A stretch of 64,000 bases of DNA, taken from the NCBI GenBank assembly GCA_902629075.1, contig CACOPK010000005.1:2104-66103 (forward strand). The letters are read 5' to 3'. This document shows positions 1 to 64,000 of this stretch, piece by piece. Under the pieces are notes generated by a model, which saw nothing but the letters and a program-made list of their open reading frames with translations, searched no databases and was not told the DNA's origin. Made by a program: the position numbers and the translations under genes. The first letter of the stretch is position 1, and every line of letters starts with the position of its first letter. The DNA comes from an uncultured Pelagibacteraceae bacterium. Its GTDB lineage: Bacteria > Pseudomonadota > Alphaproteobacteria > Pelagibacterales > Pelagibacteraceae.

Positions 1-2020
1 AAGAAAAACCAATAAACCAAGTATCCGTATTTTTATTTGTTGTTCCTGTTTTTCCACCTAGATCTAAATTTAATTCCTTAAGACCTTTAGCAGTACCTCT
101 TTTTACTGTTCCTTCTAAAATAGATGTCATTTGGTAAGCTGTTTCGCTGCTCATAACTTGCATGAAATTATTTTTGATCTTTGGAACTTTATCACTTAGA
201 TAAGAAATTTGATCACAACCATCACATTCTCTACTTTCTGAATTAAAAATCGTATTACCTTCACTGTCTTGAATTCTATCAATAAATTTTGGATTTATTA
301 ATTTACCACCATTCACAAAGCTACAGTAGGCATTCGTTAATTTGAGAAGTGTAGTTTCACTAGATCCTAAAGATAACGATAAAAGCTGCTCAGGGTTTTC
401 GTAGATTTTTAAATTTTTTGCAAAATTGGCAATTTTGCTTATACCAACATTTTGTGCAACTCTTACAGTCATTAAATTTCTTGATTTTTCTACTCCTGTC
501 CTAAGCGTTGAGGGTCCGTAGAATTTTTTTCCATAATTTTCTGGTTTCCATAATTTTAAATCTTCTCCTTGATCAAATACAATAGGGGCATCTAATACTA
601 ATGTGGCTGGTGTATATCCATTCTCTAATGCGAGAGCATACACGAAAGGTTTAAAAGCTGACCCTGGTTGTCTCAAAGCTTGAGTAGCTCTGTTAAATTC
701 ACTATTTTTAAAACTGAACCCCCCACTTAATGCTAACACCCTACCTGTATATGGATCCATCACAACAATTGCACCATTTACTTTAGGAAGTTGTCGTAAG
801 CCAAATTTGTTATCTTTAATATTTTCAACATAAACAACATCTCCAATTTTAAATAAATCTTTAAAATTTTTTTTTGTCCAATCTATTGATGAAAATTCTA
901 TTATACCCTCTTTGCCATCAATTGTTTCAATTTCTGCTGAGAAATTACTTAATTTTTTTATAATTGATAAATTCCACCCAATACTTTTTTCCAATCTAAA
1001 TTCGTTAAGATTTTTCCTCCAATTTGTATCATATTTTTTATTTAATACTGGTCCTCTCCATCCTTTTTTTTTGTCAAATTGAACTAATCCTTTTCTAAGA
1101 GATTTAGTTGCTTCATCTTGTAAATATAAATTTAATGGAGTATTTATTGTAAAGCCTTGTTTATACACCTTATCAAATCCATATTTATCAACGATTAATT
1201 TTCTTATATCTTCCACATAGTAATTTGAATTTTCTAGATAAACTGATTTACGTTTATTTAAATTAATCTCTTTTTCTGAGAGTAAATTAAATTTATTTTG
1301 ATTAATATAATTATTATCTAGTAAGTTTTTTAAAACAAGGTTCCTTCTAAATTTTGCTAATTCAATATTTTTATATGGATTGTATCTACTTGGGGCTTTA
1401 GGGAGAGCAGCCAGCAATGCGGCTTCTGAATAATTTAATTCGCTAATTGGTTTATCAAAATATTGTAGACTTGCTGACGCAATACCATAACTCCCTTCTC
1501 CTAAATATATCTGATTCAAATAGAGTTCTAATATTCTCTCTTTTGTAAGAGCTCTCTCAATTCTAAAAGCCAATATTGCTTCTTTAAGTTTTCTGTCGAT
1601 AGATACTTCGTTAGATAATAAAAAATTCTTTGCAACTTGTTGTGTAATTGTAGAAGCACCCTCAAGTCTCTTAGAGGAAAGTAGGTTAGAAATATTATTT
1701 ACTATTGCTCTTAATACACCTTTTGCATCTACCCCTGGATGTTTGAAAAAATTTTTATCCTCCGCAGATAAAAAAGAATTAATTACTAAGGGTGGTATAG
1801 AGTTATAAGGTACAAATATTCTTTTTTCAGATGAAAATTCGCTTAATAATTGTCCATTACTTGAATAGAGTTTGCTAGAAATTGAGGGTTTATAGTTTTT
1901 TAAAAATTTATAATCCGGTAGATCATTAGAATAATACCATAAAATACTTATTATTCCCAACAAACCTATGGTTGAGAGAAATGCACTAAATATCAATATT
2001 TTTTTAAAGTAATTGATCAT
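1..2020 (-). CDS. mrcA: Penicillin-binding protein 1A (bifunctional transglycosylase/transpeptidase), 3' end runs off the window
   Basis: Not in the ORF track. Read manually from ATG at 2020: MINYFKKILIF...LPDYKFLKNYKP. Transglycosylase motif GASTITQQVAKN; transpeptidase motifs RQPGSAFKP (SxxK) and GKTGTTN. Confidence 0.93.
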   Translation of the reverse strand, partial: MINYFKKILIFSAFLSTIGLLGIISILWYYSNDLPDYKFLKNYKPSISSKLYSSNGQLLSEFSSEKRIFVPYNSIPPLVINSFLSAEDKNFFKHPGVDAKGVLRAIVNNISNLLSSKRLEGASTITQQVAKNFLLSNEVSIDRKLKEAILAFRIERALTKERILELYLNQIYLGEGSYGIASASLQYFDKPISELNYSEAALLAALPKAPSRYNPYKNIELAKFRRNLVLKNLLDNNYINQNKFNLLSEKEINLNKRKSVYLENSNYYVEDIRKLIVDKYGFDKVYKQGFTINTPLNLYLQDEATKSLRKGLVQFDKKKGWRGPVLNKKYDTNWRKNLNEFRLEKSIGWNLSIIKKLSNFSAEIETIDGKEGIIEFSSIDWTKKNFKDLFKIGDVVYVENIKDNKFGLRQLPKVNGAIVVMDPYTGRVLALSGGFSFKNSEFNRATQALRQPGSAFKPFVYALALENGYTPATLVLDAPIVFDQGEDLKLWKPENYGKKFYGPSTLRTGVEKSRNLMTVRVAQNVGISKIANFAKNLKIYENPEQLLSLSLGSSETTLLKLTNAYCSFVNGGKLINPKFIDRIQDSEGNTIFNSESRECDGCDQISYLSDKVPKIKNNFMQVMSSETAYQMTSILEGTVKRGTAKGLKELNLDLGGKTGTTNKNTDTWFIGFS

Positions 2021-2107
2021 TTTTATTTTAATTAATCTATGAATTTGTTAATGTTAAGGCAAAACAATTAAACAAAATTTTAATATGAACCCAACAAACA
2101 GATATAT

Positions 2108-3901
2108 ATGGCAAAGAATTTATTTATCGATGCATCGCATCCAAATCAAACAAGAGTTGTTCTTAAATTTGAAAATGATATCGAAGATTACGAATACGAA
2201 GGCAAAAACAATAATTTAATTAAGAACAACATATACTTAGGAAAAGTAAGTAGAATTGAGCCATCTCTACAAGCTGCATTTGTAGATTTTGGAAGAGAGA
2301 GACATGGCTTTTTATCATTTAATGATATTCAAAGTGATTACTATCAAATCCCGCAAAGTGATATCGAAAAATTAAAAAAAGAAGAAGAAGAGACGAGAAT
2401 CGAACTGCAAAAAAAAAGTGAAAGCGAAGAGAAAGATTTAGAGGAAAAAGATTTAGAGGAAAAAATTCTTGAACCAGAAAATAAAATTGAAAACTCAGAT
2501 GACGAAAGTCAACTTGTAGGAAGAAATAATATAGAAAATAAAAATAATTTAATATACCCAAAAAAAAGATATAAAATTCAAGAAGTAATAAAGCCAAATC
2601 AAGTTATTCTTGTTCAAGTACTTAAAGACGAAAGAGGATTAAAAGGAGCGGCGTTAACAACATTCATATCTATAGCTGGAAAATATACAGTTCTAATGCC
2701 AAATACTGCGAAAGGTGGCGGAATATCAAGAAAAATTTTCAATCCCGCTGAAAGAAAAAAAATCAGACAAATATTAAATTTGATTGATATTCCCAAAGAG
2801 ATGGGTTTGATTGTTAGAACTGCTGGATCCAATAAAACTAAAAACGATATTGAGTCAGATCTTCAAAATTCTATAAATGCTTGGGAGGAAATTAAAAATA
2901 AAGCTTTGGATTCGATTGCTCCATCAATAATTTTTGAGGAAAGTGATATAATAAAAAGAAGTATTAGAGATATGGTTGATGATGACGTCCAAAATATTTT
3001 TGTTGAAGGTAATGATGGTTATCAAAAAGCAAAATTATATATAAAGCAACTAATGCCAAAACAAATTAAAAAAGTAAAAAAATATAGAGATAAAATACCT
3101 CTTTTTTTTAAAAATAAGATCGAAGGTAAACTTTATGAAATTTACAAGTCAGAAGTAAAACTTAAATCTGGTGGATATCTTGTAATTAATCCTACTGAAG
3201 CTCTTGTTTCAATCGATGTTAACTCAGGAAAGTCAATCAAGCAAAGAAATGTAGAAAGTACGGCTCTAGATACGAATTTAGAGGCGGCTGAAGAAATTTC
3301 AAGACAAATAAAAATAAGAGATTTGTCTGGATTAATAATAATCGATTTCATAGATATGCATAATTTCTCTAATAGAAGACAAGTTGAGAGGAAACTAAAA
3401 GAAAAATGTAGAAAAGATAGAGCCAGAGTTCAAATTGGGAGAATTACTCATTTTGGTTTGTTAGAAATGTCTAGACAAAGATTAAGGGAAAGCAATGTAA
3501 AATGGTATATGAGTCTTACGAATGAGTCTCAAGCTTTGAAAGTTTTAAAACTTGCTGAAATAAAATGTTTAGAAAATAAATCTAAAGAAATTCAAATTTC
3601 TTTAAATAAAAAAACTATTGATTTTCTTAATAAAAATAGTGAAGAAGATATTAAGTTTTTTCAAAAAAAGAATAAAATTAAAATTGGATTTAAAGAAGAT
3701 TTAGAATTCGATGTAAATGATTACAAAATAGAATTTAAATCAAAAACAAATAAAATAGTAGAAACGATACAGTCTGAAAAAATAATTAAAAGTGAAACAA
3801 ATGTTATAAAATTTGAAGACAAAAGGAAAAATTTTAAAAAATCATTTTCTAAAAATTCAAAAAAAAAATTTGTAAAAAAATATAAAAAAAAAACTAAATA
3901 A
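2108..3901 (+). CDS. rne: Ribonuclease E/G family endoribonuclease
   Basis: NIYLGKVSRIEPSLQAAFVDFG (S1 domain), TEALVSIDVNSG, IRDLSGLIIIDFIDM, GLLEMSRQR; short basic C-terminal tail. Confidence 0.95.
   Translation: MAKNLFIDASHPNQTRVVLKFENDIEDYEYEGKNNNLIKNNIYLGKVSRIEPSLQAAFVDFGRERHGFLSFNDIQSDYYQIPQSDIEKLKKEEEETRIELQKKSESEEKDLEEKDLEEKILEPENKIENSDDESQLVGRNNIENKNNLIYPKKRYKIQEVIKPNQVILVQVLKDERGLKGAALTTFISIAGKYTVLMPNTAKGGGISRKIFNPAERKKIRQILNLIDIPKEMGLIVRTAGSNKTKNDIESDLQNSINAWEEIKNKALDSIAPSIIFEESDIIKRSIRDMVDDDVQNIFVEGNDGYQKAKLYIKQLMPKQIKKVKKYRDKIPLFFKNKIEGKLYEIYKSEVKLKSGGYLVINPTEALVSIDVNSGKSIKQRNVESTALDTNLEAAEEISRQIKIRDLSGLIIIDFIDMHNFSNRRQVERKLKEKCRKDRARVQIGRITHFGLLEMSRQRLRESNVKWYMSLTNESQALKVLKLAEIKCLENKSKEIQISLNKKTIDFLNKNSEEDIKFFQKKNKIKIGFKEDLEFDVNDYKIEFKSKTNKIVETIQSEKIIKSETNVIKFEDKRKNFKKSFSKNSKKKFVKKYKKKTK
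2432..2461 (+). repeat. Exact 15-bp tandem duplication (AAAGATTTAGAGGAA x2) inside rne
   Basis: Read directly from the sequence; encodes KDLEE twice in the acidic S1 insertion. Confidence 0.85.
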
Positions 3902-4670
3902 TTCCTTTATTTGGTGATGAAGCGCTTCCAAAAAAATTTTTTTTCATTCTTATAGATAAATAAGATTTTCTTCCCGACAATACTGCTAACTTCATTGCTT
4001 TTGCCATTTCGATTGGATTTTGAGATTTTGCAATAGCAGTATTAACTAATACTCCATCACATCCTAGCTCCATAGCAATAGTAGCATCGGACGCTTGTCC
4101 GATGCCAGCATCTATCAAAAGTGGAATTTTGATCTTTTGTTTAATTATTTGAATATTGATTTTATTTTGAATTCCTAAACCTGAGCCAATAGGAGCTGCT
4201 AGAGGCATGATTGCAACAGCTCCTGAGTTTTCCAATCTTTTTGCCATCAAAGGATCGTCGTTACAATATACCATAACCTGAAAACCTTCTTTTGTTAAAA
4301 TTTCTGTTGATCTTAATGTTTCAATCATATCTGGTAGTAATGTTTTTTTATCACCTAAAATTTCCAATTTAACAAGTTTCCATCCACCAATTTCTCTTGC
4401 TAATCTCAGGGTTCTAAGTGCATCTAATGAGTTAAAGCAACCAGCTGTGTTGGGTAAATAAGTAATTTTTTTTGGATTTAAATAATCCATTAATAATGGT
4501 TTTTTTTTATCACTTATGTTTACTCTTCTGACAGCAACAGTAACAATTTCTGCTCCAGAGGCTTTTACAGCGCTAGCACATTCTTTGAAATTTTTATATT
4601 TACCTGTCCCAACTATCAATCTTGAATTAAATTTTTTATTTGCAATTTTAAAAATATCTTTTTTTATCAT
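3894..4670 (-). CDS. thiG: Thiazole synthase
   Basis: SRLIVGTGKY, LPNTAGC, KLE, MPLAAPIGSGLG, DAGIG motifs. Confidence 0.97.
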   Translation of the reverse strand: MIKKDIFKIANKKFNSRLIVGTGKYKNFKECASAVKASGAEIVTVAVRRVNISDKKKPLLMDYLNPKKITYLPNTAGCFNSLDALRTLRLAREIGGWKLVKLEILGDKKTLLPDMIETLRSTEILTKEGFQVMVYCNDDPLMAKRLENSGAVAIMPLAAPIGSGLGIQNKINIQIIKQKIKIPLLIDAGIGQASDATIAMELGCDGVLVNTAIAKSQNPIEMAKAMKLAVLSGRKSYLSIRMKKNFFGSASSPNKGII

Positions 4671-4888
4671 TAACCTCCTCCTATAAAATGGACTATTTCT
4701 ATTTTATCGTTAGATTTAAGTAAAATTTTTCTAATTTTTTTCTTTTCTATAATCATATTATTTTTTTCAATTGCTATCTTGTTTAATGGAAACTTGAATT
4801 TATTTAACAAGATCTGGAGGTTTGTACCTTTATTAACGCTTATTACCTTGCCATTTAACTTTATTTTTATTTTATTTTTTTTTAGCAT
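4670..4888 (-). CDS. thiS: Sulfur carrier protein ThiS
   Basis: Small ubiquitin-like protein ending IEIVHFIGGG; overlaps the thiG start. Confidence 0.93.
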   Translation of the reverse strand: MLKKNKIKIKLNGKVISVNKGTNLQILLNKFKFPLNKIAIEKNNMIIEKKKIRKILLKSNDKIEIVHFIGGG

Positions 4889-4904
4889 GTATTATAAATA
4901 ATTT

Positions 4905-5354
4905 GTGCAAAATAATATCATAATAATTAACGGACCAAATATAAATTTACTTGGAGATAGAGATAAATCAATATATGGGAAAGAAAGTTATGAAGATTTA
5001 ATAAATAAATGTAAGTCAGAGGCAAAAATAAAGAAAATCAATATTGACTTTTATCAATCAAATGTCGAAGGCGAGTTAGTTACAAAAATTCAAGAATCAA
5101 TAAAACGTTATGATGGTATGATTATTAATGCAGCAGCATTTACACATACATCAGTTGCAATTAGAGATGCGTTAAGTCTTTTCAAAAAACCAATGATAGA
5201 ATTACATATCTCAAATATTTATAAAAGAGAGGAATTTAGACATAAATCTTTAATAAGTGATATTGTTACTGGGGTTATATGTGGACTTGGGACAAATGGC
5301 TATATTTTAGCCATAAATTCAATTTATCAAATGATCAACAATGGAAATAAATAA
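4905..5354 (+). CDS. aroQ: Type II 3-dehydroquinate dehydratase (GTG start)
   Basis: INGPNINLLG, QSNVEGEL, HTSVAIRDA, ELHISNIYKREEFRH; aroQ-accB-accC order. Confidence 0.96.
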   Translation: MQNNIIIINGPNINLLGDRDKSIYGKESYEDLINKCKSEAKIKKINIDFYQSNVEGELVTKIQESIKRYDGMIINAAAFTHTSVAIRDALSLFKKPMIELHISNIYKREEFRHKSLISDIVTGVICGLGTNGYILAINSIYQMINNGNK

Positions 5355-5766
5355 AAAAATTATTAAAGAACTGAAAGATTGTTTAGATGAATTTAATTTA
5401 AACGAAATTGAATATTCTTACAAAGATACAAAAATTAAAGTATCAAAAAAAACTTCTAATGAAATCATTTCAAATGAAGTTTCGCCTAAAACAAGTCAGG
5501 TTATTAATTCAAATCAAATAAATGAAATTTCAGGTAAAAAAGTAACTTCTCCTATAATTGGAACAGCTTACCTGGCTCCTGAACCAGGTGGAAAAAAATT
5601 TGCAGAAGTAGGAAAAAAAATTAAAAAAGGTGATACAATTATGATTGTTGAAGCCATGAAAACAATGAATCATGTCCCTAGCTCTTATGATGGAGTCATT
5701 AAAGAAGTTTGTGTTTCAGATGGTCAGCCTGTAGAGTTTGGTCAAGCTCTTATTATCGTAGAATAA
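5341..5766 (+). CDS. accB: Acetyl-CoA carboxylase biotin carboxyl carrier protein
   Basis: Biotinylation motif EAMKTM; GQPVEFGQ. Confidence 0.96.
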   Translation: MEINKKIIKELKDCLDEFNLNEIEYSYKDTKIKVSKKTSNEIISNEVSPKTSQVINSNQINEISGKKVTSPIIGTAYLAPEPGGKKFAEVGKKIKKGDTIMIVEAMKTMNHVPSSYDGVIKEVCVSDGQPVEFGQALIIVE

Positions 5767-7104
5767 ATGTTCAAAAAAATTTTGATTGCTAATCGTGGAG
5801 AGATAGCTGTAAGAATAATTAGAGCTTGTAAGGAATGGGGTATATCTACAGTAGCAATCCATTCGGATGTGGATAGAGAAAGCATGCATGTAAAACTTGC
5901 AGATGAAAGTGTTTGCATTGGATCGCATCAGCCTGCAAATAGTTATTTAAATATTCCATCAATTTTGTCTGCTATAGAGCTAACTAATGCAGAAGCTGTT
6001 CACCCAGGTTATGGATTTTTATCTGAAAATTTTAATTTTGCAAAAATTTTAGAGGAAAATAATATTAAATTTATTGGACCTTCCTCAAAACATATTCAAA
6101 TGATGGGAGATAAGATTCAAGCAAAAAAAATTGCTAAAGAATATGGGTTGCCAGTCATAGAAGGCTCAGAAGGTGGTGTAAAAAATGTTAAAGATGCCGA
6201 GGAAATTTTAAAAAAAACTGGGTTCCCTGTTTTAATCAAGGCTGCAGGTGGAGGTGGTGGAAAAGGAATGAAAATAGTAAAAAATAAAAATGACTTTGAA
6301 AGTCTTTTTCTAACTGCAAAGCTAGAAGCAAAAAAATACTTTAATAATGATGAAGTTTATATTGAGAAATTTTTTGAAAATCCTAGACATATCGAAGTTC
6401 AAATTTTAGCAGGAAAAAATATGGTAGTGCATTTACATGAAAGAGATTGTTCAGTTCAAAGAAGGCATCAAAAACTTATAGAAGAGACACCGAGTCCAGT
6501 ATTGAATAACGAATTGAGAAATGAATTATTTAGAAAAACTGTAAATATGGTTCAAAAAATTGGTTATGAAGGTGCTGGAACTGTAGAATTCATATATGAG
6601 GATGGAAAGTTTTATTTTTTAGAGATGAACACACGAGTTCAAGTAGAACATCCGGTCACTGAAGTAGTAACAGGAATAGACATTATTAAAGAACAAATAT
6701 TCATAGCCTTCAGTGGTGAAACTGCATTAAAACAAGAAGATATTAATCCTAGAGGACATGCTATTGAATGTAGAATTAATGCAGAGGATCCTTCTAAAAA
6801 TTTTCAACCATCACCAGGCACTATTGGGATGTGTCATCAGCCATCGGGTTTTAGAACAAGAGTTGATGGTGCAATATATCAAGGATATAAAGTTACACCA
6901 TATTATGACAGTATGATTTGTAAATTAATTTGTCACGGAAGAAACAGAACAGAAGCAATACAAAGAATGAATAGATCCCTAGATGAGTTTGTAATTGAAG
7001 GCATAACAACTACAATTGAACTTCACAAAAAACTTATAAATCATAAAAAATTTGTTACATCAGACTTTAACGTTACCTGGTTAGATAAAGATAAAATCAT
7101 ATAA
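5767..7104 (+). CDS. accC: Acetyl-CoA carboxylase biotin carboxylase subunit
   Basis: ILIANRGEIA, HPGYGFLSEN, GGGGKGM, ERDCSVQRRHQK, EMNTRVQVEH. Confidence 0.97.
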   Translation: MFKKILIANRGEIAVRIIRACKEWGISTVAIHSDVDRESMHVKLADESVCIGSHQPANSYLNIPSILSAIELTNAEAVHPGYGFLSENFNFAKILEENNIKFIGPSSKHIQMMGDKIQAKKIAKEYGLPVIEGSEGGVKNVKDAEEILKKTGFPVLIKAAGGGGGKGMKIVKNKNDFESLFLTAKLEAKKYFNNDEVYIEKFFENPRHIEVQILAGKNMVVHLHERDCSVQRRHQKLIEETPSPVLNNELRNELFRKTVNMVQKIGYEGAGTVEFIYEDGKFYFLEMNTRVQVEHPVTEVVTGIDIIKEQIFIAFSGETALKQEDINPRGHAIECRINAEDPSKNFQPSPGTIGMCHQPSGFRTRVDGAIYQGYKVTPYYDSMICKLICHGRNRTEAIQRMNRSLDEFVIEGITTTIELHKKLINHKKFVTSDFNVTWLDKDKII

Positions 7105-7513
7105 TTTTACAAGAACTTAACCATAAATCATAAACCGGATGATCAAAAGGATTAAGAGTTGGACTTGAAGAAAATGTCCAGCCGTTGAATACATAGACTT
7201 TTTCTTTGTCTGAAATATTTGTATCTTTTACTTGGATATAAGCAGTAATTTCAGGATCATCATCAAACTTAGAATTTTCACATTTTAGAACTTTTATTAG
7301 CAAGTTTTGAAATTTTTTCTCCTCTCCTAATGTTAACTTTAACATAGTATTTTTGGAGCTAACTTTATCCAAAATATTTATTTCAACTAAAATATTTTTG
7401 GTAATGCTATTATTTTCATTTGCATAAGATTTAGAAATATTCATTAGAAAAATAATTAAAATGAAAAATTTAATTATTCCAAGATTTATATTTTTTTTTT
7501 GTTGCATTCTCAT
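7097..7513 (-). CDS. DUF2155 family exported protein
   Basis: Signal-peptide-like N-terminus; LDKVS and VFNGWTFSSSPTLNPFDHPVYDLW; usual position beside NDUFA12 in alphaproteobacteria. Confidence 0.8.
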   Translation of the reverse strand: MRMQQKKNINLGIIKFFILIIFLMNISKSYANENNSITKNILVEINILDKVSSKNTMLKLTLGEEKKFQNLLIKVLKCENSKFDDDPEITAYIQVKDTNISDKEKVYVFNGWTFSSSPTLNPFDHPVYDLWLSSCKII

Positions 7514-7832
7514 TTTTTTGTGGATTGTAAGCTTTTTCTGTACCAGTCTGATTTGGAGTATGACTTTTTTGCCAGTCGTATTTTTTTAATTCATGTGTTT
7601 CCTCAATTTTGTTTTTAATTGAGTGCATCCAAGAATACCATTCAATTGGAATTTTTGTTGCTTCAATTTCTCCGTTATAAATTACCCATCTTTTAGTTTT
7701 TTTTTTATTTTCATAATATTTATTTCCATACTCATCCACCCCAACAAGTTTTCCAAAAAAAATTGTTTGCAATCTTGTTCCAAGTGTCTGGCGATTCCAC
7801 CAAGTCAAAATTTCTTTAATGAATGTCAACAT
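7470..7832 (-). CDS. NADH:ubiquinone oxidoreductase subunit NDUFA12-like protein
   Basis: TWWNRQTLGT, GVDEYGNKYY, RWVIY, IPIEWYSWMH; ATG at 7832 preferred over the upstream TTG. Confidence 0.9.
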   Translation of the reverse strand: MLTFIKEILTWWNRQTLGTRLQTIFFGKLVGVDEYGNKYYENKKKTKRWVIYNGEIEATKIPIEWYSWMHSIKNKIEETHELKKYDWQKSHTPNQTGTEKAYNPQKNENATKKKYKSWNN

Positions 7833-7926
7833 ATTTATTTTCAATTTCTAATTGTAAAAAAAAAATTAGACTAAACTTTAATTATGTATATACATTAAAT
7901 TATTAAACTCAAAATATTTTTAATTT

Positions 7927-8748
7927 ATGGCAAAATATATAGTAGAAACTTATTATACTTGTACTTTCAAAGTTAAGCATTATTTAGATGATATTGGTAA
8001 TAATCAATTAGATCAGCTTGAAAAAAGGGAAGATGGGGAATACGAAATTTTAGACGTAAAATTTGATAAAAGAAATACAAAAAATTTAGAAAAAAATTCT
8101 GATAAAGTAGAAATAAAATTTAACGATTCTATCAAAAATATTAATAATAAAAATAAAGTTAATGATCCTAAAAATATTGCTTTAAATAACGTATTTAAGG
8201 AAAATATAACAAAAAGATTTAGCATGCCAGACAGAAGAAAAGGTTATATTCAAAAAGCTACTATTGGGGATCATAAAGTGTATTTGCATACTGGCGAGTA
8301 TGAAGACGGTAAGATTGGTGAAATATTTATAGATACATCAAAAGAGGGAGAGTTGGTAAAAGCGTTGATGAACAATTTTGCCATAGCTGTTTCTCTAGGC
8401 TTGCAATATGGTGTGCCACTAGATGAGTTTGTGAGCGCTTTCATAGGAACAAAATTTGAACCATCAGGAAAAGTTCAAGGAAATGACAGAATTTTAAGTG
8501 CTTCTTCAATATTAGACTATATTTTTAGAGAATTAGCTATTTCTTATTTAAATAGAGAGGATCTTGCTCACACTCCCTCTATTGCTAATAAAAATAACGA
8601 TCAAGAAGAACAGAATAACGATGAGCAAAACCAATTTATAAATTTGGTAAAGGATATTACTAGCAAAGGCTTTGTAAGAAATAATTATAGAGAAAAATTA
8701 ATAGATCTTTCTGATATAAAACTTAATTTAAAAGGAAAAAAGAAATAA
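7927..8748 (+). CDS. Stand-alone protein containing only the C-terminal (TSCPD-like) domain of class II ribonucleotide reductase NrdJ
   Basis: [61 protein letters not shown] matches the alphaproteobacterial NrdJ C-terminus; no catalytic barrel. Confidence 0.8.
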
Positions 8749-8753
8749 AGATT

Positions 8754-10544
8754 TTATTTCTTCTCTAAAAGTTTAAGATTTAGTTCTTTTAATTGTTTTT
8801 CATTTATATCTGAAGGAGCATCCATCATCAAATCTTGTGCATTCTGATTCATGGGAAACATGGTGACTTCTCTAATATTTTTTTCATTTGCTAATAACAT
8901 TACAATCCTATCTATTCCTGGAGCTATTCCACCATGAGGAGGAGCTCCATAGCTGAGAGCATTAATCATCCCACTGAATTTTTTATCAACTGAGTTTTTA
9001 TCATAACCTGCGATTGAAAATAATTTGTACATTAATTCAGGTATATGATTTCTTATTGCTCCCGAGGAAAGCTCTACTCCATTACAAACAATATCATATT
9101 GATAAGCTTTTAATTCGAGAGGATGCGAAAAATCTAAATTTTTTATGTCTCCTTGGGGCATTGAAAAAGGATTATGACTAAATTTAATTTTTGAAGTTTC
9201 TTTATCTTTTTCAAAAATTGGAAAGTCAGTAATCCAGCAAAACGCAAATGAATTATGATCTATTAATGAGAGATCTTCCCCTATTTTATTTCTAGATTTA
9301 GACATAATTTCATTAATTTCAGTTTCTTTACTACATGACATAAAAAAAGTATCTCCAATATCAGCAGAAGTTATTGTCATTAATTCTTTAATGGCTAACT
9401 CTGAAAAAAATTTACCGACTGGTCCTTTACCGATTAGTTTATTATTTTCGTCTTTTTCAATTGAAAAGTATGCTAATCCACTCCATCCTTGTTCTTTTGC
9501 CCATTTATCGATATTGTCAAAAAAGCTTCTTGGCTTTGTATTGGTTTTCTTTGTAACAATAGCTTTAATTAAGGATCCAGATTTAAAAAGTTTTTTAAAT
9601 ATTTCAAATTTTACATCATCTCTATTAAAAACCTTTGAAATATCATATATCAAAAGTGGATTTCTTAAATCTGGCTTATCTGTTCCATATTTTTTAATAG
9701 ATTCATTGAAGGGGATTTTTGGAAATTTATTAAATATCATTTTCTTTTCAGAAAAATTCTTAAAAAGACTGCTCATTAATTTTTCAACAACTTCAAATAC
9801 ATCTTCTTGTTCTACAAAAGACATTTCAATATCTAATTGATAGAATTCTCCAGGGCTTCTATCAGCTCTTGCATCTTCATCTCTAAAACATGGTGCTATC
9901 TGAAAATATCTATCAAAACCTGAGACCATGATAAGTTGTTTAAATTGTTGTGGTGCCTGGGGTAATGCATAAAATTTTCCTGGATTTAATCTGCTTGGAA
10001 CTAAAAAATCTCTAGCCCCCTCTGGACTTGATGATGTAAGAATGGGTGTTTGAAATTCATTAAAACCAAGTTTTTCCATTTCTTTCCTTATAAATGAAAT
10101 AACTTTGGACCTTAGTATCATATTATTATGAATTTTTTTTCTTCTTAAATCTAAAAATCTATATTTAAGTCTAATTTCCTCTGAATATTCTTGATCAGAA
10201 AAAACTGGCAAAGGGAGTTCCTTTGTTTTACCTAAAATTTCAAATGAATTTATTTCAACTTCTATTTCACCAGTTGATATTTCTTTATTAATTGTATCAG
10301 ATGTTCTTTTTAATACTTTTCCCTCAACTTTTATTACAGTTTCAAGAGGAACTTTTTCTAATATAGAGAAATTTTTATTTTCTTTATCAATAATACATTG
10401 AGTTAATCCAAAGTTATCTCTTAAATCAATGAACAACAAATTTCCATGATCTCGTTTTTTATTTATCCACCCTGATAATAAAATTGATTTATTTTCGTGT
10501 GATAAATTTAGTTGATTGCAGTTATGAGTTCTATATTTATTCAA
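8754..10544 (-). CDS. aspS: Aspartate--tRNA ligase, probably non-discriminating (TTG start)
   Basis: YRTH, RDHG..FIDLRD, PEGARDFLVPSR, QIAPCFRDED, GAPPHGGIAPGIDR. Confidence 0.97.
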   Translation of the reverse strand: MNKYRTHNCNQLNLSHENKSILLSGWINKKRDHGNLLFIDLRDNFGLTQCIIDKENKNFSILEKVPLETVIKVEGKVLKRTSDTINKEISTGEIEVEINSFEILGKTKELPLPVFSDQEYSEEIRLKYRFLDLRRKKIHNNMILRSKVISFIRKEMEKLGFNEFQTPILTSSSPEGARDFLVPSRLNPGKFYALPQAPQQFKQLIMVSGFDRYFQIAPCFRDEDARADRSPGEFYQLDIEMSFVEQEDVFEVVEKLMSSLFKNFSEKKMIFNKFPKIPFNESIKKYGTDKPDLRNPLLIYDISKVFNRDDVKFEIFKKLFKSGSLIKAIVTKKTNTKPRSFFDNIDKWAKEQGWSGLAYFSIEKDENNKLIGKGPVGKFFSELAIKELMTITSADIGDTFFMSCSKETEINEIMSKSRNKIGEDLSLIDHNSFAFCWITDFPIFEKDKETSKIKFSHNPFSMPQGDIKNLDFSHPLELKAYQYDIVCNGVELSSGAIRNHIPELMYKLFSIAGYDKNSVDKKFSGMINALSYGAPPHGGIAPGIDRIVMLLANEKNIREVTMFPMNQNAQDLMMDAPSDINEKQLKELNLKLLEKK

Positions 10545-11207
10545 TTATTCTCCTAAAATTTTTTTTATAGATTTATAGTCTATTGGTTTTTTATTCATCA
10601 AACTAAATTGATCAACCTTATATATAAAATCAAATATTTTACCATAAGACCTTTCAATTCTCTTAGTTATATATTCAATAATTTTTTTCTCAATTTTTAT
10701 TTGTCTATCTGAAAAATGTTTTAAAATTAAAGCAAAAATCATATCATCATCTGGCTTATCTATTTTAGCATAAATACAATTTTTTAATCTTGATTTTAAA
10801 TCTGGAAGTGAATAATCGTTAGAATTAACAGGATTTATTGAATTTATTATTAAATACTTATTAAATTGTTCTGCAAAATTAAATATTGAATAAAGAATTT
10901 TTTCGTCTGAGATATACTCTAAATTATCTAATATAATATTTTCATGAAATCTTATTTTTGTAAAAAATTCGTTATTTATTTCGTCTGTTTTTATAATAAT
11001 TGCTTTATTTTTTTTTTTAAATATTTCTGATAGATGACTTTTGCCAGAATATTTTTCTCCATAAATATTTAATATATTTTTTTCCCAATTTGGCCATGAT
11101 TCAATTAGGTTAAACGCAAAATAGTTACATTTTGACACAAAGAAATCGTCGTATGCAAAATTTTGTTCTAATTCAAATTTTAATAATGCTTGATTTAATT
11201 TACTCAC
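10545..11207 (-). CDS. hdaA: DnaA regulatory inactivator HdaA/Hda family AAA+ protein
   Basis: N-terminal clamp-binding-like QALL, Walker A GEKYSGKSHL, LPDLKSRL, DRQI, RIERS; synteny with purM/DUF2066. Confidence 0.85.
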   Translation of the reverse strand: MSKLNQALLKFELEQNFAYDDFFVSKCNYFAFNLIESWPNWEKNILNIYGEKYSGKSHLSEIFKKKNKAIIIKTDEINNEFFTKIRFHENIILDNLEYISDEKILYSIFNFAEQFNKYLIINSINPVNSNDYSLPDLKSRLKNCIYAKIDKPDDDMIFALILKHFSDRQIKIEKKIIEYITKRIERSYGKIFDFIYKVDQFSLMNKKPIDYKSIKKILGE

Positions 11208-12273
11208 TTAAACTCCATATATTATTCTCAATAGTTACCTTTATCTTAAATTTTTCAAATTCATTAATTAGTTTATCTGGAGTACTATTACTTAATATAG
11301 AGTATCGAGTTATATCGTTATTAAAATAACTAATATAGTATTTTTCAATTAGCTCTATTTCATTTAACATTTTTTCTATTTTTTCTAATAAAATTATATT
11401 TTTTGAATCAAGATTTAATTGAATATTTAATTTAATTGATGAATTAATTAAATTTATTTTTTTCCATTCATCATCATATCTAATTTTCATAAATTTAACT
11501 AAATCAATTATTTTTTCTTCATCTTTAAAGTCAAAAGATTTGAATTCTTGTTTAAAATTAGATTCTACTGAATTTATATTAAATTTTGAAAAAGTTTTAA
11601 AATTTACTTTATCTTTTAATACAATAAAAATAATAAAATTATCATTTAATTCATATTTAGATATTATTTCCTTGAAATCGTAGTTTTCGATAAAATTTAT
11701 TCTCTCCTGAATAAGTTTATAGTCATCTAAGTCTTCATTTTGTAGAATATATTTTAATAAAAATTGATTTTCATTCTCACCATGCCAATTTTTATAAAAA
11801 GGATTTTCATTAAATAAAAGAAGTGTATTATTTTCTAGGTTAATAAATACCGGAATAAACAAAATTTTTTTTTCTATCATTCTAGAGTGAAAAACATTTT
11901 TATTTCTTAAAAAATCCAAAATTTTATTTTTATTAAAATTTATTTCAAAAATTCCATAATATTTATTATTTTCGAATTTTTCACTTACCACCGAAAAACT
12001 TTCCACAAAACTTTTTATTAGTTTAAGATTTTGATTTTCAAGTAATGAATGATCCTTTGAAACTGTTATTTTGTTTATTAAAGTTTGAAATGCTTTTTTG
12101 AAAGCCTTATCGATTATATTATCTTTGTTAAAACTTGTATTATACTCATCCGCTATCTCAATATTATCTATTTTATAAGTATTTGCGTAAAGATTATTTG
12201 TGGAAAAAATAAATAAATAAATAAAAATTAATATAAAAAAACAGTATAGAAATAAGTTATAATTTTTTTTCAT
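11200..12273 (-). CDS. DUF2066-like exported protein
   Basis: Likely start is the ATG at 12273 (MKKNYN plus signal/TM segment); the longer ORF-track start would overlap purM by ~140 bp. Family assignment rests mainly on synteny. Confidence 0.6.
   Translation of the reverse strand: MKKNYNLFLYCFFILIFIYLFIFSTNNLYANTYKIDNIEIADEYNTSFNKDNIIDKAFKKAFQTLINKITVSKDHSLLENQNLKLIKSFVESFSVVSEKFENNKYYGIFEINFNKNKILDFLRNKNVFHSRMIEKKILFIPVFINLENNTLLLFNENPFYKNWHGENENQFLLKYILQNEDLDDYKLIQERINFIENYDFKEIISKYELNDNFIIFIVLKDKVNFKTFSKFNINSVESNFKQEFKSFDFKDEEKIIDLVKFMKIRYDDEWKKINLINSSIKLNIQLNLDSKNIILLEKIEKMLNEIELIEKYYISYFNNDITRYSILSNSTPDKLINEFEKFKIKVTIENNIWSLSE
12258..12263 (+). promoter_or_regulatory. Putative -10 element (TATAAT) for purM
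   Basis: Perfect TATAAT 17 nt upstream of the purM ATG, inside the divergent gene; AT-rich background lowers specificity. Confidence 0.35.
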
Positions 12274-12280
12274 AATTTGT

Positions 12281-13303
12281 ATGCCAAATAACCTAACATA
12301 TGCGCAGAGTGGAGTTAACATAAGATCTGCAGATAAATTTGTAAAATTTATATCCAAAATAACTTCAAAACAGAGCAAAAATATGAAACAAAATAATATT
12401 GGAAATTTTGGCTCTGTCACCAAAATACCATCCTTTTTAAAACAGGTTCACCTAGTTGCAAGCACTGATGGAGTTGGAACAAAAATTGAGATCGCTAACG
12501 AACTAAACAAGTTTGATACAATAGGTATTGATCTAGTTGCTATGAGTGTAAATGATATTTTAGTTCAAGGTGGTAATCCGTTTATTTTTTTAGATTATAT
12601 ATCAATAAATAAAATCATCCAAAAAAAATTAAAAGATATTTTAAAAGGAATTCAAATTGGATGTAAGCTTAGTAGTTGCGAATTAGTGGGAGGAGAAACT
12701 GCTGAAATGCCAGGTACCTATTCAAAAGGTAAATTTGATATTGCTGGCTTTTGTGTGGGACTTGTTGAAAAAAATAAAATCTTAAAAAAAAAAAATATTA
12801 AAGAGGATAATTTAATATTAGCAATTCCCTCATCTGGGCTACATTCAAATGGATTTTCTCTTGTTAGATATGTGTTAAAAAAAAATAAAATCAAATTTAA
12901 AAAAAACAAAAAATTAAAAAAATGGTTGCTAGAACCTACCAAAATTTATGTAAAAGAGGTAAATCAATTAATTAATTTAAAATTAATAAATGGTTGTGCA
13001 CATATAACTGGTGGAGGTATTAAAGATAATATATCAAGAATTATTCCTAAAGGAAGATGTGCTAAAATTAACTTGAATAAAATTAAAGTTAAAAAAGTTT
13101 TTTCTTGGTTAAAACAAAATAAAATTTCAGAAAATGAAATGCTTAAAACTTTTAATTGTGGTGTTGGATTTATATTAATAATAAAAAAAAGTAATTTAAG
13201 TAAAATTAAAAATTTTTTTAGTAAAAATTATAAGCCTTATGTAATCGGAAAAATAATTAGAGGAAAATCTAAAGTTTTATTAGATGGTAAAATTAATTGG
13301 TAA
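12281..13303 (+). CDS. purM: Phosphoribosylformylglycinamidine cyclo-ligase (AIR synthetase)
   Basis: TYAQSGVNI, STDGVGTK, GIDLVAMSVND, GGETAEMPG, SSGLHSNG, HITGGG. Confidence 0.97.
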   Translation: MPNNLTYAQSGVNIRSADKFVKFISKITSKQSKNMKQNNIGNFGSVTKIPSFLKQVHLVASTDGVGTKIEIANELNKFDTIGIDLVAMSVNDILVQGGNPFIFLDYISINKIIQKKLKDILKGIQIGCKLSSCELVGGETAEMPGTYSKGKFDIAGFCVGLVEKNKILKKKNIKEDNLILAIPSSGLHSNGFSLVRYVLKKNKIKFKKNKKLKKWLLEPTKIYVKEVNQLINLKLINGCAHITGGGIKDNISRIIPKGRCAKINLNKIKVKKVFSWLKQNKISENEMLKTFNCGVGFILIIKKSNLSKIKNFFSKNYKPYVIGKIIRGKSKVLLDGKINW

Positions 13304-13868
13304 AAAAAAAATAAATTGCGCCGTTTTTATTTCTGGTCGAGGATCAAATTTAAAATCAATATTAAGTTATTCCAAAAAAAACAATTCAAAAATAAATATA
13401 AGATTAGTAATTTGTAACAAACCAAGTGTTAATGGTGTTAATTTCGCTAAGAAAAATAAAATAGAAACTAAAATAGTAAATTACAAAAATAAATATAAAG
13501 CTGAAAAAAAAATTACAAATTATTTAAAGAAAAATAATATTGAATTAATTTTTTTGGCAGGATTTATGAAAATATTAAGTAAATACTTTGTTAATAAGTA
13601 TAAAAATAAAATTATAAATATACATCCTTCATTATTACCTAAGTACAAAGGTCTAAATACCCACAAAAGAGCTATAATAAATAAAGAAAAATTTTCTGGT
13701 TGTACTGTTCATTTTGTTACTGAAAAATTAGACTCTGGTAGGATTATTCTTCAGCAAAAAGTAAAGATACTATCGACAGACGATTATAAAAGCTTATCCA
13801 AAAGAGTTTTAAAGGTAGAAAATAAACTTTATCCTAAAGCTATAAATAAACTTCTATCTAATTTTTAA
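13284..13868 (+). CDS. purN: Phosphoribosylglycinamide formyltransferase
   Basis: ISGRGSNL, LAGFMKIL, NIHPSLLP, GCTVHFV..LDSG. Confidence 0.96.
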   Translation: MVKLIGKKKINCAVFISGRGSNLKSILSYSKKNNSKINIRLVICNKPSVNGVNFAKKNKIETKIVNYKNKYKAEKKITNYLKKNNIELIFLAGFMKILSKYFVNKYKNKIINIHPSLLPKYKGLNTHKRAIINKEKFSGCTVHFVTEKLDSGRIILQQKVKILSTDDYKSLSKRVLKVENKLYPKAINKLLSNF

Positions 13869-14268
13869 AAAAGAATTCTATTTCAATTTTTGCATTATCA
13901 AGGCTATCTGATCCATGAACAGAATTTTTATCGATTGATATACCATACATTTTTCTTAAAGTACCATTTTCAGCTTTTGATGGATCAGTTGCTCCCATTA
14001 ATTTCCTGTTTTCTATTACAGCATTCTCTTTTTCAAGTATCATTACTACTATTGGCCCAGATGACAAATAATTACAAAGCTCTCCATAAAATGGCTTGGA
14101 TTGATGTACTTTATAAAACTCTTCTGCCTCATTTTTTGAAATTTGGATTTTTTTTTCATCTTTAATAGAAAAACCATTTTCTACAAATTTTTTTTTAATT
14201 TCATCTTGTAAATTTCTTTCTACTGCATCTGGTTTGATTATTGATAATGTTTGTTCTAAATTACTCAT
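13858..14268 (-). CDS. ndk: Nucleoside diphosphate kinase
   Basis: [24 protein letters not shown]; ATG at 14268 overlaps the pepA stop. Confidence 0.97.
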
Positions 14269-15721
14269 AATAGTCCTCAACTAGTTTATTTAGTAATCTT
14301 ACTCCGTAACCTGTGGCTCCACTAGAATTTAAAGCTCCTCCATATTTTGAAAATGCCATACCTGCTATATCTAAATGTGCCCATGGTGTATTATTTAAAA
14401 TAAATCTTTGCAAAAACTGAGCAGCTGTTATTGAGCTCGCACCACCAACGTAGTTTATATTTTGCATATCCGCATTTTTTGAATTCATCAATTTATCATA
14501 ATTTTTTGTTAATGGTAATCTCCAAACTTTTTCATCAACTTTAATTCCAGCATTATGCAATTGCTCGCTTAGTTTATCATTATTGGAAAATAATCCTGCA
14601 TGTTCAGATCCTAAAGCAACAATAATCGCTCCAGTTAAAGTTGCTAGATCAATAATAAATTTAGGTTTAAATTTTTTCTCAGTAAAAGTTAATGCGTCAG
14701 CTAATACTAGCCTACCCTCAGCATCTGTATTTAGTACTTCAATAGTCTTTCCACTAAATGATTTGACTATGTCACCTGGCCTTTGTGCGTTACCACCTGG
14801 CATATTTTCAACTAAGCCTACCACTCCTACAGCATTGATTTTAGCTTTTCTTATTGCAAAATTTTTCATTAGCCCAACGACAACCGCTGAACCGGCCATG
14901 TCATATGTCATATCTTCCATAAATTTTGCTGGCTTCAATGAAATACCTCCAGTATCAAAACATACTCCTTTACCTACAAAAGCTAAAGGTTTGGAATTAG
15001 ATTTATCACCATTCCATTCCATTGTTACTAAATAAGAACCTCTGATACTTCCTTGCCCAACTCCAAGTAAAGCATTACATCCCATTTTTTTTAATTTTTT
15101 TTTATCGTAAACTGTTACTTTCAATCCAATTTTTTTTAATTGCAATATTCGTTTAGCATATTCGTCAGGATGTAAAATATTTCCAGGCTCTGATACTAGA
15201 TCTCTTGTTAAATTTACACCACCCAGTATGGCTTCCATTTTTTTTGATTTTTGGGATATATTTAATTTATTTAAAAATAAATTAATATTTTTACTTTTAA
15301 TTTTAGTTTTATATAAGTTGAATTCATAAGATTTTAATTCTGCTCCATGTATAAACGAATTTAAAAAGATAGTTTTTTTACTATTTAAAGTTTCTAGTTT
15401 TTTTACATTTATATATACGTTTGAAATTTCATTCTTTTTTAAATAGTCAAAAAATCTTGCACCAAGTTTTTCAAAATCTAATTCGTTATTTGCCTTAGTT
15501 AAAAGCAGTACTATAATTTTTTCATCAAAATCTTGATTTAAAGAAAATATTTTATTTTCTTTAGCATCTTTGTTTTTACTTAATAAATTGAGTATTTTTT
15601 GATTTATTTTGACGTCAAAATCACCTTTAAATCTGTCCATTTTACTGTTTGGATAAACAAAGACAGCTATGTTCTTAATTGAGCCCTTTTTTTTATCTAA
15701 ATAATTTATTTTTAAAGTCAT
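14261..15721 (-). CDS. pepA: Leucyl aminopeptidase (M17)
   Basis: [41 protein letters not shown]. Confidence 0.96.
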
Positions 15722-15776
15722 TTATATTAAATATAGTATAGGTTGTAGCTTATATGTTTCAAAAAAGAAAAATTCA

Positions 15777-16913
15777 ATGGAAAAAATAATTTTTAGAAAG
15801 TTTTTTTACGATATAATTAGCTTTTTTCTAATTGTTTCGCTAAGTTTATCTTTAATTACATGGATTATTCAATCAGTTAATTATTTAGATTTTATATCGC
15901 GTGATGGGCATGGATTTAAAGTATATTTTTCTTTCATTATTTTAAATTTTCCTAAGATATTTTCAAAAGTTATAATATTTTCTTATTTTTTAAGTTTATT
16001 TTATACAATACTAAAATATCAATCTAATAATGAAATTTTAATTTTTTGGACCAACGGGATAAGTAAATTTAAATTAGTTAACTTTATTATTAAAGTTTCA
16101 ATTATATTAACTATACTGCAAATTTTATTAGTTTATTTTGTTGTTCCAAAAGCTCAGGATTACTCAAGAGATTTTATAAGAAATTCTAATATTGATCTTT
16201 TTTCTTCTTTGATTACTGAAAAAAAATTCATTGATACAGTAAAAGATTTTACAATATTTGTTGAAAAAATTGATGATCAAGGAAATATGGAAAACATATA
16301 TTTAAAAGATAGTATTGAAAAAGATAATATACAAATAATTTCTGCCAGATCTGGAAAGATTGTCGAAAATGGAGCTGATAAATATTTAATTTTAAATTTT
16401 GGACAAATTTTGGATATTACAAATAATAATTATGGAGATACTAAAGTAATTAAGTTTAATAATACAACATTTAATCTTTCTTATTTTAAAAGTAAATCAA
16501 CTACATTTCCAAAAATACAGGAGCTTAATTCTAACATTTTAATTGATTGTATACAAAATTTTGCATTTGGAGAGAGAAAAAATTATAGTTTGCCTTCAAT
16601 ATTTCATTGTTCAGAATCATCCTCAATTAAAAGTGCAAAAGAATTATTTAATAGATCTATTAAACAACTTTATTTAATTAGTCTTGGAATTGTTGCTAGT
16701 ATTTTATTTTTTACAAACGATAAAAGTTCAAAAAATTATATTTATAAGTTAAGTATTTTTTTACTAGGTTTAATTTTTATTATTTTATCAGAGCTAAATT
16801 CTGAATTTTTAGATATTTCTCTCGAGACAAATATATTAATAAGTTTGATACCTTTATTGCTATTTATGTTCAGTTATCTAGCAGTATTTAATTTAAGTAA
16901 AAAAAATATTTAA
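15777..16913 (+). CDS. lptF: LPS export permease LptF
   Basis: 3+3 TM architecture with periplasmic domain; NEI..F..GIS motif; divergent from pepA. Confidence 0.85.
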   Translation: MEKIIFRKFFYDIISFFLIVSLSLSLITWIIQSVNYLDFISRDGHGFKVYFSFIILNFPKIFSKVIIFSYFLSLFYTILKYQSNNEILIFWTNGISKFKLVNFIIKVSIILTILQILLVYFVVPKAQDYSRDFIRNSNIDLFSSLITEKKFIDTVKDFTIFVEKIDDQGNMENIYLKDSIEKDNIQIISARSGKIVENGADKYLILNFGQILDITNNNYGDTKVIKFNNTTFNLSYFKSKSTTFPKIQELNSNILIDCIQNFAFGERKNYSLPSIFHCSESSSIKSAKELFNRSIKQLYLISLGIVASILFFTNDKSSKNYIYKLSIFLLGLIFIILSELNSEFLDISLETNILISLIPLLLFMFSYLAVFNLSKKNI

Positions 16914-16919
16914 AATTGA

Positions 16920-18002
16920 ATGAATAAAATTTATATAAAACATATTTATAACGTATATTTAGAAAGATTAATTTATATCACTTTAATATTTTCATCTCTA
17001 ATTTTCATAATGAATATTTTAGAAGAATTTAAATTTTTTAGTGATAATGATGAAGTTGGTATTGGTATACCTGTATTTTTAACCATATTAAATCTTCCAT
17101 CAATTCTATTTGAAATTTTTCCTTTTATAATACTCATTACAACACAATTCTTTTTTATTAAATTTCAAAACAATTCAGAAATATTAATTTTTAAAAATAA
17201 TGGAGTAAACAATTTAAAAATTATTTCATTCATTTCTTTGTTAGTATTTTTTATAGGAATTGTTGTTATTACTTTATTTCATTTTATTTCTTCAAATATG
17301 AAAAATAATTATTTGGAATTTAAAAATAAATATACAAAAGATAATAAATACTTAGCGGTTATTAATGAAAATGGTCTTTGGATTAAGGATAAAATAGATC
17401 AAACTACAATGATAATTCATGCTGAGAAAATTAACAAAAATATTTTGAAAAGAATTGTAGTAACTAGATATGATGATGAGTACATAAATAGTAACAATAT
17501 TGTTGCTGATGAGGCAGTCATCAATAGTAATACTTGGAAATTAAGTAATGCTATATTTATTGAAAACGATGGGAAAAGAGAAAAATATGACAAGATTAAT
17601 TTAAAAACAAATTTTGATTATCTTAAGATAAATTCATTATTTTCTAATTTGGAGTCTTTAAACTTGTTAGAGCTGATAGATCAACAAAAAGATTTTCAAA
17701 GTGTAGGCTTAAACTCTGCAGAAATAACCTTATACATTCATAAGTTAATTTCTCTACCAATCAGCCTTGTAATTTTCTCAATTTTGTCATCTATTATAAT
17801 GTTTAATTTCAATTTTAGAAAATCAAAAACATTTATTCTTTTAACTGGTATTCTTTTATCTGTTATAATCTATTATATATATTATTTTTTTGGTTTATTA
17901 GGAAATAATAATAAAATACCTATTATGCTAGCAGTTTGGTTGCCAAATCTAGTTTTATTTCTTAGTTGTATGATTGGGATAGTAAATATAAATGAAAAAT
18001 AA
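16920..18002 (+). CDS. lptG: LPS export permease LptG
   Basis: Paralog of the preceding gene; SEILIFKNNG, GLWIKD, LAVWLPN. Confidence 0.85.
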   Translation: MNKIYIKHIYNVYLERLIYITLIFSSLIFIMNILEEFKFFSDNDEVGIGIPVFLTILNLPSILFEIFPFIILITTQFFFIKFQNNSEILIFKNNGVNNLKIISFISLLVFFIGIVVITLFHFISSNMKNNYLEFKNKYTKDNKYLAVINENGLWIKDKIDQTTMIIHAEKINKNILKRIVVTRYDDEYINSNNIVADEAVINSNTWKLSNAIFIENDGKREKYDKINLKTNFDYLKINSLFSNLESLNLLELIDQQKDFQSVGLNSAEITLYIHKLISLPISLVIFSILSSIIMFNFNFRKSKTFILLTGILLSVIIYYIYYFFGLLGNNNKIPIMLAVWLPNLVLFLSCMIGIVNINEK

Positions 18003-20568
18003 TTACCTAATACAAATTTTAATAAAAATATTATTTTTATTATATTTAAGTTGCTACACTGCAATAGCAAATGATGTTGTTATTGATGCAAAAGAAGTAA
18101 ATATTTTAGAAAAAGGTAATATAATTGAGGCAGTAGGATCAGTCATAATAAAAGATAATAATAATATTAAAATTACAGGCGATAATGCAAAATATAACAA
18201 GTTAGAACAAGTATTAGAAATTACTGGAAACGTAAAATACATTGATACATTAAAAAATATAAATCTCAAAAGTAATAAAATTCTTTTTTATAGAGATTTA
18301 AAAAAAATATATTCTTTTGATAATACTGAAATTAATCTATTTGATGAAAATTATGATCAAGTTATTTTAAATGCAAAAGCTAAAAATTCTTTTATCGATC
18401 AAAACAAATTAATTTTTGAATTAAATGAAAATGTAATTATAAAAGATTATTTAAATGAATATGAGGTATCTTCCGAAAAAATTTTATATAATCAGTTATT
18501 AGGTACAATTATTAGCGCTAGTGAAACGAAAATAAATTATCAAAACAACTTTAAAATATTAACGAAAAATATAAGTTTTGATAAAAATAAAAGAATTTTT
18601 ATAAGTAATGAACCAACAAATATTAAAGATGGTTTTGGGAATATATTTTTATTAGATAGCTTTCATTTTAATTTAAATGAAAAAATTTTAAAGGCAAAAA
18701 ATATTAAATTATCAGATAAAGAAAATAATGAACTAGTAATTAAAAATAGCTTTGTAGATTTAAAATCAAACGAAATAATTGGTTCAGATTTTAAGTTTAA
18801 ATTTAATAAAAATACATTTGGTAACAATGAAAATGACCCAAGACTATTTGGAAGATATATTTTGAACAATAAAAATGAAGCAATTATTAAAAAAGGAGTT
18901 TTTACCACATGTAAAAATTTAAAAGACAAATGTCCAACATGGTCTATTTCAGCAAATGAGGTTAAACACGATAAAAATAAAAAAAGAATAGAATATAAAC
19001 AGGCCTGGGTAGATATATATGATGTTCCTGTTGCATATTTCCCATTTTTTTTTCACCCAGACCCAACGGTAGAAAGACAATCAGGATTTCTTTTTCCTCA
19101 ATTTGTTAATAGTAGTAACTTAGGATTTTCAACTCAAATACCTTATTTCAAAGCTTTAGATCATAATAAAGATATGACAATTTCTCCAAGAATATATTCA
19201 GATAATAACCTGTTTCTTCAAACAGAATATCGGCAAGCTTTTAAAAATTCAAAACTTATTACTGATTTTAGTTATAATAAAAAAAATAGTTCAAATTCTC
19301 ATTTTTTTACCTCTCTAACTTCTAATTATGAAGACTCGTTTTTGGAAATGAAATTAGAAAGTGTTTCAAATAAAAATTACTTAAAAAAATATCAAATAAA
19401 ATCACCAATAATAAATAGTTATAGTGTTTTAAATTCCAGATTGGCTTTTGAGGAGTATTCTGATGATTACTCCTTCTCTACAGAAATCAATGTTATGGAA
19501 GATCTTACAAAGGAAGATAATGATAGATTCGAATTCAGTTTACCAAATTATAATTTTAACAAAGAAACAGTTTTAAATAATAATTTATTCCATACATTAA
19601 ATTTTAGATCTAAGGGCGATTATAGAAAATATAATACCAATGTAGATGAAGTAAATATAGTTAATGATTTTATATTTGCATCAAAAGATAATCAAAGTTT
19701 AGATAATCTAGATAAAGATTTTAAATTTTTATTACGAAATGTGAATACATATGGTGATCAATCAGACACTTATAAAGAAGGAGAAGACTATAAAATATTA
19801 GGTTCTGCAATGCTTAATCTTAAATATCCAATGATAAAACAATCTAAGTTTAATAAGAACTTTCTAACACCATCTGTTTCTTTTAGATATAGTCCATCTA
19901 AAGGAGCGAATTTAAAGAATGAAAAAGTTATAATTTCTTATCAGGATTTATATAAAGTTGATAGAGTTACTGGCGATTCAATAGAACATGGTCCTTCTGC
20001 TACATTAGGTTTGGAATACAAAAATATAAATAAAGCAAATTTAGAGAGATTAAATTTTGGTATAGGTATAAATATAAGGAACAGTGTTGATGAAGATCTT
20101 CCAGAAAGCTCAAGTTTAGGGAAGAAAACTTCAGATTTAATTGGTTACTCAGGTATAAATATCACTGAAAATTTTTCTATGGGCTATGATTTTTTAATTG
20201 ATGAAAATTTGAGTGAAACAAATTATAGTTTAGCATCAGCGGAATATAGAGGAAATAAATTTAAAACTAGATTTGAGTATCTGGAAAAAAGTAATTTTGT
20301 TGGTGATGAAAGTTATTTAAACAACTCAACAGATTATATAATTGATAAATCAAACTCTTTATCTTTTGAGACAAATAAAAATTTAGATAAAAATTTAACT
20401 AATTATTATAATTTAATTTACAAGTATAAAAATGACTGTTTAGAAGCCTCATTAATTTATAACAAACAATTTTATAAAGAAGATGACGTAAATTCTAATA
20501 AAAATATTTTCTTTAAAATTTCATTTATTCCATTTGGCTCAGTCAATACTCCAAATTTAAATGATTAA
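17992..20568 (+). CDS. lptD: LPS assembly outer membrane protein LptD
   Basis: OstA-like N-terminal region, FTTC..CPTW, PFFFHPDPTVERQSGFL, YKNDC near the C-terminus. Confidence 0.9.
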   Translation: MKNNYLIQILIKILFLLYLSCYTAIANDVVIDAKEVNILEKGNIIEAVGSVIIKDNNNIKITGDNAKYNKLEQVLEITGNVKYIDTLKNINLKSNKILFYRDLKKIYSFDNTEINLFDENYDQVILNAKAKNSFIDQNKLIFELNENVIIKDYLNEYEVSSEKILYNQLLGTIISASETKINYQNNFKILTKNISFDKNKRIFISNEPTNIKDGFGNIFLLDSFHFNLNEKILKAKNIKLSDKENNELVIKNSFVDLKSNEIIGSDFKFKFNKNTFGNNENDPRLFGRYILNNKNEAIIKKGVFTTCKNLKDKCPTWSISANEVKHDKNKKRIEYKQAWVDIYDVPVAYFPFFFHPDPTVERQSGFLFPQFVNSSNLGFSTQIPYFKALDHNKDMTISPRIYSDNNLFLQTEYRQAFKNSKLITDFSYNKKNSSNSHFFTSLTSNYEDSFLEMKLESVSNKNYLKKYQIKSPIINSYSVLNSRLAFEEYSDDYSFSTEINVMEDLTKEDNDRFEFSLPNYNFNKETVLNNNLFHTLNFRSKGDYRKYNTNVDEVNIVNDFIFASKDNQSLDNLDKDFKFLLRNVNTYGDQSDTYKEGEDYKILGSAMLNLKYPMIKQSKFNKNFLTPSVSFRYSPSKGANLKNEKVIISYQDLYKVDRVTGDSIEHGPSATLGLEYKNINKANLERLNFGIGINIRNSVDEDLPESSSLGKKTSDLIGYSGINITENFSMGYDFLIDENLSETNYSLASAEYRGNKFKTRFEYLEKSNFVGDESYLNNSTDYIIDKSNSLSFETNKNLDKNLTNYYNLIYKYKNDCLEASLIYNKQFYKEDDVNSNKNIFFKISFIPFGSVNTPNLND

Positions 20569-21487
20569 TTCTTTTTTTAAAAAATTTTTTTCAATTTTAG
20601 TATTATTTTTCATAACTGAAAATTTATCTTATTCTAAAATAGATTTAAAAATTTTATTTAAAATAAATGATGAAATCATTACAAATATTGACCTAAATAA
20701 TGAAGAAAAATTTTTAATTTTATTAAATCCAAAATTAATAAATTTATCTAAATCACAAATTAGAGATATTGCAGAAAATTCAGTAATTAATAGGAAAATT
20801 AAAGAAATTGAATTACTCAAATATATAGACTTAAATCAAGAAAATTTAGGAGATGAGTATATTTCCAACTTTATTAATCAATCAAATTTTATCAATAAAA
20901 ATCATTTAATTGATGAAATAAAAAAAAATAATTTAGAATTTAAATATTTAGAAAAAAATTTTGTAATTGACAATTTATGGAGAGAATTTGTATTTAATAA
21001 ATTTAGTGAACAAGTTAAAGTTGATATAGATAATCTAAAAAAACAAGTACAAGATAAGAAAAACGAAGTAGAAGAAATAAATTTAAGTGAGATTTTATTT
21101 GAAGTTTTTCCTAATAGCAATCTAGAACAAAGTGTAAATAAAATCTATTCAGAAATAGAGCGATCAGGCTTTGAAGCTGCTGCAACTATGTACAGTATAT
21201 CGAGTAGTAAAAACTTTGGTGGTAAATTAGGTTGGGTAAAGTCTAATCAACTTTCTGAAAAAATATATTTAGAAATTAGCAAAGGAAAAGACTTAACTTC
21301 GCCAATAAATACAGGTAGTGGATATCTTATAATTAAAGTTAATGAAAAAAGAAAATCTTTTGAAAAAATAGATTTTGATAGGGAGCTTAAAAAATTAGTT
21401 AGCCTAGAAACAGAAAAGGAATTAAATAAATTAGGATATATATATTTTAATAAGATAAAAAAAAGAACATTTATTAATGAAAATTAA
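20561..21487 (+). CDS. surA: SurA-like periplasmic chaperone/parvulin PPIase
   Basis: INDEIITN, FEAAATMYS..GGKLGW; lptD-surA-pdxA-rsmA order. Confidence 0.85.
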   Translation: MINSFFKKFFSILVLFFITENLSYSKIDLKILFKINDEIITNIDLNNEEKFLILLNPKLINLSKSQIRDIAENSVINRKIKEIELLKYIDLNQENLGDEYISNFINQSNFINKNHLIDEIKKNNLEFKYLEKNFVIDNLWREFVFNKFSEQVKVDIDNLKKQVQDKKNEVEEINLSEILFEVFPNSNLEQSVNKIYSEIERSGFEAAATMYSISSSKNFGGKLGWVKSNQLSEKIYLEISKGKDLTSPINTGSGYLIIKVNEKRKSFEKIDFDRELKKLVSLETEKELNKLGYIYFNKIKKRTFINEN

Positions 21488-22466
21488 AAAGCCGATAATA
21501 ATTATTTTAGGTGAGCCAAATAGTGTTTTTACCGAAATTTTGTCTAAAGTTTTAAATAAATCATCAATAAAAAAGAAAATAAATTATCCAATAATTATTG
21601 TTGGTTCGAAAAATTTGATTTTATCACAATTAAAAAAATTAAAAAAAAAATTAAATTTTACTGTTATTGATATAAAATTTCTTAAAAATAATATATTGAA
21701 AAATAAAATATATTTAATCGACAAAAAATATAATTTTAAATATCCATTTGAGCCAATTTCAATAAAATCTAAAAGCTATTTGACTGAATGCTTCAAAGAA
21801 GGTTTGAAATTATTAAATTTAAATATCAGTAATATTATAATTAATGGGCCAATATCAAAAAAGCATTTTTTACAAAAGAAACATCCAGGAATCACTGAGT
21901 ATATTTTTGATAAATCCAAAAAAAAAATTTCAAAAAATCCAGTTATGTTAATTTATAATAAAAAATTTTCTGTTTCTCCTTTAACAACACATATACCTTT
22001 AAAAGACGTTTATAAAAAGATTAATAAACAAACTATCATTGACAACGTTTCAACAATTTTTAATTTCTATAAAAGCAAAATTGGAAAAAATCCTAAAATA
22101 GCTATTCTTGGACTAAATCCACACTGCGAGACACAATCAAAAAATAATGAAGAGTTAAAAATTATCATACCTGCTATAAAAAATTTAAAAAAGAAAAATA
22201 TAAAAGTATATGGTCCATTTTCTGCAGATACATTTTTTTCAAAAAAAAATATTTCAACATATGACTCAATTATTGGAATGTATCATGATCAAGTTTTAAC
22301 TCCCTTTAAAACAATATTTAGTTTCGAGGCATCAAATATAACATTAGGACTTCCTTTTTTGAGAATGTCTGTCGATCATGGTCCAAATGAAACTATGATT
22401 GGAAAAAATAAATCTAACCCTAAATCTTTAGAGGAAATTTTGAAATTTGTTTATTCTATAAAATGA
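21477..22466 (+). CDS. pdxA: 4-hydroxythreonine-4-phosphate dehydrogenase
   Basis: GEPNS, TTHIPL, GLNPH, GPFSADT, MYHDQ, SVDHG. Confidence 0.9.
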   Translation: MKIKKPIIIILGEPNSVFTEILSKVLNKSSIKKKINYPIIIVGSKNLILSQLKKLKKKLNFTVIDIKFLKNNILKNKIYLIDKKYNFKYPFEPISIKSKSYLTECFKEGLKLLNLNISNIIINGPISKKHFLQKKHPGITEYIFDKSKKKISKNPVMLIYNKKFSVSPLTTHIPLKDVYKKINKQTIIDNVSTIFNFYKSKIGKNPKIAILGLNPHCETQSKNNEELKIIIPAIKNLKKKNIKVYGPFSADTFFSKKNISTYDSIIGMYHDQVLTPFKTIFSFEASNITLGLPFLRMSVDHGPNETMIGKNKSNPKSLEEILKFVYSIK

Positions 22467-23254
22467 AGATTTTTCCAAAAAAATCACTTGGACAAAATTT
22501 TCTTTTAAATAAAGAGATAATAAAAAAAATTGTTGAAATTGCAGAAATAAAAAAAGATAGCAATATTATTGAGATTGGACCTGGTACAGGAAATCTGACA
22601 TTAGAAATAATTAAAAGAAAATATGATGAATTTATTGCTATAGAAAAAGATAAAAATTTATTTTTGAACCTTAAAAAAAATTTCAAATCAAATATTGAAC
22701 TAATTAATGAAGATGTATTAAAAATAAATTGGGAAAGTTTTGCTGAAAAGAAATATATAGTTTTTGGAAATTTGCCCTATAATATTTCTGCAAAATTACT
22801 TGTAAATTGGATAAGATTAAATAATTTAGATAAATTATTTGAAAAATTTATCTTAATGTTTCAAAAAGAAGTTGCCGATAGGATTGTTGCTAAAACAAAT
22901 TCTAACAAATATGGTAGATTATCAATTTTAACTGATTGGAAAATGTCAGCTAAAAAAATTATGGATATAGAACCTGAAAATTTTTTTCCCAGGCCGAAGG
23001 TAAAAAGTTCACTATTATTAATAGAGCCAAAAATTAAATATTTTAACTTTGAGAACCATAAAAATTTAGAAAAAGTGACAGATATTTTTTTTCAAAACAG
23101 AAGAAAAATGATCAAAAAACCATTAAATATTTTATTTAATGACTCAAAAAAAGTAATTAGTAAATTAAACTTAGATGAAAAGAGTAGACCTCAAAATCTT
23201 AATCCTTTAACGTTTTTTGAAATATCTAAAGAATATGAAAATGAATTGAGTTAA
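22463..23254 (+). CDS. rsmA: 16S rRNA dimethyltransferase KsgA
   Basis: [36 protein letters not shown]. Confidence 0.97.
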
Positions 23255-23865
23255 ATTAATTTTTCAAGATGTTTTTTTATAAATTTTTGATCGTATTTAA
23301 TTGTATTATCTAAATAACCAATTATTTCATTATAGCATTTGTTTAAATCTTCATTAACTACCACAAAATCGTAATCTATCCAGTGTAATACATCTTTATC
23401 GAACTGCTTCATTCTCATTTGAATAATTTCCTCTTTAGTTTCTCCTCTTGAAATCAATCTTTGCAAAAGTATTTCTTTTGATGGTGGCAATATAAAAAAA
23501 GAAATAAGTTCGAAATTCAATGTTTGGTTTTTTATCTGCTGAGCTCCTTGCCAATCAATATCAAATAAAACATTATAACCATTCTTTAAGTTTTTAAATA
23601 CTTCATCTTTCGTAGATCCATATAAATTTTCAAATACATTTGCATATTCTAAAAAAGCATTTTCATTTATTAATTCTTGAAAATTTTTTTGTGATATAAA
23701 ATTGTAATCGATTCCGTCTATTTCATTGGTTCGTGGTTCTCTTGTAGTGTGAGAGATTGAGATCTTAAAATTTTTTTCTTTTGAAATTTTTTTTACTAAA
23801 GTTGTCTTTCCCGCCCCAGACGGTGATGATAGGATTATCATTTTGCCGTCTTTGGATGATAACAT
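23251..23865 (-). CDS. gmk: Guanylate kinase
   Basis: [28 protein letters not shown]. Confidence 0.97.
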
Positions 23866-23871
23866 TAAATT

Positions 23872-24111
23872 CTAATTAGCTTTACTCTCTATAAATTTTA
23901 CTGCATCACCTACAGTTAAAATTTTCTCAGCTTCACTATCAGAAATTTCAGATCCAAATTCTTCTTCGAAAGCCATTACTAATTCAACTGTATCTAAACT
24001 GTCAGCCCCTAGATCGTCAATAAAACTTGACTCCTCTGTAACCTTAGCTTCTTCAATGCCTAGGTGGTCAGCTACAATTTTTTTTACTTTACTTGAAATA
24101 TCATCTGCCAT
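23872..24111 (-). CDS. acpP: Acyl carrier protein
   Basis: [20 protein letters not shown]. Confidence 0.98.
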
Positions 24112-24156
24112 GGTAATTTTCCTTTTTAAGCTTTAATAGTTATTTACATATGTTTG

Positions 24157-24894
24157 TCAACTAAAATACATACCTCCATTCACATGAATTGTTTCTCCAG
24201 TAATATAATTAGATAGGTCTGAGCACAAAAAGGCTGTGCAATCCGCTATATCTTGTGGTGTACCAAATCTATCTAAAGGTATTTTTGATTTTAATTGATT
24301 CTTATATTCCTCATTAATTTTTTGTGTCATGGCTGTATCTATAAAACCTGGAGCTATACAGTTTACAGTTATATTTTTTTTTGCATATTCTAAAGATAAA
24401 CTTTTAGACATAGATAAGACTCCTCCTTTTGAAGCAGAATAATTTGCTTGTCCTATGTTTCCTGTATGTCCAACAACAGATGTTATATTGATGATTTTAC
24501 CAAATTTTTTTTTTAACATTTTTTTTATAGCATATTTGGAAAGGAGAAAAGTTGATGTTAAATTGATATTTATTACTTTATTCCACTCATCTTCATTCAT
24601 TCTTATAGTTAAGTTATCTTTTGTAATTCCAGCATTATTAATTAGAACATCTATTTTATCACCCAATTCATCATTACATTTATTTATAAAATCCTCTAGT
24701 TGATTATGTACGGATATGTCTTGCTTTATAGAAATTATATTTTTATTTTTAGATTTTAATTCTTCAAGTTTTTTATCATTTGTGCCTGTTACAACTATTT
24801 TTGCCTTTAAGGATACTAAAGTATCAACAATAGAGTTACCTATTCCACCTGTAGCTCCTGTTAAAATTATATTTTTATTTTCTAAATTAATCAT
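24157..24894 (-). CDS. fabG: 3-oxoacyl-ACP reductase
   Basis: TGATGGIG, NNAGITKD, GQANYSASK, GETIHVNGGM. Confidence 0.95.
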   Translation of the reverse strand: MINLENKNIILTGATGGIGNSIVDTLVSLKAKIVVTGTNDKKLEELKSKNKNIISIKQDISVHNQLEDFINKCNDELGDKIDVLINNAGITKDNLTIRMNEDEWNKVININLTSTFLLSKYAIKKMLKKKFGKIINITSVVGHTGNIGQANYSASKGGVLSMSKSLSLEYAKKNITVNCIAPGFIDTAMTQKINEEYKNQLKSKIPLDRFGTPQDIADCTAFLCSDLSNYITGETIHVNGGMYFS

Positions 24895-25817
24895 TTACTT
24901 ATATCTTCAATATCCTCAAGTGTGTCAATATTCAACACTTTTACATCCTTATTTATTCTTTTAATTAGACCAGATAATACTTTCCCTGGTCCAATTTCTA
25001 TAAAAGTTTTTGTTCCATTTGAGATCATATATTCAACACTCTCTCTCCATCTAACTGGGCTTTCTATTTGTTTGATTAATAATTTGTTAATATCTTCATT
25101 AGTTTTATATTCTTGTGCTGTAACGTTAGAAACTACTTTATAAATTGGATTGTTAAACTTCTGTTTATTAATAATTTTTTCCATTTTTAAAGTTGCAGAA
25201 TTCATCAATTCGCAATGAAATGGGGCACTTACTGGAAGTTTAATATTTTTAAATTTTTTTTCTTTTAATATTAATCCAAATTTATCTAATTGATCATTTC
25301 TGCCACTTAAAATTAATTGACCATTGGAATTATCATTAGCAAGAAAACATTTAATTGTACCTTCACTTTCATTTAATAATTTTTGTATTTCTTTTATTTC
25401 TACACCTAAAACAGCCAACATTCCCCCTTCTCCTGTTGGTAAAGCCGAATGCATGGCCTCTCCTCTATTTTTAAGTAATATTAGGCCTTGTTCAAATGTG
25501 AGAGAATTTGCAGTTGTTAAAGCCGTATACTCTCCAAGTGAATGACCTGCTAGGTAAATAAATTTATTATTAAAAAAATTTGTTTCATTTTTTAACACAT
25601 TGCATATTATATAGCCGATTAAATAAATTGCTGGCTGCGTATAAATAGTTTGATTTAGTTTTTCCTGTGGGCCGTTTAAAATTAAGTCTGAAATTTTATA
25701 ACCTAATATATCATCGGCCTTAGCAAACAAATGCTTAACATATTCATATTTATTATATAAATCAGATCCCATACCAACTTTCTGAGATCCTTGTCCTGGG
25801 AATACTAGCGAAATCAT
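24891..25817 (-). CDS. fabD: Malonyl-CoA:ACP transacylase
   Basis: FPGQGSQ, GHSLGEY, VSAPFH, EIGPGKVL. Confidence 0.97.
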   Translation of the reverse strand: MISLVFPGQGSQKVGMGSDLYNKYEYVKHLFAKADDILGYKISDLILNGPQEKLNQTIYTQPAIYLIGYIICNVLKNETNFFNNKFIYLAGHSLGEYTALTTANSLTFEQGLILLKNRGEAMHSALPTGEGGMLAVLGVEIKEIQKLLNESEGTIKCFLANDNSNGQLILSGRNDQLDKFGLILKEKKFKNIKLPVSAPFHCELMNSATLKMEKIINKQKFNNPIYKVVSNVTAQEYKTNEDINKLLIKQIESPVRWRESVEYMISNGTKTFIEIGPGKVLSGLIKRINKDVKVLNIDTLEDIEDISK

Positions 25818-25840
25818 TATAAATTTTAATTATTTTTATG

Positions 25841-25869
25841 TTGTAATTAAAATTTTATAATAGTATATC
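25841..25869 (+). promoter_or_regulatory. Putative sigma70 promoter of the rpsF operon
   Basis: TTGTAA-17 nt-TATATC ending 17 nt before the rpsF ATG. Confidence 0.4.
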
Positions 25870-25886
25870 CTGCTTTTTTTTAAACA

Positions 25887-26249
25887 ATGAATTTTTACGA
25901 ACATACTATTATTGCTAGACAAGATATCAGTCCCTCCCAACTTAAACAAGTTGAGGATAAATATAAAAAAATTATAGAAAAGAATGATGGAAATTTGTTA
26001 AAGACTGAAAAATGGGGTTTGATGAATATGACTTATCTTATTAAAAATAACAGAAAAGGGAATTACATTCATTTTAAAATTGAGGGAAATGGGAATACTA
26101 TTTCTGAATTAGAAAAAAGTGAAAAAATAGATAAAAATTTATTAAGATTTTTAACAATTAAAGTCAAAAAAATAGATTTAGAAACAAATTATTTTGAAAA
26201 ATATAACGACGATAAAGAAACTAGAGAGGAAAGAAAAACTAGATATTAA
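25887..26249 (+). CDS. rpsF: 30S ribosomal protein S6
   Basis: YEHTIIARQD, WG..Y.IK..RKG.Y; rpsF-rpsR-rplI order. Confidence 0.95.
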   Translation: MNFYEHTIIARQDISPSQLKQVEDKYKKIIEKNDGNLLKTEKWGLMNMTYLIKNNRKGNYIHFKIEGNGNTISELEKSEKIDKNLLRFLTIKVKKIDLETNYFEKYNDDKETREERKTRY

Positions 26250-26254
26250 TTTAG

Positions 26255-26524
26255 ATGAAAAACAGAAAATTTAAAAAAAAAGGTAATACCAGCAGCTTTG
26301 CAAAACTAAGCATATTTCAGAACCAAAAATTTAAATTTAAAAAAAAATGTCCTTTATCCGGAAAAGGCGCTCCAACAATTGATTATAAAAATATTAGACT
26401 TTTAAAGAAGTATACCTCTGAAAATGGTAAAATACTTCCATCAAGAATTACTTCTGTTAGTTTAAAAAAACAAAGAGAATTATCTTTATCTATTAAGAGA
26501 GCTAGAAATTTAGCTTTAATATAA
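26255..26524 (+). CDS. rpsR: 30S ribosomal protein S18
   Basis: [27 protein letters not shown]. Confidence 0.97.
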
Positions 26525-26532
26525 CACAAATT

Positions 26533-26991
26533 ATGAAGGTAGTATTATTAGAAAATTTAAGAAAACTTGGAAACATTGGTGAAATCATCAATGTTAAAAG
26601 AGGTTATGCAAGAAACTTTCTGATACCACAAAAAAAAGCTTTATTTGCATCCGAAAAAAATATTAAGGAAGTTGATAAAATCAAATCAGATTTAAGTCAA
26701 AAAGATCTAGAAAAGAAAAAACTCGCCAAAGGAATTGCTGAAAAATTAAAAAATAAGACAATTGAAATTAAAAAACTTATTACGGAAAATAAAGAATTAT
26801 ATGGTTCGGTAAAACCAACTGAAATTTCAAAAATACTTAAAGAAATAGAAAATATTGATTTAAGCTCATCATTAATTCAACCTGTCACTGAAATAAAGTC
26901 AATTGGTGAATTTAAAGTAGTATTAAATTTACACTCAGAGATAGAGTGCTTCATTAAGATTAGGGTTGTTCCAGAAGAACAGGTAAAATAG
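26533..26991 (+). CDS. rplI: 50S ribosomal protein L9
   Basis: MKVVLL..LG..G..VKRGYARNFLIP, LYGSV. Confidence 0.97.
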   Translation: MKVVLLENLRKLGNIGEIINVKRGYARNFLIPQKKALFASEKNIKEVDKIKSDLSQKDLEKKKLAKGIAEKLKNKTIEIKKLITENKELYGSVKPTEISKILKEIENIDLSSSLIQPVTEIKSIGEFKVVLNLHSEIECFIKIRVVPEEQVK

Positions 26992-27057
26992 TTATACAAT
27001 TTTTTCCCCATAATAAATATCAGTTGTTTAGTAAATTAAACTGAATTATTTTTAATC

Positions 27058-28470
27058 ATGGAAAAATTAAATTTAGTTAAAACAAATTTTGATCAACTAC
27101 CAAATAATATTGAGGCAGAACAAGCGGTACTGGGATCTATTTTAGTTTCTAATGAAATATTTGATGATATATCTCCAATTATAAATAGTGGTAATTTTTT
27201 TGATCCAATGCATCAAAAAATTTTTTCAGCAATAGAGAAACTAATTTTTGGTGGAATGCTGGCAAATCCTATTACACTTAAAAATCTTTTTGAAAACGAA
27301 AAAGATGATTTAGATATTCCAGATTATTTAATCAAAATAACTAAGTTTGCATCATCCTCAAGACAGACTGTTGAATATTCAAAATTAATTTATGATTTAT
27401 TTGTTAAAAGAGAATTAATTAAAATTTCTGAAAACTTGACTTACACTGCAAAATCTAATGATTTAAATAAAGATGGAAAAACAATAATCGAAGATACAGA
27501 AAAAACTTTATTTGATTTAGCTGAAAAAGGTAATTTCAGTTCATCATTAATTAAATTTGATGAAGCAATGAGACAAACCATTGAAATGGCATCTAGCGCA
27601 TATAAAAATGAAGAAGGAATTGTGGGTGTGCCTACAGGCCTAACTGATTTAGATAACAGACTTGGAGGGCTTCATAAATCAGATTTAATTATAATCGCAG
27701 GTAGGCCCTCTATGGGTAAAACTGCATTAGCAACTAATATTGCTTTTAATGCTGCTAGAAAAATCCAGGATGATGGAAAAAAATCAAGTATAGCATTTTT
27801 TTCATTAGAAATGTCGTCAGAACAATTATCTACAAGAATTATATCTGAACAGTCCAGAATAAAGTCAAATGATATTAGAAGAGGAAAAATTTCAGAAGAA
27901 CAATTTGATAAATTTATAGAGACCTCAAAAAATATTTCAGAATTACCTTTGTATATTGACGAAACTCCAGCTATATCAATTGCTGCCTTAAGCAATAGAG
28001 CAAGAAGAATTAAAAGACTGTTTGGTTTAGACCTAGTTGTAATTGATTATATTCAATTAATGAGAGCTAACAATGCTAGAGAAGGTAGGGTTCAAGAAAT
28101 TTCTGAAATTACTCAAGGACTTAAAGCGCTGGCTAAAGAACTAAGTGTTCCAGTCTTAGCATTATCACAATTATCTAGAGCTGTAGAACAAAGAGATGAT
28201 AAAAAACCTCAACTATCAGATTTGAGAGAGTCTGGATCGATAGAACAAGATGCTGATGTTGTAATGTTTGTTTTTAGAGAAGCATATTATTTACAAAATA
28301 AAGAACCAAGGCCTGCAACAGTTGAACACGCTGAATGGCAAGCAAAAATGAATGAACTTTCACATTTGGCTGAGTTAATAATTCAAAAACAAAGACACGG
28401 TCCTACAGGTACAGTTATGCTTGAATTTGAAGCAATGTTTACTAAATTTAAAGATCTTCAAAATTCTTAA
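27058..28470 (+). CDS. dnaB: Replicative DNA helicase
   Basis: NIEAEQAVLG, AGRPSMGKT, FSLEMS, IDYIQLM, LSQLSR, DLRESGSIEQDAD. Confidence 0.98.
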   Translation: MEKLNLVKTNFDQLPNNIEAEQAVLGSILVSNEIFDDISPIINSGNFFDPMHQKIFSAIEKLIFGGMLANPITLKNLFENEKDDLDIPDYLIKITKFASSSRQTVEYSKLIYDLFVKRELIKISENLTYTAKSNDLNKDGKTIIEDTEKTLFDLAEKGNFSSSLIKFDEAMRQTIEMASSAYKNEEGIVGVPTGLTDLDNRLGGLHKSDLIIIAGRPSMGKTALATNIAFNAARKIQDDGKKSSIAFFSLEMSSEQLSTRIISEQSRIKSNDIRRGKISEEQFDKFIETSKNISELPLYIDETPAISIAALSNRARRIKRLFGLDLVVIDYIQLMRANNAREGRVQEISEITQGLKALAKELSVPVLALSQLSRAVEQRDDKKPQLSDLRESGSIEQDADVVMFVFREAYYLQNKEPRPATVEHAEWQAKMNELSHLAELIIQKQRHGPTGTVMLEFEAMFTKFKDLQNS

Positions 28471-28496
28471 TTATAAATATATAAAGCTAATAAAAC

Positions 28497-30866
28497 ATGT
28501 TAGCTCAAATTTATAAAAAAAATATTATTGAAAAACCTAAATTAATTTTTTTTATTTTAATCTGCTGTTTATTGTTATTTAGTTATAACTCTAAAGATTT
28601 TAGGTTAGATGCATCTTCTGAAACTCTACTTATAGAAGGAGATCCAGATTTAAGATATTTAAAAGAGGTAAATCAAAGATACAATTCAAAAGAATTTCTT
28701 GTTTTAACATATACTCCTAATGAAGATATTACTTCAGATAATTCGGTAAATAATCTTTTAAGTTTAAAATATAAACTTCAAAGCCTAAATTGGGTACATA
28801 ATGTTATTACAATATTAGACTTACCATTGTTAAATATTAAAGATGAAACTCTGGCAGATAGACTTCAAAATTTTAGCACTCTTAAGAGCGAAGGAATTGA
28901 TAGGCAAGAAGGATTTGATGAAATATTAAATAGTCCTGTATTTAGAAATTTTGTAGTAAGTGAAGATGGAAAAACAACAGGGATAATTGTTTATCTTAAG
29001 CAGAACGAAGCTGAGCCAATTTTTAAAAATAAAAAAGAAAGAGATATTTTTAGGGATGATATTAAAAAAAAAAATCATCAAAATATTTTAGAAATCAGAG
29101 AAGTTATTAAAGGATATAAAGATGTAGCAAAAATCCATTTAGGTGGAATACCAATGATAGCTGATGACATGATGACCTTTATTAAAAATGATATAGTAAT
29201 TTTTGGCTTAGGTGTATTAATATTTATAATTGTAACATTGTGGTATGTATTTAGAAAATTAGTTTGGATTATTGTTCCTATTTCAAGTTGTCTATTAACA
29301 GTCATTGTCATGACTGGTCTACTTGGAATTCTTGGGTGGAAAGTTACAGTAATATCATCAAACTTCATTGCACTGATGTTAATATTAACAATGGCAATGA
29401 ATATTCATATGAGCACTCGATTTCTTCAATTAAAAAAAAATAATCCAAGTCTAAAAAAAAATGAATTAATCTCAATGACAAGCCAAAAAATGGTTTGGCC
29501 TATAATTTATACTGTATTAACTACAATCTGTGCCTTTCTTTCGTTAATTTTTAGTGAAATAAAACCAATTATAGATTTTGGTTGGATGATGACTATAGGG
29601 CTTCTATCATCTTTTATTGTAACGTTTACTTTACTTCCAACTTTACTGAATTTTTTAGAGGACAAAAATATTTCTTTACAAGAAAATCAAAATTCAAAAT
29701 TCACATCAAGTTTATCAAACTTGACATTAAAAAATAAAAATTTAATTTTTTTTGTTAGCTTCATTGTAATTTTGCTTAGTATTTTTGGAATAAGCAAGCT
29801 CGAAGTAGAAAATAGTTTTATTAACTACTTCAAAAAAAATACTGAAATTTATAAGGGCATGAAACTAATTGATGACAAACTGGGCGGAACAACTCCTCTT
29901 GATATAATTATTAAATTCCCAATAACAAAAAATGACAATTCTGAAAATGAAGAGGATTGGGGTGATATGGGAGAGGATAATGATGAAAAATATTGGTTTA
30001 CAAAGGATAAAATAGATAAAATAGATAAAGTACATAAATACTTGGAAACACTTCCTGCAGTTGGAAAAGTTTTATCTTTTTCCTCCATTGTGGAAGTAGC
30101 TACTGCTTTAAATGATGGAAGGCCTTTAGGTACTTTAGAGATGGGTGTTTTATACTCGAAAATTCCAGAAACTATTAAAAAAGAAATTGTAGATCCATAT
30201 ATTTCAATAAAAGACTCTGAAGCAAGAATAAGCCTTAGAATTAAGGATTCTCTGCCCGATTTAAGAAGAAATGATTTAATTAATCAGATTAATTTTGAGT
30301 TAGAAAACAAGTTAGGTTTAAAAAAGGATGAGTTTAAGTTAACTGGAGTTCTAATTTTATTTAATAATCTACTACAAAGTTTATTTAAATCTCAAATCCT
30401 TACTCTTGGATTTGTCATGGTTGGTATTTTTGCAATGTTTGTAATTTTATTTAAAAATATAAAACTGTCTTTAATTGGTGTGATACCGAATTTTATAGCT
30501 GCCTTTTTTATATTAGGAATAATTGGTATGTTGGGTATTCCCCTTGATATGATGACTATTACAATAGCTGCAATTACAATTGGTATAGCTGTTGATAATA
30601 GCATTCATTATATTTATCGATTTAAAGAAGAATTTTATAAAATAAAGAATTATGAGAAAACAGTTAGTTATTGTCATTCGACCGTAGGTGTTGCAATTTT
30701 AAACACTTCAATAACCATTGTTTTTGGATTTTCAATTTTAGTTCTATCAAATTTCATACCAACAATTTATTTTGGTGTTTTTACTGGAATTGCAATGTTG
30801 CTTGCGATGCTATGTGTTTTAACACTTTTGCCTGCACTATTAATTAAATTTAAACCATTTAAATAA
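28497..30866 (+). CDS. MMPL/RND family membrane exporter
   Basis: Duplicated architecture (TM, periplasmic domain, 5 TM) x2; GIAVDNSIHY in the second half; TLLPALL end. Confidence 0.85.
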   Translation: MLAQIYKKNIIEKPKLIFFILICCLLLFSYNSKDFRLDASSETLLIEGDPDLRYLKEVNQRYNSKEFLVLTYTPNEDITSDNSVNNLLSLKYKLQSLNWVHNVITILDLPLLNIKDETLADRLQNFSTLKSEGIDRQEGFDEILNSPVFRNFVVSEDGKTTGIIVYLKQNEAEPIFKNKKERDIFRDDIKKKNHQNILEIREVIKGYKDVAKIHLGGIPMIADDMMTFIKNDIVIFGLGVLIFIIVTLWYVFRKLVWIIVPISSCLLTVIVMTGLLGILGWKVTVISSNFIALMLILTMAMNIHMSTRFLQLKKNNPSLKKNELISMTSQKMVWPIIYTVLTTICAFLSLIFSEIKPIIDFGWMMTIGLLSSFIVTFTLLPTLLNFLEDKNISLQENQNSKFTSSLSNLTLKNKNLIFFVSFIVILLSIFGISKLEVENSFINYFKKNTEIYKGMKLIDDKLGGTTPLDIIIKFPITKNDNSENEEDWGDMGEDNDEKYWFTKDKIDKIDKVHKYLETLPAVGKVLSFSSIVEVATALNDGRPLGTLEMGVLYSKIPETIKKEIVDPYISIKDSEARISLRIKDSLPDLRRNDLINQINFELENKLGLKKDEFKLTGVLILFNNLLQSLFKSQILTLGFVMVGIFAMFVILFKNIKLSLIGVIPNFIAAFFILGIIGMLGIPLDMMTITIAAITIGIAVDNSIHYIYRFKEEFYKIKNYEKTVSYCHSTVGVAILNTSITIVFGFSILVLSNFIPTIYFGVFTGIAMLLAMLCVLTLLPALLIKFKPFK

Positions 30867-30874
30867 AATTCGGG

Positions 30875-31417
30875 ATGGATAATTTCTTAGATATATTTAA
30901 ACATGTTTCATCGTTAGATATAATTTATATCGTTATAACAATTTTATCTTTAATTAAGTGTTATAAAAAAGGTTTCGTTTTAAGTTTATTATCAGCCTCA
31001 AAATGGCTATTGGCATATGTAATAACTTTATTTTTATTTCCTAAAACAAAACCATACGTAGAGGATATAATTGATAATGAATATGTTCTTGATGTGTCTC
31101 TAGGAATATGTCTATTCATAATAATAATTTTTATAATTCTGTTAATTAACAAAGGAATTAGCAAAGCTGTAACTTATACAGGCATAGGTGGTCTTGATAA
31201 AATATTTGGATTCTTTTTTGGTTTTATTAGAGGCTATGTAATTTCAGTATGTATTTTTGCAACCATAGATATAATTTACAATTCAGATAAGTGGCCAATT
31301 GACGTGGATAACTCCTTTACCTTTCAATTAGTTGAAAAAGGAAGTAACTATCTTATAAAAGAATTCCCAGATAAAAAAGAATATGAAGATGCTAAAGAAA
31401 AAGTTCAAGAGTTATAA
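30875..31417 (+). CDS. cvpA: Colicin V production family membrane protein
   Basis: KGFV, LDKIFGFFFGFIRG; cvpA-purF order. Confidence 0.88.
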   Translation: MDNFLDIFKHVSSLDIIYIVITILSLIKCYKKGFVLSLLSASKWLLAYVITLFLFPKTKPYVEDIIDNEYVLDVSLGICLFIIIIFIILLINKGISKAVTYTGIGGLDKIFGFFFGFIRGYVISVCIFATIDIIYNSDKWPIDVDNSFTFQLVEKGSNYLIKEFPDKKEYEDAKEKVQEL

Positions 31418-32852
31418 TCCTAAGTTAAAAGAAGAGTGCGGTGTATTTGGAATAAGTAGTTTTGAGGATGCTTCTGCTTTAACCGCTTTAGGTTTGCATG
31501 CCCTACAACATAGAGGTCAGGAAGGTTGTGGAATTGTAACTTTTGATGGAATTAAATATTATTCTGAAAAAAGATTTGGTTTAGTTGGTGATAATTTTAA
31601 TAATGAAAAAGTATTGAAAAGTTTGCCAGGAAACTTTGCGATTGGTCATAATAGATATAGTACAACTGGAGGAACAACACTAAGAAATATTCAACCTTTT
31701 TTTGCTGATACTCATGCAGGTGGTATAGGTGTTGCTCATAATGGAAATCTTACTAATGCTTTAACATTAAGACAGAAATTAGTTAAAGATGGAGCTATTT
31801 TTTACTCTACATCTGATACTGAGGTAATAATTCAGTTAATTGCTAAATCAAAAAGATCTACAACAGTTGAAAAAATAACCGATGCAATTTTTCAAATTCA
31901 AGGCGGTTACGCTCTCGTAATGCTTGCTCAAAATAAACTTATAGGGGTTAGAGATCCTTTAGGAATAAGACCTCTTGTTATTGGAAAGTTAAAAAATTCA
32001 TATGTATTGGCGTCTGAAACATGTGCTTTGGATATCATAGGTGCTAAATTTTTAAGAGAAGTTGAAAATGGTGAGATAGTAGTAATTGACAATGATCAAC
32101 TCAAAAGTATAAAACCCTTCCCTGCTAAAAAATCTAGACCATGTATTTTTGAATATATTTATTTTTCAAGACCAGACAGTATTTTAAATGGAAAAACTAC
32201 TTATGAGTTTAGAAAAAAATTTGGAGAACAGTTGGCTTTTGAAGATGATATAAGTGCCGATCTTGTTGTGCCTGTTCCGGATTCAGGAAATGCCGCAGCT
32301 CTTGGATATAGTCAAAAAACCAAAATTAATTTTGATTTAGGCTTAATAAGAAATCATTATGTAGGTAGAACTTTTATTGAACCTGCCCAAAAAATAAGAA
32401 GTTTGGGTGTTAAACTAAAATTAAATGCTAATAAAAGCTCTATAAAAGATAAAAAAATAATATTGATTGATGACTCTCTTGTTAGAGGAACAACTTCTCA
32501 CAAAATAGTTAAGACGCTTTATGATGCTGGTGCTAAAGAAATACATGTAAGAATTGCAAGTCCAGAAATTAAATTTCCTGACTTTTATGGAGTTGATATG
32601 CCAACAAAAGAAGAGCTTCTGGCAGCGAATAAATCTGTAGATGAAATTCGAAATTATATTGGTGCTGACTCTCTAAGATTTTTATCTATAGATGGATTAT
32701 ATAAAGCTATGGGCTATGAAAAAAGAAATGATACCTACCCTCAATTAACCGACCATTATTTCACAGGTGATTATCCAGTTGAAATTATCGATGAATTAGG
32801 AGAAAATAAAATAACTCAACTATCATTATTGAGTACAGGATCAAACAATTAG
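31383..32852 (+). CDS. purF: Amidophosphoribosyltransferase
   Basis: EE|CGVFG Ntn nucleophile, LQHRGQE, GHNRYSTTG, DDSLVRGTT. Confidence 0.98.
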   Translation: MKMLKKKFKSYNPKLKEECGVFGISSFEDASALTALGLHALQHRGQEGCGIVTFDGIKYYSEKRFGLVGDNFNNEKVLKSLPGNFAIGHNRYSTTGGTTLRNIQPFFADTHAGGIGVAHNGNLTNALTLRQKLVKDGAIFYSTSDTEVIIQLIAKSKRSTTVEKITDAIFQIQGGYALVMLAQNKLIGVRDPLGIRPLVIGKLKNSYVLASETCALDIIGAKFLREVENGEIVVIDNDQLKSIKPFPAKKSRPCIFEYIYFSRPDSILNGKTTYEFRKKFGEQLAFEDDISADLVVPVPDSGNAAALGYSQKTKINFDLGLIRNHYVGRTFIEPAQKIRSLGVKLKLNANKSSIKDKKIILIDDSLVRGTTSHKIVKTLYDAGAKEIHVRIASPEIKFPDFYGVDMPTKEELLAANKSVDEIRNYIGADSLRFLSIDGLYKAMGYEKRNDTYPQLTDHYFTGDYPVEIIDELGENKITQLSLLSTGSNN

Positions 32853-32853
32853 T

Positions 32854-33408
32854 ATGAAAAAAGTTAGTTTTACAGAAATGAAACACGGTACAAAGGAAGA
32901 TTATCTATTCTTAGATAAACATGAGAGAAAATATGCTGGAGAGACAGCCGATAGAATTATTAAATTTATGTCTGGACTTACTGAAACATTAGAAGGTTAC
33001 CAAGTTTCTAGACTTGAACACTCGTTACAAAGTGCAACAAAGGCCTTTAAAAATGGTGAGAGCGAGGAAATGGTCGTCGCTGCATTACTGCATGATATTG
33101 GTGATGAATTAGCTCCAATGAATCATTCTGAATATGCGGCAGCAATTTTAAAGCCTTATGTGAGTGAAAAAACACACTGGATAGTAAAAATGCACGGATT
33201 ATTCCAAACTTTTTATTATGTTCATCATCTTGGAGGGAATAGATATAAAAGAGAAGAGTACAAAGATCATAAATATTATCAAGCTACTGTAGATTTTTGT
33301 GAAAATTATGATCAAGGATGTTTTGATCCTAATTATAAATCATTGCCACTTGAACACTTTGCTCCAATGGTAAAAAGGATTTTTTCAAGAAAACCTTACT
33401 CTACCTAA
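32854..33408 (+). CDS. HD-domain protein, PhnZ/TmpB-like diiron family
   Basis: LEHSLQSAT, AALLHDIGD, NH, MH and YD give an H..HD..H..H..D ligand set. Confidence 0.7.
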   Translation: MKKVSFTEMKHGTKEDYLFLDKHERKYAGETADRIIKFMSGLTETLEGYQVSRLEHSLQSATKAFKNGESEEMVVAALLHDIGDELAPMNHSEYAAAILKPYVSEKTHWIVKMHGLFQTFYYVHHLGGNRYKREEYKDHKYYQATVDFCENYDQGCFDPNYKSLPLEHFAPMVKRIFSRKPYST

Positions 33409-34472
33409 GCCTTATTTCTATAATCTTTTATATGTTTTGGAATTCGTTTATTATTTCCAAACATATAATGATTTTCCATATTTTCTCTATATTTGCTAGC
33501 AGGAACTGTTAAACCAACTGACTCAGCAGTTTCTCTAATTAGCATAGGGTTTGCTCCGCAACAAACACCTAAATAATTTATTCCTATATTATAAGCTTCT
33601 TTTGCAAATTGCCCTATTTCATATCTGCTACATTGCATTGGGTCTAAAGCTGTTGGAAATGTAGTTTCATGAGGAGTATGGCAAGTACATCCATTGTTAT
33701 CCGGTAGATTAAAAAAAGTAGGATGCTCATCAGTTGTTCTATAAGTGATAGGTAATCCAGCCATATGACATTTTAATTCTTTTCTAATTTCTTTAAGATA
33801 AGGAAGCATAGTATTAGGGCCTCTATGACAATTCATTCCTACTACGTCCCCTCCCTTTTGTTCCAACTCCTTGCAGGTATCAAGAATAGAAACTCCATCT
33901 CTCATAATATTCTCACCATACGGAGCGATAGTAATAACTGATGGAAGTCCAGTTTCTTTCATCACTTTTAAAGCTGTATAGGCTTCTTCTGCGTAATAAA
34001 AAGTTTCACCAATCAAAATATCTGCTTTCTCATCTACTGCCCAGCCAACCATTTCACGAAACATTTTTTCTACTTCTAATTGGGATTTCTTGTTGTCCTG
34101 ACTCCAAATATTTGAATTTGAAATGTTTCCAGCCATCAAGTTTTGCTCATCTCCCATTGGGCTAACTGCAACTTTTTTTGCAATTTGTAAAGCTGCTCTA
34201 TTAAGAGGCTCTAAAAGTTCCTCTTTACCTATAACACGCATTTTTTCTCTATGACCATTATAAGTAAAAGCTTGAACAATATCAGATCCAGCATGCTGAA
34301 AATCTCTGTGCAAATTTAGCAAAGCCTCAGGATTTTCTAATGAAACCATAGGAACAAACTCACCAGAGGACATATATCCTCTTTTTTCTATTTCAAAAAG
34401 AAATCCTTCTGCACAAATTACTGGACCTTGGTTTAATCTTTCGATTAAATCTCTTTTTTTATCTTTAGTCAT
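33405..34472 (-). CDS. bhmT: Betaine-homocysteine S-methyltransferase
   Basis: AEGFLFE, HRDF.HAGSD, Zn ligands GMNC and GVCCG; preceded by SAM riboswitches. Confidence 0.88.
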   Translation of the reverse strand: MTKDKKRDLIERLNQGPVICAEGFLFEIEKRGYMSSGEFVPMVSLENPEALLNLHRDFQHAGSDIVQAFTYNGHREKMRVIGKEELLEPLNRAALQIAKKVAVSPMGDEQNLMAGNISNSNIWSQDNKKSQLEVEKMFREMVGWAVDEKADILIGETFYYAEEAYTALKVMKETGLPSVITIAPYGENIMRDGVSILDTCKELEQKGGDVVGMNCHRGPNTMLPYLKEIRKELKCHMAGLPITYRTTDEHPTFFNLPDNNGCTCHTPHETTFPTALDPMQCSRYEIGQFAKEAYNIGINYLGVCCGANPMLIRETAESVGLTVPASKYRENMENHYMFGNNKRIPKHIKDYRNKA

Positions 34473-34473
34473 T

Positions 34474-34500
34474 TTCTTCTCCTTTTAATTAGGAGAAGAA
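34474..34500 (-). promoter_or_regulatory. Shine-Dalgarno sequestering hairpin directly before the bhmT start codon
   Basis: UUCUUCUCCU-7 nt-AGGAGAAGAA, a perfect 10-bp stem ending 1 nt before AUG. Confidence 0.75.
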
Positions 34501-34540
34501 GCTCATAGATTAAATGAGGGCAAATAATATGAAACCCCTT

Positions 34541-34597
34541 CTCCTTTTTAGTGCTTTAGCTTAATGCTGGGTGCACAATATGGTTCAAATCACCCGG
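34541..34597 (-). ncRNA. SAM-V riboswitch aptamer
   Basis: GGGUGAUUUGAACCAUAUUGUGCACCC-AGCAUUAAGCU-AAAGCACUAAAAAGGAG matches the SAM-V pattern; upstream of a methionine-synthesis gene. Confidence 0.88.
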
Positions 34598-34615
34598 TTT
34601 CTTTTCTATTTTGGT

Positions 34616-34645
34616 AAAAAAAAACCACCTACTAATGCGGTGGTT
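34616..34645 (-). terminator. Intrinsic terminator between the SAM-II and SAM-V aptamers
   Basis: AACCACC-GCAUUAGUA-GGUGGUU followed by a U run. Confidence 0.85.
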
Positions 34646-34650
34646 GATGG

Positions 34651-34703
34651 CATCGCTTTAGCAGGATTTATATAGCGCCTGCAATTTGATAAAAATCAGC
34701 GCT
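34651..34703 (-). ncRNA. SAM-II riboswitch aptamer
   Basis: AGCGCUGAUUU..AUUGCAGGCGCU..AUAAAU..UGCUAAAG matches the SAM-II pseudoknot pattern. Confidence 0.85.
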
Positions 34704-34750
34704 TGTTATTACATTATCAGAATATTAAATACATTCAACAAAGTAATTTT

Positions 34751-36691
34751 ATGGAAAATCAATTAAAAAATGAACAAAGTCCCTATTTAAAACAACATAA
34801 AGATAATCCTGTTCATTGGTTGGCATGGAATAAAGAGAGTTTAGAAAAAGCTAAAGACCAAAAAAAACCAATTTTTTTAAGTGTCGGATACGCAAGTTGT
34901 CATTGGTGCCATGTCATGGCTCATGAGAGTTTTGAAAACAATGAGACTGCAAAAATTATGAATGAAAAATTTATCAATATAAAGGTTGATAGAGAAGAAA
35001 GGCCCGATCTTGATTTTATATTTCAAAAAAGTTTAGCTATTTTAACCGGAGCACAAGGTGGGTGGCCACTTTCAATGTTTTTAGATGAAAATGCTGTACC
35101 TTTTACTGGTGGCACTTATTTTCCTCCAAAGGAACTACAAGGAAGACCAAGTTTTAATAGTGTTTTAGAAAATGTTTCAAAAGTATACCAAGAAAATAGA
35201 AATAAAATACTAAATCAAGCAGTACAAATGAGAGAGGTTTTTAAAAATCTTAACCAAAAAAATGCTGTTCTTAAACAAGATTTAGAACCATACGTTGAAA
35301 AAATTATACAATATACAGATGAGACAAATGGAGGTTTTAAGGGTGCTCCTAAATTTCCACAATTTTATATTTTTGATACTATTCTACATTTTTACAACAA
35401 AACAAAAAATAAAAAATATTTAGATGTAGTAGAAAAATTATTACTAAGTTTATCGTCAAAAGGTATTTATGATCATTTAGAGGGTGGAATTTCGAGGTAT
35501 ACTGTTGACGAAAAATGGATCGTGCCTCACTTTGAAAAAATGCTTTATGATAATATTCAATATGTAAATTTACTTAATAATTATCTTAGCAATAAAGAAA
35601 ATAATTATTTAAAACTAAAACTAATACAAACAATTAAATTTATAAATTCTGAATTTATAGTTAAAAATAATTTACTTGGGTCAGCTTATGATGCTGATAG
35701 TGATGGGGTTGAAGGGAAATACTATGTTTGGAAATACCAAGAATTAAAAGATATTTTAGGAAATGATTTAGAAAGCTTCAAAAAAAAATACCAAATATCT
35801 GAACAAGGAAATTTTGAAGGATCAAATATTTTAATTGAAAATTTAGGTTCAAATATAAGTACAGACTCAAAAATTTTAGAAATTGAACAAAAACTTTTGG
35901 AAATTAGAAAAAAAAGGAATAAACCTTTTTTTGATGATAAATCTCAAACTGATTTGAATGCATTTTGGGTATATACAAATCTATACTCATCAATAATTCT
36001 GAATGATAAAATTTTGTTTGATAAATCAATCAAAAATTTTGAAAATCTTAACCAAATTTATCAATATAAGTTATTTCATTGTTATAATGATAACAAACAA
36101 ATTGATGTTTTTTTAGAAGATTATGTTTATTTTTCTTTGCTTTTACTGTGCTACTATGAGTTTACAAAAAAACAATCCTCATTGGAAAACTGTATTAAGT
36201 TAATGGATGAAGCCTGGAGCAATTTTTTTAATTCTAATGAAGGAATTCTACAAAAAAATAAAGTTCAATCTAATGATCTTTTTGTAGAGCCTATTGATCT
36301 AAATGATAATAATATACCAAATGGAAATAGTATTTATTTATTAATTGCCAATAAATTAAACAATATTGCTCCTGATAGTAAATGGAAGGAAAGAATAGAT
36401 ATATTATCTAGATCTTTTCACTCACATATAAACTCAAATTTTTCTCAAATGTTTAGCTATATTAAAATTTTAGATATATGTGAGGATAACATTACCGTCA
36501 CAATTAATTTAAAAAATACTGATTTAATTGAGAAAATAAGAGAACAAGTGATCAAAAAATTTATGGATAAAGCTTCAATTATATATAAAGAGGATAGTAG
36601 TGAAGATTATTTTATTGTTTGTAAAAAACAAACATGTTCACCTAAATTAAAAAATTTAGAAGAATTAGAAAATTATTTTAAAAATTTATGA
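34751..36691 (+). CDS. Thioredoxin-domain protein (YyaL/SPATA20, DUF255 family)
   Basis: SPYLKQH..NPVHW, CHWCHVMAHESF, KVDREERPD, PHFEKMLYDN; ATG at 34751 preferred over the TTG at 34703. Confidence 0.9.
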   Translation: MENQLKNEQSPYLKQHKDNPVHWLAWNKESLEKAKDQKKPIFLSVGYASCHWCHVMAHESFENNETAKIMNEKFINIKVDREERPDLDFIFQKSLAILTGAQGGWPLSMFLDENAVPFTGGTYFPPKELQGRPSFNSVLENVSKVYQENRNKILNQAVQMREVFKNLNQKNAVLKQDLEPYVEKIIQYTDETNGGFKGAPKFPQFYIFDTILHFYNKTKNKKYLDVVEKLLLSLSSKGIYDHLEGGISRYTVDEKWIVPHFEKMLYDNIQYVNLLNNYLSNKENNYLKLKLIQTIKFINSEFIVKNNLLGSAYDADSDGVEGKYYVWKYQELKDILGNDLESFKKKYQISEQGNFEGSNILIENLGSNISTDSKILEIEQKLLEIRKKRNKPFFDDKSQTDLNAFWVYTNLYSSIILNDKILFDKSIKNFENLNQIYQYKLFHCYNDNKQIDVFLEDYVYFSLLLLCYYEFTKKQSSLENCIKLMDEAWSNFFNSNEGILQKNKVQSNDLFVEPIDLNDNNIPNGNSIYLLIANKLNNIAPDSKWKERIDILSRSFHSHINSNFSQMFSYIKILDICEDNITVTINLKNTDLIEKIREQVIKKFMDKASIIYKEDSSEDYFIVCKKQTCSPKLKNLEELENYFKNL

Positions 36692-37965
36692 TAACAAAAG
36701 ATAGTTTTATAAATTATTTTAGATCTGGCATTAAAGAAACCAATGATTGTGGGATAGGTATTGAACATGAAAAATTTGTATTTTTGGATAATAAAAGAGC
36801 AGATTATCAATCAATATTAAATTTATTTGAAAAGCTTTATGAATTTGGTTGGGAGCCAGTAAAGGAAGGTACAAATATAATAGCTCTTAAAAAAGGAAAT
36901 AAAAATATAACTTTAGAACCAGGAAATCAGATAGAACTATCTGGTGAAAAATTAAAAAGCATTCATCAAACTTGTGGTGAGTCACAAGAATATATATTTG
37001 AATTAAACCAATCATTAAAAAAATTAAATCTAAATTTAATTAGTTCTGGCTTTGATCCAATATCCAAAATTGAAAAAGTTCCATCTAATCCAAAAAATAG
37101 ATACGATCTAATGACTAAAATTATGCCACTTTTTGGAAAATTAAGTTTAGATATGATGTATAGAACATGTGGAACTCAAGTAAATATAGATTATACGTCT
37201 GAAAAAGATTTTAGTAAAAAATTTTTTGTAGTTAATAGATTAGTTCCAATAACGATTGCACTATTTGCAAATTCAGGAATTGTTGAAAAAAATAAAAGTG
37301 GTTATCTGTCATATAGATCGTATGCTTGGCAAAATACTTATAGAGGTGGATTGCCAAAAATATTTTTGGAAAATATGGATTTTGAAAAGTATGCAGATTT
37401 TAGTTTAAACTATCCTATGCTTTTCTTAAAAAGAAATGACAATTATATTGATGCTAAAAATAAAACATTCCAAAATTTTATAGATGGTGATATTGAAAAA
37501 GCTTCTCCTAATGAAGAAGATGTTGCAGACCATTTAAGCACAATCTTTACAGAAAATAGATTAAAAAAATATATTGAGATTCGTTCGATGGATGCTTGTG
37601 GATGGGATTGTCTGTGTGCTGGTCCTGCATTTTTCATTGGATTATTATATGGAAAACTTGATGAAGTATTTGATGTTGTAAAAAGATGGAACATAGATGA
37701 AATAATATCTGCCTATAAAGAATCGCCAAAAAAAGGTTTAAAAACAATTTTAGGAAAAAAATCTATTTTAGATTTGTCCAAAGATTTATTTGAAATATCA
37801 AAACAAGGCTTAGTAAATAGAAATGAATTAAATAGCAAAAAACAAAATGAAGTTAAATTCTTAGATCATATTAAAACTATTATAGATACTAATAGCACCA
37901 ATGCAGAGGCAATAATGGCCCAGTATCAAAAAGACAAAAATTTCTTCAATATTAATGAAAAATAA
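36688..37965 (+). CDS. gshA: Glutamate--cysteine ligase (alphaproteobacterial/plant type)
   Basis: IGIEHEKF, ITLEPGNQIELSG, DMMYRTCGTQVN, HLSTIFTE.RLKKYIE.R; adjacent to gshB. Confidence 0.92.
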   Translation: MITKDSFINYFRSGIKETNDCGIGIEHEKFVFLDNKRADYQSILNLFEKLYEFGWEPVKEGTNIIALKKGNKNITLEPGNQIELSGEKLKSIHQTCGESQEYIFELNQSLKKLNLNLISSGFDPISKIEKVPSNPKNRYDLMTKIMPLFGKLSLDMMYRTCGTQVNIDYTSEKDFSKKFFVVNRLVPITIALFANSGIVEKNKSGYLSYRSYAWQNTYRGGLPKIFLENMDFEKYADFSLNYPMLFLKRNDNYIDAKNKTFQNFIDGDIEKASPNEEDVADHLSTIFTENRLKKYIEIRSMDACGWDCLCAGPAFFIGLLYGKLDEVFDVVKRWNIDEIISAYKESPKKGLKTILGKKSILDLSKDLFEISKQGLVNRNELNSKKQNEVKFLDHIKTIIDTNSTNAEAIMAQYQKDKNFFNINEK

Positions 37966-38878
37966 AATATTAGCTATTCAAGGGGATAATTTAAAAAAAC
38001 TTAATTATAAAAACGATACAACAATCTTTTTAGCAATCGAAGCCCAAAAACTGGGATCTAAAATTTTCTATTACGAACCAAAAAATATATTTATTAAGAA
38101 TAATCAAATATATGCAGTCGGAAACTTTATAAAACTTTATGATCAAAAAAAGTTTTATAAATTACTTAGTAAAAAAACAATCAATTTAGAAAAGTCTAGT
38201 TATTTACTAGTAAGACAGGACCCTCCATTTAATATGAATTATATAACGAATACCTATTTTTTAGATAGGTTAAAAAGTGTTAAAATCATAAATAATCCAA
38301 CATCAATTAGAAACGTATCAGAAAAACTATATTCTTATGAATTTAAAAAATATATGCCTCCAACTATCTTTTCATCAAGAAGTTTAGATATAATTAATTT
38401 TATAAAACAAAATAAATTGTCAGTTATGAAGCCAATCAATGGCCATAGCGGCAACAATATAAAACTTTTAAAAGGGAGGATAAATAAAGCTTTTTTAAAT
38501 ACATATTTAAAGAAACATGGGTATGTTATGTGCCAAAAGTTTTTACCTGGAATTGTAAATGGAGATAAAAGAGTGTTTATATTAAATGGCAAAGTTGTAG
38601 GATCTTTTTCTAGAATACCAAAAAAAGGCTCTTTTTTAAGCAATTTAAGTAAAGGTGGAACAGTTGGTTCTTCAAAACTCACAATAAAAGAAAAAATGAT
38701 TTCAAATTTAATTGCAAAAAAATTAAAAAAAGATGGAATTTATTTTGCAGGAATAGACTTTATATCAGAAAAACTGAATGGAGATATAAATGTTACTTCT
38801 CCAACTGGATTAAAAAATTATTTTAATTTAACTGGTATAAATCTAGCAAAAACTTTTTGGAAAGAAATAAGATCATGA
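37955..38878 (+). CDS. gshB: Glutathione synthetase
   Basis: RQDPPFNMNY, NNP..IRN.SEKL, GDKRV, INVTSPTG. Confidence 0.9.
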   Translation: MKNKILAIQGDNLKKLNYKNDTTIFLAIEAQKLGSKIFYYEPKNIFIKNNQIYAVGNFIKLYDQKKFYKLLSKKTINLEKSSYLLVRQDPPFNMNYITNTYFLDRLKSVKIINNPTSIRNVSEKLYSYEFKKYMPPTIFSSRSLDIINFIKQNKLSVMKPINGHSGNNIKLLKGRINKAFLNTYLKKHGYVMCQKFLPGIVNGDKRVFILNGKVVGSFSRIPKKGSFLSNLSKGGTVGSSKLTIKEKMISNLIAKKLKKDGIYFAGIDFISEKLNGDINVTSPTGLKNYFNLTGINLAKTFWKEIRS

Positions 38879-39750
38879 ATAATTTAACAAACCAACAAAA
38901 AGGTTCGTTAATGGCATTTGTAGCTGTGATGTTTATTACGCCTGACTCTCTTTTTATAAGACTTTCAAATTTAGAAACTTGGGGATTAGTTTTTTATAGA
39001 GGTGCGATACCTTTTGTTGTGGTTTTAATTGGAATGTTAATTATTTATAAATTAAATTTTTTTAAACTACTTTTAGGTAATTCTATTTATGGTGTAGGTT
39101 ATGTAATTACTTTTTCTTTAACCAACATTACTTTTGTTTTGTCTATTCAAAATACAAATGTTGCAAATACTTTAGTTATGATTGCGTTAGCCCCGATGCT
39201 TTCAGCAATATTTGGAACTATATTTTTAAAAGAAAGGCCAGATAGAAATACAATCATTGCAATAGTCATCACTTTTCTGAGCGTTCTTTATATTTTTTAT
39301 GACTCTCTTAAAGTTGGAAATATTTTAGGAGATGTATTAGGTTTCGTTACTGCAGCGGGTCTAGCAGCAGGCGCAACTATTATTAGAGCTGGTAAGGAAG
39401 TTAATCTTGTTCCTTCTGCTGTAGTAGGAAAATTGGTAGTGGCAGTTGTAGCTTTATTCTTTATTGATAGTTTTGAGCTAAAAAACAATGACATCTATAT
39501 AATTCCAGCTATGTGTATATTGTGTGTAGCTATTCCATTTGTTTTGGTAACCATGGCGCCAAGGTATATTACTGGTGCAGAGGTTAATTTGTTCTTTCTA
39601 TTAGAAACAATATTTGGACCAGTTTGGGTTTGGTTTGTTATTAAGGAACAACCTTCTTTAGAAACTATTCAAGGTGGAGCCATAATCATTTTAACTATTG
39701 CAATTCACTCCTTCTTAGCCATTAAAAAAACACAATTAAAAACTACTTAG
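38875..39750 (+). CDS. DMT/EamA family transporter
   Basis: About 10 TM segments, LLETIFGPVWVW..E.P; ATGA overlap with the gshB stop. Confidence 0.88.
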   Translation: MNNLTNQQKGSLMAFVAVMFITPDSLFIRLSNLETWGLVFYRGAIPFVVVLIGMLIIYKLNFFKLLLGNSIYGVGYVITFSLTNITFVLSIQNTNVANTLVMIALAPMLSAIFGTIFLKERPDRNTIIAIVITFLSVLYIFYDSLKVGNILGDVLGFVTAAGLAAGATIIRAGKEVNLVPSAVVGKLVVAVVALFFIDSFELKNNDIYIIPAMCILCVAIPFVLVTMAPRYITGAEVNLFFLLETIFGPVWVWFVIKEQPSLETIQGGAIIILTIAIHSFLAIKKTQLKTT

Positions 39751-39767
39751 CGCTCCAATAAGTTTAA

Positions 39768-41057
39768 ATGCAAAAAGAAGTAAAAAAATCTTGGGCTCTA
39801 TTCCTTGGTATAGGAACAATGATGATAGCACATGGTCTACAAATGCAGATCATGGGTATAAGATCAGTATTAGAAGATTTTAGTGTGTTAACTACAGGTA
39901 TTTTTATGTCAGGATATTATGTTGGATATTTTGTAGGATCTAAAACAACTCCCAATTTAGTACAAAAAGTTGGTCACATAAGAGTGTTTGCTGCGTTTGC
40001 TTCATTAGCATCACTCAGTGCTTTAGTGGCTGTGGCATATGTAAATCCTGTTATGTGGACATTAAGTAGATTCATTACAGGTATTAGTTTAGTAAGTTGC
40101 TATGTTGTTTCTGAAAGTTGGCTAAATGACAGAGCAACAAATAAAAATAGAGGACAGCTTTTATCTGCTTATATGATTGTACTTTACTTTGGTCTAGCAG
40201 TTGGAATGCTATTATTAAATATAAGTGAGCCAAAGGCATACGAACCATTTATTTTAGTTTCGGTGTTGCTATCTTTGGCACTTGTTCCTATACTTTTAAC
40301 AAAAAGACCTGCTCCAAAATTTAAGAAAATTGGAACAATAAGTGTTAAAGAATTATTTGAAATTTCGCCTTTAGGAACTGTAAGTTCTTTTTTAACTGGA
40401 GTTATACATGCTGCGTTCTTCTCTTTAATATCTGTCTATGCAACAAAAGCAGGTTTAACACTTTTTGAAACCTCAATACTTTTATTTATAGCAACTATTT
40501 CGGGAGTATTTGGACAGGGGCCAATTGGATATTTTTCAGATATATATGATAGAAGAAAGGTAATTGTTATAGTTACATTTGCAAGTTCGACTTTGGCGTT
40601 TTTATCAATATTATCCTCTAGTGATCCTTTGCAAAACACTTATTATATGAATGAATTTGCATTTAAAAAAATATTGTTTTTTTTATTTGTTGGAGCTTAT
40701 ACCTCTCTATGTCTGCCTCTATTTTCACTAAATCTTGCTCACACTAACGATTTTGTTCCTAAAGAAAAATTTGTCGCTGCAGGAGGTGGCCTTCAATTAA
40801 TTTTTGGAATAGGAGCTATCAGTGGACCTATAATTTGCTCTATCTTCATGGGATGGTTTGGACTTAATGGTTTTTTTGTTTTTTTATTATTAATTCACGC
40901 ATTAATTGGATTTTTTGGAATATACAGAATGAAAGTAAGAAAATCTGCTGAAAATCCTGACTCAACTTTTACACCAATGCCAGCAACAATTACGCCTGCA
41001 GGATTAGAATTGGATCCAGATACGCCGGAAACATTAGATAATCCTGATAATCGATAA
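39768..41057 (+). CDS. MFS transporter (YcaD-like)
   Basis: About 12 TM segments, VGHIRVFAAF, ESWLN, SDIYDRR. Confidence 0.88.
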   Translation: MQKEVKKSWALFLGIGTMMIAHGLQMQIMGIRSVLEDFSVLTTGIFMSGYYVGYFVGSKTTPNLVQKVGHIRVFAAFASLASLSALVAVAYVNPVMWTLSRFITGISLVSCYVVSESWLNDRATNKNRGQLLSAYMIVLYFGLAVGMLLLNISEPKAYEPFILVSVLLSLALVPILLTKRPAPKFKKIGTISVKELFEISPLGTVSSFLTGVIHAAFFSLISVYATKAGLTLFETSILLFIATISGVFGQGPIGYFSDIYDRRKVIVIVTFASSTLAFLSILSSSDPLQNTYYMNEFAFKKILFFLFVGAYTSLCLPLFSLNLAHTNDFVPKEKFVAAGGGLQLIFGIGAISGPIICSIFMGWFGLNGFFVFLLLIHALIGFFGIYRMKVRKSAENPDSTFTPMPATITPAGLELDPDTPETLDNPDNR

Positions 41058-41163
41058 GACAATTTTTAGTTGAACTCAAAATAAACATAGTAAAAAAAAA
41101 TTATCAAAAGCATCATTGAAATATTTTAAATTCTTTGGTCAAATAAAAAATATAAAAATTAAA

Positions 41164-41874
41164 ATGACTAAAGCTAAGAAAATTAAAAATAAAAATAACT
41201 CGAGTAATTCTATATTTTCCTCAAAAAATTTAAGGATTGTTTTAAATAATTATAAAAAAAATAAAGAACAAAAAAAAATTAAAGAAATAAAATTGAAAAA
41301 ACTTGCAGAGAGCAGCCAAATTATAAAAGATAGAAAAGAATTGAAATTATTTGAAGAAAAACTAATTAAAGAAAGTAATAAATTAAAAATTAAAGAAGAA
41401 GAGCTCAAATTAAAAGAAAAAGAATTAAAAATTAAAGAAGAAAATATAAAAATAGAAAATAAAAGGTTAATTAAAAAGGATGAAGATTTAGGTCAAATTG
41501 ACAAAGATTTAAGATTAAAAGAGAAAGAACAAAAACTAAAAAGTGATGAACAATTTAGGAAAGATATTGATTTAAAAGCTCGTGAAGAAGATCAAATTAA
41601 AAAAGAACTTAAGGAAAAAAGGAAAAAAGAAAAATTTTTGAAAGAAATGCTAATACAAGAGGAAGAGGAAAGAAGAATAGAAGCTATGAAATTAAAAGAA
41701 TGGGAAGAACAGTTTGATAGAGAGCAACAAATGAAAGAACGAAAAGAAATTCTTAAAGATGAGCGTCTAAAACAAAAAGAATTAAATCGCTTAAATACAA
41801 AAGATGAAAATTTAGGAAATGAATTAAGCACAAAACTTGAAAGTTTTGATGTGGACAAATCCTCAGAGCATTAA
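41164..41874 (+). CDS. Lys/Glu-rich coiled-coil hypothetical protein
   Basis: Long ORF with heptad repeats KLKIKEE/ELKLKEK/ELKIKEE; ATG at 41164 preferred. Confidence 0.7.
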   Translation: MTKAKKIKNKNNSSNSIFSSKNLRIVLNNYKKNKEQKKIKEIKLKKLAESSQIIKDRKELKLFEEKLIKESNKLKIKEEELKLKEKELKIKEENIKIENKRLIKKDEDLGQIDKDLRLKEKEQKLKSDEQFRKDIDLKAREEDQIKKELKEKRKKEKFLKEMLIQEEEERRIEAMKLKEWEEQFDREQQMKERKEILKDERLKQKELNRLNTKDENLGNELSTKLESFDVDKSSEH

Positions 41875-41878
41875 ATTT

Positions 41879-42106
41879 TTGAATCACGAAAACGCAAGCA
41901 AACTATGGAAAATTATTCAGGAGGCTGGCGATTATTTGCTTGGACAATTACCTGATCATCCAAATCATCCTAAAGGAAGAAATCCTTATGCGCATGTTGC
42001 GATTTGTATTAAAAATAAATTTAATGCGAGTTATAAAGATATTCCTGACAATAAATACAATGATGTTTTAGAATTTATAGATTTTTTGAAAAAAAATCCA
42101 AGTTAA
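41879..42106 (+). CDS. Small hypothetical protein with an ORF6C-like C-terminus
   Basis: LPDHPNHPKGRNPYAHVA..KFNASYKDIPD..VLEFI; TTG start 4 nt after the upstream stop is inferred. Confidence 0.65.
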   Translation: MNHENASKLWKIIQEAGDYLLGQLPDHPNHPKGRNPYAHVAICIKNKFNASYKDIPDNKYNDVLEFIDFLKKNPS

Positions 42107-42128
42107 TTTTAAAATTTTAATTTTAGTT

Positions 42129-42188
42129 TTACTGAAGGTAAGTGGTATATGCCCACGCAACCACTGCTAAAACAATTACTACTTCCAT
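42129..42188 (-). CDS. 19-aa single-TM microprotein MEVVIVLAVVAWAYTTYLQ (not in the ORF track)
   Basis: AAGGAG-ATATA-ATG ribosome-binding site, hydrophobic peptide, GC-richer than its flanks, 28 nt after the amidinotransferase stop. Confidence 0.6.
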   Translation of the reverse strand: MEVVIVLAVVAWAYTTYLQ

Positions 42189-42216
42189 TATATCTCCTTA
42201 TGATTCTATATTTATA

Positions 42217-43329
42217 TCATTGTTTAGGAAAATAATCATCTAATTTTCCATCTCTAAATACATCTGCTGTACAACAATGAAGACCTCCTCCAAAAGCGTA
42301 AGCATCTCTTAATTCAACAGGGATAACTTCCATACCTAATTTATCTAATTGCTCAGCCTGATAAATTTCACTTTTTTCAACACAAACAGTTTTAGGATCT
42401 AAAACTAAAACATTCATTGAAAGCCATACTGAAGAATAACAAAGTGGCGGTGGAGAATTATGTGCTGGTTGAGCTGAGTCTATAATTTTCCATCCATTGT
42501 CCTCAAATAATTTTCTTTGTTCTTGTGGAAGTCTTCTCTGAGGATTATTAATTATCAAACCTTCTTTAATTGGAGTAAAAGTAGCGTCAATATGAATAGG
42601 ATAGGGATCTCCTGGAAAATTAACTGCATGAACTCTATGATCTTTATAATGTCTTCTTATCCAATCAATACCTTTTAAGTTAGTAGTAAATCCATGTTGT
42701 ATAATTAAATCTTTTCCAAATCTCAAAATATCAGCTGCATCAAATAAAGGTTCTTCCTCTGTAGTTACAAAAAATTTTTTTTCTGTCCACTCTAATCTTT
42801 TTTGAACTCCAATCTTATCTGACAAATAATCTTTTCTATAATCATCATCAGTTAATCTTGGTTTTGGGGCTGATTCATGCCTCATATTAGGATCTTCATT
42901 ATAATATTTTTTTAACAAAGGCCGATAACATAAATATTCGAACCATCTGCAACGATAACTCATTGTGGCTTCTAAAATTTCATTTCCAACGGTCAAAAGA
43001 ACATCTCTAGGAGGCATACATCCAAACATTGTTTCTGTCGTCCAATCAGGCGTTGAAGTAGGTTGATTAAAATTTATCGGTGTTGGTCGATCTACTTTAA
43101 TTCCACGTTTTTCTAACATTGATGAAAAATTATCTAAAAGTTGATTTGCTTTATCGACTGTATCTTTTGTCCTTGGACCAAACGTGCCTCTCATATCAGA
43201 TTCTTCTGGGACTTTTGCATCCAATGCTGGCTCAGGAGCTGGAATACAAGTGCCATCAGCCCTTCCTACGATAACATGTTTTAATGGGTCCCATTCATTC
43301 CAGCTGTTTACTACTGTCTTTTTAGTCAT
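42217..43329 (-). CDS. Glycine amidinotransferase-like enzyme (AGAT/StrB1 family)
   Basis: NSWNEWDPL, PRD, EPLFDAAD, HIDAT, WLSMN, GGGLHC give the Asp-His-Cys triad. Confidence 0.9.
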   Translation of the reverse strand: MTKKTVVNSWNEWDPLKHVIVGRADGTCIPAPEPALDAKVPEESDMRGTFGPRTKDTVDKANQLLDNFSSMLEKRGIKVDRPTPINFNQPTSTPDWTTETMFGCMPPRDVLLTVGNEILEATMSYRCRWFEYLCYRPLLKKYYNEDPNMRHESAPKPRLTDDDYRKDYLSDKIGVQKRLEWTEKKFFVTTEEEPLFDAADILRFGKDLIIQHGFTTNLKGIDWIRRHYKDHRVHAVNFPGDPYPIHIDATFTPIKEGLIINNPQRRLPQEQRKLFEDNGWKIIDSAQPAHNSPPPLCYSSVWLSMNVLVLDPKTVCVEKSEIYQAEQLDKLGMEVIPVELRDAYAFGGGLHCCTADVFRDGKLDDYFPKQ

Positions 43330-44547
43330 TTAATTTTTAATTATATTTTTTTTAGGTCCTAATGGAAATTTACTTATATTTTCTGCGCTTTTCTCTTTTA
43401 TTACCATTATATCGTGCTCTCTATATCCGCCTGCCCCAGGTTTGCCCTCTGGTATCATTATCATAGGCTCCATTGATATCACCATATTTTTTTCTAGCAC
43501 AGTGTCTATATCTTCTCTTAACTCTAATCCAGATTCTCTTCCATAAAAATGTGAAAGCATTCCAAAAGAGTGTCCATATCCGAAAGTTCTGTATTGAAGA
43601 TATCCAAGTTGGGCAAATAAATCATTAAGTTCTTCACATATTTGAGAACACTTAACACCAGGCTTGATCAATTCTAAACCTCTTTGATGAACTTTAACGT
43701 TTGCTTCCCAGGCTTTTAATGATTCGTCATCAACTTCTTCAACAAATAAAGTTCTTTCAAGAGCCGTATAGTATCCGGATATCATAGGAAAAGTATTTAA
43801 AGATAAAATATCCCCTCTTCTTAAAATTCTATTTGTTTTTGGATTGTGCGCACCATCAGTGTTTATTCCTGATTGAAACCATACCCAAGTATCCATATAT
43901 TCTGCGTCTGGATAAGTATTTGCAATTTCTCGTTCCATTTTATCCCTTCCTGCAATTGCAATTTCTAGTTCGGTCTGTCCAGGCATTATATATTTTATCA
44001 TTTCTTCAGCTCCTAAATCAGCAATTCTTGCGCCATTTTTAATAATCTCTATCTCCTCGTCACTTTTGATCATTCGAAGTTTCATTAAATGATTTGCAAT
44101 GTTTCTAAATACAGCATCACTAAATATAACGTTTAATTTCTCTTTAATTTCAACAGTTATATGATCATTTTCAATTCCTATTGTTTTTGGAGGTTCTTTC
44201 CTGCCTATTATTGAAACTATTGCCTTTAAAAAATTGTCTTTTTTCCAATCAGTATAAATAATATTCTCGCAATGTGATCTTCTCCAAGGTTGGCTTGCAT
44301 CAATGTTTGCAGAGATTGTTACTATTTTTTCTTGTGTTACAACACATCCATAAGGTCGACCAAAAGAACAATAAATGAAACCTGTGTAATAAGCTACATT
44401 ATGCATCGAGGTCAGTATTGTCATATCAATACCTTGATTTAACATTACTTTTCTAAATTTTGATAATCTGTTTTGATATTCTTTATCCGTGAATGGTAAT
44501 TTTACTTTATTTCCATTTTTTAATTCAAAAAAATCTGGTCTTTCCAT
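43330..44547 (-). CDS. Creatinase (creatine amidinohydrolase)
   Basis: YCSFGRPY, MDTW.WFQSGINTDGAHNP, FPMI.GYYTALERTLF, YGHSFG.LSH.YGRE.GLELRED, GYREHD, as recalled for Pseudomonas creatinase. Confidence 0.93.
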   Translation of the reverse strand: MERPDFFELKNGNKVKLPFTDKEYQNRLSKFRKVMLNQGIDMTILTSMHNVAYYTGFIYCSFGRPYGCVVTQEKIVTISANIDASQPWRRSHCENIIYTDWKKDNFLKAIVSIIGRKEPPKTIGIENDHITVEIKEKLNVIFSDAVFRNIANHLMKLRMIKSDEEIEIIKNGARIADLGAEEMIKYIMPGQTELEIAIAGRDKMEREIANTYPDAEYMDTWVWFQSGINTDGAHNPKTNRILRRGDILSLNTFPMISGYYTALERTLFVEEVDDESLKAWEANVKVHQRGLELIKPGVKCSQICEELNDLFAQLGYLQYRTFGYGHSFGMLSHFYGRESGLELREDIDTVLEKNMVISMEPMIMIPEGKPGAGGYREHDIMVIKEKSAENISKFPLGPKKNIIKN

Positions 44548-44553
44548 TTTGTT

Positions 44554-45459
44554 TTAATTAAGTCCAATGAATCTTCTATTAGTTCGAATTATCAAACTAT
44601 AGTATACGATTGAAAGAAATATTAAAAATCCTCCAATTATAGTACTTTGTGATGGAATTTCGTTAATACCTAAAATTGGTATCCAAACCCAAAAAATACC
44701 TCCAATCACTTCTGTTAAAGATAAAAGAGTTAACTCAGCTGCTGGTATGTGCTTAGATCCAATAGAGTATAAAATCAATCCTAAACAAACAAGTGTACCA
44801 TGCGTTGCGAATAAAGCATGATTTTTTCCAGATGATAAAAAAGTTAAATCGTTAATTGTTAACATAAAAGCAGAGACTAAAGCACAAAACAATCCAGCAA
44901 CTGCGACTGTAGTAAATTTTGGTGTATCTTTTTTCCATCTTAATGTAACTGAAAAAACTGAAAAACCTATTGAAGAAATAATACCAAAAATGAATCCTAA
45001 AATAGTATTTTTTCCAGTATTATCAATTGCCATAACTAAAATTCCAATAGCTGCGATAGCAATAGCAACCCATACATTTATAGAAATTTCCTCTTTTAGA
45101 AACATAAAACCAAGCAACGCTGTTATAAAAGGCATAGCTGCAAGACAAAGAAGAGTTACAGCCGCAGAGGTATTAGTTATTGAGTAAATAAAAGTGATCA
45201 TTGCAATTCCGAGTCCTACACCTCCTACTAAACCTGAAATACCAATTTTTTTATAATTTTCAAAAAATTCATTTCCTTCTTCTAAATATAAAAATAAATT
45301 CAAAATCGTAAATATTACTATTCCTCGAGTAAATAAATATTGCCATGGAACTTGTTGAGCGTTATCAATATGTCTAACAACATAGGGTCCGAATGACCAT
45401 AAAAGACCAGCTATCAAAACAACAGGGATAGCAACCTTTGCATCTTTAATATCAAGCAT
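44554..45459 (-). CDS. DMT/EamA family transporter
   Basis: About 10 TM segments; ends 6 nt before the creatinase start. Confidence 0.87.
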   Translation of the reverse strand: MLDIKDAKVAIPVVLIAGLLWSFGPYVVRHIDNAQQVPWQYLFTRGIVIFTILNLFLYLEEGNEFFENYKKIGISGLVGGVGLGIAMITFIYSITNTSAAVTLLCLAAMPFITALLGFMFLKEEISINVWVAIAIAAIGILVMAIDNTGKNTILGFIFGIISSIGFSVFSVTLRWKKDTPKFTTVAVAGLFCALVSAFMLTINDLTFLSSGKNHALFATHGTLVCLGLILYSIGSKHIPAAELTLLSLTEVIGGIFWVWIPILGINEIPSQSTIIGGFLIFLSIVYYSLIIRTNRRFIGLN

Positions 45460-45510
45460 AACAATTTCTATTATTTATTAATTTTTTTAACAACAAAATT
45501 AATTTTTAGT

Positions 45511-46752
45511 TTATAAGAAATTTACACCAAAAGTTGTATGACAGTCTATGATATCCCCTTTTTTAAAAGTACTTTTACCATTTTTCAACTCCCCCCATAC
45601 ATTTGATGCTGCTAATGGTTTTATTTTGTAAGACTCTTGACCCTTAAAAATTCTAAATTCCAAAGATCCTTTTTTTGATACTTGAAGATCCCCTTTGATA
45701 AATCTCGTAAAATTTTTATTTTTATTGAATCCATTCATTAATTTTGCTCTTACAGATTCTGCACCTAAATATTTAATGGATTTAAAAATATAAGGTAAAA
45801 CAAAAAATCTAAAACATGCTGCAGTGGATACAGGATTGCCTGGCAAACCAAAAAAGGCTGTGTTGGTATTTAACTTAGAAAATAGAATTGGTTTACCAGG
45901 TCTGATTTTTGAATTTTTAAAATGAAATCTACTTTTATATTTATTGATTATATTTGGGACAAAGTCATATTTTCCTGCTGAAACTCCTCCGATAGTCATA
46001 ATTAAATCAATTTTATTTTTAATACTTTTTTTAAGTTCTTTATCAAATTGCTGTTCATCGTTATCTCTTAAAATTTTTTTTTCAATTATATCAATCGGTA
46101 AAATTTTTGAGAAAGTTTCAATGTATTTTCCATTTGAGTTTCGAACTTGCCAAGGAGAAATTTTTTTTTTATTGGTAATTTCATTTCCTGTTGGAAAAAA
46201 AATTACTTTTACTCTCTTTTTCACTTTAATTTTAGAAATGCCAAGTGTTTTTAAAACTAAAATATCTGAAGATTTTATTAAATCTCCTTCTTTTAAAATA
46301 ATATGCCCTCTTCTAAAATCACTACCTTTAAATCTTATATGATTAAATTTTTTAATTCTTTTATCTATTAAAAGATACTTTTCTTTATTTTGTATAATTA
46401 TGTTTGATTGTTCATAAGGGATAATGGTATCAAATGGTTTATTTATTATTGTACCTGTCATCACTTCTATACAGGAATTTTTTTTGATTTTTTTAATACT
46501 TGGATTATCACCTGCTGCAAAAGTTTTTAATATTTTAAACTTAATCTCATTTTTTTTATTTGCTTTAATAGTTTCTTTAGAATTTAAAGCAAAACCATCT
46601 AGAGCAGTATTGTTAGTTAATGGATAATTTAATTTACTATAAATATTTTCAGAACATATTCTATACAATGCATTCTTTAACAAGATTTTCTCTGATTTTA
46701 TTTTAAGCCTAGATTTGTAAAGTATATTTAAAGCTTTGTTGTAAGAAATCAT
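45511..46752 (-). CDS. moeA: Molybdopterin molybdotransferase
   Basis: ALDGFA, VMTG, TGNE, GGVSAG, RPGKP, GLPGNPVS. Confidence 0.88.
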   Translation of the reverse strand: MISYNKALNILYKSRLKIKSEKILLKNALYRICSENIYSKLNYPLTNNTALDGFALNSKETIKANKKNEIKFKILKTFAAGDNPSIKKIKKNSCIEVMTGTIINKPFDTIIPYEQSNIIIQNKEKYLLIDKRIKKFNHIRFKGSDFRRGHIILKEGDLIKSSDILVLKTLGISKIKVKKRVKVIFFPTGNEITNKKKISPWQVRNSNGKYIETFSKILPIDIIEKKILRDNDEQQFDKELKKSIKNKIDLIMTIGGVSAGKYDFVPNIINKYKSRFHFKNSKIRPGKPILFSKLNTNTAFFGLPGNPVSTAACFRFFVLPYIFKSIKYLGAESVRAKLMNGFNKNKNFTRFIKGDLQVSKKGSLEFRIFKGQESYKIKPLAASNVWGELKNGKSTFKKGDIIDCHTTFGVNFL

Positions 46753-46843
46753 TTTAAATTTTTTATTTTTTCATTGATTAAATATTGCGCTATTTTAAAA
46801 TAAATATAAAACAATTATAATTTTTTTTCAAAAAAATATTTTG

Positions 46844-47251
46844 ATGGATCTACAAATAATCAATATTGCTGCTAATACAAAAAACGATAAAAAAATTAAA
46901 AATTTTACTCATAAAGCAAAATACAAAAATAGCTTATGTGGTGATCAAATAGAAATTCGTTTAATTGTGAAGAAAAATAAAATTTTTGATATAGGTTATC
47001 AAAGTCAGGCCTGCATTTATTGCCAAGCTTCTGCGAGTATTTTATCTAGATTATCGATGAATAAAAATTTAATAAACATTAATAAGCTTATAAATGAAGT
47101 TTTAGAGTATTTTAATCGTAAGAATCATTTTTTGTCTAAAGATACAAAAAGGCTCAAAAATATTTTAAATAAGGAAAATCATTCAAGAAAAAATTGCATT
47201 TTATTACCTTTCAAAGCACTAAAAAAAGCATTAAGAGCAAGCTATGAATAG
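46844..47251 (+). CDS. IscU/NifU-N-like Fe-S scaffold or sulfur-acceptor protein
   Basis: NSLCGD, ACIYCQASAS, RKNCILLP. Confidence 0.78.
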   Translation: MDLQIINIAANTKNDKKIKNFTHKAKYKNSLCGDQIEIRLIVKKNKIFDIGYQSQACIYCQASASILSRLSMNKNLININKLINEVLEYFNRKNHFLSKDTKRLKNILNKENHSRKNCILLPFKALKKALRASYE

Positions 47252-47708
47252 AGAAAATATAATAAAATCGTTACTTGCTGGATTATTTTCTATAATAACT
47301 ATAGGAGCCTTAACATACTTAACTTATAAAACCACTTTTGGACTATTTTTAGTTGCTTCATTTGGATCAACAATGGTTTTGTTGTATGGATATCCTGAGA
47401 GTCCATTTGCTCAACCAAAAAATATATTTTTTGGTCACTTAGTTACTGCCCTTATTGGTATATTAGTTTTAAATTTTTTATCATTGCCTTTATTTATAAT
47501 AATCCCTATTGCAGTTGGGTTGGGAGTTGGTTTCATGATTTTATTAAATGTTACCCACCCGCCTGCTGGTGGAAACCCTATTATAGTAATAATTGGAAGT
47601 GTGTCTTATGATTATTTATTAAATCCAATTATATTAGGATCAATTATAGTTGTGGCTTTTGGGGTAATAATTAATAGATTTGTTTTAAAAAAGAAATACC
47701 CAAAGTAG
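47244..47708 (+). CDS. HPP family membrane protein
   Basis: ASFGST, PESPFAQP, GH, THPPAG. Confidence 0.9.
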   Translation: MNRENIIKSLLAGLFSIITIGALTYLTYKTTFGLFLVASFGSTMVLLYGYPESPFAQPKNIFFGHLVTALIGILVLNFLSLPLFIIIPIAVGLGVGFMILLNVTHPPAGGNPIIVIIGSVSYDYLLNPIILGSIIVVAFGVIINRFVLKKKYPK

Positions 47709-47719
47709 ACATTATTTAA

Positions 47720-47797
47720 TTGCTTGCTGTTAAGTTTTTATGGTAAGCTTAAATGTAAACTAACAATAAAGATATTTTACAACACATTAATTAGGAG
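47720..47797 (+). promoter_or_regulatory. Putative promoter and strong RBS for fdh
   Basis: TTGCTT..TG-G-TAAGCT (extended -10-like); AGGAG at 47793-47797. Confidence 0.4.
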
Positions 47798-47803
47798 AAT
47801 AAA

Positions 47804-49003
47804 ATGAAAGTACTTTGTATATTGTATGATGATCCAAAGGGAGGAATGCCAAAGAGTTACCCGTTGTCACAACTTCCTAAATTAGAAAAATATCCAGATG
47901 GGATGACATTACCTAGTCCAAAAGGTAGAGATTATACGCCTGGACAATTACTTGGATGTGTATCAGGAGAACTTGGATTAAGAAAATTTTTAGAAAGCAA
48001 TGGCCATGAGCTAATTGTAACAAATAGTAAAGATGGTGATGGATGTGAAGCAGATAAACATATTGTAGATGCAGATATAGTTATTTCACAACCTTTTTTT
48101 CCATATTACTTAACTAAAGAGAGAATTGCCAAAGCAAAAAACTTAAAGATGGCTATTACTGCTGGAATTGGATCTGATCACGTGGATTTACAGGCTGCAA
48201 TGGATAATAAAATTGATGTTGTAGAAGTCACTTTTTGTAATTCAAGATCTGTTGCAGAACATATTGTGATGATGATTGTATCAATGGTAAGAGATTATCA
48301 CAATCAACATAGAATTGTTAACGAAGGTGGTTGGAATATTGCTGATGCTGTTCAAAGATCTTATGATGTTGAGGGTATGCATATTGGTACGGTTGCTGCT
48401 GGAAGAATAGGATTAGATGCATTAAGAAAAATGAAACCATTTGATGTACATTTGCATTATTTTGACAGACACAAATTACCAGAGAGTGTTGAAAAAGAAT
48501 TAAATCTTACGTTCCATGAGTCGGTAGAATCAATGGTAAAGGTATGTGACGTCGTAACTATAAATTGCCCACTACACCCTGAAACAGAAAATTTATTTGA
48601 TGATGCTATGATAAGCAAAATGAAAAAAGGAGCATACATTGTCAATACCGCTAGAGGTAAAATTTGTAACAAAGATGCAATTGCAAAAGCACTTAAAAGT
48701 GGTCAACTAAGTGGATATGCAGGTGATGTCTGGTTTCCTCAACCAGCACCAAATGATCATATTTGGAGAACTATGCCAAATCATGGTATGACACCGCATA
48801 CATCGGGTACATCTTTAACTGCGCAAGCTAGATATGCAGACGGTGTAAGAGAAATTTTAGAATGTTTTTTTGATGGTAAAGAAATCAGAAATCAATACCT
48901 AATCGTGAAAGATGGACAATTAGCTGGTATGGGAGCGCACTCCTACAGTAAAGGTTCAGCTACAAGTGGGTCTGAAGAAGCGGCAAAATATAAAAAAAAA
49001 TAA
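47804..49003 (+). CDS. fdh: NAD-dependent, metal-independent formate dehydrogenase
   Basis: LLGCVSGELGLR, AGIGSDHVDL, GTVAAGRIG, NTARG, WFPQP, MTPH.SG as in Pseudomonas sp. 101-type FDH; YFDRH Asp suggests NAD preference. Confidence 0.95.
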   Translation: MKVLCILYDDPKGGMPKSYPLSQLPKLEKYPDGMTLPSPKGRDYTPGQLLGCVSGELGLRKFLESNGHELIVTNSKDGDGCEADKHIVDADIVISQPFFPYYLTKERIAKAKNLKMAITAGIGSDHVDLQAAMDNKIDVVEVTFCNSRSVAEHIVMMIVSMVRDYHNQHRIVNEGGWNIADAVQRSYDVEGMHIGTVAAGRIGLDALRKMKPFDVHLHYFDRHKLPESVEKELNLTFHESVESMVKVCDVVTINCPLHPETENLFDDAMISKMKKGAYIVNTARGKICNKDAIAKALKSGQLSGYAGDVWFPQPAPNDHIWRTMPNHGMTPHTSGTSLTAQARYADGVREILECFFDGKEIRNQYLIVKDGQLAGMGAHSYSKGSATSGSEEAAKYKKK

Positions 49004-49012
49004 GTAAAAATT

Positions 49013-49046
49013 TAAAACCCTAGAAATGTAAATTTCTAGGGTTTTA
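49013..49046 (+). terminator. Intrinsic terminator after fdh, possibly bidirectional
   Basis: Perfect 15-bp inverted repeat TAAAACCCTAGAAAT-GTAA-ATTTCTAGGGTTTTA. Confidence 0.85.
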
Positions 49047-49066
49047 CTCTAAAAATATTTTTTATT

Positions 49067-49237
49067 ATGAAAATAATAAAAAAATTTTATAAACCATTTG
49101 TGATTACTTATGTTTTATTAAGTATAGCCCTTGGATCTTATCCTACATTTGATTTTTATACTTTCAAAGGTCAATTAATAATACTTGGTGTTTCAATATT
49201 AAATGGAGTTATGGGAATATTCGTCAAAAAATTATAG
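49067..49237 (+). CDS. 56-aa two-TM hypothetical membrane protein (not in the ORF track)
   Basis: MKIIKKFYKPFVITYVLLSIALGSYPTFDFYTFKGQLIILGVSILNGVMGIFVKKL fills the gap and overlaps the convergent stop codon. Confidence 0.55.
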   Translation: MKIIKKFYKPFVITYVLLSIALGSYPTFDFYTFKGQLIILGVSILNGVMGIFVKKL

Positions 49238-50335
49238 CACATAAGGTTCGTGTCTTACTTCGCTATTTAGAACCCTTTCAACAGAAAAAGCACTTATATC
49301 TATAGTTTGATAAGAACCTGTAGTTATCAATTCAGTTAATGCTCTCCCAATTCCTGGAGCTTGCATCAATCCTCTGCCTGTAAAACCTGTCGCCATATAA
49401 ACATTTTCATATTTTGGATGTTTTCCTACAACAGCATTATTATCGAGTTTGTTGCAATCGTAATATCCAGCCCAACCCCCTGTTAATTTTAATTCTTCAA
49501 AGGCAGGTATTCTTTTAGCTAGCGCTGGCCAAACTAGCTCTTCAAAATCATTCCATGCAGGCTCTAAATCATTTGCATCAAATACTGAGATAGGTGAACC
49601 TGCTAAATATTCTTTACCTTCCGGCCTCCAGTAAACTCCAGTTGTTAAATCTCCAGTTAATGGCATTTCTGGAAAATGTTTTGGGCACTTTACTCTAAAG
49701 ACTGTATGTTTTTGAGGAACAACTGGAATATCATTTAACAACTCTTTTGTCCAACATCCAGCTGCTGAAACAATTGTTTTTGCATTAATTTCGTTTAGGC
49801 TTTTTACCTCACCTTTAACAAATTCGGCTCCTAATTCAATTGCCTTACTTTTTAAAGCTGAATGAAACAAGAAAGGGTCTATCCAACCTTCCGTTTTATT
49901 GTCTGTAAAAGTTGCAGTCTCTATTCCATCTGAATTAATATATGGAAAATATTTTGAAAGCTCAGTTCCTCTAATATTTTTTGTACCCGCGTCGCATTCT
50001 TTATGATTTTCTAATGCTTTATATTGCTCATCAGCATGTTCCGGACCAAACATTAATAGATATCCGTTTGTAACCATACTTGCTGTTGGATTTGGGTTTT
50101 TTGCTGTTTTTAAGGTCTCTGAAATATTAAATATGAATTCTTTAGCAAATTTTCCTAATAAAATATTTTCCTTTTGAAAGAATTGTCTTCTAAATCCACC
50201 TAAAGACAATGGAAAAGAGGCATTTTTATAGGTTGGGTCTCTCTCAATAACTTTTACTTTTCGACCCTCTTTTGAGAGAAAATAAGCAGCAGAAGCGCCA
50301 ATAATGCCTCCGCCTATTACAACTACATCATCCAT
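49232..50335 (-). CDS. FAD-dependent oxidoreductase (DAO/sarcosine oxidase beta/FOXRED1-like)
   Basis: GGGIIG, SLGGFRRQF, WAGYYD, ATGFTGRGLMQAPGIG. Confidence 0.85.
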   Translation of the reverse strand: MDDVVVIGGGIIGASAAYFLSKEGRKVKVIERDPTYKNASFPLSLGGFRRQFFQKENILLGKFAKEFIFNISETLKTAKNPNPTASMVTNGYLLMFGPEHADEQYKALENHKECDAGTKNIRGTELSKYFPYINSDGIETATFTDNKTEGWIDPFLFHSALKSKAIELGAEFVKGEVKSLNEINAKTIVSAAGCWTKELLNDIPVVPQKHTVFRVKCPKHFPEMPLTGDLTTGVYWRPEGKEYLAGSPISVFDANDLEPAWNDFEELVWPALAKRIPAFEELKLTGGWAGYYDCNKLDNNAVVGKHPKYENVYMATGFTGRGLMQAPGIGRALTELITTGSYQTIDISAFSVERVLNSEVRHEPYVL

Positions 50336-50387
50336 ACGAATTTATTACTAGCATAAATTAAAATAATAATTAAATACAATATTGCTT

Positions 50388-51149
50388 ATGAATAAAAAAG
50401 TAGTGTGGATAACTGGCGCAAGTAGTGGTATTGGCAAATCATTAGCCTTAAAATTTGCTAAAGAAGGCTGGAATGTCGCAATCTCAGCTAGAAGAGAAAA
50501 TTTACTAAATGAAATTTCCGAATCTAACCCAAATATAAAATCTTTTCCATTAGATGTTACTGATGAAAATAAGTGTAAAGATATATTTAATAAAATTAAA
50601 CAACAGTTTGGAAATATAGATATTTGTTTTTTTTCAACAGGAACATGGAGTCCAAAAGAAGAGAAGGATATAGATGTTAAACAAATTGAAAATGTTTTCA
50701 AAGTAAATTTTTTTGGGACTTTATATTGTATTAAAGCTGTTGAAGAATATTTCAAAAATAAAAAAGATGGAATTATAACAATAGTTTCATCAATTGCAGG
50801 TTATAGAGGTTTACCAAATACCACAGGATATGGACCATCAAAATCTGCATTAATTAGTTTAGCAGAGAGTTTATATTTTGACTTTGAAAAACATAATGTA
50901 AGAGTATGTTTGGTTTCACCTGGTTTTATAAAAACACCAATGACAGATAAAAATGATTTTAAAATGCCATTTTTAAAATCTCCAGAGTTTGCAGCGGATA
51001 AAATCTATGAGGGATTAGTAAAAAAAAATAATTTTGAAATTCATTTCCCTAAGGAACTTACATTAACACTGAAATTTTTCAAACTCTTGCCAAGTAAATT
51101 ATATTTTAATCTTGTAAAAAAAGGTACAAGGTTTCAAAAAAAAGATTAA
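50388..51149 (+). CDS. Short-chain dehydrogenase/reductase
   Basis: TGASSGIG, SS.AGYRGLP, YGPSK, PGFIKTPMT. Confidence 0.9.
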   Translation: MNKKVVWITGASSGIGKSLALKFAKEGWNVAISARRENLLNEISESNPNIKSFPLDVTDENKCKDIFNKIKQQFGNIDICFFSTGTWSPKEEKDIDVKQIENVFKVNFFGTLYCIKAVEEYFKNKKDGIITIVSSIAGYRGLPNTTGYGPSKSALISLAESLYFDFEKHNVRVCLVSPGFIKTPMTDKNDFKMPFLKSPEFAADKIYEGLVKKNNFEIHFPKELTLTLKFFKLLPSKLYFNLVKKGTRFQKKD

Positions 51150-51694
51150 TCTTTTACAAAAACTACTGTTAGATCTGCAACTCTAAATCCAAATTTTGTC
51201 ATCTTAGCTCTATTAATAGCTACTTTTTCATCTTGCATAAAAATCCAATCATCAAAAGTGATTTTCATTTCTTTGCCTTTTACAGGCACTAATAATACAT
51301 ATTCAAATTTAAATGCTGGCCCATATGAAAATCCTTTTGCTTTTCCGACCACATCTCCTGCTGTACCTTCATAATTATGTTCATCAATCTTATTAATTTT
51401 CCACTGTCTATTTTGAACTTCCCCATCATCCCAATTAAATATTTCATCTAAAATCAATTGTGTTCCATCCCATTTACCGTTTAAAATTGCTGAAAATTGT
51501 CTTGTGACTTTGCCTGATCTATTTTGTAAAATTCCCCAGGCCTTTACTTCGCCTGCTAAATATTCCTCAATTATTAATCTTGGTTTTTTATCTTTAAAAT
51601 CTTCTGGTTTCATAGAGCTATTTGATGAACAACTTGTAATAAATTGAGTGATAATTATCAATAAAATTAAATTAAAAAATTTATTAATTCTCAT
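51146..51694 (-). CDS. DUF3833 family lipoprotein
   Basis: Lipobox-like ITSC, AWG..Q.RSG.V.R.F, FDDW, NRA..KFG. Confidence 0.82.
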   Translation of the reverse strand: MRINKFFNLILLIIITQFITSCSSNSSMKPEDFKDKKPRLIIEEYLAGEVKAWGILQNRSGKVTRQFSAILNGKWDGTQLILDEIFNWDDGEVQNRQWKINKIDEHNYEGTAGDVVGKAKGFSYGPAFKFEYVLLVPVKGKEMKITFDDWIFMQDEKVAINRAKMTKFGFRVADLTVVFVKD

Positions 51695-51700
51695 AAATAT

Positions 51701-52879
51701 TTATTTATTTTGTAGTGAGAATTGTATCAAATCAATATTTTTTGATTTAAAACCTGCCTCACAATAAGACAAATAAAAATCCCACATTTTTTTAAATGTT
51801 AAATCAAATCCTTGCTTAGAAATTAAATCCCATTTTTTAAGAAACTCATCTCGCCAAATTTTTAAAGTGTCAGAGTAATGTTCGCCATATGAGTTCATTA
51901 AATTAAGTTTCAAGCCATTTTTTGTTGATAGTTCCTCTAAACTATTTTTAGAGGGCAAAAAACCCCCTGGAAATATATATTTTTGAATGAAATCTTCTTT
52001 TGTTTTATATCTTTTATATAACTTGTCATCGATTACAATTGCTTGAATGGCAGCTGTACCATTAACTCTTAAATTATTTTTAATCGTTTTAAAATAACTG
52101 TCTAAATAGTTTTGACCTACTGCTTCAATCATTTCAATAGATACAATTGAATTATATTTTTCATTAACATCTCTATAATCTTTCAATTCAATATTAATTT
52201 TATGATTTAAATTATTTTTAAATATTCTTTCCTTTGCAAATTCATATTGTTTTTTCGAAATTGTAATACAGTCTAACTTTACATCTAAATTCTTTCCTAC
52301 ATATTCAGCAAATCCGCCCCAGCCACATCCTATTTCTAAAATTCTATCACCTGGTTTTGGTTGAATTAAATTAATTAATTTTAAATATTTATTATATTGA
52401 GCAGATTCTAAATCTTTTTTTTTACTATCAAATATTGCACTTGAATAAGTTAGAGATTTATCTAACCACAAAGAAAAAAAATTATTTCCTAGATCATAGT
52501 GTTTGGCAATATTTTTTTTGCTTTTATTTTTAGTATTTTTTATTAGAAAGTTCCTAATCAAATTAATTACTGAAAAATCAAATACACCTGAAAATTTATA
52601 AATTATATTAATATTTTTTGCTGTTAATTCTATTAAGTTTGAAAGATTATTCGTTTCAAAATCACCTCTCATATAAGCCTCTGCCAATCCTATACTTCCA
52701 CTTTTAATTATTTTATAAGTGAAGCCAGGTTTGTTAATCTTTATATTAACATTTAGACCATTGGATTCTGTTCCAAAAATATATTTTTTATTATCATAAT
52801 TTGTAAGTTCTAGTACGCCATGTTTAATATGCTTCAACATGCTAAAAACTATTTTGTCTGAAATATTATTTAAACTCAT
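51701..52879 (-). CDS. cfa: Cyclopropane-fatty-acyl-phospholipid synthase family SAM methyltransferase (UfaM-like)
   Basis: HYDLGN.FF.LWLD..LTYSSA, LEIGCGWG, SIEMIEAVG, FIQKYIFPGG, YCEAGF. Confidence 0.9.
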   Translation of the reverse strand: MSLNNISDKIVFSMLKHIKHGVLELTNYDNKKYIFGTESNGLNVNIKINKPGFTYKIIKSGSIGLAEAYMRGDFETNNLSNLIELTAKNINIIYKFSGVFDFSVINLIRNFLIKNTKNKSKKNIAKHYDLGNNFFSLWLDKSLTYSSAIFDSKKKDLESAQYNKYLKLINLIQPKPGDRILEIGCGWGGFAEYVGKNLDVKLDCITISKKQYEFAKERIFKNNLNHKINIELKDYRDVNEKYNSIVSIEMIEAVGQNYLDSYFKTIKNNLRVNGTAAIQAIVIDDKLYKRYKTKEDFIQKYIFPGGFLPSKNSLEELSTKNGLKLNLMNSYGEHYSDTLKIWRDEFLKKWDLISKQGFDLTFKKMWDFYLSYCEAGFKSKNIDLIQFSLQNK

Positions 52880-53642
52880 TTGTCTCAAAGGTTATTTTAT
52901 TTAAAATTTTTATTTTTTTTTTTACTAATTTTACTTTTTTAAACCAAAGTTTGAATGCTTCAAAATGTATTGCAACTATTACTTTAAAAGTCATTAATGG
53001 ATGTTTTAAATAGTTTAGTATAAGGTTTTTAGAGGTTAAATCTTGACTTACTCCATCTTGTGAAGCAAATAAAAGCTTACCTTCTTTATCGTGTTGATTT
53101 ATTATTATAGATATTGAGTCTCCAGGTTTTGTAACACTAAAGTTATATTCACATTCCATATCAATAAAAGGCGACACATAAAACTTTTTATCACATTTGT
53201 TTTTTATTAATTTTTGATCTTTAGTTTCAAAAATATAAGTATGCTGTTCTCCAAATGTATTTTTTACTTCGTAAAAAATAGAAATTAATTCGTTGTTCTC
53301 ATTATAAACATATAAAATTGAAAGTGGATTAAATACATAACCAAGTATTCTTGGATAGCACAGAATTTCTACTCTAAAATTATTAAATTTGATATTTTTT
53401 TTAACTAAGTTTTCTTTCACCCATTGTTTAACGTTACTTCCATCTCTATTTCCGTGATCTTTGTCGAAAAAACTAATTAAATTTAATCTATTATATGAAA
53501 AAAAATTTAAATTATTATTTATTTCTTTAATTTCATCTAAATCAATCAATAGACTAAATACTTTATACTTAAAATGATGTTTTTTAGGTTTAAATCTTGT
53601 GTGTATTACTTGGCCTGAATAAATCTTAGAGTACTTAATCAT
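52866..53642 (-). CDS. DUF1365 family protein (UfaO-like)
   Basis: H.RFKP..H.F.Y, PRILGYVFNPLS, EVKNTFGEQH, KKFYVSPF. Confidence 0.88.
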   Translation of the reverse strand: MIKYSKIYSGQVIHTRFKPKKHHFKYKVFSLLIDLDEIKEINNNLNFFSYNRLNLISFFDKDHGNRDGSNVKQWVKENLVKKNIKFNNFRVEILCYPRILGYVFNPLSILYVYNENNELISIFYEVKNTFGEQHTYIFETKDQKLIKNKCDKKFYVSPFIDMECEYNFSVTKPGDSISIIINQHDKEGKLLFASQDGVSQDLTSKNLILNYLKHPLMTFKVIVAIHFEAFKLWFKKVKLVKKKIKILNKITFETNEFK

Positions 53643-54873
53643 TAATTGACTTTAACATATCTATTGAAGATGTAATTCCATCTTCATGGAATCCATAACC
53701 AAAATAACTCCCACAAAATAACGTATTATTAACATTTTGAATTTTTTTCAATCTAGTTTGGTTTTCAAGTGCCAACTTATCATAATATGGGTGTGTAAAC
53801 TTTACTTGTTTTAGGATTTTTTTTTTATCAATTTCATCAAATGGATTGAGTGATAAAAAAATATCTTCATTAAATTTTAAGTTTTGTAAAAGATTGAGCC
53901 AATATGTTACAGATGAATTTTCTCTAACATTTTTATTTAGTTTTGCATTCCAAGCACTCCATGCTTTTTTATTTTTGGGCATTTGATTTTTATCTGTATG
54001 AATTACAGCTAAATTACTTTTATATTTAAAGTTTGAAAGTAATTTTTTTTCATCTTCTGACGGATATTCTAATAGTGATAATGCTTCATCTGCATGTGTT
54101 GCGATTATTACTTTATCGTAAGTAAAGAACTCATTTTTTTCTCCATAAAATATTTCAACATTTTCTTTATATCTTTTGATTAAATTTATTTTATAATTTT
54201 TATAATATTCTCCACTTATTTTATTGAGTATTTTGTTAACGTATGTTCTGCTTCTATTTGAAACAGTATACCACTTAGGTCTATTTTTTAATTTAAATAA
54301 ACCATGATTTTGGAAAAATTTTAAAAAAAATTTTAATGGCATTTGACTAGCTTCATAGGGTGGCATTGACCAAATTGCAGCAACCATTGGAATAATATGA
54401 TAATCAATAAACTCTTTAGATAATTTTTCTTTATTTAAATACTCTCCAAGAGTTAAATTATTATTATCTACCTTGAAATTTTCATTTTTATTATAAAATT
54501 TTATTATATCAAAAAACATTTTTAAAAATTTTAAATTAAATAGGTTTGATATATTACAAAACATACCTGAAATACCTTTGCCACAGTATTCAAAATTTGT
54601 ATCTTTCACCGACACTGAAAAAGACATATTACTTTCCTCTATCTCTATTGAATTATCTTCGAAAAAATTAATGAGATTAGGATAAGTTTTATAATTAAAA
54701 ACTATAAAACCAATATCTGCTGATATTTTTTTATTATTTATATGAAGATCTAATGTGTGTGAATGACCTCCAAAATGATCATCTTTTTCAAAAAGGTCAA
54801 CTTTATATTTTTTTGATAAGTAATAGGCTGCACTTAACCCGGATATTCCAGATCCAATTACTGCAATTTTCAT
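53635..54873 (-). CDS. FAD-dependent oxidoreductase, COG2907 type (UfaD-like fatty acyl desaturase)
   Basis: GSGISGL, GGHSHT, DIGFIVFN..TYPN, AWSAWN, VTYW.N.LQ, GYGFHEDG. Confidence 0.87.
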   Translation of the reverse strand: MKIAVIGSGISGLSAAYYLSKKYKVDLFEKDDHFGGHSHTLDLHINNKKISADIGFIVFNYKTYPNLINFFEDNSIEIEESNMSFSVSVKDTNFEYCGKGISGMFCNISNLFNLKFLKMFFDIIKFYNKNENFKVDNNNLTLGEYLNKEKLSKEFIDYHIIPMVAAIWSMPPYEASQMPLKFFLKFFQNHGLFKLKNRPKWYTVSNRSRTYVNKILNKISGEYYKNYKINLIKRYKENVEIFYGEKNEFFTYDKVIIATHADEALSLLEYPSEDEKKLLSNFKYKSNLAVIHTDKNQMPKNKKAWSAWNAKLNKNVRENSSVTYWLNLLQNLKFNEDIFLSLNPFDEIDKKKILKQVKFTHPYYDKLALENQTRLKKIQNVNNTLFCGSYFGYGFHEDGITSSIDMLKSIND

Positions 54874-54879
54874 TAAAAA

Positions 54880-57744
54880 TTAAGCAGCATCTTCTTTAAA
54901 CTCATCCATACTAGGACATGAACAAAATAAGTTTTTATCACCATAAACATTGTCAACTCTTGCAACAGGTGGCCAAAATTTATTTTCTTTTAGATATCCA
55001 GCAGGATAAGCGGCATCTTCTCTTGAGTATTTATGTTTCCATTCATTTGAAACTAATTCTACATCTGTATGTGGCGCATTTTTAATTGGATTATCAACTT
55101 TATCGTAATCCCCAGATTTTATTTTATCTATTTCTTTTTTAATTGTTATCAAGGCATCACAAAATCTATCTAATTCTCTTAGACTTTCACTTTCAGTTGG
55201 TTCTATCATCATAGTTCCAGCTACAGGCCATGACATTGTTGGAGCGTGAAATCCAAAATCAATTAGTCGTTTAGCTATATCTTCTTCTGTTATACCAGTA
55301 TCATTTTTTATTGGTCTAATATCGATTATACATTCATGTGCTACATTTCCGTTTTTACCTTTATATAAAATTGGAAAATAATCTTTAAGTCTGTGTGCCA
55401 CATAATTCGCATTAAGAATTGCATTCTCAGTTGCTATTCTTAAACCTTCTGATCCCATCATTTTTATATACATCCATGAAATTGCTAAAATACTCGCACT
55501 ACCCCATGGAGCGGCTGAAATAGATCCTATTCCTGATGCTGGTCCACAATCTTTAATAACTGGATGATTAGGAAGAAATGGCTCTAAATGTCTTTTACAA
55601 GCAATAGGTCCCATTCCTGGTCCGCCCCCACCATGAGGAATACAAAAAGTTTTATGCAAGTTAATATGACAAACATCTGGTCCAAAATTTCCAGGTCTTG
55701 CTACGCCAACAAGTGCATTTAGATTAGCTCCATCCATATAAACTTGGCCACCATTTTTATGAATTAAATCACAAATTTCAGTAATTTTTTCTTCAAATAC
55801 ACCGTGTGTTGAAGGGTAAGTGACCATTAATGCAGCTAAATTTTCAGAATATTTTTCAGCTTTATTTTTTAAATCTTCGATATCAACATTGCCCTCTTTA
55901 TCACAATTAACCACTACAACTTTCATGCCTACCATTTGTGCGCTTGCAGGGTTTGTACCATGAGCAGAACTCGGTATTAAACAAACATTTCTGCTATTGT
56001 TGCCATTCTCTAAATGAAATTTTCTAATGACCATTAATCCTGCATACTCACCTTGTGCACCTGCATTGGGTTGTAATGATACACCAGAAAAGCCTGTAAT
56101 AGATCTCAGCCAATTCTTCATATCAGTAAATAAATTTCTATACCCATTCATTTGCTCTACTGGGGTAAAAGGATGTGGTTCTGAAAATTCTCTCCATGAT
56201 ACTGGTATCATTTCTGCGACAGCATTTAATTTCATCGTACAAGAGCCCAAAGCAATCATAGATCTATTCAATGCAATATCTTTATCCTCTAACTTTTTTA
56301 AATATCTAAGCATTTCTGTTTCCGAGTGGTAATTATTAAATACTGGATGATCTAAATAGCTCGATGATCTAAGTAATTTTTTTGGTAAGTTTGGCAAGCT
56401 TTCAGTTGGATTTTCTTTAATAGACTCTGCAGAATTAAATATTTTTAATAGCTGGTTAGCTCTGTAAACATTTTTTTTCTGGTCAAATGATATTGCCAGC
56501 ATATCTGAATTTACTTTTCTTATGTTTACCTTTTGATCTAATGCATTTTGAAAAATTTTATCAGTTTTATCGCCTGTTTTTATAGTTACTGTATCAAAAA
56601 AACTTTCAGAATATAATTCATAGCCAGACTGTTTTAACTTATTGGCAAAATTATTCGCTAATTGTGAAACTCTTTCTGCAATATTTTTGATACCTTCGGG
56701 TCCATGATAAATTGCATAGGCCGCCGCAACTATCGCCAGAAGTGCTTGGGCTGTACATATATTGCTTGTCGCCTTATCTCTTCTTATATGCTGTTCTCTA
56801 GTTTGTAATGCTAACCTGAAAGCTTTATTTCCATGTCTATCAACAGATACACCAACTATTCTTCCAGGCATAGATCTTTTGTATTCGTCTCTTGTAGCAA
56901 AAAATGCTGCATGAGGACCTCCATACCCCATTGGAATACCAAATCTCTGTGAACTACCAACTGCAATATCCGCTCCAAGTTCAGCGGGTGTTTTGATTAA
57001 TGCTAAAGATAAAAGATCACAAATCAAAATAGCTTTTCCATTTTTTTTATGAACTTTACTGATCATCTCGCTTGGATCTTTTAATTCACCTAGACTTCCT
57101 GGATACTGAATTATTCCACAGACTATATCTCCTGCAATATTTTCCAAATCTTTTTCATTCTTTCCTGTTATTATTTTTAAACCTAAAGGTTCAGCTCTTG
57201 TTTTAACGACATCAATAGTTTGTGGATGACAATTTTCTGATAAAAATACTATTTTACTATCTTTTTTATTTAATCTATGACTCATACCCATCGCTTCAGC
57301 AGCAGCTGTTCCTTCATCCAAAAGTGATGCATTAGCTATGTCCATACCAGTAAAATCAATGATCATTTGTTGAAAATTCAATAACATTTCCAATCTACCT
57401 TGAGCCACCTCTGGTTGATATGGTGTATAAGATGTATACCAGCCTGGATTTTCTAAAATATTTCTTAAGATTACATTAGGTATATAGGTTCCGTAATAAC
57501 CCATTCCCATAAAGTTTGAATAAATTTTATTTTGTTTAGATATGTTTTTAAGTTTTCTAAGCGCTTCATACTCCGAATTTGGATCACCGATTGTTAAAGG
57601 CTCTTTAAAATGAATATTTCCAGGAACAGTATTTGATATTAGATCTTTAATATTCTTATATCCAAGCTGATCAAGCATTTTCTGTTGCTCTTGATCAGAA
57701 TTTCCTATGTGTCTTCTAAAAAAACTTCTATTATTTTCCAACAT
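54880..57744 (-). CDS. gcvP: Glycine dehydrogenase (decarboxylating), P protein
   Basis: YTPYQPE, NASLLDE, TREQHIRRDKATSNICT, PLP site NLHKTF. Confidence 0.98.
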   Translation of the reverse strand: MLENNRSFFRRHIGNSDQEQQKMLDQLGYKNIKDLISNTVPGNIHFKEPLTIGDPNSEYEALRKLKNISKQNKIYSNFMGMGYYGTYIPNVILRNILENPGWYTSYTPYQPEVAQGRLEMLLNFQQMIIDFTGMDIANASLLDEGTAAAEAMGMSHRLNKKDSKIVFLSENCHPQTIDVVKTRAEPLGLKIITGKNEKDLENIAGDIVCGIIQYPGSLGELKDPSEMISKVHKKNGKAILICDLLSLALIKTPAELGADIAVGSSQRFGIPMGYGGPHAAFFATRDEYKRSMPGRIVGVSVDRHGNKAFRLALQTREQHIRRDKATSNICTAQALLAIVAAAYAIYHGPEGIKNIAERVSQLANNFANKLKQSGYELYSESFFDTVTIKTGDKTDKIFQNALDQKVNIRKVNSDMLAISFDQKKNVYRANQLLKIFNSAESIKENPTESLPNLPKKLLRSSSYLDHPVFNNYHSETEMLRYLKKLEDKDIALNRSMIALGSCTMKLNAVAEMIPVSWREFSEPHPFTPVEQMNGYRNLFTDMKNWLRSITGFSGVSLQPNAGAQGEYAGLMVIRKFHLENGNNSRNVCLIPSSAHGTNPASAQMVGMKVVVVNCDKEGNVDIEDLKNKAEKYSENLAALMVTYPSTHGVFEEKITEICDLIHKNGGQVYMDGANLNALVGVARPGNFGPDVCHINLHKTFCIPHGGGGPGMGPIACKRHLEPFLPNHPVIKDCGPASGIGSISAAPWGSASILAISWMYIKMMGSEGLRIATENAILNANYVAHRLKDYFPILYKGKNGNVAHECIIDIRPIKNDTGITEEDIAKRLIDFGFHAPTMSWPVAGTMMIEPTESESLRELDRFCDALITIKKEIDKIKSGDYDKVDNPIKNAPHTDVELVSNEWKHKYSREDAAYPAGYLKENKFWPPVARVDNVYGDKNLFCSCPSMDEFKEDAA

Positions 57745-58124
57745 TACTGACTACTTTCTTTCGCAAACTTATCATATTCATCTTTATTCATTAAAGTATC
57801 TAGCTCTTTAATATCTTTAATTTTTAATTTAAAAAACCATGCTTCTCCTTCAGGATCAGCATTTATCTTAGAGGGATCCTCTACTATTGCTTGATTAGCA
57901 TCAATTACTTCGCCACTTATCGGAGTATAAACATCGCTTGCAGCTTTTGTTGACTCTACAACTCCAGCTGTACCATCTTTCTCTACAATCGAACCTTTTT
58001 CTGGTAACTCAGCAAAGACGATATCGCCTAACATCTCTGTTGCATGTTTTGTAATTCCTATAGTAGCTATATCTCCATCAAGCTTTAACCATTCGTGCTC
58101 TTTTGAATATTTTACATCAGACAT
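57744..58124 (-). CDS. gcvH: Glycine cleavage system H protein
   Basis: HEW, LGDIVF, lipoyl motif VESTKAASD. Confidence 0.98.
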
Positions 58125-59220
58125 TTAATTCTCCTTTGGCATAGTTTTTTTTGTAAAATGGTAAATTACATACATTTGCAGGTATTTTTTTTCCTCTTAC
58201 CTCTAAAAATAATCTTGTATTTAAATTTGAATACTGTTTGTGAACATAGCCCATCGCTATTGAATGATCAACACTTGGACCAAAAGTACCACTCGTAATT
58301 TTTCCAATTTCTTTATCATCATTGCTAAAAATTTTTGTATTTCCTCTAGCTATAACTCTATTCTCTGGCTTTATTCCTACTCTAATTTTTTCTACACCTG
58401 ATTGGATTTGTTTTTTAATAATTTCTGATCCAGGATAGTCTGTATCAATTCTATTTTTGGAAATCGCCCATTTGAGATTTGCTTCTATAGGAGTAGTGTT
58501 CTTATCAATATCATTGCCATAAAGACACAATCCTGCTTCCATTCTAAGAGTATCTCTAGCGCCTAATCCAATCATTTTAGATCCATTACTAAGCATTTCC
58601 TCAACAAATTTTTCTGCATAATTATTTTTAATAGAAATTTCGAAACCATCTTCACCCGTATACCCAGATCTTGTAATAAATATAGTAATATCTGAAAATT
58701 TAAAATTTCCTCCGTTCATAAATTTTAATTTACTTACTCCTTCTACTTTTCTTTCTAAAATATTTTTCGCCTCTGGTCCTTGTAGAGCAATTAATGAAAG
58801 GTCTTCCTTTAATTGTAAATCATATTTATTATTTAATTTTTTCTTAATTATTCTTAAGTCATCCTCTTTACATGCAGCATTAAGTATTATTAAATAACCT
58901 TCTGAAATTTTAGTTATTATTAAATCATCGTAAATACATGCATTCTCATCCATTAGAAAAGAATATTTGCTTTGATTTAGATTTAATTTTTTTAAGTCTA
59001 TTGGGAAAATATTTTCAAGATCTTTGGTTAGATTTTCTTTGCCGTAAATAAAAAGTTGCCCCATGTGAGATACGTCAAAAATTCCACAATTAGATCTCGT
59101 AAATTTGTGTTCTTGGATAATTCCATCTTTATACTGAATCGGCATTTCATAGCCAGCAAACTCTACAAGTTTAGCGTTATGTTTTTTATGAAGATTATAT
59201 AAAGATGTTTTTTTTTTCAT
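58117..59220 (-). CDS. gcvT: Glycine cleavage system aminomethyltransferase T
   Basis: [30 protein letters not shown]; T-H-P order. Confidence 0.97.
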
Positions 59221-59237
59221 ATTAACTCTTTCGCCCC

Positions 59238-59298
59238 CTCTGTCTATTGGCCTGAGAGTTTTGCTCCTTCGGCAAGAACTTTGGTTCTTTTTCCAGAG
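59238..59298 (-). ncRNA. Glycine riboswitch aptamer 2
   Basis: CUCUGGAAA..GCCGAAGGAGCAAAACUCUCAGG..GACAGAG. Confidence 0.93.
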
Positions 59299-59307
59299 TT
59301 AATATGC

Positions 59308-59377
59308 GCGGTCCTTTTGCCTGAGAGATTCCGGGGTGGTTGCTCCTTCGGCTCTACATTGAAGTAGTCTCTTCCGC
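59308..59377 (-). ncRNA. Glycine riboswitch aptamer 1
   Basis: GCGGAAGAGAC..GCCGAAGGAGCAA..AAUCUCUCAGGCAAAAGGACCGC. Confidence 0.93.
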
Positions 59378-59383
59378 AGGCTT

Positions 59384-59392
59384 AATATAGCA
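59384..59392 (-). promoter_or_regulatory. Putative extended -10 promoter of the gcv leader
   Basis: TG-C-TATATT placed so that a typical start site would fall at the first G of aptamer 1 P1 (~59377). Confidence 0.45.
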
Positions 59393-59400
59393 TAAATTTA

Positions 59401-60273
59401 TTAATTTACTTCTTTTTTTATAAAAAATTTGCTTCCAAATTGAAGCAGAACAGCAAATAAAACAATTGATCCACCAATCAGGACAATCAAAGGTGGCTGC
59501 TCATTTATAAATATCCAGGCCCAAAGAGGTCCAAAAATTGCCTCTGACATCATAATGATTCCTACTACGGCAGAGGGAGTTGTTCTTGCACCAATAGTTA
59601 TAAAAATAAAACCAAAACCTACTTGAAAAAAACCTGCTAAAAAACCTAAAAATATATCATGCAAAGAGATATCTACTCTTCCAGCTACCACATATCCTAT
59701 AATCATAGCAACAACTCCGGCTATGAGTTGTAGAGGTATCATGTCTACACTAGGATATTTTCTAACAATAATAATAAGTACAGCAAAAGAGATTGGCATT
59801 ATAAATGCAATAACATTTCCCATCATTTGTCCTGAGGTCAAAGAATCTCCTAACATAAGTATGATTCCAGAAATAGCTAATATTATTGAAACTAAAGTAA
59901 TTTTAGAAATAATTTCTTTGAGAAAAAGATATCCAAAAATAGCAAGAAATAAAGTTTGTGTTTGAATAATAAAATTAGCATTCGCAACAGTTGTGTTATA
60001 CATGGCAAATACATAACTAAAAAAACCACAGCCTAAAATAATACCTCCTATAAGTCCTGGAAGACCAGAATTTATAAAAGCTTTAAAAAACTGTCTTTTA
60101 TATGTGATTGATAAAAAAATAATAATAACAAAGCAAAAAAATACAGATCTCCAGAATAGGATCTGCCATAAATTTGCACCTTCAAATGATTTTACGATCA
60201 ATCCACCAAAACTTAAAGTAATTGCTCCTAAAAAAACAAGGATAAATCCAGGTACCTTAAATAATATATTCAT
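59401..60273 (-). CDS. DMT/EamA family transporter
   Basis: About 10 TM segments, EAIFGPLWAW..E.P; start overlaps the pxpC stop. Confidence 0.87.
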   Translation of the reverse strand: MNILFKVPGFILVFLGAITLSFGGLIVKSFEGANLWQILFWRSVFFCFVIIIFLSITYKRQFFKAFINSGLPGLIGGIILGCGFFSYVFAMYNTTVANANFIIQTQTLFLAIFGYLFLKEIISKITLVSIILAISGIILMLGDSLTSGQMMGNVIAFIMPISFAVLIIIVRKYPSVDMIPLQLIAGVVAMIIGYVVAGRVDISLHDIFLGFLAGFFQVGFGFIFITIGARTTPSAVVGIIMMSEAIFGPLWAWIFINEQPPLIVLIGGSIVLFAVLLQFGSKFFIKKEVN

Positions 60274-61235
60274 TAGATCTGATTAATTAAATTATCAGTC
60301 TCAAGTTTATAAAATTTAAATAATTTTTCAGCTTCCTCTAAACTTACTTGTTTAAATTTTATAATTGAACCCGGCATCATTTGAACAAGTTTATCGAAAT
60401 CTGCACTTATTATATTTGCAATTTTTGGGTAACCACCTATTGTACCATGATCAGAGAGCATAATTATTGGATTGCCATCACTTGGAACTTGGATTACTCC
60501 TTTTACTAGACCTTCAGATTTAATATTTGAATTAACAACATTTTCTAAAACTTGACCCTCTAATCTCATACCCATCCTGTCAGATAATTTTGTAACTTTG
60601 AACTCTTTATTAAAAAAAATATTTTTTGATTTTTCTGAAAAAAAATCAAAGTTTATTGATTTTAAAACTCTTATATACTCAATTTTAGAATTTACATAAT
60701 TTAAATTAGTTATTGTTAATTTTTTTTTTTTATGGTCGATATCAATTTTTTGATTATTAGATAGTTTTTCCCCATTATTTGAGCCAATTTTTGCTTTTGT
60801 ATTTATGGAGTAACTGCCCCAGGTTTTATCCAGAATAAAATCTTCACTGATTGAAATATAACCATAAACTGATTTGTTTGTAGATTGTATATCAATTTGA
60901 TCATTATTTTGGATAAGATATACATGGTAAGGTTCCCCATTTATCTGTTTTTTGTTTTCTCTAAAAATTTGAAATTTAACATCGCCTGTAATGACTATAA
61001 ATATTTCCTCACCTTGATATTTTAATAATGGACCTTGATAAGCAAACTCAATAACAGGTGAATTTAAATTTTTTTTTAATAATGCATTTGCAATTTTATA
61101 GTTTCTTTTATCCATCGCTCCGCTTACTGGAATGCCAATATGATTAAGATTTTTTCTTCCATCATCTTGAAACGTTGTATTTATCCCTGCTCTCTCAACT
61201 TCGAAATAATTATTTTTTGATTTTATCATATTCAT
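60273..61235 (-). CDS. pxpC: 5-oxoprolinase subunit C (KipA/AHS2 family)
   Basis: TTFQD.GR, GIPVSGAMD, SDRMGMRL, GVIQVP.DG.PII, TIGGYP. Confidence 0.9.
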   Translation of the reverse strand: MNMIKSKNNYFEVERAGINTTFQDDGRKNLNHIGIPVSGAMDKRNYKIANALLKKNLNSPVIEFAYQGPLLKYQGEEIFIVITGDVKFQIFRENKKQINGEPYHVYLIQNNDQIDIQSTNKSVYGYISISEDFILDKTWGSYSINTKAKIGSNNGEKLSNNQKIDIDHKKKKLTITNLNYVNSKIEYIRVLKSINFDFFSEKSKNIFFNKEFKVTKLSDRMGMRLEGQVLENVVNSNIKSEGLVKGVIQVPSDGNPIIMLSDHGTIGGYPKIANIISADFDKLVQMMPGSIIKFKQVSLEEAEKLFKFYKLETDNLINQI

Positions 61236-61884
61236 CTTGTGATATTTGTTTAAATTTAACTGTATCTCCAGGATTAATTAAAGCAGGATTTTTTTGATTA
61301 TTTTTATTAAAAATGTCTAAAGGGGTGTTGCCAATAATATTCCATCCACCTGGACTTTCATAGGTATAAATATTGCAAAACTGCTCTGTTAATCCTATAG
61401 ATCCTTTTGGAACCTTTACTCTGGGTGTCTCTAATCTTTTTGCCCTAAGTTTCTCACTTACATCACCTAAAAAAGGCATGCCTGCAATAAAACCAGTCAT
61501 GTAACAAAAATATTCTTTACTAAAAAAAATTTCTAATATTTTATCGTATTTTATCTTAAGAATTTTTTCTAACCGATTGTGATCTAGTGTGAAATTTTTT
61601 TGGTTACATATTGGTATTTCAATTAATTTTTTTTTATATTCATTTTCCTTTTTGATTTCTAAATTCTCAATTATTTTTTTTACTTGAAAAAAATTTGTAA
61701 CATTTAAATCAAAAGATATAATTAGCTTATTATATGAAGGTGTAATATTTGTAATTCCTTCAATTTTTTTATTCTTTAGATTATTAAAGTAGCTTATTAC
61801 ATTACTATTAATTTCTTTATTAACGTCTTTACCAAAGTCACAATATACTGACGCATCTCCAAGATTTAATATATTTTTAATCAT
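61210..61884 (-). CDS. pxpB: 5-oxoprolinase subunit B (KipI/AHS1 family)
   Basis: PSYN, GFIAGMPFL, PRVKVPKGS, SPGGW.IIG.TP. Confidence 0.9.
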   Translation of the reverse strand: MIKNILNLGDASVYCDFGKDVNKEINSNVISYFNNLKNKKIEGITNITPSYNKLIISFDLNVTNFFQVKKIIENLEIKKENEYKKKLIEIPICNQKNFTLDHNRLEKILKIKYDKILEIFFSKEYFCYMTGFIAGMPFLGDVSEKLRAKRLETPRVKVPKGSIGLTEQFCNIYTYESPGGWNIIGNTPLDIFNKNNQKNPALINPGDTVKFKQISQDEYDKIKK

Positions 61885-61888
61885 CCTA

Positions 61889-61897
61889 TGTTATAAT
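61889..61897 (+). promoter_or_regulatory. Extended -10 promoter element (TGnTATAAT) for pxpA
   Basis: Perfect TG-T-TATAAT in the 28-bp divergent gap, 15 nt before the ATG. Confidence 0.55.
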
Positions 61898-61912
61898 GAA
61901 TTTTTAAAAGCT

Positions 61913-62686
61913 ATGGAAATTAATATCAACTGTGATTTAGGAGAAAAATCAAAGCTCCATAATAACGAAAATGATCCCTTTCTTTTAGGTATTGTCAACT
62001 CTGCTAGTATAGCTTGTGGGTATCATGCTGGTGATGAGGAAACTATGGATCAGGTTGTAAAAATATCAAAAGAAAATAATGTTAGTATAGGAGCGCATCC
62101 ATCATTTAATGATCCAGAAAACTTTGGTAGAAAAAGAATGAATTTATCTTCTTCAGAAATAAGAAAATTAATAATTGATCAATATGAAATACTTCAAAGA
62201 ATTGCATTTAACCATAATGAAAATGTTACTCACGTCAAACCACATGGAGCTTTAAATAATATGGCATGTGAAGATATAGAATTAGCAACTACTATTGCCA
62301 AGGCTGTTCATGATATAGACAAAAGTATGATTTATCTTGTACCAACTGGATCTAAAATGGAAATAGCAGCAAAGAAGTTAAATATGAGAATAGCTTGCGA
62401 AATTTTTGCTGATAGAAATTATGAAGATGATGGAAATCTTGTCTCAAGATCAAAAAAAAACGCGTTAATTATTGATCCAGAAATAGCAAAAAAGCATGTT
62501 TTAAGTATGGTGAAAAACCAAGCGATAAATTGTCTCTCTGGAAAGCAGATACCTTGCGAAATTGACTCAGTATGCATACATGGGGATAATAAAAGTTCAT
62601 TAGATACTGCAAAATCTATTAAATTAAATTTGGAGCAAAATGGACTAATGTTAAAACCTTTAAATAAAATGGAGAAGTTTAAATAA
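61913..62686 (+). CDS. pxpA: 5-oxoprolinase subunit A (LamB/YcsF family)
   Basis: NCDLGE, ACGYHAGD, GAHPS..D.E.FGR, HVKPHGAL, FADR.Y, CIHGD. Confidence 0.93.
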   Translation: MEININCDLGEKSKLHNNENDPFLLGIVNSASIACGYHAGDEETMDQVVKISKENNVSIGAHPSFNDPENFGRKRMNLSSSEIRKLIIDQYEILQRIAFNHNENVTHVKPHGALNNMACEDIELATTIAKAVHDIDKSMIYLVPTGSKMEIAAKKLNMRIACEIFADRNYEDDGNLVSRSKKNALIIDPEIAKKHVLSMVKNQAINCLSGKQIPCEIDSVCIHGDNKSSLDTAKSIKLNLEQNGLMLKPLNKMEKFK

Positions 62687-62688
62687 TT

Positions 62689-63174
62689 ATGAAAAATATA
62701 TTAACTACGATTTTACTTGTTTTCATACTTTCTCAACCATCATTCTCAGCAGGTTCAAGTGGTGATGGAGGAGATTCTACAACTGATTATGAAAAAGCTG
62801 TTAAATTGATAAAACAAGCAAAGAAATATGAAACAAAAGGTAAAACTGCAAAAGCTGAAAAGAGATACGAAAAAGCACAAAAGTATTTAATCAAGTCTAA
62901 TAAAAAATTTCCAAATAACGCTGATACACTAAATTACTTAGGTTTCACAACAAGAAAGCTTGGAGATTTTGAGAGCGGCGAAAAGTTTTACTTAGAGGGT
63001 CTAGCAATTAAACCAAACCATATTGGTATTAACGAATATTTAGGCGAATTGTATGTTGCCACAAATAGAATTGATTTAGCCAAAGAAAGACTGAGTATAT
63101 TATCAGGTTGCAATTGTGAAGAGTACCAACAACTAAAAGAAGTTATTGAAGGAACTAAAAAATCTAAGTATTAA
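62689..63174 (+). CDS. Exported TPR-repeat protein
   Basis: Signal-peptide-like N-terminus; NADTLNYLGF..RKLG..Y..GL..P.H.G.NEYLGELY. Confidence 0.8.
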   Translation: MKNILTTILLVFILSQPSFSAGSSGDGGDSTTDYEKAVKLIKQAKKYETKGKTAKAEKRYEKAQKYLIKSNKKFPNNADTLNYLGFTTRKLGDFESGEKFYLEGLAIKPNHIGINEYLGELYVATNRIDLAKERLSILSGCNCEEYQQLKEVIEGTKKSKY

Positions 63175-63183
63175 TAAAGAACT

Positions 63184-63795
63184 TTGGTTGAAGAACTTGT
63201 AATAATAATACAAATTATATTTATTGATATAATTTTAGCTGCAGATAATGCAATAATAATTGGATTAATTGCAGCTAACTTTGTCCCAAAAAACAGAAGG
63301 CAAATAATACTGTGGGGAGTTGGTGGGGCCTTAATCTTTAAAATTATATTTGCTTTATTCGCTACCTACCTATTTAAATTCTATTTTATCAAGATTTTAG
63401 GTGGATTGCTTTTAATATGGATCGTTAATGATCTTAGAAAAGATCTTTTTGAAATTAAAAAAGTTAAGTCACCAACTAAAACATCAAAAGAACCATCTTA
63501 TATACAAAGTGTTTATAAAGTTCTTTTTGCAGATATAACAATTAGTTTTGATAATGTAATTGGTGTTGTTGGTGCTGCAAAAGGTAATTTTGAATTTATG
63601 ATATTTGGCCTTGTTTTGTCTGTAATTTTAACCGGAGCACTTGCAACCGTTCTTGCAAATTATATTCAAAAGCATTTGTGGATTGCTTATGTAGGTTTAG
63701 GCTTCATTTTAATTGTAGCATTACAACTAGTAATTGGTGGATTGGCTGATTTAGAAATATTAAAAATAAATGAACAATTTTTAAAATATTTTTAA
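63184..63795 (+). CDS. TerC/YjbE family membrane protein
   Basis: DIILAADNA, GGLLL.W, ADITISFDNV. Confidence 0.87.
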   Translation: MVEELVIIIQIIFIDIILAADNAIIIGLIAANFVPKNRRQIILWGVGGALIFKIIFALFATYLFKFYFIKILGGLLLIWIVNDLRKDLFEIKKVKSPTKTSKEPSYIQSVYKVLFADITISFDNVIGVVGAAKGNFEFMIFGLVLSVILTGALATVLANYIQKHLWIAYVGLGFILIVALQLVIGGLADLEILKINEQFLKYF

Positions 63796-64000
63796 TAGGA
63801 ATATTTTTTTGTAGGGTATTTGCCTGTTTTTACCTCATGTTTAAACTTTATTACTGCAGTATTTATTAATTTTTTAATATCTATATATTTTTTTACAAAC
63901 TTAATTTTAGCATTTGTTAATCCTAAAATATCATCTGTAACTAAAACTTGACCATCACAATGAATTGAGGCACCTATACCTATTGTGGGAATTTTTACCA
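63792..64000 (-). CDS. panB: 3-methyl-2-oxobutanoate hydroxymethyltransferase, 3' end only
   Basis: Read manually: VKIPTIGIGASIHCDGQVLVTDDILGL..KFVKKY..YP..SY*. Confidence 0.9.
   Translation of the reverse strand, partial: VKIPTIGIGASIHCDGQVLVTDDILGLTNAKIKFVKKYIDIKKLINTAVIKFKHEVKTGKYPTKKYSY

Follow-up and report, generated by a model that had tools for sequence, protein, structure and literature searches.

A stretch of 64,000 nucleotides from a SAR11 (Pelagibacterales) genome, referred to here as the window, contains a three-gene operon encoding an EamA/DMT permease, a creatinase and an AGAT-family amidinotransferase. The permease and amidinotransferase genes form the conserved backbone of the genus, whereas the creatinase gene is an accessory member that is always placed between them. 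The block may be a catabolic, glycine-supplying module, in which the amidinotransferase would run toward glycine (guanidinoacetate + ornithine -> arginine + glycine), a tentative reading to which we give somewhat less than an even chance. SAR11 is the ocean's most abundant bacterial group and relies on external glycine or glycine precursors. Its metabolic map has a genuine gap in the AGAT-like enzyme, which is retained in almost every sampled SAR11 genome but has no physiological role assigned to it.

Organization of the operon

The three genes lie on the same strand, separated by 6 nt between the permease and the creatinase and by 0 nt between the creatinase stop and the amidinotransferase start. 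The earlier note had described four co-oriented genes; the first three stand as an operon, and the fourth, a micro-ORF treated in the last section, does not belong to it. The operon and its upstream motif comprise the following features.

45488..45498, (-) strand: TTTTGTTGT(A/T) motif, candidate promoter/operator, ~30-40 nt upstream of the permease start
44554..45459, (-) strand: EamA/DMT permease, 301 aa, operon gene 1 (PF00892)
43330..44547, (-) strand: creatinase, 405 aa, operon gene 2, accessory (Creatinase_N + Peptidase_M24, 1CHM match)
42217..43329, (-) strand: AGAT-family amidinotransferase, 370 aa, 'DPYPIH' clade, operon gene 3 (1JDW/1JDX match)

The TTTTGTTGT(A/T) motif is located at the same distance 5' of the permease gene in most loci of genus g1, next to moeA and to a divergent sufU alike, and it did not lead to a regulon in this genome. 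Around the operon lie genes for an MFS transporter, a pair of small hypothetical proteins, MoeA, SufU, an HPP protein and formate dehydrogenase. The ORFs scanned in this region (about 39.8-49 kb) include neither a methyltransferase nor PKS, NRPS or any other genes of secondary metabolism, which bears out the earlier statement that the amidinotransferase lacks a biosynthetic cluster nearby. Related loci add a single neighbour type, threonine aldolase, to the surroundings of the operon. Elsewhere, the window also contains a gcvT-like gene controlled by a glycine riboswitch.

The permease scores 66.5 bits with EamA (PF00892), where the cut-off is 28.2. In addition, its residues 34-284 align with TIGR00950 (carboxylate/amino acid/amine transporter), at a score under the cut-off of that family. 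Proteins of the EamA/DMT group are frequently exporters. The permease gene is found directly upstream of the amidinotransferase gene, or of the creatinase-amidinotransferase pair, in the 10 inspected genus-g1 loci, with one genome (G004) as the exception, where it is paired with threonine aldolase alone. A permease orthologue, 46-47% identical, is present in 24/24 genomes of the sister family, where it is unlinked to the amidinotransferase.

The creatinase

By homology, the middle gene encodes a bona fide creatinase, predicted to convert creatine and water to sarcosine and urea. The protein contains PF01321 at residues 27-160 (53.6 bits) and the M24 pita-bread domain PF00557 at residues 168-385 (118.4 bits), and it aligns over its full length with solved creatinases (1CHM 4e-155, 520 bits; 7YTO 2e-144; 1KP0 1e-141). 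Matches to non-creatinases are far weaker, with the best prolidase at E about 1e-25 to 8e-25 and DoeA at 2e-12, so that the original identification of this gene is upheld. Moreover, the protein is identical to 1CHM at GAHNP, YYTALERT, SMEPM, YGRE and CSFGRPY. In the Pseudomonas putida enzyme we take these motifs to provide the catalytic His (GAHNP), the two Glu (ALERT, SMEP) and the Arg (YGRE), with the Phe/Arg of SFGRP coming from the partner subunit. The SAR11 and P. putida (EC 3.5.3.3, 1CHM) enzymes thus have in common the two-domain architecture and all catalytic and substrate-binding positions checked. They differ in setting, since the SAR11 gene sits as an insert with a permease gene on one side and an amidinotransferase gene on the other.

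The amidinotransferase

As judged from its alignments, the last operon gene encodes a catalytically intact AGAT-family amidinotransferase in which the amino-acid-binding residues are kept. Its best match among solved structures is vertebrate AGAT/GATM (EC 2.1.4.1; 1JDW/1JDX, E about 1e-83, 1JDX 6e-84), aligned over the full length and with 48% identity in the central block by a hand count from the alignment. Other matches are HsvA (5WPI, 2e-63), SxtG (6U1R, 5e-62) and StrB1 (1BWD, 4e-51). The motifs DAAD, HIDAT and GGGLHC are all found, and the alignments to 1JDW and to the family show the catalytic triad Cys407-His303-Asp254 (human numbering) intact, as first noticed in the sequence, together with the guanidino-binding pair Asp170/Asp305. 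The window enzyme and six of the seven clade members aligned with it keep Arg322 and Ser355, which in human AGAT hold the amino-acid carboxylate; the seventh has both as well, but with Tyr at 354.

Besides the triad, the Asp pair, Arg322 and Ser355, the SAR11 and vertebrate enzymes have in common the five-residue flap around position 300, which is DPYPI in SAR11 and DPNPM in human AGAT, of the same length (N300 -> Y, M302 -> I). The SAR11 protein is bacterial, lacks a mitochondrial presequence and belongs to a separate, tight clade of the family tree, and its gene is in an operon with the permease in the genus, plus the creatinase in the window genome. In comparison with creatine biosynthesis by AGAT and GAMT, no GAMT partner was seen among the scanned ORFs (about 39.8-49 kb).

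The earlier note had read DPYPI as a sign of an altered acceptor pocket. The flap does not support this reading, because it is clade-wide (DPYPIHID in 117/121 close homologues) and because CyrA and AoaA, which carry F/S at positions 300/302 unlike human AGAT, are yet proven, stringent Arg:Gly amidinotransferases of cylindrospermopsin synthesis (PMC4887976, PMC3684758). CyrA/AoaA resemble the SAR11 enzyme as bacterial long-flap proteins with an aromatic residue 300 (CyrA Phe245, SAR11 Tyr) and a residue 302 other than Met. In the family tree, however, the DPYPIH clade is set apart from representatives with CyrA-like or AGAT-like flaps, and the CyrA-type representative (flap DIFPSH) is in another clade. 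CyrA also lies within a PKS/NRPS toxin cluster, and a biosynthetic cluster is likewise the setting of the other secondary-metabolite amidinotransferases (SxtG, StrB1, AmtA, HsvA), whereas the ORFs scanned at the SAR11 locus include no such genes. The DPYPIH clade is abundant in marine metagenomes, and no experimental study of any of its members was found in the literature searched. The NCBI name for the SAR11 AGAT-like protein is 'serine/threonine protein kinase'.

The SAR11 enzyme could also be a creatine/sarcosine transamidinase (creatine + ornithine <-> sarcosine + arginine) that accepts N-methylated substrates and would either conserve the amidino nitrogen of creatine or make creatine from sarcosine. 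We consider this very unlikely; it is pure conjecture, we know of no family member that accepts sarcosine or creatine, and the acquisition of a creatinase would add little if the amidinotransferase already handled creatine. In its favour, isotope tracing in the field, in marine communities, shows creatine formed from sarcosine, not from glycine, with no known enzyme (PMC9321204), and the abundant DPYPIH clade adjoins enzymes that produce or consume sarcosine. The Tyr/Ile that replace Asn/Met at the substrate lid of the clade point the same way, but flap sequence predicts specificity poorly (PMC4887976). If true, the transamidinase would be the missing enzyme of the North Pacific sarcosine-to-creatine conversion (PMC9321204) and would offer a creatine route that conserves nitrogen to bacteria where urease was not found.

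Gene neighbourhood in related genomes

The survey covered 61 Pelagibacterales genomes and 80 related metagenome contigs. AGAT is present in 51/61 genomes and creatinase in 14/61, and most AGAT occurrences are without creatinase. The role of AGAT therefore cannot hinge on creatinase, and it is general, because the enzyme is retained in nearly all sampled SAR11 with or without creatinase. Among the contigs with enough flank, which represent a single lineage rather than independent replicates, AGAT is directly downstream of creatinase in 66/66, with spacers of 0-27 nt, and the permease gene is directly upstream of creatinase in 74/74. The pairing that the earlier note had singled out for checking in related genomes is thus a recurrent one. 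Its view of creatinase and AGAT as one system holds in part, in that the pair recurs but one partner is accessory.

Outside this arrangement the neighbours vary. L-threonine aldolase (1V72, E 3e-107) directly follows AGAT in many genomes. In G004, AGAT shares a cluster with genes for a BHMT-like protein and for an 801-aa protein resembling DMGDH/sarcosine dehydrogenase, and a SAM-dependent methyltransferase gene, METTL27-like and with no match to GAMT structures, lies 18 nt after AGAT. In another genome (G351), a 61%-identical AGAT homologue heads an operon containing ornithine cyclodeaminase. In the sister family, in Rhodobacterales and in Rhizobiales, AGAT forms a monocistronic unit; next to it in the sister family are rodA-mrdA-mreBCD and an FAD monooxygenase. 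In the two out-of-genus genomes that have both AGAT and creatinase (G039 and G297), the genes are not linked.

The locus is a gene-flux hot spot in which moeA, threonine aldolase, creatinase and the micro-ORF are gained or lost, so the adjacency may be partly opportunistic. Taken to its end, this would mean that AGAT plays some general part that has nothing to do with creatine, and that creatinase happened to land downstream of a promoter and a transporter of broad specificity, at a permissive position that is often rearranged. The small share of genomes with creatinase, its location elsewhere in G039 and G297, the unrelated AGAT neighbours in the sister family and other Alphaproteobacteria, and the turnover of moeA, threonine aldolase and the micro-ORF cassette are all in line with such a history. 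We nevertheless regard it as unlikely. The precise placement of the insert between the two genes, with its short spacers in every one of the 66 contigs, implies expression within the operon, and the substrate of creatinase, being a guanidino acid, falls in the chemical class on which AGAT also acts. The other optional member is also glycine-yielding, a coherence that exceeds what chance insertion would lead one to expect.

A candidate glycine-supplying pathway

In the glycine-supplying reading, creatine would enter the cell, possibly via the DMT permease, creatinase would split it, and the sarcosine would be converted to glycine by a sarcosine oxidase encoded elsewhere in the genome; SoxB is present in 5/5 genomes tested. 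Urease and urea carboxylase were both looked for and not found in the window genome or in the four related genomes tested; the SAR11 creatinase, in contrast to that of P. putida, therefore probably feeds sarcosine/glycine rather than urea nitrogen, and the urea would be discarded. The amidinotransferase would transfer an amidino group to ornithine from guanidinoacetate or a comparable guanidino acid, giving arginine and glycine and capturing nitrogen that the hydrolytic route loses as urea. Creatinase would broaden the substrate range in one sub-lineage, and the role of the amidinotransferase would be general. AGAT catalyses a freely reversible reaction, and SAR11 in culture require exogenous glycine, serine or precursors. 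argG and ornithine carbamoyltransferase are present, and ornithine is therefore available.

Three independent contexts of the amidinotransferase (creatinase; threonine aldolase; DMGDH/BHMT) point to glycine supply. These contexts, and the failure to find urease or urea carboxylase in the five genomes, fit reverse transamidination, for which we infer the direction and the substrates, guanidinoacetate or taurocyamine. No report of guanidinoacetate in seawater was found in the literature searched. Creatine-to-glycine genes of SAR11 have been discussed previously (PMC3686209), and the osmolyte demethylation scheme cited there (Sun et al. 2011) leads from glycine betaine/creatine to sarcosine and on to glycine. 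The proposed pathway reaches the same end point via creatinase and sarcosine oxidase; the earlier scheme, as far as it is presented in the literature examined, includes neither an amidinotransferase nor a DMT permease.

Several observations run against glycine supply, namely the forward-working characterised relatives, the exporter-prone permease group, the unlinked AGAT and creatinase in G039 and G297, the monocistronic AGAT elsewhere, the unlinked permease orthologue in the sister family and the permease paired with threonine aldolase alone in G004. Some of them suit forward biosynthesis instead, in which an arginine donor would yield guanidinoacetate or some other guanidino product for export by the permease, with creatinase either unrelated or recycling a related product. 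The exported compound could, for example, be an osmolyte, serve storage or signalling, or be a precursor later methylated. Arginine is the donor for every characterised relative, including AGAT, CyrA/AoaA, AmtA, SxtG, HsvA and StrB1 (PMC4887976, PMC3684758, PMC12371840). The retention of AGAT without creatinase in most SAR11 and the methyltransferase 18 nt after AGAT in G004 would also agree with a forward role, as would the ornithine cyclodeaminase of the G351 operon, which would consume forward-made ornithine. However, that methyltransferase is not GAMT-like in structure matches, downstream biosynthetic genes are absent, and the variable neighbours creatinase, threonine aldolase and DMGDH/BHMT are all catabolic and glycine-yielding. 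Moreover, forward synthesis would use up both glycine and arginine in an organism that requires glycine, is poor in nitrogen and has a streamlined genome, and we judge it improbable.

If guanidino-acid salvage toward glycine is true, it would broaden the SAR11 diet by a class of dissolved organic nitrogen that is new to it and would provide a rare catabolic amidinotransferase, in place of one for toxin or creatine synthesis. It would also explain how amidino nitrogen is retained in genomes where urease was not found.

The downstream micro-ORF

Two further features lie downstream of the amidinotransferase gene.

42129..42188, (-) strand: 19-aa hydrophobic micro-ORF MEVVIVLAVVAWAYTTYLQ, with an AAGGAG Shine-Dalgarno, 28 nt after the amidinotransferase gene
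42107..42216, (-) strand: ~107-nt insertion containing the micro-ORF, between the amidinotransferase stop and the stop of a convergent 89-aa gene

The ORF exists as described earlier, but its proposed place as fourth operon gene is rejected, because the insertion is found only in the window genome and homologues of the micro-ORF lie downstream of tRNA-Ser(GGA) elsewhere. The insertion is missing from ~18 related genomic loci and from 80/80 related metagenome loci. In the nearest relatives, both environmental and genomic, 0-3 nt separate the amidinotransferase stop from the end of the convergent gene (TTAACTTGGATTTT...). The micro-ORF is an unrelated inserted cassette. Homologues (MEVVIV..AWWAWNQFM, with the same Shine-Dalgarno) occur in 5 Pelagibacteraceae genomes, and in the three loci where a tRNA-Ser(GGA) was detected it lies ~65 nt upstream of them.

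Organization of the operon and identity of its enzymes

The host genome has a size of 0.97 Mb and is 78% complete, and the G+C content of the window is 21-34% per 2-kb windows, mostly 25-30%. The operon and the micro-ORF are located on the minus strand.

Genes of the operon and the adjoining micro-ORF (window positions)
44554-45459, minus strand: EamA/DMT permease, 301 aa (PF00892, 66.5 bits)
43330-44547, minus strand: creatinase, 405 aa, with Creatinase_N and M24 domains
42217-43329, minus strand: AGAT-family amidinotransferase (AGAT), 370 aa, matching human AGAT
42129-42188, minus strand: micro-ORF, 19 codons, with AAGGAG 5' of its start, 28 nt past AGAT

The gaps of 6, 0 and 28 nt reported earlier are reproduced exactly in the ORF list. 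The operon is surrounded by genes for an MFS transporter, two small hypothetical proteins, MoeA, SufU, an HPP protein and an NAD-dependent formate dehydrogenase. The amidinotransferase is not flanked by PKS, NRPS or any other secondary-metabolite genes, in line with the previous statement that no biosynthetic cluster is nearby. The window (45511-46752, minus strand), G013 and G024 carry moeA between sufU and the permease; the inspected creatinase-less genomes lack it at this spot, which makes it another variable gene at this locus.

The creatinase aligns end-to-end with the solved creatinases 1CHM, 7YTO and 1KP0 (E 4e-155 to 1e-141), whereas the matches to prolidases (~1e-25) and ectoine hydrolase (~1e-12) are far weaker. 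The catalytic His and the substrate-binding Glu, Glu, Arg and Phe/Arg are all identical in the alignment. Judged by these matches, the second operon gene is a true creatinase, as the earlier note had assigned it. The amidinotransferase matches human AGAT (1JDW/1JDX) over its full length (E ~1e-83), with AGAT outscoring HsvA, SxtG and StrB1, and is ~48% identical to 1JDW in the central block (counted by hand). The human-numbered residues D170, D254, H303, D305, R322, S355 and C407 are all retained, which confirms the intact catalytic triad (D254, H303 and C407). The operon enzymes belong to known families, while the AGAT-family clade of the window protein, named the DPYPIH clade after its 300-flap, is uncharacterised, as is its physiological role.

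The micro-ORF is outside the operon

Three genes of the proposed four-gene operon are real; the fourth, the micro-ORF, has no place in it: none of the ~18 related genomic loci and none of the 80 metagenome loci has it behind AGAT. A convergent 89-aa gene ends directly at the AGAT stop in the nearest relatives, and the extra ~107 nt carrying the Shine-Dalgarno sequence and the micro-ORF are present in the window alone. Five Pelagibacteraceae genomes contain homologous 18-19-codon ORFs (MEVVIV..AWWAWNQFM) preceded by the same AAGGAG Shine-Dalgarno sequence, and a tRNA-Ser(GGA) is located ~65 nt upstream of them in the three genomes where one was detected. The window copy has a divergent C-terminus and is inserted at a different place from its homologues. 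The micro-ORF probably represents a real small gene family.

Micro-ORF family (18-19 codons, hydrophobic, Trp-rich; consensus MEVVIV[LI][AG].A.WAWN.F..)
42129-42188, minus strand: copy in the window
~1513-1572: copy in locus L036
~1513-1569: copy in locus L041
Further copies: loci L052, L053, L054, L056 and L058

A role as a Trp-rich leader peptide was rejected because the genes downstream of the micro-ORF in other genomes are convergent. An origin as a threonine aldolase remnant was likewise discarded, as it shows no similarity to that gene and neither is present in the nearest relatives.

Creatinase is an accessory insert between permease and AGAT

The amidinotransferase is found in 51 of 61 Pelagibacterales genomes, including 19 of the 20 high-quality ones, whereas creatinase is found in only 14 of the 61. 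According to synteny maps of 20 loci, the permease and the amidinotransferase are directly adjacent in the window's genus with or without creatinase, G004 excepted, and creatinase, where present, always lies between them. The creatinase regarded earlier as the partner of AGAT is an accessory insert. An L-threonine aldolase (PF01212; 1V72, E 3e-107) directly follows the amidinotransferase in many genomes; none was found in the window genome (78% complete). The sister family has the amidinotransferase by itself, flanked by an FAD monooxygenase gene and rodA-mrdA-mreBCD, and carries a permease orthologue (46-47% identical) at another location in 24/24 genomes.

A metagenome scan queried with creatinase yielded 80 contigs (79-94% identity). 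All 66 contigs whose flank reaches 300 nt have AGAT directly downstream of creatinase, as counted after resolving split alignments (3 of the 66 have a frameshift or deletion), and the permease is directly upstream in 74/74. Since the 80 contigs belong to one lineage, they show that the arrangement is stably inherited rather than that it arose several times. Outside the genus, both enzymes occur in two genomes only (G039 and G297) and are kept apart in each. In contigs L078, L080 and L106, the AGAT after creatinase is frameshift-split or short by ~13-38 residues, reflecting either assembly errors or occasional pseudogenisation.

The DPYPIH clade and its 300-flap

Marine metagenomes contain thousands of close homologues of the amidinotransferase (75-91% identical), including Rhodobacterales and Rhizobiales proteins. 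Of 200 other alphaproteobacterial genomes drawn evenly, only three carry it, one at 83% identity; its distribution is thus patchy, and it is not a housekeeping gene of the class. Close homologues (P0023, P0030, P0084, P0099 and others), Rhodobacterales and Rhizobiales proteins among them, bear the NCBI name 'serine/threonine protein kinase', an evident misnomer that makes the family hard to find in public genomes.

Of 121 close homologues, 117 have the DPYPIHID flap. In a tree built on 50%-identity representatives, the DPYPIH clade is tight and falls inside a long-flap group holding representatives with CyrA-like and AGAT-like flaps, being sister to neither. The members of the tree clusters are named 'glycine amidinotransferase' or nothing. 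The 300-flap reads D-P-N-P-M in human AGAT and D-P-Y-P-I in the window protein, a difference previously taken to suggest an altered acceptor pocket. This argument fails, as CyrA and AoaA, both established Arg:Gly enzymes, also differ from the human flap, with Phe at position 300 and Ser at position 302, and flap swaps left the specificity of AmtA unchanged (PMC4887976, PMC3684758); an altered pocket is thus not derivable from DPYPI.

Metabolic context and direction of the reaction

The sarcosine oxidase SoxB is present in the window genome and four relatives, so that creatinase can feed glycine through sarcosine. The same genomes contain argG and ornithine carbamoyltransferase, and the window genome has three arginase-family genes. 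Searches of the whole genomes G000, G013, G029, G004 and G037 detected no urease and no urea carboxylase, leaving creatinase-made urea as a dead end. These genomes nevertheless carry creatinase and arginase-family genes, and urea appears to be their excreted end product.

In G004, only threonine aldolase follows the permease. The G004 amidinotransferase lies in a separate cluster (L019, 4433-12513) together with BHMT-like, 801-aa DMGDH/sarcosine-dehydrogenase-like, METTL27-like methyltransferase, Rieske oxygenase, SET-domain and M24 proteins, which looks like a methylated-amine catabolic island. The adjoining methyltransferase was considered as a GAMT-like partner of AGAT and rejected, being METTL27-like with zero GAMT match.

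Glycine or a direct precursor is the product of all three optional AGAT neighbours, namely creatinase, threonine aldolase and DMGDH/BHMT, and SAR11 bacteria have a known glycine requirement. Both features would fit the reverse direction proposed in the earlier note, which we consider plausible. If the amidino group of a guanidino acid such as guanidinoacetate were moved to ornithine, both amidino nitrogens would be kept in arginine, and the transamidination would free glycine. The salvage interpretation is plausible and partly supported by genomic context. Literature searches turned up neither an experimental study of an AGAT from SAR11 or marine Alphaproteobacteria nor any record of guanidinoacetate in seawater.

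The forward direction, with arginine as the amidino donor, is considered less likely. In its favor, every characterised AGAT-family relative works forward to our knowledge, and EamA proteins are frequently exporters. G351, a 1.6-Mb alphaproteobacterium, also contains an operon whose ornithine cyclodeaminase would suit the forward direction. This closely packed same-strand run (L063, 7283-15857) begins with a 61%-identical amidinotransferase and continues with an arylmalonate-decarboxylase-like (EutA-like) protein, a PLP enzyme, the ornithine cyclodeaminase and a second PLP enzyme, then an M20 peptidase, an M24 (DoeA/creatinase-like) protein and a proline-racemase-family protein. This run resembles ectoine or hydroxyproline utilisation clusters, and is the only suggestive amidinotransferase operon outside SAR11. 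Family context outside SAR11 was otherwise discarded as a clue, because in Rhodobacterales, Rhizobiales and other MAGs the gene is monocistronic and its neighbours are unrelated.

Field isotope tracing showed that marine communities make creatine from sarcosine with no known enzyme (PMC9321204). An amidinotransferase accepting sarcosine would explain this observation, and the SAR11 DPYPIH clade is an abundant, if quite improbable, candidate.

Regulatory elements

A search of 41800-47000 at E values as high as 1 detected no known RNA element, riboswitches included, and the riboswitches of the window are all outside the operon region. Promoter scanning gave sites no commoner than in shuffled sequences, and terminator scanning gave none. 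A TTTTGTTGT(A/T) motif is located 30-40 nt upstream of the permease start and is kept in most loci of the genus whatever the upstream gene, which suggests a candidate promoter or operator belonging to the operon itself. A regulon defined by the TTTTGTTGT motif was not supported, as genome matches are mostly intragenic and form no pattern.

A glycine riboswitch (RF00504, 60.8 bits) at 59299-59386 (minus strand) lies 5' of a 367-aa ORF (58117-59220, minus strand), which we take to be gcvT-like from weak (23-26%) BLAST matches of DMGDH-like proteins. This riboswitch fits the glycine theme of the region. In addition, a SAM-V riboswitch (RF01826, 75.2 bits) at 34538-34604 (minus strand) lies 5' of a 355-aa gene (33405-34472, minus strand), whose product shares 47% identity with the homocysteine S-methyltransferase (BHMT-like) of G004 encoded beside the DMGDH-like gene.
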